Below are positions 1 through 64,000 of a stretch of DNA of 64,000 nt, piece by piece. Position numbers and translations under genes: made by a program. A model generated the notes under the pieces. The model ran no database searches. It was given only the letters and a program-made list of their open reading frames with translations, and had not been told where the DNA came from. The DNA is from Trichoplax adhaerens. Taxonomy: Eukaryota > Animalia > Placozoa. The DNA is taken from assembly GCF_000150275.1 (NCBI RefSeq), contig NW_002060961.1, positions 248,001-312,000 on the forward strand. The letters run 5' to 3'. Numbering within the stretch: position 1 is the stretch's first letter; each line of letters begins with the position of its first letter.

Positions 1-192
1 TCTTCTGCAAGACATTGTATGTATAGAAGCAACAGTAAATCCTCTTACCTTTCTGATTGAATATATCCTACTAATAAGTAATTAATTTTGATGGCTTTTA
101 TTGCCAAACTTACCAAGATGTCTCCCTCAGGCAATCTAGTGTATTGTATAATTAATCACGGTACATCAACAAGGAGCTTCTGTTACTTGCAG

Positions 193-1047
193 ATCAATCT
201 CAAACAAATATTTCTGCAATTCTAGATCCACGAATCAAAAAATCGAAAGACGAAACCGTAAATTTAAAGAAAGTGAAAGACTATTCTCCAAGTCTTCCGT
301 CACATCAAGACACAATCTGGTAAATGAATATATTTTAGCCACCTCCTAACGTGACAACTTTCAACTTGTCACGAAACTTCATACTGATACATTATGATTT
401 TATAGATAAACCCACTCACACAAGAGCTCAACAATGAAAATGGTTAGTTATAACATTACTGTAATCTTTAACCTTGATAAACTTCTACATGCTGGCTTTC
501 CTTGCAAATAGAAAATTTAAAATCTCCTTCCTCATAACATTAGCTGAACCAGTTGTACCTGAAACTGTTAGCCATCAAGTAGAAACTAAAGAACCAGTTC
601 TACCCGAAGAAGAACGTAAAACAGTTGATAGTAAAGAAAGTAAGTCAATTACAATAAAATTCCAGTGCATTTTCGCTTTAAGCAATGTTTTCACACAGTT
701 CTTGGTTATTATCGTATTGGTAGATATATCACAGAAGAAAAAGCGAAAAAATCGTCATAACAAGTAAGCGCTATAAATTGACTAGACTTTATGATTCGTT
801 ATACATGTTGTATTTATGTTATATATATATATATATATCCAATTCAAATTTCACGTTGATTTACATGCTATTATAATCAATGACAATGTATCTTCCTTTG
901 ATCTTAGATCCGAAGAGAAACTAAAGAAAAAAATTGCGCGCGTTGGAGCACAAAACGACGTCCATCAGGTTATTTCTTCTGTTCTGTATTTCACCATACA
1001 GCGACTGTTACTCATTTTTTTATGTAATGATACTTTAGGAAGATTAG
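193..1047 (+). CDS. 3' exons of an unidentified Lys/Glu-rich protein gene (5' part outside the window or unresolved)
   Basis: Six GT-AG bounded exons with consistent phases (193-319, 406-442, 544-639, 724-763, 908-968, 1039-1047). They read ...STNQKIERRNRKFKESERLF...INPLTQELNNEN-AEPVVPETV...SQKKKRKNRHNK-SEEKLKKKIARVGAQNDVHQ-ED*. No recognisable domain. Confidence 0.6.
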
Positions 1048-3839
1048 TCTGAATTCCTGTTATCGGAGGCGATATTCCACTGGCTAACCATGACATTGCG
1101 TATCTCTCTCTCTCTTCCTGGTGTTAGAATGTCCTGAATGATTAATGCGCTATTACCAATAATTATTGTTATTGATAATATTGAAAATATTTTCAATGCA
1201 AGACGTGAGAATTATGTAAATATTTTATAAAATGATAGACTGAACAGTGCATTATCTTGGAGATCTATTACTAATTGCACAAGATCGTGTATTTGTCTTT
1301 AATGTATACAGATATTTTGTGCGTATTGCACGACAGTGATCTTTGTTAATTAAAACTAGATCGCATTTTTAATGATTTGCTACATCACTTAGTGTATGTA
1401 TTGCACCCATGCAGTTATAAAGTAATAGAAATTGTAGCCCTGACTAGCTTATTTAAATTATTATGGAGCACTCAATGAAATAAATAAAACGGAAATACTG
1501 TATATTGCTGAGTTAACAGATGAAAAGTTTCTGAAGTTATTTGTGCTTGGCTATGGAAATTTTGGTGGAATCAACAAAACCCCTTTTCAAAGTAAAATAA
1601 ATCTTCAATCTATATCGGTAATCTTTTAGAGTGCGCGCACTATTCTCAAGTATAAGCTCGGGGCAAAAACTTTGTGCGTTTGCAATCCTTAAAGCGCGGT
1701 TCCAGAAGCAGTTCGGTACGAAACTATGACACATTGGTACAACTGAGTTTCAAATCTAATTATCAATCTCACACCTTGTATGTTCATCTATCGTATTAAG
1801 CAACCATATTATATTTTCTTATGGAGATATTACAAGTACGTATTTTAGGCTACCGTAGTACTGAAAGCAAATACTGTATGAGTGCAGGTAAACATTGCGC
1901 TAGCTAATAATTAACTTAAAGCGTACAGACCAATTATGAAAGCTTACATAATATTTCGTAGATGTAATTTTCATTTCATTGATTTCTCAATGAAGAACAA
2001 TCAAATTTGTAAGTATAATTGGAGCTATGTTGAGCACATTCATTAATCAGATTGTGAAAGTACTAAATTCAGGTTTCACTAAAGCATCTTATTCAAATCA
2101 AATTTTTAAAAAACCTACTACCTGGCTAATCTCACAAATTATTTATCAGCTGCAAATACGATGGACCGTTGTTTTTTTCGAAATAGAACTGTTAACGAAA
2201 TTTTTGATCTTTGAATATGAGCCTACATGTATATGCTAAATCGTAAAGATAGCTTTTAGTTTTCAGATATTGCCTGCTATAAAATCATAACTTGACTTGC
2301 CCAGCAGGCTAAATTTATCAGTCAAGATGAACATCTTGGCAAACTGTATTTTAGCGTAGGCCAAATTGGAAATATTTAGTTCATCGCTTGCATTTTTATA
2401 GACCTTTATTCCCATTCATAACCCTCTAAATTGGCTTAAAATCACTTCTTACACAATACAGATTCGATTATATGAACATAAGAACAGCTATTCCAGCTGA
2501 CAATCCTATAAATACATATACTTACAATACATTGCAAACTTGAAGTCTTCATATTACAACAAACCTATTGATAGATCATATAAATTATATATAGGCCCTG
2601 TGCACTATCTCTATAATACTATGTAAACCAGTGGTAAATAATTCAATTATACATTATGATTTACTTTGAAATTCAATATTCAATTATAAAACGATTTGGC
2701 CATCATGAAATTTATGAAAGCAGCGATGGTTTACAAGACAATGCAAATATCAGCATGTTCTAACTATTCATTTCACAGGTGAGTCTAGTGTATCTAATTA
2801 TTGTAGTATTTGTACGATACATGAAAGCTCAATAACTTCGATTGAGAAGTATTTTAAAAACAAACTAACGCTATAGGATGTTAATTAACGTAGTGTTATT
2901 AATTGTCAATCAACTTTATCGCAGAATCTGAAAAGATCACAATATACGTGCACAGTCCTAAAACAAGCATATCTACAGTATTAGAATGGTGATAACATTT
3001 GATTAAATTAAAATTTATCTCATCTCGCTTCAATAATAATATACATTTATTACAAGCTGCAAGCCGTTCGCTAGGTTTGTCATTGTACCATATAGAATTA
3101 ATATATGCATCAAATGGCATACCACGCTTGATGGAGAGAGAATTCAATGGCAATAAAAATTTTGTATTTACGGTGAAAATTCCAGGTTTGAATAAAATAA
3201 AAATAATAATACAAAAAAGTCCGTATAGTGACATACATACTATAAAGGACAGAAGCATAAAGTATTAATTTCATTTCAAGTATCTAGCAAGCAGTTATTA
3301 ACTTACTAGATTACGAGCTACTAGGTAGAAATTTTATCTTGATAGTGGTCCAATTTACAGGCATAACAGAATAGTAATAAATCAGTCTGTTTGGTATTAT
3401 TGCAGGTAATAGTACTGTAAGGAAAGTTTTACTACACCATAAGAGTGTAATACAACCTCTTTCGCTTCTCAACATAATCGATATTGAGCGTATAGTATAT
3501 CAAGGTCGTATTCAGCTTGAATTGGTACAATACAATTTATACATTTATGTAATTCATAAAAATAGCTCAGATAGTACCAGCCGTATCTGATTGATACTAT
3601 TATAACAATAGTTTTACAGAGTTTAAGTCCATAAAATTGGATCTCTTTTAACATATAGGAGGTATTGGTCCCGGTCCTCTTTCAAATCCAAAAACTGGAT
3701 ATTGATACAAATACTACAGAGTGGCAGAGCTTGTTGTCTACTACAATCCTATACCAATGGTGGATATATTGTGTTATCTCTTTTTCAAGCGTTAGTAGTC
3801 GCTATCAGCCAGTCTGAAGATTAATCTATGACAATCCTA

Positions 3840-5120
3840 TTAAGAATCTGGATCCGGATCCAGTACACGTGTAAACCAACAATGCTCAGTTTTCATCATT
3901 GCATGTGCTAAAAGATTCATCCGTATATGTTGATTAGCAGAAGCAATATTGTTAATGACAAGATAGCCGTTGACATCGTGCCGCGTGTAATGGATGACTT
4001 TCTTCTGTAAGATAGGCCACTTTAGATGAAATCGTTTATTATGAATTAAATCAATGCCACACTTTCTAGCCAGCAAACCAAGGTAGATACCATCGGAACA
4101 TTGTAGTAAAGGAACAGAATCTGATGCAATGATTAAATCTCGAGCAACATCACGACTCATGACCGTCCCATAACCTTGAAAAAATGGAGGATAATAATTG
4201 CCAGGAAATTCTACTTTGGAAGCATATTTTGGATCATATGGATCACGATTAGGAACATGAAAACGCCAATCGTGCTCAACCTGACCATGCCATAATCGGC
4301 TGAGTTTACGTCTTATAATTAGCCAACCCAGAAATTCAAACATTCGCGGAGCATTGACAAAAGCGTTATCATTACCTTTATACAAAAATAAGGGCTGGCA
4401 ATAAATATAACTCCAATGAATACCCATTAACGTCTTCCTGGACATGTTGCGCTCATTGTCGACAAAATCGCCAAGTAATAAATCTTGATATTGCTTATAC
4501 TCGGCTTGTAATTGTGCATCGCCATCTTGTATACCAGTCGATCCAATGGAGAAGATGACCCGCCAAGCGTTTGGTGCTCCATAGATTTCGGTAAAGCGTT
4601 TGCCATTACCCCATGATCGACGAATAGCTTTACGTAATTCGAAATTTTCAGGTTTACTATTAATAACTAGCATGACAATGGCTTGCGATGTACAAGGAGC
4701 TGGCGTATACTTGGTGACATGATTGATTTGAACCGGTTGACGAGGACCGGGTAATAATCGAATGGTAATGTGGCGAGGAAATTTACAACGCTTTGCTTTA
4801 CCAAGGACATGCTTTGGTGCAGTCATATTAAAAGGTCTTCGAATAAATTTTGTCACCTTGGATGTCTTCTTAGAAGAGCCATTCTTCTCCTTGTCTAGTT
4901 TAGTATCCTTTTGATGTGCATCAGCCTTACCTTTATCATTATTATCATGGTTATTACCGTTACTGACTTCATTTTGACCAGCAACCGGCGCACCATCGTT
5001 TCCTTTAGCCCCTTGTCTTTGAATCGGTGTCGACTTTCCCGTGTGCGATACGACAAATATACCCACATAAACCAATAAGCAAATAGTTAAACTTGTGGAT
5101 AAAACTAAACGTAACCTCAT
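3840..5120 (-). CDS. GT31 family beta-1,3-glycosyltransferase-like protein (paralog A), intronless, catalytic motifs degenerate
   Basis: ATG at 5120 (MRLRLVLS...), type II N-terminal TM anchor and stem. GT31 motifs: INSKPENFELRKAIRRSWG, QDLLLGDFVDN..N...KT, YPPFFQGYGTVMSRD. The DDD motif reads KGNDNAFVN. Confidence 0.9.
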   Translation of the reverse strand: MRLRLVLSTSLTICLLVYVGIFVVSHTGKSTPIQRQGAKGNDGAPVAGQNEVSNGNNHDNNDKGKADAHQKDTKLDKEKNGSSKKTSKVTKFIRRPFNMTAPKHVLGKAKRCKFPRHITIRLLPGPRQPVQINHVTKYTPAPCTSQAIVMLVINSKPENFELRKAIRRSWGNGKRFTEIYGAPNAWRVIFSIGSTGIQDGDAQLQAEYKQYQDLLLGDFVDNERNMSRKTLMGIHWSYIYCQPLFLYKGNDNAFVNAPRMFEFLGWLIIRRKLSRLWHGQVEHDWRFHVPNRDPYDPKYASKVEFPGNYYPPFFQGYGTVMSRDVARDLIIASDSVPLLQCSDGIYLGLLARKCGIDLIHNKRFHLKWPILQKKVIHYTRHDVNGYLVINNIASANQHIRMNLLAHAMMKTEHCWFTRVLDPDPDS

Positions 5121-6439
5121 GTTAGTCAAAAAATACTGAACGATCAAGTCGTTCGATCAATTGGATCAAGTTGAAGATGCCCCTAAATTGGCCTTAATTG
5201 CTAACGCACCACCGCCAATGACGACAAGGACAGCAGTGAAACCATCAGAGTAAAAAGTATTCGAGGAGGATGACGAGTCCTCACGCGCAGATCGTCTACA
5301 GTACAGTGCCTACAGTGTACAGTATAAGGTATCATACTTCCATACTGTACACTGTACAGGATAGTACTGTGCTCTGCTGTCGTCTTTCCGGTGTCCAGTT
5401 GTCCCAGGTGAAATCCGATGGTGGAAAAATTGGCAAGAAACTTTTTGAGTTTGGTTTTACTGGACAGTACAGTAAAAGATGAAATTTTCTCTTCTTTCAG
5501 CTGGAGATGGAGTTGATGGACACTCAGTGGATAGTATAGTGTACTAGTGTACTGCGACCATGCCCAATCTGTTTGTAGAAGGGACGAATCATTCATTGGT
5601 GCAAAAAGGACAGTACTACTGTCAACTGCAGTCTAGTATTGTACTTTGATACTGGATGAGCCAGTAGACGTAATCATTGTAAAGGATAATTCTCCACACT
5701 ACTCATCATGACATCATGTTGCACTTGTAGGCAATCATTTGGAAATGATCAAGTTATTGCCAAGTTAAAAGGATGTACTGTATAGTACAAGTACAGTAGG
5801 CAAAATAGCACGACTGATTGACAAGCAGACTTCAACTAGGGTCAATACAAGTGTACTTAAACAGGTGTAAAGGGTAAACTAGTGATGTCTTGGATCTCCA
5901 AACACTCACCACTAGGGTTACTGGCTGAGCTGTGATATCATCGCTCCAGTACTCATGCACCCAGCAATTGAATGACGTGAGCTTACACGACTAGTTTATT
6001 GACTACCTTACAATACTGAACGTCATCAAATTAGGAATATCATAGACCACATCGATCCTAAATGATTGCCTAATTATAATTCACGACTTGCAATCTTGCA
6101 AGAGTAACTCCAACTTCACCACTGGAAAAAATGAGCGCTCAGCAACCAGCTCATTCAACAAGAAACAACACAGTTTGACCATGGAATACCGTATTACTGT
6201 ACTGTACTCAGTGTACTGTACTAGTCTTGTTGGTCAATGGTAGCGTATGGACAAGACTAGATTACGCGGAACACTTCCAGTACAGTAGCCGTACAGTACT
6301 TACTGTACCGAGATTACTGTAAAATACGGTAGAATACAGTACTTTACACTAGAGACCTTGAAATACTGTGCACTGTACACTATACTGCAGTGCTTCATAC
6401 AATCCTATTAGGACTGGACGGCACCGGACGGATACTATG

Positions 6440-6597
6440 CAGGGTGTACCATAACATTTTGTCACTTTCGGGCCATATTTTTCTTTCAAAATACATGTAC
6501 AGTAAAGCTATAATAGAATGATATATTAATCAGTATTTGCTTATTAAAATCACTGGTTGATGCTTTTCAAAGTGACAAAATACTTTGATACACACTG
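6440..6597. mobile_element. Tc1/mariner-type MITE (158 bp, non-autonomous)
   Basis: 29-bp terminal inverted repeats match at 24/29: left cagggtgtaccataacattttgtcacttt (6440-6468) vs reverse complement of 6569-6597, cagtgtgtatcaaagtattttgtcacttt. Termini are CAG...CTG. Right flank is TA; left flank is TG (probably mutated TA). AT-rich non-coding interior. Confidence 0.75.
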
Positions 6598-7188
6598 TAC
6601 AGTACATGGCACAATATGGCGCCAGGGTAAGATGATTTTCCAATGGCATCATACACTACAGTACAGTACTTATTACGCAGGTTTTCAACCGTGACTTTTG
6701 AGGTATTTGGACCGGTCTAGGACAATTCGACGTCGACAATTTACCGCTGTACAATGGAGTAGTATAGGATGACATCAATGTAGATTGGATAGGACGACGG
6801 TGAATTCCAACACTTTGCAGCGTTCAATCCTATACACCGTAAAATGAATCGAATGCAATAAACTATCTGCTTTGATATTACGAGGGTGGATTGAATATTT
6901 TACGCCGTCAAATTCATTGAATACGGTAAATTATCCGGTTTCGGTATTGGACACTGTCACGACTTTTGGGCTTTGGAGGTGCAATTTTATCGGTAGGGGT
7001 CCCTGTTGACACGGTTGTAAAATATGGCGCACAACTTTTCAGCCCTTCCAATGCTGTCGAAATCACTGAGGCCAAAAAGGTTTTATCCTTTTTACCTCAC
7101 CGAGTCGCCTTTTTCACCTAGAGGGCACAGATCGAATGGCTACTGCGTTCACCGTACAGCGCGTGGCTGGTTCACTCCACTGAATACT

Positions 7189-7396
7189 GTAAAGCGTTCT
7201 TCTACATTACTTCAATACGTATGGTAGAAGTCATTGAAACAAATGAAGATCAAGCTAGTAAAGTGTTCTTCTACATTACTTCATTACGTATGGTAGAAGT
7301 CATTGAAACGAATAAAGATAAAGCTAGTAAAGCGTTCTTCTACATTACTTCAATACGTATGGTAGCAGTCATTGAAACAAACGACGATAAAGCTAG
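7189..7396. repeat. 69-bp tandem repeat, 3 copies
   Basis: Unit gtaaagcgttcttctacattacttcaatacgtatggtagaagtcattgaaacaaatgaagatcaagcta starts at 7189, 7258 and 7327. It produces the repetitive ORF 7221-7541. Confidence 0.9.
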
Positions 7397-8831
7397 AGAT
7401 AGCGGGCCTATTCCACAGGCTTACAGTCCCGTACAGATTGCACTACAGTCCTGTACCATTAACTTCGTCGTTCTTAATTTATTTTTTTTTAATCGGTTTA
7501 TGACTGCAACACCACAGATGCAACTAGAAGTGACGATCTGATGAATTGCAATAATAGCTTAGTAGCAAATGTGCACTGTACAATACCCAAAAGTAATAAT
7601 AAAAATAATTGCTTTTATGCGATGTACTTCTACGCTACTTTTGTCCAATGGCTAGCAATAATGATGCCATGTGCGAAACCGTGAATCACGAGAACAAATG
7701 CATTAATGGAGATTCACAATAGATCGATTTTGACATAATGGATACTCCCCATCTCCATTGACAATAAATTATTTTCACTATCGATTCTTTTACCTCAATG
7801 ATATTTATTGAAATCTTGAAGCTAGGCAGAATTCATTTCAAACTATAACCCCTTAATCTACGTCTCAGATTGAATCTCCTATCACCGCTACGTTACTACA
7901 GTAGCATATTACATCATTTATGAACATTGACTCAAAACATGATGGATTCATTTCGATCCTGTTTCCAAAGTTTTTCTATCGAGCGCTTGAAAGCAATGGT
8001 ATACTGGGACAGTATACATTTTTAGCATTTGATACATTTTTTGACTACGTCATAACTAGCACTGCACGATCATTTTGTATATTGTGTATACGTACGTTAC
8101 TTATACCATTGGATTGTTTTATTTTTGAGAATTATGGCATAAATTACTAGAAATTTCTCTTCCTAGTAGTCCATCTGATGAAATCTACACTACTCAAGTC
8201 ATTATACGACCATTGAACTTAAAATAAACTAGTACGTTTATATACACAATCACAGTCCTACTCACTGCAGTAAAAAGTACTGCTAAGCCATAATACTGGC
8301 GTCGCTTGATTGATTATAGACGCATAGAATGGGATAAATCAAGTTTAAAGCATATGAGTTGTTATTCGAGTTGTACATTAGGGAAATGTTTAATGTTGAA
8401 GTAAGGGTTACGATAAACATCTTGAACTACAATGCACTAAATACAATTTGGCGTTAACCGAGAACATTCAATCATTGTACCGAATATCAAACAACCACGG
8501 CATTTTATGTGAACAGCGATATCCTCCTATACACTTCTAATGTAACCATTTACATACATTATTTGGTAAAATTCAATTCAATTTCTTATGTAGGTAAAAT
8601 GGAATATAAGTCTTATTCGATAATACATTCCAATACAGTATCGCAGGTGAATGATAATATTACCTTACTCATTGATTACATCTAAATTCTTATATGTAAT
8701 ACAGAAACCAGCTCTAATTACGACAATCCTTTACAGATGCCACGTATAAAAGCAGTCGTTAATTCAATCACGGCTGAAGTGATACGGGAAATTTGCTAAA
8801 TTCTACTATTTTCTTAATGACATCCATCAAG

Positions 8832-11800
8832 TCATGCGTTCTGAAGTCACAAAGAGAAAAATACGCGTAAGTGGCTCTTTTAACATTTAGCCCAAATTTC
8901 GTCAGTAATATAAAAAAGACAAGAAATATATTATCCAGTTTCTGTTAATTAAAGCGATCAATGTACTGTATTTGGGAATACTATTTATGCGGTAACGATG
9001 CTAGAAGTAATTGTATAATTAATGTCATATAAATCGCAAAACAGCATAGAATGCATCATCTAAAGTTTTTCTATAAGTTTCAAAAATCCGATGTTCCCAG
9101 CTGTAGCATTGAATAAACTAATTGCTATAGTTGATAATAATCCATAATGCTGGATTTCTGTATGAAAGCGTTGTACTCTAACGCTATCAACTTCAATATT
9201 GTTACCTTTATTAACTCAATCCATGATTATTCCCACTAGTTCATAACAAATTACTGCAACGTTTACATGTATACCTTATTGTCTGCCTTTGCTAGAATAT
9301 CCGCAACTTCAGAATGGCCTACTTCTACAGCTATATCATGTGCAGTTTGACCTCTCTTTTGAAAAATTATTTTAGAATTAATCAAATGTGTCACAGTTAT
9401 ACAATCTGTTACTTAATAAACTATCAAAAACAATGTATACGATACCTATTGATATCGTTAGGAAAATTCTGCTTAAGTTGTAAGAATTACAAGCCAAATA
9501 AATAGATTCATTGAGCTAAATTATCAATCGATCTACCTTGCTAACTGCATTTAGACTCGCATCATTTCTTAAGAGGAGACGAATACAATCAACGTGACCT
9601 TCCCATGTAGCCAAATGAAGAGGTGTATAATCATCCTATCAAAAGTTAATTCAGAACAATATATTACATATAAAAAATACTCTAAAAATAACCATAGATA
9701 AACTATAGATAGACTAAATACAGCAGATAGATTAATTAAGGGAAACTTATGAAGTACTATTTGTAAAGTTTCATTTATCTAATTTAATTACAATCTCATT
9801 CGGTATACTTTATTTTTATTGATGCAAAGGAACAACAGCAACTATACCATTCACTCATGCCCGTATAAATAAACTGCTATGTTAATTAAATCGAAACATT
9901 AAACATCTTCAAGGGTAATTTAAGAAATCGTCATAACTTATCACTCATAATCCGAATTATTTCAGTAATAGTAACGCATTTATTGTTTGTCCATTAATCT
10001 ATAATTCTACCAAATGTATTAAGAATTAAAACAATTGTAAAGTAATATGTAGATGCTAATTAGTTATTAATTTTACGTCTTACATAACTTAAACAATCTA
10101 AAACTCCTTCATGGCCTATGCAAAATAGGTTATAATTTAATTTTACGTATAATTCTTATATTACGTACATCATCTCTGACGTCGACATCAACTTTCTGAT
10201 TCAGTAACCATTCTAAGATATCCGTTTTGCCTTCAACAGCAGCGAAATGACTTGGTCGATAGCGAAACTAATCATTGCAATATGAGATAACAATAAAAAT
10301 TACTTTTATTACCACTGATTACCGCATTAGAAAAGTAGTCAGGATTAAGAAAATTACGCTATGATATATTTTAAACACATTATCAAAAACTTATCATACC
10401 CATCCAGGTCGTTTCAGTGCATTATAATTTCCAAGATGTTGATACAAAAATTTTAAAATTTTCAAGTAGCCTAAAGATGCTGCTTGGTGCAAAGAGCAAT
10501 CCTTCATTGCCTGCAATACAGCAATTATTGTTATATTCATTACCACGATTTTATTATCATCTGTATGTATAAGTTATTGAAGTCTAGTACCATTTTACTT
10601 AATGAAACAAATATAATGAATCTATTAAGTCATTTTTAATCATCAACCTTTATTACGATATTAATAACGCTATGCTTAATTGAGACAATATCGTATAGAT
10701 TCATGCTAAACATGACAATTTCAGATTATAGTTATGGCACTAATCATAACCATCAGAATATGTTCTAGAGAATAAAATAATACGGCAATGCAATTTATAA
10801 TCCTGAGAAAATTATTAGACTATTGCTAATAATAATTTTAAAGTACACTTAGTTAAGTTTACAATATTGTAGAATTCAACCAATTGCGTACGCAATTATT
10901 TCTCTCACTCTCGACAGTTATAAATGTAACTGTACTAAATAATAACGTTGTTATTGCAGGTTCATATTTTATGAACGGACTCTGATTAATCTACAGATGT
11001 ACAATATAGTAATGATGAAGCATTCAGTTTAGTACCTTGTAATCCACACAAGTTTTACTCAATTACTAAATCAAATGGCAAAGTGAGTGACTATAAATAG
11101 AATTTCAGTCGAAAGTTTAACTGATATCCATACAGATCCAGTTACACTTACGTTTTCATATAAGGGGTCTGCACCGTTTTTCAATAGTAGTTCAACTCCT
11201 GCTACATCACCTGCATGTACACATTTCTGTAAGGCGCTGTTGTTGTTATCATGCTACGTCATATAAAAATAAAACGAAAGAAAATGACAAAACTTTACAT
11301 TTTATGTGTAAAGATAACGGCAAATTAAATTCGGTTGTAGCTTAATGAGCTGTAAAGTGATAAGACAGTTTTAACAATTTTCTATTTTTTTGTTATCCAT
11401 TGCTTATTTACAAAATGTAATCCATTAGCATGACCGACTAGATTACTATACGTGTAAACTGAATGTTTTAACCGTGTATCTCAGATATCCAATACTTGTT
11501 AATATGGGGGAAATAAATCTATAATTACTATAAACATTATTTACTGATAATTCTATATACGGTACAGCCTAATCTTACCCAATCAGGAATATCAATATTT
11601 CCTTGAATATTCCTCAACTCTTTAAAAAAAGTATCATTTCCTTTTCGAACTGCCGCAAGAATTTCACCTGCATCTGGTTGCTACAAATTTAGAAGATACA
11701 CGCGATGAACGATTAAATATATGTCAGTAAAAATTTCAAAGATACAAGAAAACTTATAATTAATTATAATTGCATATTAGATTTGCAGGCCTTGAGCCTC

Positions 11801-12954
11801 CTATCTACTAGTGTTATACCGTAAATTTGCAAGCTATCATTGTCACATATCGAAATCGGTTCCATTCATTTTACAGCAAATTGACTCGACAGTTTAATAG
11901 CTAACTAGCTTTCACTACATTTTCGTACATGACTATCATACTTCCATTTACTCAGCAGACAGTAGTGTACTGTATTTGTTTAAGCCGTACTATCCGAGGG
12001 CATGGGTTTCTGTCCATATTCGTATATAATATGAACGAGGACGAAGTGTGTAAAATAGATGTCGTTAAAACTATTTACATTACATTGTAGATACGGCTTA
12101 AATTACGACATCCGCTTTGCATCGTTGTACCACAGAAGTTACTGCCAAATACAAATTTCTTGCTTGAAATTTGATTTAAAAAAATTTCCAATCTGACTGA
12201 AGCTAATAACAATCTCTGTGTATATTAATTATTATAGATCCAATTGCAGTAACAGCAACGAGAGATTTGAGGTTATGGCTTAGTGCATTATACGTATATG
12301 TAAGTAATAAATAAAAAAAAAAATAGATATACCGTACGCTTATCCGATCAATAAACAACGACCCCATAGGTAGCTCATACGTGAACAGGTGTAAGTCTGT
12401 ACTACAATGAGTAAAGAGTCCCTCCGGGCTCGACTCTGGGTTTTGTCAGAAACATTGAAAGTACTTTAGTGTACTACGGTGCCACAGCTGTTCATGAAAT
12501 GATGAATACTTATAGAAATATAAGGTTTTTTCTTCTATCTCTACGTGAACACTACTGTAACAGTCATAATAATTAAAAAAGAAATAGAAAACTGAAATTT
12601 GAACTTTCTTAGCGTGCAATAGCTATTTCTTAGCTGATTTCCATGAAGATTTCATATCTATTTCTTGGTTCAATTAATTATAAATGCACTTAATAGGTTT
12701 AGAATGAAAAATAACCTTGAGTTTAAAATTTTCCCCCAAATGTATGCGCATATAATTAATTAATTAAATAAAAAGAATAATGTTTATAATCATTCCGTGA
12801 AAAATTACTATCGAGTGAAGAAATTGAAAAAAAAATAATAATAATGGTAAGATGGACGATGGATGGTTATAATGATATCTATCAAACGCTCGCTTTTACT
12901 TATCATAGATAGTTCGAAACTTACCGTAACATTCGTATTGGTAATGGTTCGCAT
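8832..12954 (-). CDS. Small ankyrin-repeat protein (about 5-6 repeats), copy 1, apparently intact
   Basis: Phase-0 exons: 12925-12954 (MRTITNTNVT), 11579-11680, 11152-11253 (NSALQKCVHAGDVAGVELLLKNGADP), 10400-10510 (SLHQAASLGYLKILKFL), 10169-10267 (PSHFAAVEGKTDILEWLL), 9537-9635 (YTPLHLATWEGHVDCIRLLL), 9275-9355 (GQTAHDIAVEVGHSEVADIL). Roughly one ankyrin repeat per exon. The terminal exon (from 8840) is uncertain. Confidence 0.85.
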
Positions 12955-15900
12955 TTTGTCAACGTTGTTTCTAAATAAGAGCAATAAGTGAATAGGCTAA
13001 AAAAGAATAGACAGAATATTCCATATTTACTCATACAACAGGTCAAGAGAGAGCGAAAAATAAACAGGATTTGAACTTGCTTGCCTCAGATCAAGAATAA
13101 TTAGAATCATCATCAACATACAGTGAAGTTACGATTCAATGAGTCATGAGTGCGATATGCAGTAAAACAGGATAATAACGATAATGACATCAATTACAAG
13201 TAATTGGCCTCTGCTGTGTTAACATAAACAGCACACCCAATAGAGCACAATATCCAATAAATAAAGTAGAGCTACACAGGAGATGCAGTGCCAACGATAT
13301 TGTACGTAGTATGATATCAAAATCGTAATAGAACTAGTTAATAAACGGAAACAAAATTACCAACTTGATCACCAAAAATGGCTGAAATGTTCAAAAAGAG
13401 CTACTCACCGATAAAGACGTTTTCGTTATGTCCGTTGTGTTTCCACTCTTAGTCGTTTGATACACTGCTCCTAGTAAGCTTACTAAAAGTCTCCTTTATT
13501 TAGGATTTACTGCATTTAAATAGTATAGCCATAATAACGTACAGTTTTATACCCTTATTTTAGTAATCATTACCTTATCATATGCGAACACGTTAGGTGC
13601 TGTACAACAAGTTACTGTATTCTTATATACATAACAATGTCCTGTCAACGATTGACGATTTTATCATTGACAGTTGCAAATGTAAAGAGATGTGGACAGT
13701 TTTTCATGTATACTGCATTAAAAGCACATAATTATACATACAAATACTGCCCATTTGATAATTAAAAATAGAAAATGTCACGCCTTAACTGCTAAAATGT
13801 CACTTTTGTCTTCATTTTAATTTTCATCTATTGAGCCAAGAAACCCGGTACCGAACTGGTATACAGTAAATTAGTTCATCAATACCTTTTTCAGATTTTT
13901 AATGTAGCCCATGGGATTGTATTCATTGGCCATGATAGGTGACTGACAAGGGAAAATTATTATAATCTTTTGGGAGGTTTAATCATTGTACCATAACATG
14001 TTTGCATAAGGTTTTACAAATTACCATCCCTTCTCGTGATACAGTCCATTATTACTACAACGACGACAGGGACCACCCTGATTATCAATTGACAATAAGC
14101 CGGGTTGAAAAAAGAATTTTGAAAAATAACTCGCTTATTGTTCGTCCCTTCCATACTGTACAGTGCATTGCATGGTACTACTTTAAATAACAGAAATATT
14201 GGCTGTCAGTATTGGACGTAGTTATAAGAAGTAGAAAAAATTCTTAGTCCAATAACTTTTCATCGTTAACGATGACTGCTGAGTAGCTGTACTGATTGTA
14301 ATATCGATAGTATGCAGGTACATCGACACTGATCGGCTCCATAGTAATATCTATAATAAGCCAAAATGGTATAAACTCTAAAATAATGGCCTTACGCTGC
14401 CATGAGATTTCTGAGTTTAACCCTGTGCACTTTGTGAACTTAATGATACACCTACGCTATTATAATTTTAATTGACCTTAAAAATGCGCAACATCACTCG
14501 AAAAGAGAAGACATGTTTACAATTTTATAGCTCCTCCTACCTTTAACTCATGTGATAGTAACAATTTACATTCACTTTTTGCCTGCAAGTTAGTTAATCA
14601 ACACTATCTACAATCGATAGCATGTGGCACGAGTTCTGGTATTAGTGATATATCACATTGGGCGTTGCTGTAGCGTTTCGCCTAAGGGTCATATTGCAGA
14701 TACTGCTTTGCTACTATTCTTATTAAGGTTAAACATGATTAAAGTCTTATTAGAGCACTGGAAGATCAACTTTACGCGCTACTTTATAGCAGTCTTGGAT
14801 TTTAAAGGATTGAGGATACTCTACCTACAGTAATGCTTAAATAAGAATCAAATCGAGTCGAGATCGAGCCGTAAACAAACCTACACGGCTGTCGCTGTGA
14901 TGAATATTAGAGTATTTACCGCTATGATCGTTAATTTATTAATTGATTAGTTAAAATACTTTAATTTCAAGTAAGATCTGCTTGTAAAATCAGTTCAATA
15001 ACATCAGTACATTTGATATTTGGGTTCTGTGTCATTGCAGGTTTGGAAGTTTTGCAAATGTAAACGACACGCCCGCATCGTGTATATTGGGTGTCGTTTA
15101 CCTTGTAGTAGTTTACATTTTGAAATGATGCTGGCATTACTTATATACATGAACTATGAAATCGAATTCTAGTCAGTCTTTACTCTATGATACTGCTATA
15201 CAGTAACATGATCAAAGTGAGTCAAGCTATCGTTCGGAGTTATCCTAACTTGTGATCGTCACTGGGAACAGGATAGTGAGGATAGACTTTGTAGGTTAAA
15301 CGGCATTGGCATCTTGTACTTACATACTTAAACAAGACCATCAGCAACAACGATCATAACAATATGAATAATTAATCATAATAACTGGTCAAATATTGCA
15401 CGGACTCTTTATCCGTGTATTTATCATAAGTATTGACGATTCTCATAACTACTCTTACTATAAACGTTCAGTGAGCAAACTATTACTTCGGCCAATTTTA
15501 CAAACACAATTAACGACTTTATCGAATTAGCGAATGATGATTAATAGAAGCGTATATAATGATAAGATTCATGGAATCCTTTTAAATAGATCTTTATGCC
15601 GAATTCAGTATTTTAAAAGTGGATTTTACTACTGATCGACACTGCACTACTTCTATTTACAAAACTTTAAAATTGCCTTCATTGCAATTTGAAATCTCAT
15701 CATCAAAAATGTACTGTATCTACGTGCTTATGCAAGGCAACAGATTGTGCGACATGCCCAAGGTAAGATGTTAAAGCGAGCTCATTGTCAACAAATTTGC
15801 TGCTTGTATGTAGATTACTTCTAGTTGCTGATGGGGTTTACAGCTTTTACTGGCAATATTGCTTGGTAATGCGAGCATATTAACTTGAATGATTGAGCAA

Positions 15901-16447
15901 AGTCGGTACCAGTATCTCACATTTATTCGATACTCCACGAGCTGAATAAACTGAATTCAACCTCCACACAGTAACCCTTTATTTTACGTTATAAAATTGA
16001 GGGAAATGTTTAATATTTACGAACTGGCTATAAAGAACATCTTTACTCTAAGATAAATTAGAAGCAGTTTTCATGAATAACAATTTATTATGGCAAGTAT
16101 ATTAAGCATTTATGCGGTAACTTGGGCTAATAAGCTAAGCGCCGTCTCTCTATGTAAAAGGCAATATCGTATGCATTTCTGACGTAATAATAATAGTTTC
16201 TACATACATTAGAAAGAGCAAAATGGAATAAAACCGTTCATCTCTTCCAAAACAATATCATGCGGCATTGATAATATTAATAATAATATATAAGGGAATA
16301 ATCTTACTCTTGGATTGTATTTATACTTCTATTTGTAATACAGAAAGTCAGCTTCAACCACGACAATCAATTACAGATACGGTGTATAGAAGCATTCGCT
16401 AACTCGATCACAGTTTAAATTGATATAGAAAATTTCTTCTACCTTAC

Positions 16448-19400
16448 TTAATGATTTCCATTAAGTCCTGCTTTCTGAAAGCAACATTGAGAAAAGCAAT
16501 TGATTTTGTTAGCATTTAGCCCGATATACTAAAAGCGATTAATAACAGTGAGAAGTTTATTTTTGTAGTAAATATGTATTAACTATTTTATTCGTCTAAC
16601 GTAAAATGTATATCAACATAGGATGTATCCATAAAATTTTAATCAACTCCAAAGAACTGATACTTGAATAATAAATAAATTTATTATTGATCTAATTTAT
16701 AACGACACATTCCTGCATATGGGTATATGCATCCTCGCAGTTCGGTGCTTCATTTCAATAGTACTGGTACTACTCTACTATAGCTTAGTTTATAATCTAT
16801 ACTACTAGATCAAAATTTATTCCAGTTATATTTACATATATACCTTACTCTCTGCTTTAACCAGAATATCCACAATTTCAGATCGGCCTACTTCTACGGC
16901 CATATCGTGCGCTTTTTGACCTCCCTATTTAAAATAATTGAAAAGCTTCAATACCACATATTTGCAGATTCTGCTACTTTACGTATAAATAAAATAACTA
17001 AATACGGATACAGTACAGCTAAAATTACATTATATCTTGCCTATTCATTTAGCTAGCATAATATTGCCAAAGCTCTAAGAATTATATGTAAAGTAACTAG
17101 ACTTATCATGCAGTTCTTAGAATTAATCTACCTTGCTAACTGCATTTAGACTTGCATTATTTCTTAAAAGGAGACGAACACAATCGATGTGCCCTTCCCA
17201 TACTGCTAGATGAAGAGGCGTATAACCATCCTATCAAAAATTAACGCAAGATAATGCCACATTTAATACGATTGTTGTTATTTATCTCCTCTTTAGTCAA
17301 GCAGTAAAATACTCGCCCACTACTAAAACATTATGCTACGTAGTATACAATACTGTAATTATGGGATTTTTTTATAAATTATAACTAGAATGTAATATGT
17401 AGACGATAGTGAAGTAGTAATCTCATTTTCTCATATAGGTTAAATAAACTATAAAGCCTTGCAAGGCCTACGGAAAATGAGAGGATGTTGTAACTAAATC
17501 GTAAGCATCATTCTACCATACATACATTATCTCTGGCATCAACATCAACTTTCTGATTCAAGAGCCATTCTAAGACATCTTTATTGCCTTCAACTGCAGC
17601 AAAATGACTTGGCTGATAGTGAAACTAATCAGTAAAATATGAGAAAAATAATATAAAAATTTCTTTAAAATTTACTATTGTTACGATTGGCAACCACATC
17701 TATAAGTTTTTAGGAAAATGTTTGAGGTAATTAAATAGTCATACATTTAAAACTTTTTATCAGATAATTTCACATACCCATCCTGGTTGCTTTAGTGCAT
17801 CAGGATTTCCAGAATAGCGATATAGAATTTAAAAAATTTTTAAGTTACCCAACGATGATGCTTGATGCAAAGAACAATCCTCTATCGCCTGAAATATAAC
17901 AATTATTGTCATAATTATCATATGGAAAAATTCTATTATCATCTACACTGTTTACGCCATTTAAATGAAGTTACCCATTTACTCTACGATATCAGAACGT
18001 TATTGAATATTATAATTTTAATAACATTTATCTATTACTACACTATTATCAACTCTAGCCATTCTCAGCTATGATAATAAATATGTGAACGGTATAGATT
18101 ACATCGAACCTATCCATTGAAAATGTTATTACTGGATGGTGATAATTTCAGATTGTAGCAGTGACATCGATCATAAGTATCAGAATATTCACTGTGCAAT
18201 GAAGTAATTTTATAACTCTGAGGGTAATAACGAATAATCCTAAGCAAAATATAAGTAAATTTGTGAATTCTATAAATTTTACTATTAATAGTCTTTTCTC
18301 TAGTTCACAACTGATGATTTATGATATGCATATATGTCATACTGAGACAGCAGCACTTGTACACAGGGCAATACTAATACTGGATATTTTGAAAAATATA
18401 ACTCTACTGTAGATGACGATCTTGAATGATAAATTTTGTATGCTGTCTTCTTGTCCTTCACATTTAAAGCATTCTATAACCATACTAATTGCATTGAACC
18501 ATTAACGATATCAGCGCTATGAGTAGTGTAAGCTACGTTACGTAATAGTTACACGAATTAATACGGTTAACTAGCCAGTATAATAATATTTATTGTATAC
18601 TATTAATCAGATAAATAGTAATTCTGAATGCAATAGTATTAATAACAGTTTATGTTCTATCAATCTAAAGATATGATATTATATTTAGTTTGATGTCATA
18701 ATTGACTCATGTATTTGGTCAAATTTCTAAGTCAATTGGCAAATTGAGAAACCTTAAAGAAAATTTCAACTAAATTGAACTGGTATCCGCTTAAATATAT
18801 AGCAGCTATACCTACATTTTCATATAAGGGATCTGCGCCATTTTTCAGTAGTAGCTCAACTCCTACTGTATCATCTTCATACACACATTTTTGTAAGGCA
18901 CTGTTGTTGTTAGCATACTATCACCATATGAACGCAAAATAAGAGAATTAGAATTATTCAATTTTTTATATTTTACATATAATGATAGCGACGAAAAAGA
19001 ATGAGTAATTATTTTTATACATCATATAAATTCAAACATAGCATTACATAGATCTTTAAAGAAAGCAATATCTTCCTTTTGAGCTGCTGTAAAAATTTCA
19101 CTTGCATCTGGTTGCTTTCCATTCTTAAGAAAAAGTGAATGAAAATTAGGCAACCCGTAAATTAGCATCTACAATCCTTGGCAAACTGACAATTTACATG
19201 TCAAGTACGTATATCATTTTCTGTGAGTTAAGGGTGACACATATCACATTATACTCTCAGCGAGCAATTTAAAATTATTCCGTAGAAAAACTACGTCACA
19301 GTATCAAAGAGAACAATATCAAAAATTAATACTACAGCCTACGCATAGTCTTGTAATCTATTCGGTGAAAGATCTTCACGTATTCCTTTTCAACATATGC

Positions 19401-21164
19401 CATTTTTACGGAGAAAAACCGAAACAAGATATGCGCGTATATGCTAGTATAATATATGAGTATATGTGCATGGTACATTCTGTTGTAAATTAAGTTTATC
19501 ATGCGTTTTTTATAGATATTTTGTTTGTAATATAGGAATATACTACTTCCTTCTGGCTAAAGTTATTCTTTTATGGCTATCATTTGACAGCTAATTAAGC
19601 GATCATAATATTAACAGAATTTGACGTAGAGTTAATACTAATATTGTATTATACTAGGAACTCTTATCAAATAGAATATCCTAATGCCATAGCACATAAA
19701 TAGAACTGGATGTGCAACTAACTATGTAGAAAATTAAAATCAATAGCGCTATTTCATTAAGAGCTTGCTTAACTATACGAATCGATGAAAACACTAATTA
19801 GCACACATAGATGCTACTATAAGCGTCGATCATGAAAACAATTAATTCTGTACTTTTGATAGAATGATTACTATAATTAGTATTAAAATTAATAAATAAT
19901 CTATACTGCACACTAGTTGACTACACGATTTGGTAGGACATTATTTACTGACTGAACATCCTGAGGGCTCTCGGCAGTATATAGTAAACTACAGTAAAGT
20001 AATTAGCAATATTTATGCAGATTAAGCAAGAGCATGTAATGTTTACCTAAAGAATTAATGAAGAGACTGCATATTTATATGGTAATGACGCTGATCTTTT
20101 AACCGCGCATTAATAGGAAGCTACCCGAGTCAATTAAGGTCTACACAGTATTTTATTGTGTGTCTTGCTGACCTAGACGTATGTTACTCAATGATCAATT
20201 TGACTGTATGCAGTGTATTCAAAATTTTAAGAGTATAGTAGATTAAATATATAATAATGACAAGAACTTTTGAAGATAGAGTAATTAATATTTCCTTAGT
20301 AGACATCGAGAATAACAGTAATGAGAGACGTGAGAGATAAATGAAAAGTGATATTATCGACTAATTTGACGATCACTACTTAAGGGCCGTTGAATCACTT
20401 TCAGTGTACAGTAGTAGGAAGAGAAATTTTCTTTTTCTTTAGTCTGTGGTAAATCATGATAAACTTTAGGCCACATAGAAATCGAATAAACGATTTTTTC
20501 ATATCACTAAGGCAATAAAATAAAAAGGTTTCTTCCATTGCTAAAGCAATAAAATCAAATTTCTTTTTATCTATATGACTGATTGATAATTTAGTACAAT
20601 AACTATTGCATAACTAAATAATTTATATTCCTATATAGGTACTTTTCGTTCTATTCATTTGTTGTGCCGGATATTACAGAATATAAAGTAGAAAGGTCCG
20701 GTAAAATTGTCAATAAATTGACTTTGGCTATTAAAGCGAGTACAGTAGTGATCGGATGGCAAACCGTACGAAATATCATCACCGTCCTATTAACCAGAAA
20801 CTACGGACAGATTACTGCTGCACTACGAGTATTTAACGAATTTTAAGCTACAATTTAGACTTATGCAAAAAGTAAAAGAAAGATGAGTATGGAATAGAAA
20901 CGAGGTAAACGACCATCAATTAGCAATATGATTATGGTACTCTTCCTCAGTGCAGTCGATGTAGATTGGAAGTATAACTAACGAAAGAGGGAACCATGCT
21001 GTGCTAATATATCTAGAGGTGTTGTAGTTAAAAACAAATCCATTTATTGTTAATCTACATGTTACATAAACGGACGATTAAAAAGACTCGATACCCAACA
21101 CCTGTTTTCACTTTATATCTGGTTTGGAACTTACCGTAGCGTTTGTGTTTGAAATGGTTCGCAT
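16448..21164 (-). pseudogene. Tandem duplicate of the ankyrin-repeat gene, disrupted (copy 2)
   Basis: Homologous exons at 21135-21164 (MRTISNTNAT), about 19050-19123, 18816-18917, 17778-17888, 17526-17624, 17132-17230 and 16844-16924. In-frame TAA at 17829-17831 where copy 1 has AAA. Exon 2 has lost its 3' end and phase-0 donor and runs into a TGA. Confidence 0.8.
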
Positions 21165-23999
21165 ATTTAACGTTCTATTCGGGTGACAAAGAAGCATGAA
21201 ACAGTCCAACGCAGAGAAGATTAGCTCACAGCTAAAGGTGGGAAGGAAAAAAATGGGGTGTTAATTCAACAGTTACAACGTTGTAACCGTATAATATTAT
21301 TGGCTGTTAATAAACGATAAATATATGCATCATAAACATAATTGGAGTTACTTCCAAATTGTACGATATACAAATGGATATTGTTCTAGCGACAATGATG
21401 TCTAATAGTTAGATTCTGGTGCATTAAGTATAAGAGTAAAGTTGGACAGAGCATGAAGAGTAAATAGAGAACATATCCATGTTGTGAGTTGTATTATTTT
21501 ACAGCTACTAAACTGTTATTGGACCAATTAACTTATCCAAATAAGAATATCAATTCAATTGCGAATAAATCTTTACCAAGCTTAATCTATTGACCAATAT
21601 TCTTGTCGCTATGTCTGATCAATGATTTACTCTATGTTATTAATAGTTGCCAATGTAAAGAGCTTGGAGTAGCTGATTCTGAGTTCTATGATACAGTTTA
21701 AAACAAAATGCAGCCATCCAGCTGGCTAAAATTAGAAATTGTCACGCTTTGACTGTTAACAACAACATAATGTCATCTTTTTTATTTTTTGTCTTTCTTC
21801 ATTTGTGTTATCATGTAATAAGAACTTTACAAGGATGTAAACAACTCAGTGGCGACGTAAATTACAATAAAATGATAGACTGATTACTTTTCCAATCTGA
21901 AATATAATGCTGGTACCAATCAGGTTAGCGCATTGTATTTCAAAAGAAGGTAAACGTATTGTGCTGTAGGTTGTAAAAGCAATCAGTCTTTTATTATTTT
22001 ATTGTAACTGATGAATATGTGATTCTATTTACTTCTAATAATCGCCAAGACTTCTTCTACCTTAATGTCATGTGGTTATATTATAACATGAACAATAAAC
22101 GAAACTCCCTCCTTCAAGAATTACTACTTAATGTCCATTTTTCAAAAGTAACCTTTTTCGCCGTTCATCAGTCGCGATAGTTTCTATCTTTATCTTTTTA
22201 TTGGAAAAATAATGTATCTCTGTTATGGACTACCTTTCCAGTAATGTCGATATTAAATGGTAGCTTTCATCTTCTTGCTTTTTAAATGCTGACGTTTACA
22301 TATCCTTCAATGATTAGATGGTCTGTAGATTTATCTAGCTGCATGCATTCGTACACTGTCGGGTTGCCATTTACAAACTGTGACTATTACATCAGTAATG
22401 TTATGATGTGTATGCTCACAGTAGTTCTCTTAGCAATAGTAATAATGAATGGCAGTAGTTTAGCTATTCGAAGATAAATATCTGTGTTATAATACTAAAG
22501 GTTGCTACATTAAAAATTTCATTTTAATTTTGAATCATGCCTCGTATAGTTTAAGTAAAGGCAAGACTTTAACTGAGTTCATAATGTACTCGAAATATTT
22601 CGAGTGAGATATCATGATAGGATTACTTGCTTTACCCTAACTTGATTTATTTCACTTTATTTTTGAAGTTTTTGCATATAAAATAGTAACGGAAAAAATT
22701 AAATCGTAGGTGAGCTTCTATTTCGCTTTCTGTTATAGTAAATTCTTCCTTACAGTGCAATTATTTAGCAAAATTGTACAAGACGTGTTGACTACTTATC
22801 TACGAAACGATAATAGAGATGAGTAGTCTGTCAGACAGATCAAGATGGAATAATTATTTAGATTTTCCGCTTGCGATTAACATAGGTAGTCGGAACAATC
22901 TCATACCCCTATTAAAGACTGAATATCTTTTCATAGTGTTGCCTTATTATAGCAGTGTTGAATAGTAGAAATAAAGCTAAATTAACAATAAACTACAAAT
23001 TATTACTATCCACAATTTTATTTACGTATGTATGCTCTACATGCACACATTAACCGCTAAAAGAGAATACAGCAATACAGTAGGCCATGGAATTACTTTT
23101 CGTCAATCAATTGCAGTATAAGTACACTATGACTACTAGTGCTTTAAGTAAGTAGAATATTTTACTTTTCTATCAATTCAACAATCAAAGACATAATGAG
23201 ACTACGAGAATTATTTGCAGACTGTTATGATGATATAGCACTTGCCTATACTAGTGCGATTTTTACCCTATCATCAGGCCAGTCAAAAATGAAGAACAAC
23301 TGTTGCATTACCTGTTGGTCTATTTGAGTAACAAATAGTAGCTTTTAGACCATATTTAACATACTAATAGAGTATTACTTTTGTAGAAACAGTAAGGAAT
23401 CATGCAAATCGGCAGACAAGGTGTCTCTGATGGCGCGCAATCGTCCATGTTTCCCTTCAACGTAGTTACGACGGTTATGGAAAACGGCACCCGAATTTGA
23501 AATATTGTATATGCGGTATATACTTGAATATTTACAAATAGTCAGGTATCTATGCTTATACTATACTGTATCAGGATTATTGCGAAATTTAATTCGATTA
23601 TATCATGTAATATGAGAAGAAAATTGGGAAGACAATTCCATATATATTAGATAGACAGTATAATAACTTGCATAATCAATGTCAATGTCAAGGTCTATAA
23701 TTTGATCTAATCTATGCGTATATGCGTAGATTAATGATAATTATAAATAATTCATATTCAACTGCTTGTCGGTCAATAATGCAATAGCGCATTATACGTA
23801 CATATGTAGTATGTACAGTATATGGTAAAAGTTGACAGTACTAAAGACTCATAAAGGTAATAAGCAAACCTCTTTGATGATCGATCGGGAGTAAGTCAAG
23901 CTACTTCTTTAACAAACCTTAAATTAATAGATTTAAATTCTGCGATCAATTATATGTAGCTACATGAGTACTTTTCAATAAATTGCCACTGGAATAATA

Positions 24000-25080
24000 A
24001 ACTAATACTACAATGAGGCAATAAAAGCAAGATCGTTATAGATGATAAAGACAAACGAACATTAGTTAAACACAAAACAGGTATAATTATCCCTGGTTAA
24101 CATTTTTTTTATAGCTACTTACTAAGACATAAATACCGAACGTAGTTAAAACCAATTTGAAATGAACTATTTGAAATTTTACTTTAACCCAACAGATAGT
24201 TATGTTATCATCAGACATTGAAGTCGATAAATGTACTGCCAGTTTCTTATAAAGGCCTTAGTGAATCACTTCAACTTAGTAATATCATCATCAATATTTC
24301 AAATCAATGCTAGCTGGCATAGAACTTTTCACACTTAAATAATTTCATTGAGCTCGTTAATTAAGAACACTATTAATACTTTATACTTACTAATAAACAC
24401 CTTTCAAGTAAGTAAAACTTTAGCATCAAATATTAATTCTACCGAATTCCATCCGTAAGTTAAATACTTCAATTGATCTAAAACTACTTCTCTTTAATTA
24501 TAATGTAATCTAACATGATTGATTTCAATTCATGCATATTGTACCGCTTACTGTAATTTATACTAAAGAAAAGTCTTGGAAATACTTATTTCTTACTGTA
24601 AACTAATAGATTGTAAATTGTAAGATCAAACGGACACAGTTACAATAATATGCTAATACTACAATGACGCAACATAGCCAAGATTGCTGCACATAACAAG
24701 GACAAATAAAGATTAGTTAAACCCAAAACAGGTACAGTTATCTCTGTCATTTCATTTATTACCACTTGTTAAGATATAAAACCATATTTGAACGAATTAT
24801 TTCAATTCTTACTTGACCAAAACAGATACCTTTATTGTCATCAAACAATGACTTAGATAAATGCTGTACATTCCCAATTTATTACATAGACTTAGTAAAT
24901 CGTCTAAATTTGTATTATCAGGAGAATATTTCAAACCAATGCTAGCGGGCATAGAGCTCCTCTTAGGTAAATAAATCCACTGAATTAATTAACAACACCA
25001 TTAATAGACCTACTAATAAACACGTTTTAAGCATATGAAACTCGAACATAGAATATTGAATCCAGCGTACTCCATCCATA
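24000..25080. repeat. Diverged tandem duplication, period about 650 bp
   Basis: 24001 actaatactacaatgaggcaat...ttagttaaacacaaaacaggta aligns with 24653 ctaatactacaatgacgcaac...ttagttaaacccaaaacaggta. Homology continues through caatgctagc...ggcataga and tactaataaacac. Confidence 0.75.
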
Positions 25081-26264
25081 AAGTGAAGCAACAACAACAA
25101 TATTTATCACTATCTTGTTGATCATACAAAGACAGTATGCCCACAGCTCAATAGAAAACTGTATGGAAAAGATTTTATAATACAACAACACCATGATTTA
25201 AGCGTATAAGTGAAACAACTTTCCGTATATTCTTCTATTCCAAAGAACAGAGGCCAGCTTTGTATGTATTTTACAACTGATAGAGCCAGCAGTACACAGG
25301 ATTACTTAATTTGAACTAAAAATGATCTTTAATCATGGATCCACTCTCCATGAATTGGTTACCGTAAATCAATCAAATAAGTTAGAACATCTTGGTATAC
25401 AAAAGATGTTCGAGCCACATGCTAGTTACTGTAATAAAGAGTTTCAATATCCTATTTTAAGTAGAAATGATATAGAGCATAAAGAGCATTCATATCAGTT
25501 TTAAATATTTCAATTTCTATCGTGATGACTTTACTCTACTTCAATCTTGATGAAATATGGGCAAGTCCTAATAATTAAGTGAAGACTTATTAAAGCTGCA
25601 GATATCTAGGTTTTCAGATTCAAGTGTCATTAAAGCGACGAAGAAGAGTACTTACATATAGAGCCAATTTACTTACAGTTAACAATCTTCAGTAAGATAG
25701 TGATGCAAAATAGTAGATGAATCTATAATTTATATTTAGGAATTTGCTCGTTCGACCATGATTAGAATTAGTCCCCAGATAGCCATTCTTACATCTATTG
25801 TTAAAACTCTTTCTTGTAAGGCTATTTACTGGAGAGAAATTTTATATTGCAGTTTCATTACAAGATATAGAAATCTTTCACTTGGAAAAGGATGCACTTG
25901 TATTGTAGTATCATGCGTGTAATAAGCAATAAAAGTGCGAGTAATAGAAACTTTGTTGCAAGTTATTCACAGTAACATTGCAATGGTGTATCCTCCTTTA
26001 AAGCACATCCCATGTACAATTACTGTGCCAGTCGTCATTATTAGTCATTGATACTTAAGTGTTAAATAGCTCCATTACTAGTGTATATATATGTTATGGT
26101 ATATATAAATAAAATTGCAAACTTTATCATTTTTAGATCGGAAGGGCCCTCGGTCAATGAAGTACATTGATTTGGTTGGCTTTATGATAAAATGATAAAC
26201 TGTCTATCTCCATCTTGACTTATTCAAGGATAAACAAATGAATTTCTGTATCAACACAAGTCAT

Positions 26265-27446
26265 TTACACAAAGGGTGCATAGGTGATATTGACTTCCTG
26301 GCCTAAAGCATTGACAGCCACCGCCTTTAGTTTGACAGTTGGGGTTAAATCTCTGGATATGGCTGATCTAGCCAATAAGAGTAGTTTATACTGTTGACCT
26401 TTTTTAACAATGTCGTGTTCAGCCAATGAACCGTCAATTTCTTTCTCGGAATAAATGTGCTTGGGTTGAGGTGGTATGAATAAATGGAAGCGTGGGTTGT
26501 TCATGGGTTTAATTTTAGCAGTCTTGGCTAAGATTCCAACATAGGCATCATCGACTGTCTTGAGTAATGTGACATTGGCAATAGCGCTGACTAAATCGCG
26601 TAAGACGCTAAAGCTCATAACATAAGCGAAACCAGAACAAAAATGAGGAAATAACTTTTCTTTATAATCCGATTTAGGCACGTAGTACTTGTGCTTGGGA
26701 TCGCGTACGACTCTGTAAGCACTCCAATCTTGATCAACGCGACCAATCCAAAAGCGATGGCTATTAGCGATGTATAAATGCGCCATATAATCGAAAAATC
26801 GAGGCTGATTTAAGAATACATCATCGTCTCCTTTAAAGTAGTAAACAGGCTGGCAACGTGTTAGAGCCCAACGCATAGCCAATAATGTTTTATGGGTTAA
26901 ATTACGCATATTATCATAGAAATCGCCTAAGATCATATCTCCATATTGGCGTGATTCGTCTTCGATTTTTTGATCGGCTTTAGCATCACCACTACGCCCG
27001 AGAATAAAGAGTAAACGCCATGCGTAAGGTGATTTCATCATTTCGATGTAGTCACCGCCGTGGCCCCATGATTTGCGGATAGCATTGCGTCTTTCCAATT
27101 GGCCAACACGCGAATTAATAATCAATAGGATAAATGCTCGAGTTTGGCAAGGTTTAGCGCTAGGACGCTTGGAGAAATTAGGTAGTGGAGTCTTTCTTAA
27201 CTTGTCACTTATGAGTTCAAGTCGAACAGGATGGAAAATGACATTTTTAGGAATCTTGACAGGATCATGTTTTAATTCTGCTGGATCGCGAACGGCTTGA
27301 AAACCATTGCTATCTATCAATTGGGATAAACTACGTTCAGGCTTATAGGACTCGTCATCGTTTGCACGATGGACATAGACATAGACTAAGGCATTGACTA
27401 TAAAACCGGCCAAGATTACAATTAAACGCGTCTTAAAATTAGCCAT
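26265..27446 (-). CDS. GT31 family beta-1,3-galactosyl/N-acetylglucosaminyltransferase (paralog B), intronless
   Basis: Likely ATG at 27446 (MANFKTRL followed by a TM segment). Motifs RRNAIRKSWG, YGDMILGDFYDNMRNLTHKT, intact KGDDDVFLN, FPHFCSGFAYVMS and VDDAYVG. Confidence 0.93.
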   Translation of the reverse strand: MANFKTRLIVILAGFIVNALVYVYVHRANDDESYKPERSLSQLIDSNGFQAVRDPAELKHDPVKIPKNVIFHPVRLELISDKLRKTPLPNFSKRPSAKPCQTRAFILLIINSRVGQLERRNAIRKSWGHGGDYIEMMKSPYAWRLLFILGRSGDAKADQKIEDESRQYGDMILGDFYDNMRNLTHKTLLAMRWALTRCQPVYYFKGDDDVFLNQPRFFDYMAHLYIANSHRFWIGRVDQDWSAYRVVRDPKHKYYVPKSDYKEKLFPHFCSGFAYVMSFSVLRDLVSAIANVTLLKTVDDAYVGILAKTAKIKPMNNPRFHLFIPPQPKHIYSEKEIDGSLAEHDIVKKGQQYKLLLLARSAISRDLTPTVKLKAVAVNALGQEVNITYAPFV

Positions 27447-29026
27447 TATTCCATCAATGACAGCATCACCAGTGGGTAAAAGAAGATTACTACTAAGCGT
27501 TGTAATGGCAACGTTTACTTTCCACACCTAAGTCGTGGACGATTCAATTGGCATTATCACTAAATTGTTGATGGCTTGCTTTGCCAATGTAAATCACACC
27601 AAATACGCGTGTCCAATTTGCTAATCTCGATTCTCCAATAACCTAAATCCACTAAAGGAATGCAGTTTTCAAGTCGATTAATTCAATCGATGATCAGTCG
27701 TAAGAGCTCGGCTAGAATCGTTTGGACGTCCATGTCCAGTAGAAAGGAATTGGATCTCCACCAACAACTTGATCGCGGAATGCCTTGCCCTTCGTTGCCA
27801 ACTACAACAGCCGGTGGTGGGTATTAATTCATTATGGTGGGCTGCTGTCCTATACTGTACAGTATGACGACAGCCCCTCTCTCGCAGCAGTCCCGGTGTG
27901 ATCTGTATATTCGTCAGTCCGAAACTCGAGCTGTCCCATGTCCAGTTGTCCATGGCAGACTCGTTGTCGTACTGGACGACAATAGCGTTGCGGTCCAATG
28001 GATTGTTGAAACGATTTTTCTATCCATTTCTCTTTCTCTCTGCTGTCTCTACAACACTCCGACAGTACAGTACCCTTGTAAAAATATTTATGCACTACTA
28101 GGCAGGGCTGCTGTCTTGATGCTTTTAATGTGGACTCCATATCACCGCAGCTTCTACCGCTAATCCTCTATGGTTTCCACCACAGAAGCAGCGGTGGATT
28201 GACTTTGTAACACTAGTGTATCGTCTGACGTAAAACTATTGTCGCCATTCTGTCGCCATACCTACAGTACTCAGGACTGTGGCATTGAATTTGCACTCTG
28301 ATAGGCGTCGGCTCGAAATTTTTCATTCAGTCACTGCAACTAATCGATTGGCAGACATACTAGATTTACAGTACCAGTCCACCACAGTGCAAAGTATTGT
28401 CGCTCAAGAAAGAGCGACAACATTTGAACGCCAGACCTGAACAGTACCTCCAGTACTATTGCAGCCAGGGGTCTTGCGTGTACTGTACTGTACGGCGCAT
28501 GCACACCATTAGCACGCGTGCAACGTGAGTGTCTTGTACGCTTGCGCACAAGGCCCTAGTACCCAGGGATGGCTCCGTACTGTAGGGTACGGATGGCCAG
28601 CATGAAGGACTATCCAACAGACAGCCTGTGGCCAAAGGCTACTTATTGGCATCAATGTCTGTCTACTTTCCATAGTAATAGACTGGCACTAGGCTGTCAA
28701 ATAGACTATTAGTAGGCAAAATCCAAGCACACCACTGGTACTGGGATCCATCTTCTAATGGTGGCATCGTTCTCCATTCCATGCAATATTGATGCGTTGC
28801 TGTTGCTATTCCATGTGCAATTATTGGAGTGATTTATCCGATTGCGGGCAACACGTCGATTAGAAGCACTGAAGACAGAGAGATCAGAAGATTGGATTGA
28901 AAATTCAATCTTGCAGGAGTGTAGTTGGAGCAGTAATAATCGCTGAACTATTAGCAATACCTTTGTAGGAGTCTTGCATTAACAACAGAAAGGAGGTGGT
29001 CCTGGTCAAAATCGATCGCTTCCATC

Positions 29027-29897
29027 ATGCTTTCAACACTCTATTCTACGCTCTACTGTCGTCCACAAATTGCTCGTCCAATGCTAATGGCGGCGTATTC
29101 GTTACAAACTCGAAATGCTATGACATCGCCAAGTCGTAAGCCTCGAATTGATCGCAAAACGATGCAACGAATTGATAGAAATCGCCAGAAATTAGAAACA
29201 TTAAGGGCAGCTTATGAAGATGATCTAAGTCAAATTTTAACTACATCCAATGTCTACAATGCAGCCTTGTTCGATTTACCCATTCGAATGGGTCGACCAA
29301 TTAAACCTGAAGTTTTACCGCCTCGAGCTGCTGGAAATATCGAGCTATTAAAAATTCCCAATTTCTTTCACTTAACACCTCAAAAAGTGCGACGTGATAC
29401 CGATGCTTTAAAAGCACTATGCAATGCGTGGCCGAGCAAGATCAAGCGTAGACCTATACGCATTTATTCACGCAATTATTTGTACGCAGGGCCTTCTGTG
29501 GCTCATCCTAAATCCCACTTTGTCAAATTGGAGGTAAAGCATTTCAATCAATATTGATAAAAAAAAAATAATAATAATACATCACTTTTACTGCTGTACG
29601 AGAGTCTACATCACCATTGGAAGCTACCCTAGTTGCGCTAAAGAAGCTATACTTGTATCAGGACATTCCGTTACTGACACGACACTTTTCCTTTCCTACT
29701 TTTGCTAGGTCAATATCAACGATCTACCACTCAATGAATCTGCAAGAAAACGATTGATGGCTCTTGCAGGAAATTACTATGATGCAGAGACCAACTTGCT
29801 AACGCTAGTAGGCAATAAATGTCCAACTAGAAAACAAAATAGAGAGTATGTAATGTATTTATTAACAGCTTTAATACTAGAGTCTAAAAAATGCTAA
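29027..29897 (+). CDS. MRPS35: Mitochondrial 28S ribosomal protein S35 (mS35)
   Basis: Exons 29027-29533 and 29709-29897. Diagnostic segments LPIRMG...GNIELLKIPNFFHLTP...LKALCNAWP, GPSVAHP and CPTRKQNREYVMYLLTAL. Arg/Ser-rich transit-like N-terminus. Confidence 0.93.
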
Positions 29898-30419
29898 TAA
29901 TAAAAAATACTTTATATATTGTTGCACATGACGATCATTAAAGATGATCTACGTATGAATAACTGCTTGAAACAAGTCTAAAATATGAAATGGGATAGGC
30001 ATGCCCGTGTAAAACCAGTGATATCATGCATTATTTTATATACGTAGCTTTGCAATAGATCGTAAGGATAAATCAAAGTCCAACATTAATGTATTACTAA
30101 AGTGAAGATTACATCGCTGAAGGCGATACAATGGCTTGCTGAAATGATATATCTTTATCGCTTGTCAATATCCATCAATCGCCGTTAAATTCTTATTGAT
30201 AATGCTGTCAAGAATGCTTCTTGTAAATTGATTAAGCTTGTCGTATTTAGTGTACGCATTCCTATCCAACGAACGAAGCACATTACTTTTACCTGATACA
30301 GATCCAGTATACTGTATTAATTCTAGATTATGTAGCTTTTCTATTTCAATATGATAATGGTGGCTCAATGAAATACTTTTATCCTGGCAATGATGAAGTT
30401 AGACAGCAAAAGAACACGT

Positions 30420-31140
30420 TGTACAATTTTGCTACTAGGACAGCTTATCGTATTAAGCGGTCGGTATTAATAAATTGAATTTGAACTTGACAGATCTGCC
30501 ACACTTCCAATATGAAATCGACAGCAGTCTATATCTCTAATATTTGAAGAAGCAAAAATAATGTAGTACTATTGATTGATCAATTAATAGGACAACTTAT
30601 CCTATGATGTAGTATTATGAATAGATTAAATTCAAATTTTATAAAGGTCTTCACAGCGGTATTTCTAGAAATATACTGATTTGCCATACTTGTACAATGA
30701 AAGAAAGACGATAGATATTGTACTGCATTGCTTGGCATCAATGAATTGAATTTAAATTTTAGTAAGGTCATTACAGTAATATCCAAATCCACTGATCTAC
30801 CATATTTCCATTATACTGTACTGTATATATGAAAGAAATCGACAGCAGTATCTTTACTGCTGTAAGAAGCAAAAATAACACATTGCAAATTGATTGATTA
30901 TAACACGATAGATTATCGTATAATGCGGTATTTATTTAATGCAAATTGTACAAAGATCTTGACCGCAGTATAGAAATTAGCTAATATTTGGTACGCTTCC
31001 AATATGAATGATATCTACAGTACAGCTTTAGTAATATCTGTAATGCTAAAACTGCAAAATAACTCGTTATATATACAGTATAATTTACCTAATCATGCAA
31101 CAAGCTATCGTATCATGCAGTATTAATCATAGACAGTACA
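30420..31140. repeat. Old, diverged tandem repeat in the MRPS35-REPS convergent intergenic region
   Basis: aaatcgacagcagt...aagaagcaaaaataa...ttgattgat...ttatc(g/c)ta recurs at about 30515 and 30836, and more degenerately near 31000-31130. Confidence 0.6.
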
Positions 31141-33707
31141 AGCTAATCTAAACTATTATCTAGCACACCACCGAAATAGAAAAATTTATATCTATCTACA
31201 TTAGTTGAAATAGTTAAAATTAACAAAACGATAAATCTCTATATTAATCTTAGCTACATGGTAATGCTTTTAGCTGCCAATGTTGCATAGAATTGAAAGT
31301 CTGCGATATGTAATTACTATACATGCTACTGTCATTGAAATCGGTGACATTTTCATTAAAAGAAAATACTGTAACAATTTTTATACCAATCAGCCAAGAG
31401 TAAAACTCAAAATTGGTAACAGCTTATTTAATTTAATTTTCTATTAGCTAAATTTTTGCTAAGCTGAGTTAGTTAATCCTATGTAGTCTTTAGCATAATA
31501 AATTAATATTGCAGTTACCAACTAGCAAGCGTTAAGCCATTCATTATTCTCATCTCATTTATTTAATGGAATTTTTTGTGACATTTTTAGCCGGCTGAGT
31601 TAGTTACAATAGACAGTAATGTCAATACAAGGTACCTATTTCGCTTTAGCAAAGTAAATTAATGTTATATTTTCGTAGTTAGCCAAGAGTAAAATCCTAA
31701 ATTAAAACAGTATTACAATTAATCACTTGTAAAACCATACATAATTATCATTTCACATCTTTAAATTGAAATCTTTTTCCATTTTTGCATGGCTGAGTTA
31801 GTCAATCTTAATCATTGCATTATGAACAGGTGCCTAAATTATTTTTTTAAGATCAATTATAAAGCTTTTTGCCTTTGAACGGAATTATCTGAAATCACTT
31901 AGCGACTCAAATCTCTCTGTAAAACAAGCCATAAAGATAGAGTATTTCATTTACTAAGTTTACAATTATTATTACATAGGAGTATGATAGACTGCTATAA
32001 TTTTACGTTAATCCTTCTCTTACATTCTACCTCCATTCTGTACTTATACGTCACCTACCATATAATTACATACACTGATTTACGGTTACAGATTTGATAT
32101 TGACTACTTACTAAATCTGCCTTATCTTTATTACGTTACAGTTTCCTAATAAACTTTACATTATTTTATACGCTATACAAGATTGATTACTTAATTCAAG
32201 CAGTATTATGAACTACGAACCACATACATAATAATGATGTAATTCCCAAATTTTCTTAATAGATACCTATATTTATATAATTACTTCACATTTTAGTCGG
32301 TAATGTTTATATAATTTTATTTACGAATCATATACGATTAACCAGCAGACACCACTCGAAAGAAAACAATATTGAAGATAAATACAATACAATAAAAAAC
32401 CATATACTATATATGTGTTCAATATATATACATAATATCATTGGACTAAACATAAGAACGACTTACGATATTTTAATAAATTTTTATCACTTAAAATGTT
32501 GTACTGTACTGTACAGTACAAACTTTTCGCTTGCACGTTTCCAGTAATGTATTGCCTCCGACTAAATACGATTATTATCAGCAACGTTCAATCATAGATT
32601 CGTTACCGTTGCTGTTATAATTTTAAAGTACAGGGTATATGCAGTATGATAATGATAGTATGAAAGAACTATAAAAAATAGATTCAGTTCCAGCAGAAAG
32701 TCAGAGCAAAAAAATATTTAGATACATTATAGGAAAAGTTGTTATGTTAACATAAATCAACAAAGAAATTAAATGAATCTTTAATCAATGACCGCGAGAT
32801 TATTAACAAAGCAACAAAGACTAGGTCTACGCAACGTTTGATTATGACTATAAATGTTACATCAGAAACCTCGTATTACATAGATGAACATCCTTCCCCA
32901 AGTGCACACAACTAATTTCGCTGACTTTTTCTAAAGCGTCTCACAACGAAGTATATATTTAACTATGTCGTAAAATAGAATATTACGTTCACACTAAATC
33001 AAGCCACCAAAGGTTACACAATTAAAACCGTTCAATGATAAAATAGTAATTCTTAACATTTCGACGGAGGTACGGTAACTGATGTAATTGTATTTCTAAA
33101 ATAGATTAACATCATAGTTGAGATATATATAAGGTTATAATACGACTGGCAGATCATAGAAATCCATACAAAAATAATTCTTTTGATTGTGCCAATTAAT
33201 CATTAGTAAAATTGAGATATCGATAAATATAATATCAATATACTTGGATATATCGAACAGCATTAACAAATATCTCAATTAAATTAAATATATACATAGT
33301 ACCCATCTGCAAGAATTGACAATTCCACTAACCTTACAATACAAGTAGAACATATATCAACATAACAATAAACCAAGATTATTAGTAGATATATAACGAA
33401 AAAAGTTAAATTGTAACAATTAGAAACTTATAAACTCAATTCCCTGCATGAATAAAGATACTTAGAGAAGTAGCTTTAAAATAACATAAATTTATTCAAG
33501 TAAAATACATAACCCACAGCATGTATTAGTGCATACAAAGCCAGTTTGAACTTTATGTTTGTCTGATAGTCGCACCTGAACACAATTTATCTATTGAAAA
33601 TAATATTGTAAAATAAATCTTGTATTTATATACTAAGTATACTCTCGTCTCTTATTGTAATCCATAACTTGTGTATGTTATCATTCCGAAATTTCGATCA
33701 GAAAACT

Positions 33708-36700
33708 TTACGACTGCACTCCATGACGCTGCTTCAACTGCCTTAACTTAATTTCAAGCTTCGTACGCTCCTTCATAATCTACAGGAATGTGATCAAAAT
33801 ACTGTAAATAAATAATATTACTACTATTCGAATAACACCCAACAATTTTTTTGGCGACAAATGTAATTTTAATGCACATACCGTTTTCAGTTGCATTTCT
33901 AAATCAGCATTCATACGACTTAAGAGCAAATTATTTTCCTTTAACGCCTGCATATCATCTCCGTGTTCAGTCGAATTTCTCCTGTATTGTGAAGTAAGTC
34001 AGATAATACTTCATAAAGCCTGATAAATGAAACGAATTATTGCCTTTACAACTTACAGGTTCACTTCAGCAGCTGTTTGTTTCTGTTTAGGTACCGGTGG
34101 AACAGCCGATTCCTTTTTGGTATTGTCTACCTCACTCACATTGACTTTTCCATCAACCTAGCGATATCAGTAAATGTTATACATACAAGTGTATACGATA
34201 CACAATTACCATAATCATTATAAAATATTATTCCAGTATCAGAAGATTGAAGGATTTACCATGTCATTACTACTTTCGCTTTTCTCTTCATCCACCAATT
34301 TTTCCAATTTGACCTCTACGATAAAAATAGAGATATAAGCGATAACTTTCAATATATATTATATCAAGCTTTGAAGCAACCCACTTGAATATATAATTTT
34401 AAACACGAAATATTATAGCAAAATTAACGTAGTAAACTTACTGATAGAATCAACTGAGGTAGAAGTAGGTAATTTAGAAGTAGGTATTCCAGTATTCGTT
34501 CCTACCAGATCAAGCTAAAAGATACACGTTTTGCAATTACTCTTAAAGTTTAAAAACTTAACTCATCCTCTATTTAACATAAGACACGATAACAAGTAAA
34601 TGACATTCTCTGTATTCCCTCTATTACCAAGTGTCACATCCACTATGAAAAATTAGTTCAATTTACGAACTGCAGTCTATAGAGGTACAGCGACACTTCC
34701 AGCTCTATACAACACTAACCTGATCTAAATTGAGTGACATAGACCGCCTATGACCTTTTTCAGTTGTAACAGTATTGATAGCAACCGCAATTTTTTCAGC
34801 TCTACTTTGCTTGTCAATGTTGTCGAAATTGGCAAAATTAGGCACTTCAGAAGTGATTTGATTTGCAGTAGAAACTTCTGATCGCTTGTCGATCTTTTCC
34901 TCAGTAATGCGGTGTTCTTCAGCTACAACTTCAGATACATTCGCCTATAACGATCACGATAAAATAACGTCTTATTTACAATAGAAGTAAAGCAAATTAA
35001 ATTAAAAACTATCAATTTTAGCAACTTATTTAGTAACATAAGGTTTGTGTACTAATCAATAGCTTAGTATTCTTAGAATTTATGACATTCATCGGTAATG
35101 AATAAATTTAATTTATTGTAGAAGTCACATACGACATTGTTTGTAGTAGAAGCTTCCGCTAGTTTCTTATTAAGATTAGAAATTGGTAAAACGTTAAGGG
35201 ATGAAGTACGTAGATTCGGAGAAATTCTCGGCCGTGGAGTTGCGGACTTCCCTCCCGTTACTGTAATCATTCAAAGATAAGTCATCTGGATATGCGCAAG
35301 CATTGAATAAAATGCGATCTTTAACGTACTAAGTAATCCTTCATACCTTTACTAGCAGACGCAGAAAGAATTTGTGATTTACTTGGAGGAGGAGCCAACT
35401 TAATTGCATCAGTTTTCTTTGATACCTTTCAATAAAAAGAAGATAACAATACGGTAAAAATGTACCTTTAACTTGAACAAAGACTGCAATACGCAACAAT
35501 ATGCAGCATTGAATTGCAACAGTGGCCCGAAAATCGGACTACTGTCAAGTCAGCGCATAGTGCAAGTCACTAATGTGCACTTATGCAGTATAGCAAAATG
35601 TATTCCACAAATAGAAACGTTATACTTACTTTTACAGATTCTGGAGTAGTGGCCTGAATGCTCTGCGGCTGCCCTTCTGATGGGGCTGGTAAATTTTGCT
35701 GCATAGACTGTGGTTGAGAAAGTGGCTGTGGCAATACTGACGGCTGTGGTTGCATTTGTGGTTCATTCGCCATGGCTGTAAATGCCGTAGGATCAGATAA
35801 ATTTCTAAATCTACCATCAGTTCTTGTAACCTGAGGCTGCTTAAGAGGTCCAGAAATGGCATCCTAACGTAAAATTTAACGGATAATGCTTTCATATGTG
35901 ATATTCATGAAAATGCCGATTAGCAAGGAATACATTTACCCTTATAATTAATTCAAAGGGCAAAATAATAATTATAATCAGTAGGACCTGTTACTACAAA
36001 GCATTCAGTATGCTATTCAGTAGTCTAACACGTTTGTATGCATCATATGTATTGAAATTTTGAGTTTACTTTCATAACAATTTTTTTTAATTGTTAAGGA
36101 ATACCTCAGTATGCATTTGATCTACTGGTCGCTTGGCAGGTGAAGCCGATGACGAATCAATCCAATCACTCCCACTTTTAATATTAGGTGGTATCATTGC
36201 AGTAGCTGATGACCAACTAGGTGCCGGCATAGGCTGAGACTGTTCCGAAGCATTTTTAAACGGACTACCGAAAGCTTGAGATGTCTTGACAGGAGTAGTA
36301 GTTACTTGAGTATTTTTAATCGTAGCAATCGTAGTAGGTGTATTAGGCTGATTAGAAACTCGTGTAGTCTTTGCCGGTGTAGTGGAAACAGCAGCAGGGA
36401 CTACAGATGATGGAGGTGGTGGACTATCAGATTGGATTGGTAACTCTAAAGCAAATGGATCAGCTAATAAAAGAATAAAGAATACATTCAGTGAATTCTT
36501 AAAACTTTAACGTTACTATTAGAAGGCAATTTGTCGAAGAATATTGCTACCTTCTCTTTCTAAAGCAGTCGGAAGTGTGTCCGGAACTTTAAGCCCATGC
36601 TTCCTGCATATCACCAAATGCATAGCAATACAAAATTCCGCTAAATTTAAAGCATTATCCATATTCACATCAGCCAACTTCCAAATTTTGCTCAATTCTT

Positions 36701-39700
36701 GTTTATCAAGTTTGGATTTTAAGAAATGATTTTTAGCAATTGCTCCAGAAACCAAACCCGTTTCGTCATCTTTTACTAACGTCAAAAATTGTTTCTCGTA
36801 AATATCACGTTGTTGCGATTTTATCTCCCATCTTGAATCATCGCGGTCTGCTTCTATCAATTTCGAGTTTTGGTTTGCGCTAGATGTTCGAGAGGTAGAT
36901 TGAGAAATAGCGCCTTGTTGTTGCGTAACTGGTTGAGAGGATTCATTTTGAGACTGTTGAGTTTGATTCCCATTAGAAGAAGCAGTCAGTGGAAAATTTG
37001 CCCAACCTGGGTTCGCTTGTGAGGCTTGCGTAGAGTCAGATGATGCAAAATTAGCCCAATTACCTCCACTGTGTCCACTATTAGTAAAGATTTGACTATC
37101 AGTCATGGAACGAGAGGATTTAACCTCAATAGGAGACTGTGGAGGTGACATTGAAGGAGGCGAAGTCGTTTGTCCAGATCTTGATGAAAACGAAATATCG
37201 GTGCGCACAGAGGATGAAATAACTTGATCTGAACGTTTACCAGATGTTGGTGGTGGAGGAATTAATGGTGCGGGTCGAGCTTTATTAACAGGCTCACTAT
37301 CCGTTTTATCTTGGGCTACTTAAATTCAACACCAAAAGTATTTTTAGAATCTTTACAAAGTAAATAAATGGGTTGATCATCCCGCAGTCTATCAGTAGCT
37401 AATCAATGTAAACTATTCATTATAACGTCTTTAAGCTACCACAACGGTACTCAATAACAACTTCTACAATCCAGCGATAGTCTAAATACAAACATTAATA
37501 CATTGAAGTTCTTTTACCTTCGCTTAATACCGTTTGAACAATGCCTGGATCAATTGCAGCCAAAGGCGGAGCATTATCATCTGCAACAGTGGTCATACTA
37601 TTAGCACTTAAATCTATTATTTGCAATCGCTAAAAAAAGAAGAGATTGACGAATTGTGCAGGGTATACGTATATCCTTCAGTACTGGCGCTCGATATTAA
37701 AATCACTAATTTACGAGTATTACATAAGACATAAAAGTGTACAATATATTAACAACGATGAGAACAGATTGTGATTATCTACCGTAAACACTATTTGAGA
37801 GCAATATAACATTACTCATATCAATTGCAATTATTGATCAAGATTAAGTTAATCAAAAAATATGCGCTATAATAAAAGTACTTACTGGAATCGTAGCTTT
37901 CCAAGTCTAGATCATTTTGTGCCATAGCAATCAAACGTAAAACGATACTGAATTGACTTTGATTGAAAAAATGTAGTCTGTCAAAACCGCTTATTTGCAA
38001 TATCTAAATTTGGATAGGCAACAAAATATCATTTTACTTAGTATAAATAATTGAAAAGCATTGAAGTGTATCGTAGCTAGCAAGTCTTAACGCTGCCTTA
38101 TCATGTGGGTAAGCGATTAACTGGTCAAAATTGAATAGTAACTAATTTTTATACCCCATTGATCTATTCTATACCCTCGATGGGAATGCAAGCGCGTTGC
38201 TACTAGAGCGGGTGGCAAGTAATTAATGTACCTTTCAAATGGAACTAAAGTTCTTTCAAATAGTTTTGAAGATTTGCTAAAATAGTATCATGTAGCGTTT
38301 ATTGGCTTCCCTCCATTCCTACCTACACAGACGCTACTGGATTAACCTTTAAACTACTATTGGATATTTAGTACTTGTAATGCGCAATGCTCAAGTACCA
38401 AGCGATTTAGCCAAGATTTCAACAGCGCCTACGTAAAGTATTTCAGTTAAGTGTTGGAATAAGTCAATTTTATCATTACAGTCATCTCAGTTCTGCTGAC
38501 GGGATTACCCAAATTTGTACTTGTTGTCCATGCCTGTATAGTACATGAATAGCATGTAACAGGAGATCATTTAACTTGGTGAGCTATGGATAATTATAAT
38601 GGACTTTTTATCGTCCATTCTAAATTGCGTTATAGGATATCCATAAGTAGATAATTATTTCTTTTTAGACTTTGTAATTACTGTAATACATATCCGCAAC
38701 AGTATTATAGTAATGGATTCTATTGTTTACTTTTGGTTAAAATAAAATTCTAGTAGTAATTTTTTTTCTCATCCTTCATGAGTAGCAGGTCATGCTGTAG
38801 AAAGGCTCGATGGAAAACTTGGGTAGAGACAGCAGTACGGATTTCAGGAGGTATTTATCTAATACAGTACAGCAAGATCACAACATGATTATCCTGCTTT
38901 TCGAAATCCATGGTAATAAAACACCTGGTATTATTATTATTATGTCTGTTTAATATGGTGCTAGACTGGTCATGAACAATCACAAGTATGATACGTTTTA
39001 TTTTGTCCTTTTTTCTCTAAATAGCTCTACTGCACTGTATAACGCTTTACGATCTCCTGAATTTGACATGGTCAATCATCAGTATGGTGTTTTGGGTAGT
39101 TATGTCAATCCACGACTTGGATTCGATAAAGAATGTTTGTCTACGTATACTTGTAGCCAGCATCGTTTTAGTTGGAGTTGTTTCATGCCAACTCTATAAA
39201 TGGAATTAAAAGCTGCTAAAGTGGCATTTCTTGTAGTGTAGCAGTATAATCGAATTAGTGATAATTTCCAAATCTCAATTCAATTACAGATTACATCCTT
39301 TCCAAGTAGTACAGTAAAGTTGCAATTTCAATTTAGCGCACTCGAGATAGCCCATTTTGCAAGTACTGTAGAGGCACTTTCTATCGCTTTATGATTTTGC
39401 ATTGATTAGGCATACACATCCATGAGTGTACAATTAGTGTTGGGTTATGGCAACTGCAGGAATTGAATCGAAAACTACTCAACTGACACGTACTGTCTGT
39501 CTATATGCGTATAATTGAATTGATAATAATTTTTAAATCACGGTATGGTGTGCTCATTGTAGTGGCTAAAATTGAATTACAAGCTACCCAACTACCTCAC
39601 TTCTAAGTAGTACAGTCGAGTTTTACTTCTCCTACGCGTATTTATTTATTTATTCATTTTGCAACATGCTACTATGTACAATGAGGATAAAAAGTGTTTC

Positions 39701-41491
39701 TCTTCAAGCTACTAAAGAGTATGGTAAGGGTTGAAAATGATGGAGAAGTATAATCATGTTGGTAGACATGTTGATCCGACACAACTTTTGACCTGAAATG
39801 ACCAACAATCCTGCCTCGCCCTGTTGACAGAATTGCAAGTATACTGTATTTACTTTTCAATTCATTATTGCACTTTGTGCACAAGGTTACGGGTAGGAAT
39901 ACTGGCATTTCACAGTTGAAAAGTGGCGGTCGATAGTGACTGTTGAAAATAAAAGAGCCAACTATCTGATAGTTGTTAGGCAAAGTTGGATGAAATTTGA
40001 CATACTGTAACGCCATCTAGCAATGAACAATAAAGCGAAAATAGCATCATCGTTGCACTTGACTCATTTTACAACATGCTACTATGTACAATGGGGATCA
40101 AAAGTGCTACTCTTCAAGCTACTGAAGAGTGTGGTAAGGGTTGAAAATGATGGATACGAACAATCATGTAAGTAGACATGTTGATCCGACACAACTTTTG
40201 ACCTGAAATGACAAACAATCCTGCCTCCCCCTGTCGACGGAATTTCAAGTACACTGTATTTACTTTTCAATTAATTATTGCACATGGTGCACAAGGCTAC
40301 GGGTAGCATTGAAATACTGGCATTTCACAGTTGAAAAGTGGCGGTCGATAGCGATTGTTGAAAATAAAAGCGCCAACTATCTGACTTGCAAGGCAAAGTT
40401 GGTTGAAATTTGACATGCTGTAATGCCATCTAGCAATGTACAATAAAGTGAAAATAGCATCATCGTTGCACTTTACTCATTTTACAACATGTAAGTAGAC
40501 TTGTTGATCCGACACAACTTTTGACCTGAAATGACCAACAATCCTGCCTCGCCCTGTCGACAGAATTGCAAGTATACTGTATTTATTTTTCAATAAATTA
40601 TTGCAGTTCGAGCACAAGGCTACGGGTAGGAATACTGGCATTTCACAGTTGAAAAGTGGCGGTCGATAGCGACTGTTGAAAATAAAAAAGCCAACTATCT
40701 GACTTGTAAGGCAAAGTTGGTTGAAAAATTTGACATACTGAAATGCTATCTAGCAATGTACAATAAAGTGAAAATAGCATGATGGCAAAGCAAATGGCAC
40801 TGCATGGATTCAAGTGTAAATCTGACCACTGTTTGATATGGCGGTATACTCGTATGTAGAAGCGATACAATTGGGTAAGCAAAGTCATGACATGCTATGA
40901 CGATGTGTACAGTAGAAGGAGAATGGAGTAGAGTTTGCAAAGTGAGAAAGTCAATCCTACGCGTCATGAGTAAACAGTTACTGCCTACGAGTCTCCATGT
41001 TGGTTGCAATTTAGGATTAAGATGGGTCTAGACAATCTAGTGTACCTATGTAAAAAATGTCCAAATAATTGAAAGGCTGTTTACGCGTAGACAAATTGAT
41101 GGTGCTTGCAGCAAGTGAAAGACATTGCCTACTGCTGTGGAGTAGTGCAGCGTCAGTACGATCAAGCTACAATTTCCATTTACATAAATGATGCATGCCA
41201 ATTTCAAGGCGTCCATGAAGGATTGAAACAAGTTGACGGTGATGATGGTAATTGGGTTGAACGGCTCATTGCCATCGTACTTGAGCATGATTGTTGGTGA
41301 TTTTATGGTTGTCATCAAGTAGACTACTAAAGCAATCATCATCTTACCTTGACGGCCATATTATCATCCAGTCCAGCTGCTTTGATAAAACTTTTGACTC
41401 GTTCACTTTGAATTTGGCTAAGATTATCAATGTCCAGCCGTTCAAAAATTTCACCGTAACTTTGCGATTCAATCAAAGAGAGAGGCATCAT
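33708..41491 (-). CDS. REPS1: RalBP1-associated Eps15-homology domain protein (REPS1/2-like)
   Basis: Exon 1 (41348-41491, MMPLSLIESQSYGEIFERLDID...) and exon 2 (about 37887-38004, FNQSQFSIVLRLIAMAQ) form the N-terminal EH-like domain. Central EH domain WEIKSQQRDIYEKQF...LSKIWKLADVNMDNALNLAEFCIAMHL. Pro-rich and WANF motifs. C-terminal coiled coil LKENNLLLSRMNADLEMQLK-IMKERTKLEIKLRQLK, stop at 33708-33710. Confidence 0.88.
39650..40785. repeat. About 410-bp tandem repeat (roughly 2.7 copies) inside REPS intron 1
   Basis: Units start at about 39653, 40063 and 40477 (tcatttt.caacatg). High visual identity. The third unit has an internal deletion. Confidence 0.9.
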
Positions 41492-42137
41492 TTTGGCGTC
41501 GGCAATTTTCACCCAACAACAAACACTTTCAAAACAGTCTAGGCTAACGATTGCAGATGGTATGGTAGTCGATGGTAGAAAGAGCGTAAGATAGGTGGAT
41601 CAAATTGTTCTTGTCCAGTGTTTGATCTAGTAATCCTCCTGTCTACTCCGGTATAGCCAATCAAGTCTGCAATAGTATGGCAAAAACGCTCGACAATGGA
41701 CGCCAACACTCTTCTTCCAGCCCCAACTTACACGATGGACAGGCCACTTTTAACGATTTCCACTGTCATGGACTAATATACTACAACGGAACGATTGTCA
41801 TTAACAGTATAGCATCATCCATTGGCTAAACTAGGTCCACTAACTTGATTGAAGATGTCTACAGTAAATTAACAAGGCCAAATCCAATTGCAAATGGTCA
41901 ATTTCCACGTTCAAGGGAGGATGCTCTTTCCAGCTTGGATGGCAATTTTCCTACCATTAGCTTGATCTTGCCACTCGATTGCTTTGCGCTAGTCAATGCA
42001 ACCAATGGTGCGGTGGTGTTTGCTACTGTCGTGGTTGCATAGTGCAGTCTCTTTTTTTCCAGTACCATGTACTGTAGCAAGGAGAGCCAGCCCGGTACAA
42101 CCGGTAGACTACAGTGTACAGTACTTCCAAACAGGAA

Positions 42138-42145
42138 TGACGTCA
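42138..42145. promoter_or_regulatory. Perfect CRE palindrome TGACGTCA in the REPS/MPC2 divergent promoter region
   Basis: Exact 8-bp bZIP site about 650 bp upstream of the REPS ATG. Function untested. Confidence 0.4.
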
Positions 42146-42539
42146 CTTGGACTGTGTACTTGACAGTGTACAGTGTACAGTGCTGCTGTACGTACTGTAC
42201 TGGACTGGACTGTGGCATCTTGGGACTCTACTGTACAGTACAGTACTTTTAACTGCCAGCACGACAGACTAGACTAGGAAATGGAAACACTTTTTCACCT
42301 CTTCAAGCCCGGGTTAAGAAATCACTTTAGTTTGCAACATACTATCGATGGCAAAGTACTTTAGCATGATAGCGTTGAAAAGAGTGCTGTGCTCGTCATA
42401 GAAACCCAAGGCAAAATCATCCTCGCCAATTTTTTCTCTCCACGGCGCGTGTGCTGTACAGTGTACAGTACAGAACCACCGTACTGTACACTGTACACTC
42501 CTGACGTAACAGTGACACTTCATCCTACACTACTGTAGT

Positions 42540-43535
42540 TTGTAGTTCAGTAGGGAGGGGAATTTTCTCTTGAGGGTTCTACAGTATGTGTACACTGTAC
42601 AGTATACTATACACGTAGAACATACTGACACGGTAGACTAAGTGCCAAGCAAGGTCAATTTTCTCTTCAACTGTAGTTCAGTAGGGAGGGGAATTTTCTC
42701 TTGAGGGTTCTATGTGCATAGTACACTATACACATACTATTGCTGACACTGGTCTGACAATTTTCTCTTCACCAGTCCATGGTACAGTACAATGTACTCT
42801 ACTGTACTGTACAGTAGAGCATACTGACACTGTAGACTAAGTGCCAAGTACTGTAAGGTCAATTTTCTCTTTAGCAGTCCATGGTACAGTACAATGTATT
42901 GTACCCAGAGAACATACCGACACTGTATGTACTGTAGACTGAGTGCCAAACAAGGTCAATTTTCTCTTCAGCAGTCCATGATACAGTAGTACAGTACTGT
43001 ACACTATACTGTACTACATGTACTGTACACATAGAACATACAGTACTGACACTGTAGACTAAGTGCCAAGCAAGGTCAACTTTCTCTTCAGTACTGTACT
43101 GTATGTTCTCTGTGTACAGTACAATGTACTGTAGATAACATACTGACACTGTACTGTAGACTAAGTGCCAAGCAAGGTCAATTTTCTCTTCAGCAGTTCT
43201 CTGTGTACAGTACATTGTACTGTACACAGAGAACATACTGACACTGTAGACGAAGTGCCAAGCAAGGTCAATTTTCTCTTCAGCAGTCCATGGTACAGTA
43301 CATTGTACTGTACACAGACAACATACTGACACTGTAGACGAAGTGCCAAGCAAGGTCAATTTTCTCTTCAGCAGTCCATGGTACAGTACAATGTACTGTA
43401 CACAGACAACATACTGACACTGTAGACGAAGTGCCAAGCAAGGTCAATTTTCTCTTCAGCAGTCCATGGTACGGTACAATGTACTGTACACAGACAACAT
43501 ACTGACACTGTAGACAAAGTGCCTAGCAAGGTCTT
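42540..43535. repeat. 88-bp minisatellite (about 9-10 units) between divergent REPS and MPC2
   Basis: Consensus aagtgccaagcaaggtcaattttctcttcagcagtccatggtacagtacaatgtactgtacacagacaacatactgacactgtagacg. Clean units at 43253, 43341 and 43429; units become increasingly disrupted leftwards. Confidence 0.95.
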
Positions 43536-43857
43536 GCTTCCTGTTCCACTCAACTGGGAGAAGATCAACTTGGAAAAAAAAATTGGCTACTCATTAGCCA
43601 TCAATCCACTCAAAACTTACTGCTGCTGCTGCTGCCCAAAATTGTAATACTCAAACCAACACTTTAAATCAACTAATATTATCTTACAGCGATAGCATCA
43701 TTTTAAACAATCCTAATCGACGTATGTGTATTCTACTGTTGGAGTGTAGCATCTTGCTTTGGCTTCGAGTTGAAGCTGTAGAAACTGCTCAAGCTGCCAT
43801 TTTTATTCATTGATTCAAAATACAGACCATTTCAATCTATGTAAAGTCATTGTATCA

Positions 43858-44197
43858 TGCAAGAAACAGCTGTAAAGTCCATTGCATGTTAGTTTAACCA
43901 ACCATTGGGATTGAAAACGCGCTGATTGTATAATGTACATGCTAGTAGTTAGTCGATTGTCATCATGGATCGCCTATTAGTGACAATACTTTCTCTTACA
44001 GTGTACGTGTATTATTCAATCCGTTTGCAAGAAACAGCTGTAAAGTCCATTGCATGTTAGCTTAACCAACCATTGGGATTGAAAACGCGCTGATTGTATA
44101 ATGTACATGCTAGTAGCTAATTGATTGTCATCGTGGATCGCCTATTAGTGACAATACTTTCTCATACAGTGTACGTGTATTATTCAATCCGTTTGCA
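43858..44197. repeat. 168-bp near-perfect tandem duplication upstream of the MPC2 ATG
   Basis: tgcaagaaacagctgtaaagtcc... begins at 43858 and at 44026, with few substitutions. Confidence 0.92.
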
Positions 44198-44351
44198 CTG
44201 TGCAACCTTTGTTTATTGACGTGTGCAAGCGTTTCCAGCATGGAGTAACTTGTACAATATCTTCCTTCCTATTGAATATTGAAATACTATTTTTCTATCC
44301 TCTTAGAGCCATTGACGAGCCAGTACAACGTTGTGGTTGTAAATTGGAAAA

Positions 44352-46211
44352 ATGAGTGCTTTATATCGTTTAATTATCACTCGCTTAGATCCTTTGGTCC
44401 CCAGTCGTTACCAAACTTTTTGGAATCACCCTGCAGGTAAACTCCAAAATAATACACAACATGACTGACTAGAAATGACGTTTAGACAACTTCGATAACT
44501 CATATCATGAATTTCAGTCCAAATCAAGTTAGTATTTGCTTGATGCCTTCCCCAACTGCCATAAGCTTCGTACAAACTGCTAGTTATCAAATGCTTTCTT
44601 TTGCTACACGCACCCTTTTATATGGTAGTATCATGCATCATCTCGTTGGCAGACTCTGATTATTATCCACTCGCTTATCCAATAACTTGGTCATTTATTT
44701 TACAAAGTATCCAAGTTAGCGTACAGTGGATCGCTGATTCAAGATTTGACTTAGTATCAGATTCCATATTGTATCCCCAACTTTATCGTAACTACGCGTA
44801 GATAGAGTTTGAAAGTATCGCCAGTCTATCTACAGTATGCGTATCAATCATAATCGTTCCATTTTCAGTGCATTTCCTTTCCTAAATACAGTTAATAACA
44901 AGCTATGCTCCATCTGAATAAATCAATTCTTGCAGCAGTGATGCTGTTGCTGGATTGTTTATGCGAGACAGCAACCAGTAGATTGATTGAAAGTTGCTAG
45001 CGTAGACATTGGTATGTGGATTCATTCTAAACTTACAAAACGTAAATCATTGACTTGCAAAGCAATAACCACTTCATTGAATATCTGCCTTTACGAGTAT
45101 GTTATGAAATGTGCACTTACGAGTCTATGTAACTATCAAGATTTCAATTAACCTAAAACTCTTTGTTTCAACAGGACCGAAAACCGTTCATTTCTGGGCA
45201 CCAACTGTCAAATGGGTATTGCATTTAATTAATACGCAGTAATAAGGAATAACCTTGCATGCCGAATAGATGATCTAAGCTACTTGTTAAACTGTGCTGT
45301 AATCATAAAGTACTTATATTAGATTATTATGTTGCCATTTCAAACCTTATTAACCTTTGATGAAAAAAAACGTGGCCTGTGCCATATATGGATTGTAGTA
45401 TAGCGTCTGCTACTGCAAGTTTCTCTTCGCTCGCGCCAATGATGAACATATTTTTCCCAAAATTATAGTTGATTTTGCTTGCACGCCACTATTCAATGGT
45501 ATGCAAGTTCGAGAATGCATTGACTTGTACACAAATAGACTGCGGGCAATTACAACACCTGCAACGTCTTTCCAATGATAAAATGAAATTGGATAGGAAT
45601 AGCCTGTACTTTAATGCCGAATAGATGCTGCACCTACATTACAAATAGCTACATACTGTAACCTACCTTCCTACCATGACTTCATTGATATTCCATTAAG
45701 AAAGGAAATATCCAATTTTTTCCTTCTGTAATAGGCCTTAGTGATTGCCGGCTTAGCCGATATGGCAAGACCTCCAGAGAAGCTTAGTGTTCGACAAAGC
45801 GGAGCTCTTGCTGCAACCGGGTGCATTTGGGCTCGTTATTGCTTGGTGATCATACCGAAAAATTATTACTTATTCAGTGTCAATATGTTTCTTGGCACCA
45901 CTGGCTTCATTCAATTGACTCGCATTTATTTGTAAGTATCAAGATATCCATGTCTTGCCATGACATCCGCTGTCTAATTGATGTTGTGTAATAAAATACT
46001 TTCACAAATGGTTGTCCACACTTACAGCATTACTTTTCATAAATTGACTAATTTCTTTAGTCCTACAGTCTAATTTTGTATGTGTAATTATCCTACGTTG
46101 TACAGTTTATACTTATGTCTCCGCTATTCTTCTAATTGTAGACACCAAAAATCGCTCAACGCGGAACAAATAGCAACTAATACGCCTGCAATTGAAGATG
46201 CGAAAAATTAA
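44352..46211 (+). CDS. MPC2: Mitochondrial pyruvate carrier 2
   Basis: Exons 44352-44436, 45175-45215, 45735-45931 and 46142-46211. Translation includes WNHPAGPKTVHFWAPTVKWALVIAGLADMARPPEKLSVRQSGALAATGCIWARYCLVIIPKNYYLFSVN. Confidence 0.96.
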
Positions 46212-47745
46212 CAGCTTGATATTCCAAGTGATCTACTACATGTACTAAGAACAAATACCATAATTCTATACCGCACCAGTGATCTTTTTCAACGCATACT
46301 GATATTTAAACAAAACAGAGCGATAATGGCAAATTGGTAATAGCATAATGATGGTATCTATTTTCTACTTTTAACAGCAAACAAGATAATAGCGCCATCA
46401 ACAGTGATCGATGTCAATAGAATACGCTAATTCAGACAGTTGATCCCTTACTTGTAGGCTATGACTTTTATGGATGATATTATGATAGCAAGTTGTTAAT
46501 TGACTATGCCTCTACTACGTAAGCAGCTTGTGAGATAGCCTAAAAATCGATTTTATTATTAGAGTAAAGGAATTGAATAAAAATTGCAATACGTGTATAA
46601 GCGATAGCATGGTTACGCCACTTTGGTGTTGTGTCTATTTAAATTCAAATCACCTTACAAGATTGTTGGCGATGTAGTAGATTGTAGAATTTTGCAGTTG
46701 GTGCCTCATTATACTTTCTGTAAAATGGACTTCTTTCACACAAGGCATGTCATTTCAATGACCACTTATGAACTAATTTGATGACCGTGATTTCGGTTAG
46801 CATTCTCGGACGATTTTAAAACAGACTTGATAACCTGCACTTGTAAATTAAAATGAATAACAGTCTTTCTCCTTAAATTCATTATCATGGAAAAGAAAGA
46901 TTTGGACATTTTTCTAAGCATTTTATGTATAGAGCAACGGAGAAGCATTAGATGCATTTTATCACCCTATCATATTAACAGGCATTAGTACTTCTAAGTC
47001 TATGACAGCTATAGGATCTGTACTATGCAAATTCAAGTGCAGTAGTGGCATTAGTTTAAACTGATCTAAAATAATAAATATTCTACTAGCTTAGTTCAGA
47101 AAGATGGCATACTAGTATTTACTTTAACTTTTATCCCAACAATTGTTGAGTAAAAAATACAACGGTTCGAAACTATGGAGTAGCAATAAGTAAAGTACAG
47201 CAACAACGATAAAGATTGAATTAATATTTGCTGGATGCAACTCTTTGTATGTATAGCGATACACCAATGTCGATTGTTCATGCACGACTTTAGGTCATTT
47301 TTTTACATATACGAGATATGCACTTATGCCGGCTGTGGTTGCACAACTTCAGTCATTAAGCAATATCACATGCCAACAAGTAAAGCACCGCAACGGTGAA
47401 GAAAGTTGAACTAATATTTGCACTCTACAATACAATACTCTACATGGATAAGAAATATATGTACATCCATGTTGACTGTTTTTAGACAATTCTAGTTATT
47501 GAGTTGCAAGTGGCAACAAGAACTGCAACGGTGAAGAAGGTTGAATTGATGTTTTCAACATACCCTACAGTCAGTCTGTGACGACAAGCTTATTCTGCAA
47601 TCACAGAAAAGTTATTGTAGGTTTACAATCTTTCACGATGCTCTGGAGTATTAAGTAATCTACATATTGGATTGGAAATACGCTAAACGGGCGATCGTCT
47701 ATTATGGGAGTCCTGGAAAAAGTTCATCGTGTGAACGTACCTTAA

Positions 47746-48367
47746 AGGTGTACAATTTTCAAATACAAGTTAGCTGTTCTTGCATGGCTTCAGTAAGAAT
47801 CGATGATTGCACTACTTAGCATGTGGCGACAGGCTTAAAGTAATACGCGTATAGCATTATTTAATATCTACAGTTAACGAATACGCAGAATTAGCTCAAG
47901 GGCTCTATGAGTAGCTCAACACGAAAGGGTATACTTGCAGACGTTTCTTTTATTTGCATATAATCCATTTGAGCTAAGTATTAGAACATTTGATTGCACA
48001 AGTCCTATGGAATATAATACTGCGCAACCAGAAAAAGACTTGCAACGGCTGACTATGCAATACTTTGCAATCTCTTCCACTGAAAATATCGTCAATAGAC
48101 GATTGCACACTGTATCAAGGTGTACAATTTTAAATACAAGTTAACTGTTCTTGCACGGCTTCAGCAAGAATCGATGATTGCACTACTTAGCATGTGGCGA
48201 CAGGTATACTCGCAGACGTTTCTTTTATTTATGTATAATCTATTTGAGCTAAGTATTAGAACATTTCATGGCATAAGTCCTATGCAATATCCTACTGTGA
48301 AATCAGAAAAAAAAGACTAGCAACGGCTGACTATGCAATACTTTGCAATCACTTCCACTGAAAATAT
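47746..48367. repeat. Tandem duplication (period about 370 bp) with a roughly 95-bp indel between copies
   Basis: aggtgtacaatttt...gcatgtggcgacagg occurs at about 47746 and 48118. Copy 1 has extra sequence at about 47834-47927. Confidence 0.85.
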
Positions 48368-48631
48368 CATACTCGTCATCCAGTTTGGGTTGGGGAACCA
48401 ATAAAGGACTCTGCTCAATTTAGAACTATATTGTAGATAGATACGTATGCATGTTGACTGTTCTTGTACACCTTCTGCCATTAAACAGCAGCCAGTAAAG
48501 TATTACTATCAAATAAGCCATTGACTACTCGATCTTTCATAGTTTATGATGGAAGCAAAAACGCGCAATGGCGGCAACATCCCTTAAAAAAGGGAAGAGA
48601 ATTCAACATGCAAATCTGACTGGACATTATA

Positions 48632-48658
48632 CCAATGGCTGATTCAGCAAGCGATTGG
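48632..48658. promoter_or_regulatory. Inverted pair of CCAAT boxes, candidate promoter of the ZGLP1-like gene
   Basis: CCAAT at 48632-48636 and ATTGG at 48654-48658, just upstream of the minisatellite and GATA-finger ORF. Confidence 0.35.
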
Positions 48659-48699
48659 CTGAACATTTAGTAGTACCAGTCCCTGCTTATACAGCCTAG

Positions 48700-49500
48700 A
48701 TTATCCTCTACCGTCCATTTTTCCCAGTGCTATTTACTCGTCTCGACATCCAGATGTCATATACTCGTATAAATTAAATTATTATCCTCTACCGCATATA
48801 CTCGTATAAATTATCCTCTACCGTCGATTTCTCCCAGTACTGTTATATTTACTCGTCTCGACATCCAGATGGCATATACTCGTATAAATTAAATTATTAT
48901 CCTCTACCGCATATACTCGTATAAATTATCCTCTACCGTCGATTTCTCCCAGTACTGTTATATTTACTCGTCTCGACATCCAGATGGCATATACTCGTAT
49001 AAATTAAATTATTATCCTCTACCGTCGACTTCTCCCAGTGCGATTTACTCGTCTAGACATCGAGATAGCATATACTCGTATAAATTATCCTCTACCGTCG
49101 ATTTCTCCCAGTGCTGTTATATTTACTCGTCTAGACATCCAGATGGCATAAATTATCCTCTATCGTCGATTTCTCCCAGTACTGTTATATTTACTCGTCT
49201 AGACATCCAGATGTCATATACTGATATAAATTATCCTCTACCATCGACTTCTCCCAGTACTATTTAGTCGTCTCGACATCGAGATGTCATACTCGTATAA
49301 ATTATCCCAGTATTATCCTCTAGACCTCTACCATCGATTTCTCGCAGTGCTGTTTACTCGTCCGGACATCGCGATGTCATCCATGTACTCGTATCAATTA
49401 TCCCAGTAGCATCCTCTACCGTCGATTTCTCACAGTGCTGTTTACTCGCCTGGACATCGAGGTGTCATACTTGTATAAATTATCCCAGTATTATCCTCGA
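48700..49500. repeat. 70-85-bp minisatellite (about 9 units) with an exact 115-bp higher-order duplication
   Basis: Unit attatcctctaccgtcgatttctcccagt(a/g)ct...tttactcgtct(c/a)gacatc(ca/ga)gatg(g/t)catatactcgtataaa. 48781-48895 is repeated at 48896-49010. Confidence 0.93.
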
Positions 49501-49648
49501 TAGTTCATTTAGTATGATGTATGCATGCATAATTGCATATACGTCAATTACAGCGGCATCATCCTTTACCGTCAATTTTTGTTCCGTTTACTTTCCGGGA
49601 AATTGATATGTCTACAATCTATGATATTGCATACAAATTGAAAGTAAC

Positions 49649-50341
49649 TTGACATCGCCTTTTCTCTCCTGCAGTTGTACTTCACTACGCTCCCATCCGG
49701 GTGCAAGCTGTATCGCAATCCGCAATGCGCGTAAGTTAACAAATGGATTAACTCATAACTTCTCTAGAAGAAAAAAGAAGCCTCGCAAGTGTTTTACATC
49801 TGCACAAGAAGATCATTCCATTGTGGTTACATTTACAGTTGACACTGCTGTAAAGGCTGGCCAAGGCCAACATGAGCTACACTTGTCTACTCACTACACT
49901 TTTCATAACACTTCCAAGAGTGACAATGAAGAAGATCGGATGTCTACATCATCTAAAACAAGTGATTTCTATCAATTTCCATTCGAAACGGATTGCCTTG
50001 ACACAAGCGCGCAGTATTGCCTAGTAACAGAGGGATGTCTACAACCATTATCAATTGAAAATATATACCATCAAGAGAATCACCTTGTCCATTGGTGTAG
50101 GTCATGTGGCACAACTCAAACACCGCTTTGGAGGGATATCTCTTTGCAGCCAGATGTCAGAAGAAAATTAATATGGACTAATATTAACAGATATCGATTC
50201 TGTAATGCATGCGGCATCCGATTGAAAAATTGTAAAATTTACTGTGGAATGTGCTTTTACATTCCTAAAAAGAAGGATCTATCTCAAAACTCTTGTCAAA
50301 GATGTAAAGTAAATCCCTCCGTGTGGAAACAACTTTCTTAA
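49649..50341 (+). CDS. ZGLP1: GATA-like zinc finger protein of the ZGLP1/GLP-1 type (5' structure unresolved)
   Basis: CRSCGTTQTPLWRD...CNACGIR is followed by a second C4 module, CGMCFYIPKK...CQRC. An upstream RRKKKPRKC...VVTFTV...LHLSTHY block resembles the ZGLP1 N-terminal conserved region. The ORF has no 5' ATG; a strong acceptor ends at 49674. Confidence 0.75.
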   Translation: MTSPFLSCSCTSLRSHPGASCIAIRNARKLTNGLTHNFSRRKKKPRKCFTSAQEDHSIVVTFTVDTAVKAGQGQHELHLSTHYTFHNTSKSDNEEDRMSTSSKTSDFYQFPFETDCLDTSAQYCLVTEGCLQPLSIENIYHQENHLVHWCRSCGTTQTPLWRDISLQPDVRRKLIWTNINRYRFCNACGIRLKNCKIYCGMCFYIPKKKDLSQNSCQRCKVNPSVWKQLS

Positions 50342-51508
50342 CTGCCGATAGACGTGTTTCGTTAGCGCAGATGAAGAATAGCCGAAACTAGAACATGAAT
50401 GAAAACTCTGTACTGTATGTAATCTCTGTCGCTCAACTTTAAAATTTATAAAATCATGCTATCATGCATTTGTGCGTGTATAATAATAGGTTGTCATTGT
50501 ACTATAGCTACGGACTTAAACTGCTATTTCTGAGCTGTTTATAATAGCTAATTATATTAGCTAACTTCCAACAATATGACTACCTTTTGAGAATGTCATG
50601 TATTTATTTATTATAATAATAAATTACACTGCATCGCTCTGTTTATATAGTAGGTATATACTAAATGGTAGTTAGAGACATAAATTACTGTTTCTAAGCT
50701 GGTTATAGCATTAACTACAAATAGTATATACGTATAACTTGCCTACTTCATTATAACTATTATTATCGAAACCATCACGTATCGCTCTGTTCCACCTGTA
50801 GCTGTACTTTAGTAAATAAAACGATGGTACCGTATACATTTTCTCTAAAAAGAAAGAAAAAACGGAATGTGATTTACGCGATCTCGCTTCAATGTCGAGT
50901 TGGTTCTTTTACTTCCTATATGCTGTAGACTTACTTTGTATGCCTGATGTGTGCAAAACTAGTTCTCATGTTCGCATTCTGGATACCGTACCTATAAAAT
51001 TTCGCAACAGCGCATCCCTGCTGTCTCCCTCCTCAAGTCATACTCTTCGAGAGAGTTGTAATCCTCGCCACTCGGCTATGCGCGAATCACCGGTGAGAAT
51101 GCGGTTTCAAATTTGAATTATGAATGAAGCTCTACCATGTAACTACGGAGATAGCTTTTGCAGTTTAGTCAGAGCGTACTTCTAACTGCTAGTAGTGATT
51201 TTTTAAGGATATTTGAATGGATATTTGAATAGTTATTTAATTAATCAGCCAGTTGCAGTACTGTATGGACATTAGTACAATAGCTATACAGTATGCTAGC
51301 TAGATTACCTTATTAGTATGTATGTATTCAGTGCATTGCCCGCTGATACGCTACCATAGCCAGCGTAGTCCTGTAACGATACTCGACTACTATACCGTAT
51401 TATACAGTACGTATACTCATTGACTACCAGATATCAAACTACTGTTCCAAGCTTGCCACCTGGCTTTTGGTCAATTTCTACCTGGACTATGCAGCACCTT
51501 TGCTGCTC

Positions 51509-54500
51509 ATGAAGATGGATAAAAATAATCGCAGTACGTCATCACAGAAACCTGCCAGAAGCTTTGCTTCTAAAGCTTCGATAAAGCAAAAAATAAATCC
51601 GAAGGAAACGAAAAAACCTCTTAAACGGCAAATGAGAGACGCTGAAAGATTACTGAGGAATGTAAGTAAACGCGATCAGTATGCATAAAACGTTATTGCT
51701 ACGCCATCCAGTGCAGAAACTACTTGACTTGATTCTTATCCTGGATAAATCGGACTGCACGGTTATTTTGCATAATCGTCGTGAATAAATAAGAATTTAC
51801 CATACTCTCTTGGGTATGGTATTAGCAAAAACTATTCCGATTGAGTAGTTCAAACTTCAGAGTGCTTATCGAGTTACTAAACTCGAATCAAGCTCAGCTG
51901 CGGGTTAGCAATGCATTTTAGAGAGCTGGAAATTTCATTCTCTACTTTGTAGGCTAATATCCCTCTACGAATTGTTACCTGTAGACTGTAGTACATAATA
52001 AAGGAATTGATACAATTGAAATATAATAGATTTTCAGTCAAAATACCGTTCTGGTACGTCTATACGAGTACGTGAAAATCGCGATCAACCTGCTAGCTTG
52101 CACTCTTACGGTATATACTATATTGCTAACGATAGTATATTGATGTATTAACTACAGTAGTTCACTACTGTAATGAAATGATGGGACTCTGACGGCAGTA
52201 AAAATAGCGGAATCTAAAGATGATGACGTTAAACTCTCCTATTTATTGAAAGTTTATTGACTACTAATTATAGCATACAGAAATGCAACCTATGTTATGC
52301 AATACGAACATCGTATATTAACTTAAGCAATTACATTTAGCTCCTCAATACCTCTTACATCTGTTGCGGAAGTGATCATGAACTCCAATTTCATTTGTGT
52401 TACACGTATATGACTGTCAATTATAATTGGCAGTTATAGACGTACAGTATATTGAATTGGCTCGTTTTAGTAATCTACAGTATATCGTGATAATCTCATC
52501 ACTTCATTTTAGTTAACGCTTTCAAGATGCTATATTGTAGCCTTCAATCTAGATAAACTACCAATCAACTTTCAATATTTTTCAGTATTTATCGTATTTC
52601 TGTCTCGATTCATCACGACTTGTACTCTGTATCGAGTATAACAACTTAAGGGAATGTCAGAATAAACACTATGTCAAGTTAGAATTGATGATTGTAAAGA
52701 TTTCATAAAAAATACTTCTTGCTATGCTAGTGTAAAAAGTAGTATGATGATCAATTTACACTTTTCATTCAACCTGCCATGCAGTATTCATCTTACTGTG
52801 GATCTTATTACAGAGGTATAAGCGCTCTTACTACAATCATAGAAATTACTAGCACTCTCTATAATTTACACTATATAAGTTTCATTACCCAATATAATAA
52901 TTCAACTATCACACTGAAAATAACTATCTCGTTATAAGCTCAACAAGCTTAATCTGAGAGCGGTACAAACAGTTGTTATTGACGATACCATTTTTAACTT
53001 TTTAACTATTTATGTAGCCAAAGTTGCAGGACAATATTCGTCAAGAAAAAGAGCTATTAATAGAGAAGCTTTCTTCACAACTGAAGCAGAATAAGTCTAA
53101 ACTAAAAGCAGCTAAATATGCCAAGAAATATAAAAAAGTGAAATTTTTTGGTAAGCCAATACTGCAAACGTATCATCGTTAGATATTTAGACTAAAGTAT
53201 TAACCTGCCTGCGAGAGTACACTATCTATCTTTGCATAAGAAATCTAGTTGTGAGTTTTCCGTATTTACTTTCCTAGAAAAGAAAAAGCTAACTCGAAGG
53301 TATCTATCGTTGCGTAAAAAGTTAAAAAACTGCGAAACAGAGGACAGGTTAGAAATGGCTGTCTGTAAAAGTCATAAGCAAATTAAGTAGTAAATACTAT
53401 TGCATGTCTAAACATTGCGGTATATTGCATACGATGCTAATTTGATAGACTGTATTATTTTCAACTATGATTCGTAGTGGAGAATTGCATGAAGAAATGA
53501 AGCAAGTGGAAGCTCAGCTGAATTACGTAATAGTAAGCGTCAAAACAACGATTTCATCACACTTAAATCTACTGTTTTAGCAAATCAGTAACTTTCATCT
53601 CACCTAAACCTACTACCACAAGAATAGTTATTTCAATAGCGTAATGTAAATTAGAAAATCAACCGATACTAACAGTCATACAGTAAACTGTTTATAGTAA
53701 TTTTAAATTAAAATATTATTGCAATACGTCGTAGTTGCATATACGAGTATAACATGTAAACGGAAGGGAACGACTTGATAGCAAGGTGTATGACTGCAAA
53801 CTCTTTTGTAATTATTAGTATTTTCCGCCTGATATTAAATACATTTCCTTATTTCCATCTAAACCTGGTCAAGACGATAAAGTTAATGCAAAGAAAGGTA
53901 TTCATGTATAGTAATTTATTTATATATCTATTCATTATGATAGGCTATGTTGTGCTTGTACTAAATAAAGTATATAATAAATTTATCACAACAGATGAAA
54001 TTTTCGAACAGATTAGTGAGGACGTTACGAATGGAAAACTACCAGGATATAGTAATTTATTAAACAAAGACCCCAAAAGAAATAAACGCCAAGCGAAGAG
54101 ACTTACTAATAAAGGTTCCAACTCAAAGCAAGAAGACGAGTTTTTTATTGTTGACCGAATGCCTGATGAGGTTAGTATTGCTTTCAGTGTAACTTTGGCT
54201 ACAAGATTAAACTTTATTGTACATTTATAATGCGCACAGTTAATAAGCCATATTTAGGGTATTCATAGTATAGATACAGTGAAACGCTTTCTAAGCAGTA
54301 GATGAGATATTCTCTCATTGTGTATTGAATTATAAATTGCATGTCTGTTCTGTTGAATTATAAACTGCATAGCTGTTCTGTAGTCTTATCTATTTATCGT
54401 CGTAATTTGAAATAAAGTTGGACCCGACCTAATAATATGCAATATTGGCTAGTACTTTACTGCACAATGTATGAAAGACTTAACATTATTTTGTATTACA

Positions 54501-54547
54501 AATTTATTTTCTACTTTGTCTGAATGTAGGATATCATTGATGGTTGA
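51509..54547 (+). CDS. EFG1: rRNA-processing protein EFG1 family
   Basis: Phase-consistent exons 51509-51661, 53018-53150, 53278-53347, 53478-53532, 53819-53897, 53995-54170 and 54530-54547. Motifs LKRQMRDAERLL, KYAKKYKKVKFFEKKKLTRR, QLNYVIYFPPDIKYISLF and a C-terminal EDEFF. Confidence 0.85.
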
Positions 54548-55337
54548 TCCAATTCTGCAATACCAGAACACCTTTGATAATTGTACGATACTTCACATCC
54601 TATAATTACTGTAACTATATTCTAATAACTCAAAATTTTTATGGCTACAGATAAATAAAAATAATGCTTATCCATAGTTACGAGACTTTTCGAAGACATG
54701 TTCATACTGTGTAATCTGACAAACTTTTTTACTCCTTAGTACGGCAATCTTTCAACCGTTACAAATTAGGGCTACTTTAGCAGCTATAAATCAAATAATT
54801 TACTCCATTATTTCTTCAATCATGACTTTTATTTACTTACAAATTATCAATATAATGCCAATAAATTGCCATTATATCACACCTTCATTACTGGGATGTA
54901 TAACCGTTTCTCATATGCAAGCTTTGTAATAGAGATTATTAGTTGATTTAGTAGTAGTAGACACGTAGTGTGAGAACTTGAATATGGTCTCAACAATGCC
55001 TTGTAAGGAGAGTAACTTTTAGAGAGATTGAACTGTGTGAAATATCATCAATGAATGTCAGTAATAAATGGAATATTCTGAAAATGCAATGTTACGCAAT
55101 CCTTGCACAGCACGAGATATTCTAAAGGTCAAATTTTATTCTTTTTGAAAACTGACAGTGAATTATAATGCTAACGTTAAGGAGTGTTGAAATATTATAA
55201 CATCTATCTATCTACCTATCTACAACAATTAATGTTCTACCAAGGAACAAGAGGCATATTTAAGGTTATTTTGTAGCATAAGCACAAACACAAACGTGGT
55301 ATACCCGATCACACAGCAAAGACAGTGTTGAAAAGTA

Positions 55338-56712
55338 CTATTCATTCTTACTCTTTACGCCTGAAAGAGCACCAGAAAGGTAACTCCAGGTGCTAGCCAT
55401 AACCAAAAGGCTCATGACGATCCATATACCGTTGGGGATGTAAAATAATTTGAGAGCAGTTTCAAAATCAACAGCGTTGAGTTGATGTGCACCATTGCAA
55501 ATATCTGTGTACTGGATCAAGAAAACAACTGTTTTCCAAAATGTCATGGTAGACACTACCAATGAAAATATCCAACCCTTGCCACGGCTTGATGAGCCCT
55601 AATATTAGTAATGTGCATATTATTTTAATACCATAAATCAATATTAAGAAGATGAAACTAGAACAATTCCAAAAATTCTTTAGATTATTGTAGTGGCTTA
55701 CAAAGAGTACTACAAAGAGCATCATTACAACTTCTGCCACATTGCACCTTTTAAGAAGTAAAAAGATGAAGAAACATTTTGAATCACAGACCGAGAAAAT
55801 GTTTATTGTTCATTTGTAAATTATTCCGCCACTCTTCACAGACTGTATTCTACTGCACTGTTATCACAATGGCAACCAGAATAGAGTGTTGAAAGTTACG
55901 ATAGATATTCATTTTCATCTGAATTTTTTACTCTACACAACAATTCAAGGGAGGAATTGCAATGCTTAAACTAAAGCAATAGAATTCCATTTGTATTGTA
56001 CCATTACCAAGCCTGGCCAATGATGAAGGTATCCTCCAAATCTCCATACTTTTTGTCAACGCCTAGGTACAGGGCATCTAATATAATATCAACAATCAAA
56101 ATGTAAGCAAATTTGTTCATCTTATCCTGATTGAGTATTTGAGGTTTATTAGCTAAGCATTGATGGTGCTACAGCAAGGATGCTTTATACTAGTATTATG
56201 GCTGAATCCAACTTAACTCTGTCTACATATCGAAGGAATGACAGCTTGCTTAACCCATTGAAGATTGCCATTATGGCTTACTTTACTCCTTCTGTCCCAG
56301 CACACCATTCTACGTCTACTCTACTGTACGTATGTTAGACAAGTTCATTGTTTGAATGTAAAGTAAAGCAATCCATGCCAACTATTGCTTCAAGCGCTAT
56401 CTCTTATTTAGGAATACCACGCTCAATTAGTCATGAGTAAGTAGACAGCATCTGATTCCTCATTCAGCATCAAGACTGATCTCTTGTTGTACTCGTACGC
56501 TATCTTGCAGCACCATTAAGCAAAGGGACGAATGTTTACTGTCACCAACTCACATTATGATAGCACTTACATGGGCTGAAGTACTGGCTGTATTTGCCAT
56601 CTGGAGGCATGGAATGTGGGCGCAATAAGACAAAACTTGCATCCCACGAGCAAATGACTGACGATATGAAAAACCAAACTTTAATCCAAACAGGAAGATC
56701 GCGAGCACCCAT
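55338..56712 (-). CDS. EXPERA / emopamil-binding-protein-like multi-TM membrane protein
   Basis: Exons 56571-56712, 56008-56077, 55702-55747 and 55338-55598. Translation includes WDASFVLLRPHSMPPDG...PYALYLGVDKKYG...QAWCNVAE...VSTMTFWKTVVF...FYIPNGIWIV, an EXPERA-type pattern (Y...D.rY, conserved E, N.iWi). Confidence 0.75.
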
Positions 56713-56937
56713 CTTGCTAGTAGCCACTTTGTCCGGTAGTATAAAATCCAAAACCAAATAAGCCCAGATGAAGAAAAGACTGCCAGCCAATCCAAGGTAA
56801 TATTGAACAAGAAACCGCAGACAACTCGATATGATTGAACCCTTTACAGCGCAAGCAGTTTAGAACGCTCTATGATTAGTATGACCACTTTGCCGTGAAC
56901 GCGGCCAGAAGCATCCAAGTGTTTGTGACCAAGTTTG

Positions 56938-56947
56938 GTCACGTGAT
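56938..56947. promoter_or_regulatory. Extended E-box GTCACGTGAT (bHLH-ZIP site; SREBP/USF/MiT-TFE type)
   Basis: Lies about 225 bp upstream of the EXPERA ATG, in the divergent region shared with ACAT1. Confidence 0.4.
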
Positions 56948-57111
56948 ACAGACTTTTGTCCTCAATGACGCAATTAGTTTGCTTCTCACCACGACTGCGC
57001 ACTGAAACATGAGCTTCTCAGTCTGCCTTGAGTACTGAAGTAAAGGGAAAGTAGGCCGCAACACTCATTCCGTATGGCCGCAGAAGAAGACCTTTAATAG
57101 AATTATTAGAC

Positions 57112-58170
57112 AGAGTCTCTAGATCGCACCTTACTTAATCTTTTTCTTACAGGACAACACTCGGTTGATGATGGTCATATGCAGTGTGGTGTTCAGGGGC
57201 AGCCATCGGATGCAGTCAAATGTTAATATATTATTCGAGAGTCTCTACATCGCACCTTAGTCTTTTTCTGACAGGATGACACTCGGTTGATGGTGGTCAT
57301 GCGCAGTGTGGTGTCCAGTTGCAGCCATCCGATGCAGTCAAACGACGATCGAGGTAATAGAAATGAATATGGGCGCAGGTATGGACGGTCGGATGGATGA
57401 TCGTGATGTAGAGACGAGGCTTGAGAACGATCGATCGCGATCAGCCCTGCCCACTGTTCAACTCCATCCGGTTTTAGAAGACATCATGGCTCAAGCTGGC
57501 GCTTTTCGTCTACGATTGATGGCTGTATCCTACTTGTATTCTTGTTTGAAAGCCTTTAACGATATTGATAGATTGTCTAATGATATTCTATTGCTATCTT
57601 AACCTTACTCGAATTGACTTGAGTTATTGCAACTGTTCATTATTGATCGTATACAGTACATGGATCGACGTTTGCATATCGATCTTAAGCTTGTTGTGAT
57701 AGCATCTGCGTTCGACAGTTGATCTACTACATCATGGACGAGGAACGAGTCCTTGACTGTAGAGTGTTCTTTTTTTTTATGGTTATCAACAACTGTATGA
57801 GCAAGCAAGGTGATCGTGATAGCGAAATGTTAGCAATGATGCCTGCTTCGACACGTAACATAGACGTGCAGAATGGCCAGTATATGGAAACTAAATACAA
57901 GAGCACAATCAATGAATCATGCATGGATCGTTCTTCCTACTTGCACAATTCCGTTATGGATGATAACGTGGACAATGTACATCTGCTCTTGGCATCGGAT
58001 AGGATCCAAGACCCTGACTGTGTTGTCTTAATAATGTCTCTAAAACATCTACGGTAGAAACCAAAGAAAAGAACATAACCAATGAATCATTGATCCTTCT
58101 CTCGACACGCACGATCTCGTTATAATGTTGTCTCAAAAATGTCTATAAAAGCATCTACGGTAGAAATAAA
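57112..58170 (+). pseudogene. Unidentified decayed coding-like sequence with internal duplications
   Basis: Duplicated acceptor-plus-exon-like block (57112-57221 vs 57238-57341). Two same-strand ORF fragments (57306-57602, 57719-58057) are separated by stops. A second short duplication lies at about 58020 and 58125. Confidence 0.35.
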
Positions 58171-58388
58171 TTCTTCAGTGGTCACAATGATTCGTCAGAC
58201 AATGAAGGAAATACTTGTACTCGACACGAATATTTATTCTCCCTTTTGTAGATAAAGCATCTAGTTTAGTTTCAATTTTCTGATTGGAAAAACTAAAATT
58301 TATTCTGTTCAAAGCTTCACACTATTATCGTATACTCGTCTACTCTGACAATATTATTATCCTTAATGGAAACACTCTTCCCATTCAG

Positions 58389-60914
58389 ACAAAATGTCAG
58401 CGTTGCCTATCGACTTCCTCCAGTATCAAGGTAAGTAATATTCGCTAGTTTTGCTTAGCGATCAAATGTCATTACAATTACTACAGTCTCGTATATCGAA
58501 AGGATGTGAGTGATGAGTACAATTAGAGCACTGAATGAAACGTGAAAAATATGTTAATACTTCGCACTTAGGAAGTCGTTATTGCTAGTGCAAGTAGGAC
58601 TCCTATGGGCAGCTTTCGTAGTTTATTAGCATCTATACCTGCTACTAAACTCGGTTCTATCGCTATTGCCAATGCAATCAATCAGGCAGGTTAGTATCAA
58701 ATTTTTTACTAGTATACACCTGTGGCTAATCCAAAAATATCAACGGTGTAGTTACGGTAATTTTTCAACGTATTTTCAATCAACTTAAATACTAGGCATC
58801 CTTAACGATGATGTCAAGGAAGTCTACATGGGTAATGTCTGTCAAGCTGGATTAGGACAAGCACCCGCAAGACAAGCTGCTCTAGGGGCAGGTTGGTATA
58901 GAACCTTTGCGATTTTCATTGAACTAATTCAGAAATTACTTGTCAATGACTAATCTCCACCTTCATGCACATATTAATAATGATAGACCAAAGTAGATAA
59001 CGAATTTTTTACATTGTATTACGATTTTCGAAACCTAATTATCTATCGTTAACGCTTACCATCCTATTTCACTATGATAGGTCTTTCGGAATCTACCCCT
59101 TGCTGCACCATCAATAAGGTTTGCGCCTCAGGTATGAAATCAATCATGATGGCTACTCAAAATCTAGCTGTTGGAGATCAGGTAAGCAAAATACGCTAGT
59201 ACTTGACTGTAATAATGAAATTGCTTCCTTACAAAACCTACAATAACTGACCGTAGTAGCAGTATGAATGCAAACCATTCCTCCCTATCTTAACAATAGG
59301 ATGTCATGGTTGCGGGAGGCATGGAAAGTATGTCTCAGGTACCATTTCTGGTTGGCCGCGATGCTCCAAATTATGGCGGAGCTATGATGGTGGTATGGTG
59401 ATATTTATTGTTGCATAACTTATCGCCACTATACAGTATTTCCATTATTAATAAATTATTTTTCGAAAGTATTTAAAGGTAAACGTATGTCGTTTTGTAG
59501 GATGCTGTAGTTCATGATGGCCTTATTGACGTTTACAACAAAATTCACATGGTAAATCATGATCCAAACAACAGCATTATTATAATTATTACGATATAAA
59601 TTAACGCTAGGTTGCAAATAATATTATCTTAGGGTGTTTGTGCTGAAAATTCTGCTAGCAAATATGGTATAAGTCGTGAAGAACAAGACAATTACGCAAT
59701 TGAATCTTACAAGCGAAGTGCTGCTGCCACAGAAGTACGTTATTACTAACCTCCTTGCCAACAATAAAGGATTCTACCCATTCATTGTATTGACCAATTA
59801 CTTAAAATAAACTAATTACATTTACCGGAACTTTAGAGTGGGAAATTTGCATCAGAAATCACCCCAGTAGCTGTATCTAAACGTGGACGTCCGGATACTG
59901 TTGTATCAGAAGATGAAGAATTTCGTAAAGTTAACTTTGAAAAGTTCACATCCTTAAAAACCGTTTTCAAGAAGGAAAACGGTAAACTTAACCTAATTGC
60001 TACTGTTACTGTAACGCCTATAAAATACATATAAAGCCTAGAATTCTTAGTATGCAATACATCAGGATTTGTACTGAGTTCAATTAATTAAAATTATAGG
60101 AACCATCACCGCAGCGAATGCTAGCACCCTTAACGATGGTGCAGCTGCTCTCGTCCTAATGACCAGGGAAGCTGCAGACAGATTGAAAGTAAAGCCTCTT
60201 GCTCGTATACTTGGTAAGCTAAATATATACTTTACTTTCATAGCGATACCTTTCGTAACAATGTCTCTACTCTCGAAATAGAACAAAATTACAAATAATT
60301 CAATTCTTTATTTAATCATTTATAGGATACGCTGATGCAGCTCACGCTCCAATCGACTTCCCAACTGCCCCAGCACCAGCCATGGAACTCGTAAGGAAAT
60401 CATTCTAGGTCAAAGTATCTCTAAGACTATTGACACTATTCATTACCTATAGGCAATGAGAAAGACCGGTACAACGAAGGATGATTTTGAAATGATCGAA
60501 ATCAATGAAGCTTTCAGTGCTGTTGTATTAGCCAACATAAAAGTAACCCACTTTCCTTATGATCTTATTACTTAAATATTAAACATCTTTAATATTTTAT
60601 AATTCGTAAATTAGTTATTAGGTTTGGACCCCTCCAAGGTAAACATTGACGGAGGCGCGGTTTCCTTAGGCCACCCAATTGGGTAGGTTTATGCCATACG
60701 AGTATTTTGCACTTAGTAGGAGTAGTATGTGACATTAAAATCAATGATGATATTATTAATATGCAATATCAATTTGTTTCATTCAACTTGTAGGATGTCT
60801 GGTGCTAGAATCGTTGGTCACCTTGCTCATCGATTGACGCCTGGAAGTAAGGGTATGGCCTCAATCTGCAACGGTGGTGGTGGTGCTTCCGCTATTATTA
60901 TTGAACGTTTATAA
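58389..60914 (+). CDS. ACAT1: Mitochondrial acetyl-CoA acetyltransferase (thiolase T2); first coding exon unresolved
   Basis: Many short exons from 58389 ([14 protein letters not shown], transit-like) onward: [89 protein letters not shown]. Stop at 60912-60914. Confidence 0.95.
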
Positions 60915-62687
60915 TTTTTAATTAAAAAATAACATTTTATGAGTGATGATGCCAAATTATACTATTCTCAACTTTCTTGCTCGTAAGTTACTTTTATTAG
61001 TTGATAATTTACGATATATGCGGCAGTACTGTTGTTAATGAATTGCAGATTTGTCTGAATAAAATTGTTTAAGCAATCGCTTGTGAAATTCGTCATGGAA
61101 TATATTAATTGGGTATACTACGAAACCCACGCAAGGATTTCAAAGATAAATGCATTCTATACGAGTTATTCGAATTATTTACGTAAAACTCAAATGATTG
61201 CTTGAGAAGAAGGGCTATAGCAAAAATCCATTCTGACTAAGGAAATTAATAATTCGTTATGCCTAGCCAGCGTTGAGCAACATACCGTTATGTGATTGAT
61301 TTCGGTTCCTGTCATATATAACATGTATAATATGTAACCATACTTAAACACTACGCGTGTAAATCTATAAAAATTCTAGCTTAAAACTATAACCTTTTTG
61401 ACCCTTCTCCGTATCCTTCGAGTATATTATAGTTAGGTAGTTCTGATGATAACATTTTGTGGACAAATCTTAAATATTTATACGCAACCTCATTTATTCA
61501 CGCTACGCTTTAAACTAAGTCTAAATTAAAGTAATTAGAAGCCAATAGGCCTAAATACGCCCAGTAAAATAGATCACCTGATCACTTTTTTACAGGATAC
61601 AAATTCACACGAGAGAAGATTAAAATTTTTATGTTCTGAGGTTTGAGCTTGCAGAATGAAACTCAGAATCGTCATATTAATTAACGCTGTTACTAATTTT
61701 CAAGCCCAATAGGTTAATTCAAACATGTATTTTTCACTCGTTATATTGCAAATTGAGTATCATCTGACATAAGCTTAAGATATCTACATCTACATCAGGA
61801 AAATGCTAGCTTATCATTATTTCTCTACTTGAAATAATAATTACAGTGATTCTGTCTGATAATGTAGTAAATAAGATGCCACATTTTACAATCAATATTG
61901 CTATCATTATCATATCATAATGATTTTTGTTTACAGTTAATGCAGCTAAGGTGTTTGAAAAAAACACTTTACATTAAATGTTAAAACTTATAAATATAAC
62001 AATGTAGTTGACAATAATCATGACATTTAAACGCAATTACGATAGGAAAGAGCAAACGACCTGAAAATTTTAATGGAAATGATGAAGTTGCCTTCATAAG
62101 TCTACCTCCTACTACAAATATATAGTTTATCATCAATATAATTATTAATAATTCATACCGATATACTCGACAGTAGTATCTGTAGTTCAAGTATTTAAAT
62201 CAAAGTAAGTAAGTAATCTACTTTTAAATGCTACTTCGTATTTAGTAATTACTTATATAGCACGTTCTATCTGTCATATGAACAAGTTAGAATATCAATA
62301 AGAAAGTTGATTTGCATAAGGCAATTTTTATGCTCATTAATCAAAAATTCCCGGATATTGTGCTCTATGTCAGCCAATTTTCAAGCCTTATGTTTTTAGC
62401 ACCTATCATTAAAACTATTTCAGAAACAAACGTGATATGGTACAACTAAAGTGAGTAATGCTCAATTATTACAGCTATTCTGAAACAGTTCTTTAAAATT
62501 CAGCTATTAAAAAATTACAGCAGAGTACATTAATGTAAATTGGTATTGATTAGTAACCCAAGCATCAACGCCTGTCTTATTAATTATATTATAGGATAAA
62601 TTCAACAATGTTGAAGACGATAGAAGCTATCTATCTTTTGTTGCTTCTTTCGACCATTTTCGCTTATATGCTTACCAACAATTCAAT

Positions 62688-64000
62688 CTAGAATTGAATA
62701 AACTTGTGAGAGCAACATATTAAACGAAAAATATTTTCCCATTCATTGACTGTTTTCCGTGAAGCAATCCAAAATGAGACAACAATACCGCGTAATAGTT
62801 GAGCTAATAATTTAACAGCAAGCACTGAGATATGAACGTCAGAATGTATATTTTGCCTTTTCTCACATGGAAATTGGTTAAATCGTGATTGATTTCTATG
62901 CAAAGGTTGCCAATAAGGTCCTTGAGTGTACTCATAGCAATAGCAGCCTATTATGATAGATGCTAATAGCCAATAAAAGATAAAGAACGTTAAAACACGG
63001 CCACGAAAGCGACTTAATTTTACCATTGAGGCTTTCGCTGCGGTGTTTTGTGCTAATTGAGCTTTTATTTTTCTAGTGCTGACATAAAACACTATCATAA
63101 ATACGGAGGCAAGTAATAAGCAAAGAGAATGAGGTAAAATGACAAAGCCAATCAAGTAGAACCCTTTCTGTGTGGCTAGATGGCTACTAATATAGCATAA
63201 TCCAGTTAGTTCATCGGCACTAACTTTTTTCCAAAGAATTATGACGGCAACCGGCACTGCAGGTATAATCCAGCTTAATGTATGGTAATAGACAGCATAG
63301 CCAGTTATTATTTCAGAACACCATTTTTTCTTGGCTGATAAGTACCATAATAACGTTAAGACTACTAACCAAATTGAAGCGACTAAGTCGAAATAGTATA
63401 ACATAATAAATATAACTGTGCAAGGCACATGGCTAACTGATTCGACGATTAAAAAATGATTCTTAGTAGAGTTAATAGGGGTACCAGGATAGCTACACTT
63501 CAGCGGATCTGAGTTAAGGTAATCTGGACAGAAAAATTGACAAAGCGTATCGTTGATAGGATTACGAATCGATGAATTTGTCATTTTAGTAAGAATTCTA
63601 TTGCTAGAGTCGAGTTTTCCACACGCTACCGTTTCATAGCGTAAGAATACACGTAAAAGATGGACTAAAGCATAGATATTGTAACATATTGACATAAATA
63701 TGAGGATTCGTTCTGGATATTGAAAACGTTGTGGTCGAATAGCAGCGGTTAAAATTGCTATCAACGTAAAGGAGAACGTTAACGCCGATAACAGAGCCAT
63801 ATAAGTATTCATCCTTTTCTTTTCTTTACTAGTAAATAATCCCTCACCACAACAGCGTAATCGGCAAGTCTGACTTTTACTATCGTAGCTATAATGCTTA
63901 CATCGATCGCAAATTTCACGACTTGCTTCATGCACTATATCCGTAGAAGATTTTGTCGATAACGTAACAGCATTGTGGACGGTGTTTGTAGAAATTGGCT
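62688..64000 (-). CDS. Frizzled-family 7TM receptor, divergent (CRD lies beyond the window end)
   Basis: RFQYPERILIFMSICY, W..LTL.WYLSAKKKW, DELTGLCY, GFVILP, TM6 Arg, TM7 Trp and the KTxxxW motif (RKTVNEW). The reading frame appears open to the window edge. Confidence 0.92.
   Translation of the reverse strand, partial: PISTNTVHNAVTLSTKSSTDIVHEASREICDRCKHYSYDSKSQTCRLRCCGEGLFTSKEKKRMNTYMALLSALTFSFTLIAILTAAIRPQRFQYPERILIFMSICYNIYALVHLLRVFLRYETVACGKLDSSNRILTKMTNSSIRNPINDTLCQFFCPDYLNSDPLKCSYPGTPINSTKNHFLIVESVSHVPCTVIFIMLYYFDLVASIWLVVLTLLWYLSAKKKWCSEIITGYAVYYHTLSWIIPAVPVAVIILWKKVSADELTGLCYISSHLATQKGFYLIGFVILPHSLCLLLASVFMIVFYVSTRKIKAQLAQNTAAKASMVKLSRFRGRVLTFFIFYWLLASIIIGCYCYEYTQGPYWQPLHRNQSRFNQFPCEKRQNIHSDVHISVLAVKLLAQLLRGIVVSFWIASRKTVNEWENIFRLICCSHKFIQF

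Follow-up and report, generated by a model that had tools for sequence, protein, structure and literature searches.

CAGTA and CTGTA gains at TA sites in a Trichoplax adhaerens minisatellite, and Tc1/mariner-type excision as their possible source

What process adds the same five letters, CAGTA or CTGTA, to the units of a minisatellite, and why at TA? The question is raised by a tandem array in a window of the Trichoplax adhaerens genome (the whole stretch of DNA that was analysed, 64,000 nucleotides), in which a preliminary description had read five differences between sister units as footprints of Tc1/mariner excision accumulating in a promoter. Pentamer gains at TA proved to be real, while their interpretation as excision scars found partial support only.

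The minisatellite and its five cases

The array and its surroundings are made up of the following elements (no strand is given for the repeats and cases):

42540-43533: minisatellite (TRF rows and unit-by-unit alignment)
43180-43533: young block, four units of 88-90 bases, 93-100% mutual identity
42759-43179: old block, four units of 97-121 bases each
42540-42758: diverged variant pair
42060-42540: dense pile of TAC[A/T]GTA between the minisatellite and the first coding exon of the EH-domain gene
41342-41599, minus strand: probable first coding exon of an EH-domain (REPS/Eps15-like) gene
36522-37319, minus strand: exon with the EH domain of the same gene
45741-45935, plus strand: exon of a mitochondrial pyruvate carrier
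42580-42586: case 1, TACAGTA; a sister unit has TA only at 42711-42712 (TA-only form 42703-42716)
42849-42855: case 2, TACTGTA in place of a single consensus C
43039-43045: case 3, CAGTA gained at TA to give TACAGTA, forming a palindrome with the following bases
43152-43158: case 4, CTGTA gained in tandem next to an existing CTGTA
42926-42936: case 5, nine bases gained at TA, which parse as TGTA plus CTGTA
43196-43234: perfect 19+1+19 palindrome, in unit 43180-43269

The EH-domain gene is on the minus strand and its probable first exon lies at 41342-41599, so its upstream region extends to the right, towards the minisatellite. Just to the right of the array, the minus strand at 43600-43640 carries a CAG run followed by GTAAGT, resembling an exon end with a splice donor; if this donor is real, the minisatellite could sit in an intron or in the 5' region of another minus-strand gene.

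We re-split the units, aligned each of them to an 88-base consensus and tabulated the indels, as had been proposed. The main difference among the unit copies is CAGTA or CTGTA gained at TA sites. Whole C[A/T]GTA pentamers at TA make up only about half of the indels, which number roughly 11, and the older units also carry changes of +8, +18 and -4 bases and a complex change of +11. Gains were confirmed in cases 3, 4 and 5, each of which is derived, being found in a single unit against six or seven units without it. Case 4 is compatible with slippage. The positions originally given for cases 2 to 5 were exact, and case 1 was one base off (42579-42585 had been claimed). For case 1, with two sister units only, gain and loss are indistinguishable, and a 5-base deletion between TAs would match equally. 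Case 2 had been explained by a C-to-T change that made a TA, which then gained CTGTA; TACTGTA is indeed there, but the six-unit consensus has no TA at this place and the C-to-T intermediate is present in no unit. Thus case 2 is not a clean TA event, as a substitution plus a 5-base gain are required, and it is the exception among the whole-unit gains at TA, all others of which have TA on both sides.

Two further claims of the preliminary description held in part. Cases 1 and 2 were said to have no adjacent template, which is only partly right: case 1 has an identical 8-mer 18 bases further downstream. The rise in scar density towards the promoter cannot be separated from unit age, the right-hand units being young (93-100% alike) and the left-hand ones old.

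Changes of another kind are also recorded in the array. In unit 43180-43269, the left arm of the palindrome has been rewritten to match the right arm, which is a signature of template switching. Case 3 lies within a 28-nt inverted repeat of 96% identity, whose partner is 43096-43123, and it forms a mirror image with the odd left part of the next unit. The palindrome rewrite and the mirrored case 3 indicate that template switching is active here and able to copy units in either orientation. Part of the variation in this minisatellite is better read as tandem duplication plus palindrome-templated correction. The resemblance to quasi-palindrome correction by template switching is in the imperfect inverted repeat perfected in one unit and in the mirrored changes in two arms; the difference is that such correction explains some changes in the minisatellite only, and not the isolated-TA gains found elsewhere.

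More young tandem duplications are located nearby, at 40160-40780, 43858-44197 and 48700-49024 (periods 323, 168 and 115; 91-96% alike); their few indels include no pentamer unit.

Comparison between strains revealed a 22-base indel and no 5-base unit among the 12 indels listed of 20, with 5-11 gap letters per run beyond those listed. Strain contigs from elsewhere pile onto 42000-43400, and long contigs reach only to 42581-42662. The 22 extra bases belong to one 'organism B' run and follow position 42191, inside the pile; at 43620 the CTG run is 6 bases shorter in two strain runs. A search for the orthologous locus through the neighbouring protein returned a single 80% match on a 2.3-kb contig, and haplotig C532, with only one flank in common with the main scaffold, yielded no empty site. 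Among the strain contigs, this match and the one haplotig, no locus was thus seen both filled by an element and empty with a scar.

Gains at TA in independent sequence, and the orientation of the units

The indel spectrum was established independently in 60 aligned pieces (9.6 kb) from de-duplicated copies of a dispersed element, with polarity taken from the consensus of dozens of copies. Insertions of three or more bases are mostly whole C[A/T]GTA units at TA, and every 5-base insertion in the 9.6 kb is such a unit; deletions of three or more bases were absent from the 60 pieces. Most indels in 31 tandem arrays of the window and the loci are, in turn, tandem duplications of 2-4 bases; the pentamer at TA is the commonest 5-base event there. 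The expected excess of CAGTA and CTGTA over other 5-mers is thus present in both sets. Gains of 10, 14 and 15 bases also occur in element copies and tandem arrays.

Slippage would confine the gains to places beside existing copies. At least four independent gains were found at TA without a neighbouring unit: in the element copies at reference positions 68 (loci L060 and L054, counted once), 178 (L048) and 1159 (L011), and once in the 196-base array of L019. The flanks of these gains vary (A-TA-G, T-TA-T and A-TA-C) and have only the TA in common. The gain in L011 is located in one terminal repeat, with no mirror in the other arm. Other gains in element copies lengthen an internal TACAGTA. Taken together, we are virtually certain that pentamer gain anchored at TA is a real and dominant mutational process.

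The two words are abundant. TACTGTA (n=69) and TACAGTA (n=60) are the two commonest 7-mers of the window, an excess of about fourfold over the approximately 15 of each expected from a second-order model, and they cluster at 5-7, 28-29 and 42-44 kb. Within 5 kb, in three GC-richer upstream stretches, we find 60 of the 129 units, at a density about 10 times that elsewhere. Since the TA dinucleotide is commoner in the AT-rich remainder of the window than in these stretches, an insertion preference or selection would be required. Most unit chains in the window (106 of 116) are single units.

Orientation was analysed in the window together with about 160 kb of element-centred loci, a biased sample. 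The in-phase unit next to a canonical one is the same in 238 instances, has the central A/T flipped in 148, a transition at the centre in 12 and any other central base in none, while every other unit position shows 15-33 mismatches. Flips are therefore about 12 times as frequent as other changes at the centre, and 38% of adjacent in-phase units are flipped. The contrast of 148 flips with 12 transitions rules out slippage combined with point flips as the sole process, and the mixed orientation comes either from the generating process itself or from selection for A or T at the centre. Doublets with the same orientation exceed those with opposite orientation (100 vs 52, p = 1e-4), indicating that orientation is not purely random and that a second process, tandem duplication, adds units. 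An excess of G before and C after single units was considered as evidence against random TA targeting and was rejected, as it reflects at least partly decayed neighbouring units; it is absent from the polarised isolated gains.

The minisatellite is one clear local example of a genome-wide pattern.

A TA-flanked, CAG-ended element family

Excision scars need an element to make them, and the preliminary description had called for a CAG-ended Tc1/mariner family in this lineage. A CAG-ended candidate family was found, and it has one copy in the window:

6440-6604, plus strand: MITE copy, TA-flanked with CAG...CTG ends; the only copy in the window, 36 kb from the minisatellite

The family has at least 49-59 matches in the genome. 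In the alignment of copies, both termini show TA and then CAG(T/G), with inverted repeats of about 30 bases; after de-duplication there are 47 ends, of which 39 have TA as their flank and 36 start with CAG. Several different internal deletions of a 1176-base element (G000:C1211:236-1411) account for the short copies. What this longer element retains is a 93-aa frame without a Pfam match, which shares 34% identity with the N-terminal part of an open mariner-like frame on contig C1385. The C1385 frame, for its part, has matches to Mos1 (E 3.7e-7) and SB100X (E 1e-6) in which all three catalytic D are aligned. From these similarities, the MITE family may derive, through its 1176-base relative, from a putative mariner-like element. 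Six scaffolds carry left parts of the 1176-base element that are 99.5-100% alike, suggesting that it moved recently.

In general form, the family resembles Tc1/mariner-derived MITEs: its copies are flanked by TA, measure 150-220 bases, have terminal inverted repeats of about 30 bases that open with CAG, and represent several independent internal deletions of one longer element. It differs from them in two ways: many copies here have one end only, stop at an internal TACAGTA and continue into piles, and the autonomous partner was not found.

The ends of the family often adjoin the units. Of the TA-flanked ends, 19 of 39 adjoin C[A/T]GTA against 13% of the TA sites at the same loci (p = 1e-7), that is 3.7 times more often than TA availability predicts. 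An element end abutting C[A/T]GTA is the intermediate needed for stacking, although the elements may simply favour existing piles as targets.

Seven loci on different scaffolds (L038, L039, L040, L041, L043, L045 and L037) have nothing of the 1176-base element beyond its left 209 bases (e.g. L038:1501-1709), at 97-100% identity, all breaking at the same internal TACAGTA and continuing into unrelated ACAGT piles; in copies L047 and L051 the break falls at a different TA, near position 182. One-ended copying or a gap repair that was interrupted may account for them; a complete small element was considered and rejected, there being no matching right end. The copy in the window shows at 6482-6487 a 6-base gain giving TACATGTA at TA, the form expected if two bases per transposon end were kept.

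The proposed genome search for Tc1-like transposases with CAG-starting terminal repeats yielded the CAG-ended family, and no transposase gene sharing the MITE terminal repeats was found in the incomplete, 2008-type assembly; nor was a resident element found at the minisatellite. The only long open mariner-like frame, that on C1385, has no ends in common with the MITE family and lies within a larger duplicated stretch. A profile search with Pfam Transposase_1 gave no match, DDE_3 gave one open 361-aa frame without terminal repeats, and DDE_1 gave three open pogo-like frames, all of them unlinked to the MITE family.

The C1385 frame (L065:1465-2988, G000:C1385:57340-58863) is open over 507 aa. 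Its first 336 aa are mariner-like, their D-D-D aligning with that of Mos1, and towards the C-terminus it is interrupted by a palindromic insert of 190 bases (L065:2469-2658). A broken copy of 65% identity lies 15 kb away, with a similarity that extends beyond the gene and may therefore reflect a duplicated host region. The three pogo/Tigger-like frames (L002:1042-2691, L003:859-2115 and L004:1396-2673) encode 419-550 aa with no stops and combine DDE_1 with Tc5, CENP-B or Psq DNA-binding domains; L002 is on the scaffold of the window, about 1 Mb away. By eye, their catalytic residues appear altered in two or three, and these genes are possibly domesticated.

Sources of the gains and their meaning

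The footprint expected of Sleeping Beauty-type excision is TACAGTA or TACTGTA (PMC6943129), an exact match to the units described here. Both consist of seven bases, three from the transposon end enclosed by the duplicated TA, and both occur in either orientation; the putative scars would differ in being fixed in a natural genome, very numerous, stacked in arrays and upstream of genes. The added triplet also equals the terminal bases of an element of this lineage, as counted above (36 of 47 ends starting with CAG, 39 of 47 flanked by TA).

The previous analysis leads us to propose, with middling confidence, that the minisatellite records a genome-wide process adding CAGTA or CTGTA at TA, whose likeliest source is Tc1/mariner-type traffic with ends of the form TA-CAG...CTG-TA. 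Mechanistically, an element would insert at TA and duplicate it; excision would then leave three terminal bases on the flanks as 3' overhangs, which would pair with a central A:A or T:T mismatch and be repaired to TACAGTA or TACTGTA. Each scar would offer two TAs, and re-insertion and re-excision could stack units in either orientation, while tandem duplication, slippage and palindrome-templated copying would add same-orientation units and reshape the piles. What the data show directly is that the gains are anchored at TA, that both orientations are mixed, and that a matching element family exists, is young and sits in the piles. Excision of the element, its three-base staggered cut and a preference for upstream regions are inferred. 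Templated copying, slippage and selection are contributors to this process or rivals of it.

The strongest of these rivals is templated repair or template switching, according to which breaks or stalled forks in the palindrome-rich piles would copy a few bases of a nearby unit from either strand, priming and returning on the TA that recurs every five bases. The resulting gains would be 5, 10 or 15 bases long and of both orientations, and the CAG-ended elements would merely land in the piles. The rewritten palindrome arm, the mirror image formed by case 3 and its neighbour, the identical 8-mer 18 bases from case 1 and the gains of 10, 14 and 15 bases all agree with this idea, and for each observed gain a unit can be found no further than about 10-50 bases away. 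Nevertheless, the isolated-TA gains match a donor only in the two-base TA, with varied flanks, the gain in one terminal repeat of L011 is not mirrored in the opposite one, and neither the origin of the first units nor the uniform one-unit tract bounded by TA is explained. The identity of the inserted triplet with the terminal triplet of a resident TA-inserting family would also be a coincidence. We regard templated repair as possible, though distinctly less probable than excision.

TAC[A/T]GTA, or a palindrome centred on GTAC, could alternatively be a putative binding site that is kept or multiplied upstream of genes whatever its origin. The units do cluster in the three GC-richer upstream stretches of the window, and their centre is A or T only, apart from the 12 transitions of the central-base test. 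Genome-wide, the kilobase upstream of genes accounts for 54% of ACAGT repeats (Wang et al. 2010, PMC2871265), and a network trained on Hi-C data chose ACAGT among the chromatin-associated motifs of Trichoplax (bioRxiv 10.1101/2024.11.14.623548). Selection, however, accounts for retention; it leaves unexplained the discrete gain of five bases at TA, an event seen within element copies as well. We know of no placozoan factor that binds TAC[A/T]GTA, which also counts against this explanation. Selection of a promoter word fits either origin and is an addition more than a rival; as the explanation of the gains, it seems unlikely.

Least probable by our estimate is an ordinary (ACAGT)n microsatellite, expanded by slippage and flipped by point mutation at the central base: it agrees with the published dominance of ACAGT among Trichoplax microsatellites (PMC2871265), with case 4 and several other gains that adjoin an identical unit and with the excess of same-orientation doublets, but it is contradicted by the central-base test (148 flips, 12 transitions and no other change, against 15-33 mismatches at other positions), by the single units that form 106 of 116 window chains and by the polarised gains at TA without an adjoining unit.

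Returning to Tc1/mariner-type excision, the dominant simple repeat of Trichoplax has been without an explanation since 2010, when ACAGT was reported as the dominant microsatellite, its origin not being given, in a genome with 0.13% of transposons, apparently inactive (Wang et al. 2010, PMC2871265). The units described here agree with the published repeat in sequence, genome and position upstream of genes. There the repeat was presented as a microsatellite and possible transcription-factor site, and transposons as scarce and inactive; we observe mostly single, TA-anchored units of mixed orientation, and a young TA/CAG-ended family within piles. A Mutator terminal-repeat motif has been described in placozoan promoter hubs, with targeted promoter integration as one possibility (Kim et al. 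2025, PMC12221973). There too, DNA-transposon sequence is concentrated in promoters; the superfamily and the motif are different, and the element ends stay in place there, whereas only scars would remain here. In the literature, we found no paper linking the Trichoplax ACAGT repeat with Sleeping Beauty footprints. New in this work are the central-base test, the description of an element family that fits the units and includes young copies, and the evidence that palindromes templated some of the changes in the array.

If the piles are made of scars, promoters can be reshaped by cut-and-paste transposons of which no copy stays behind, a genome poor in transposons need not be one in which they are little active, and a class of 'microsatellites' may need to be read again. 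A wider reading, which we put forward as speculative and rather doubtful, is that of hit-and-run transposition: a small, still-mobile Tc1/mariner-type family, targeted to open regions upstream of genes, would have left some 10^5 scars that form the placozoan 'ACAGT microsatellite' and now serve as a promoter or chromatin word. Were this the case, a nearly transposon-free genome would hold its transposon history as scars and not as copies.
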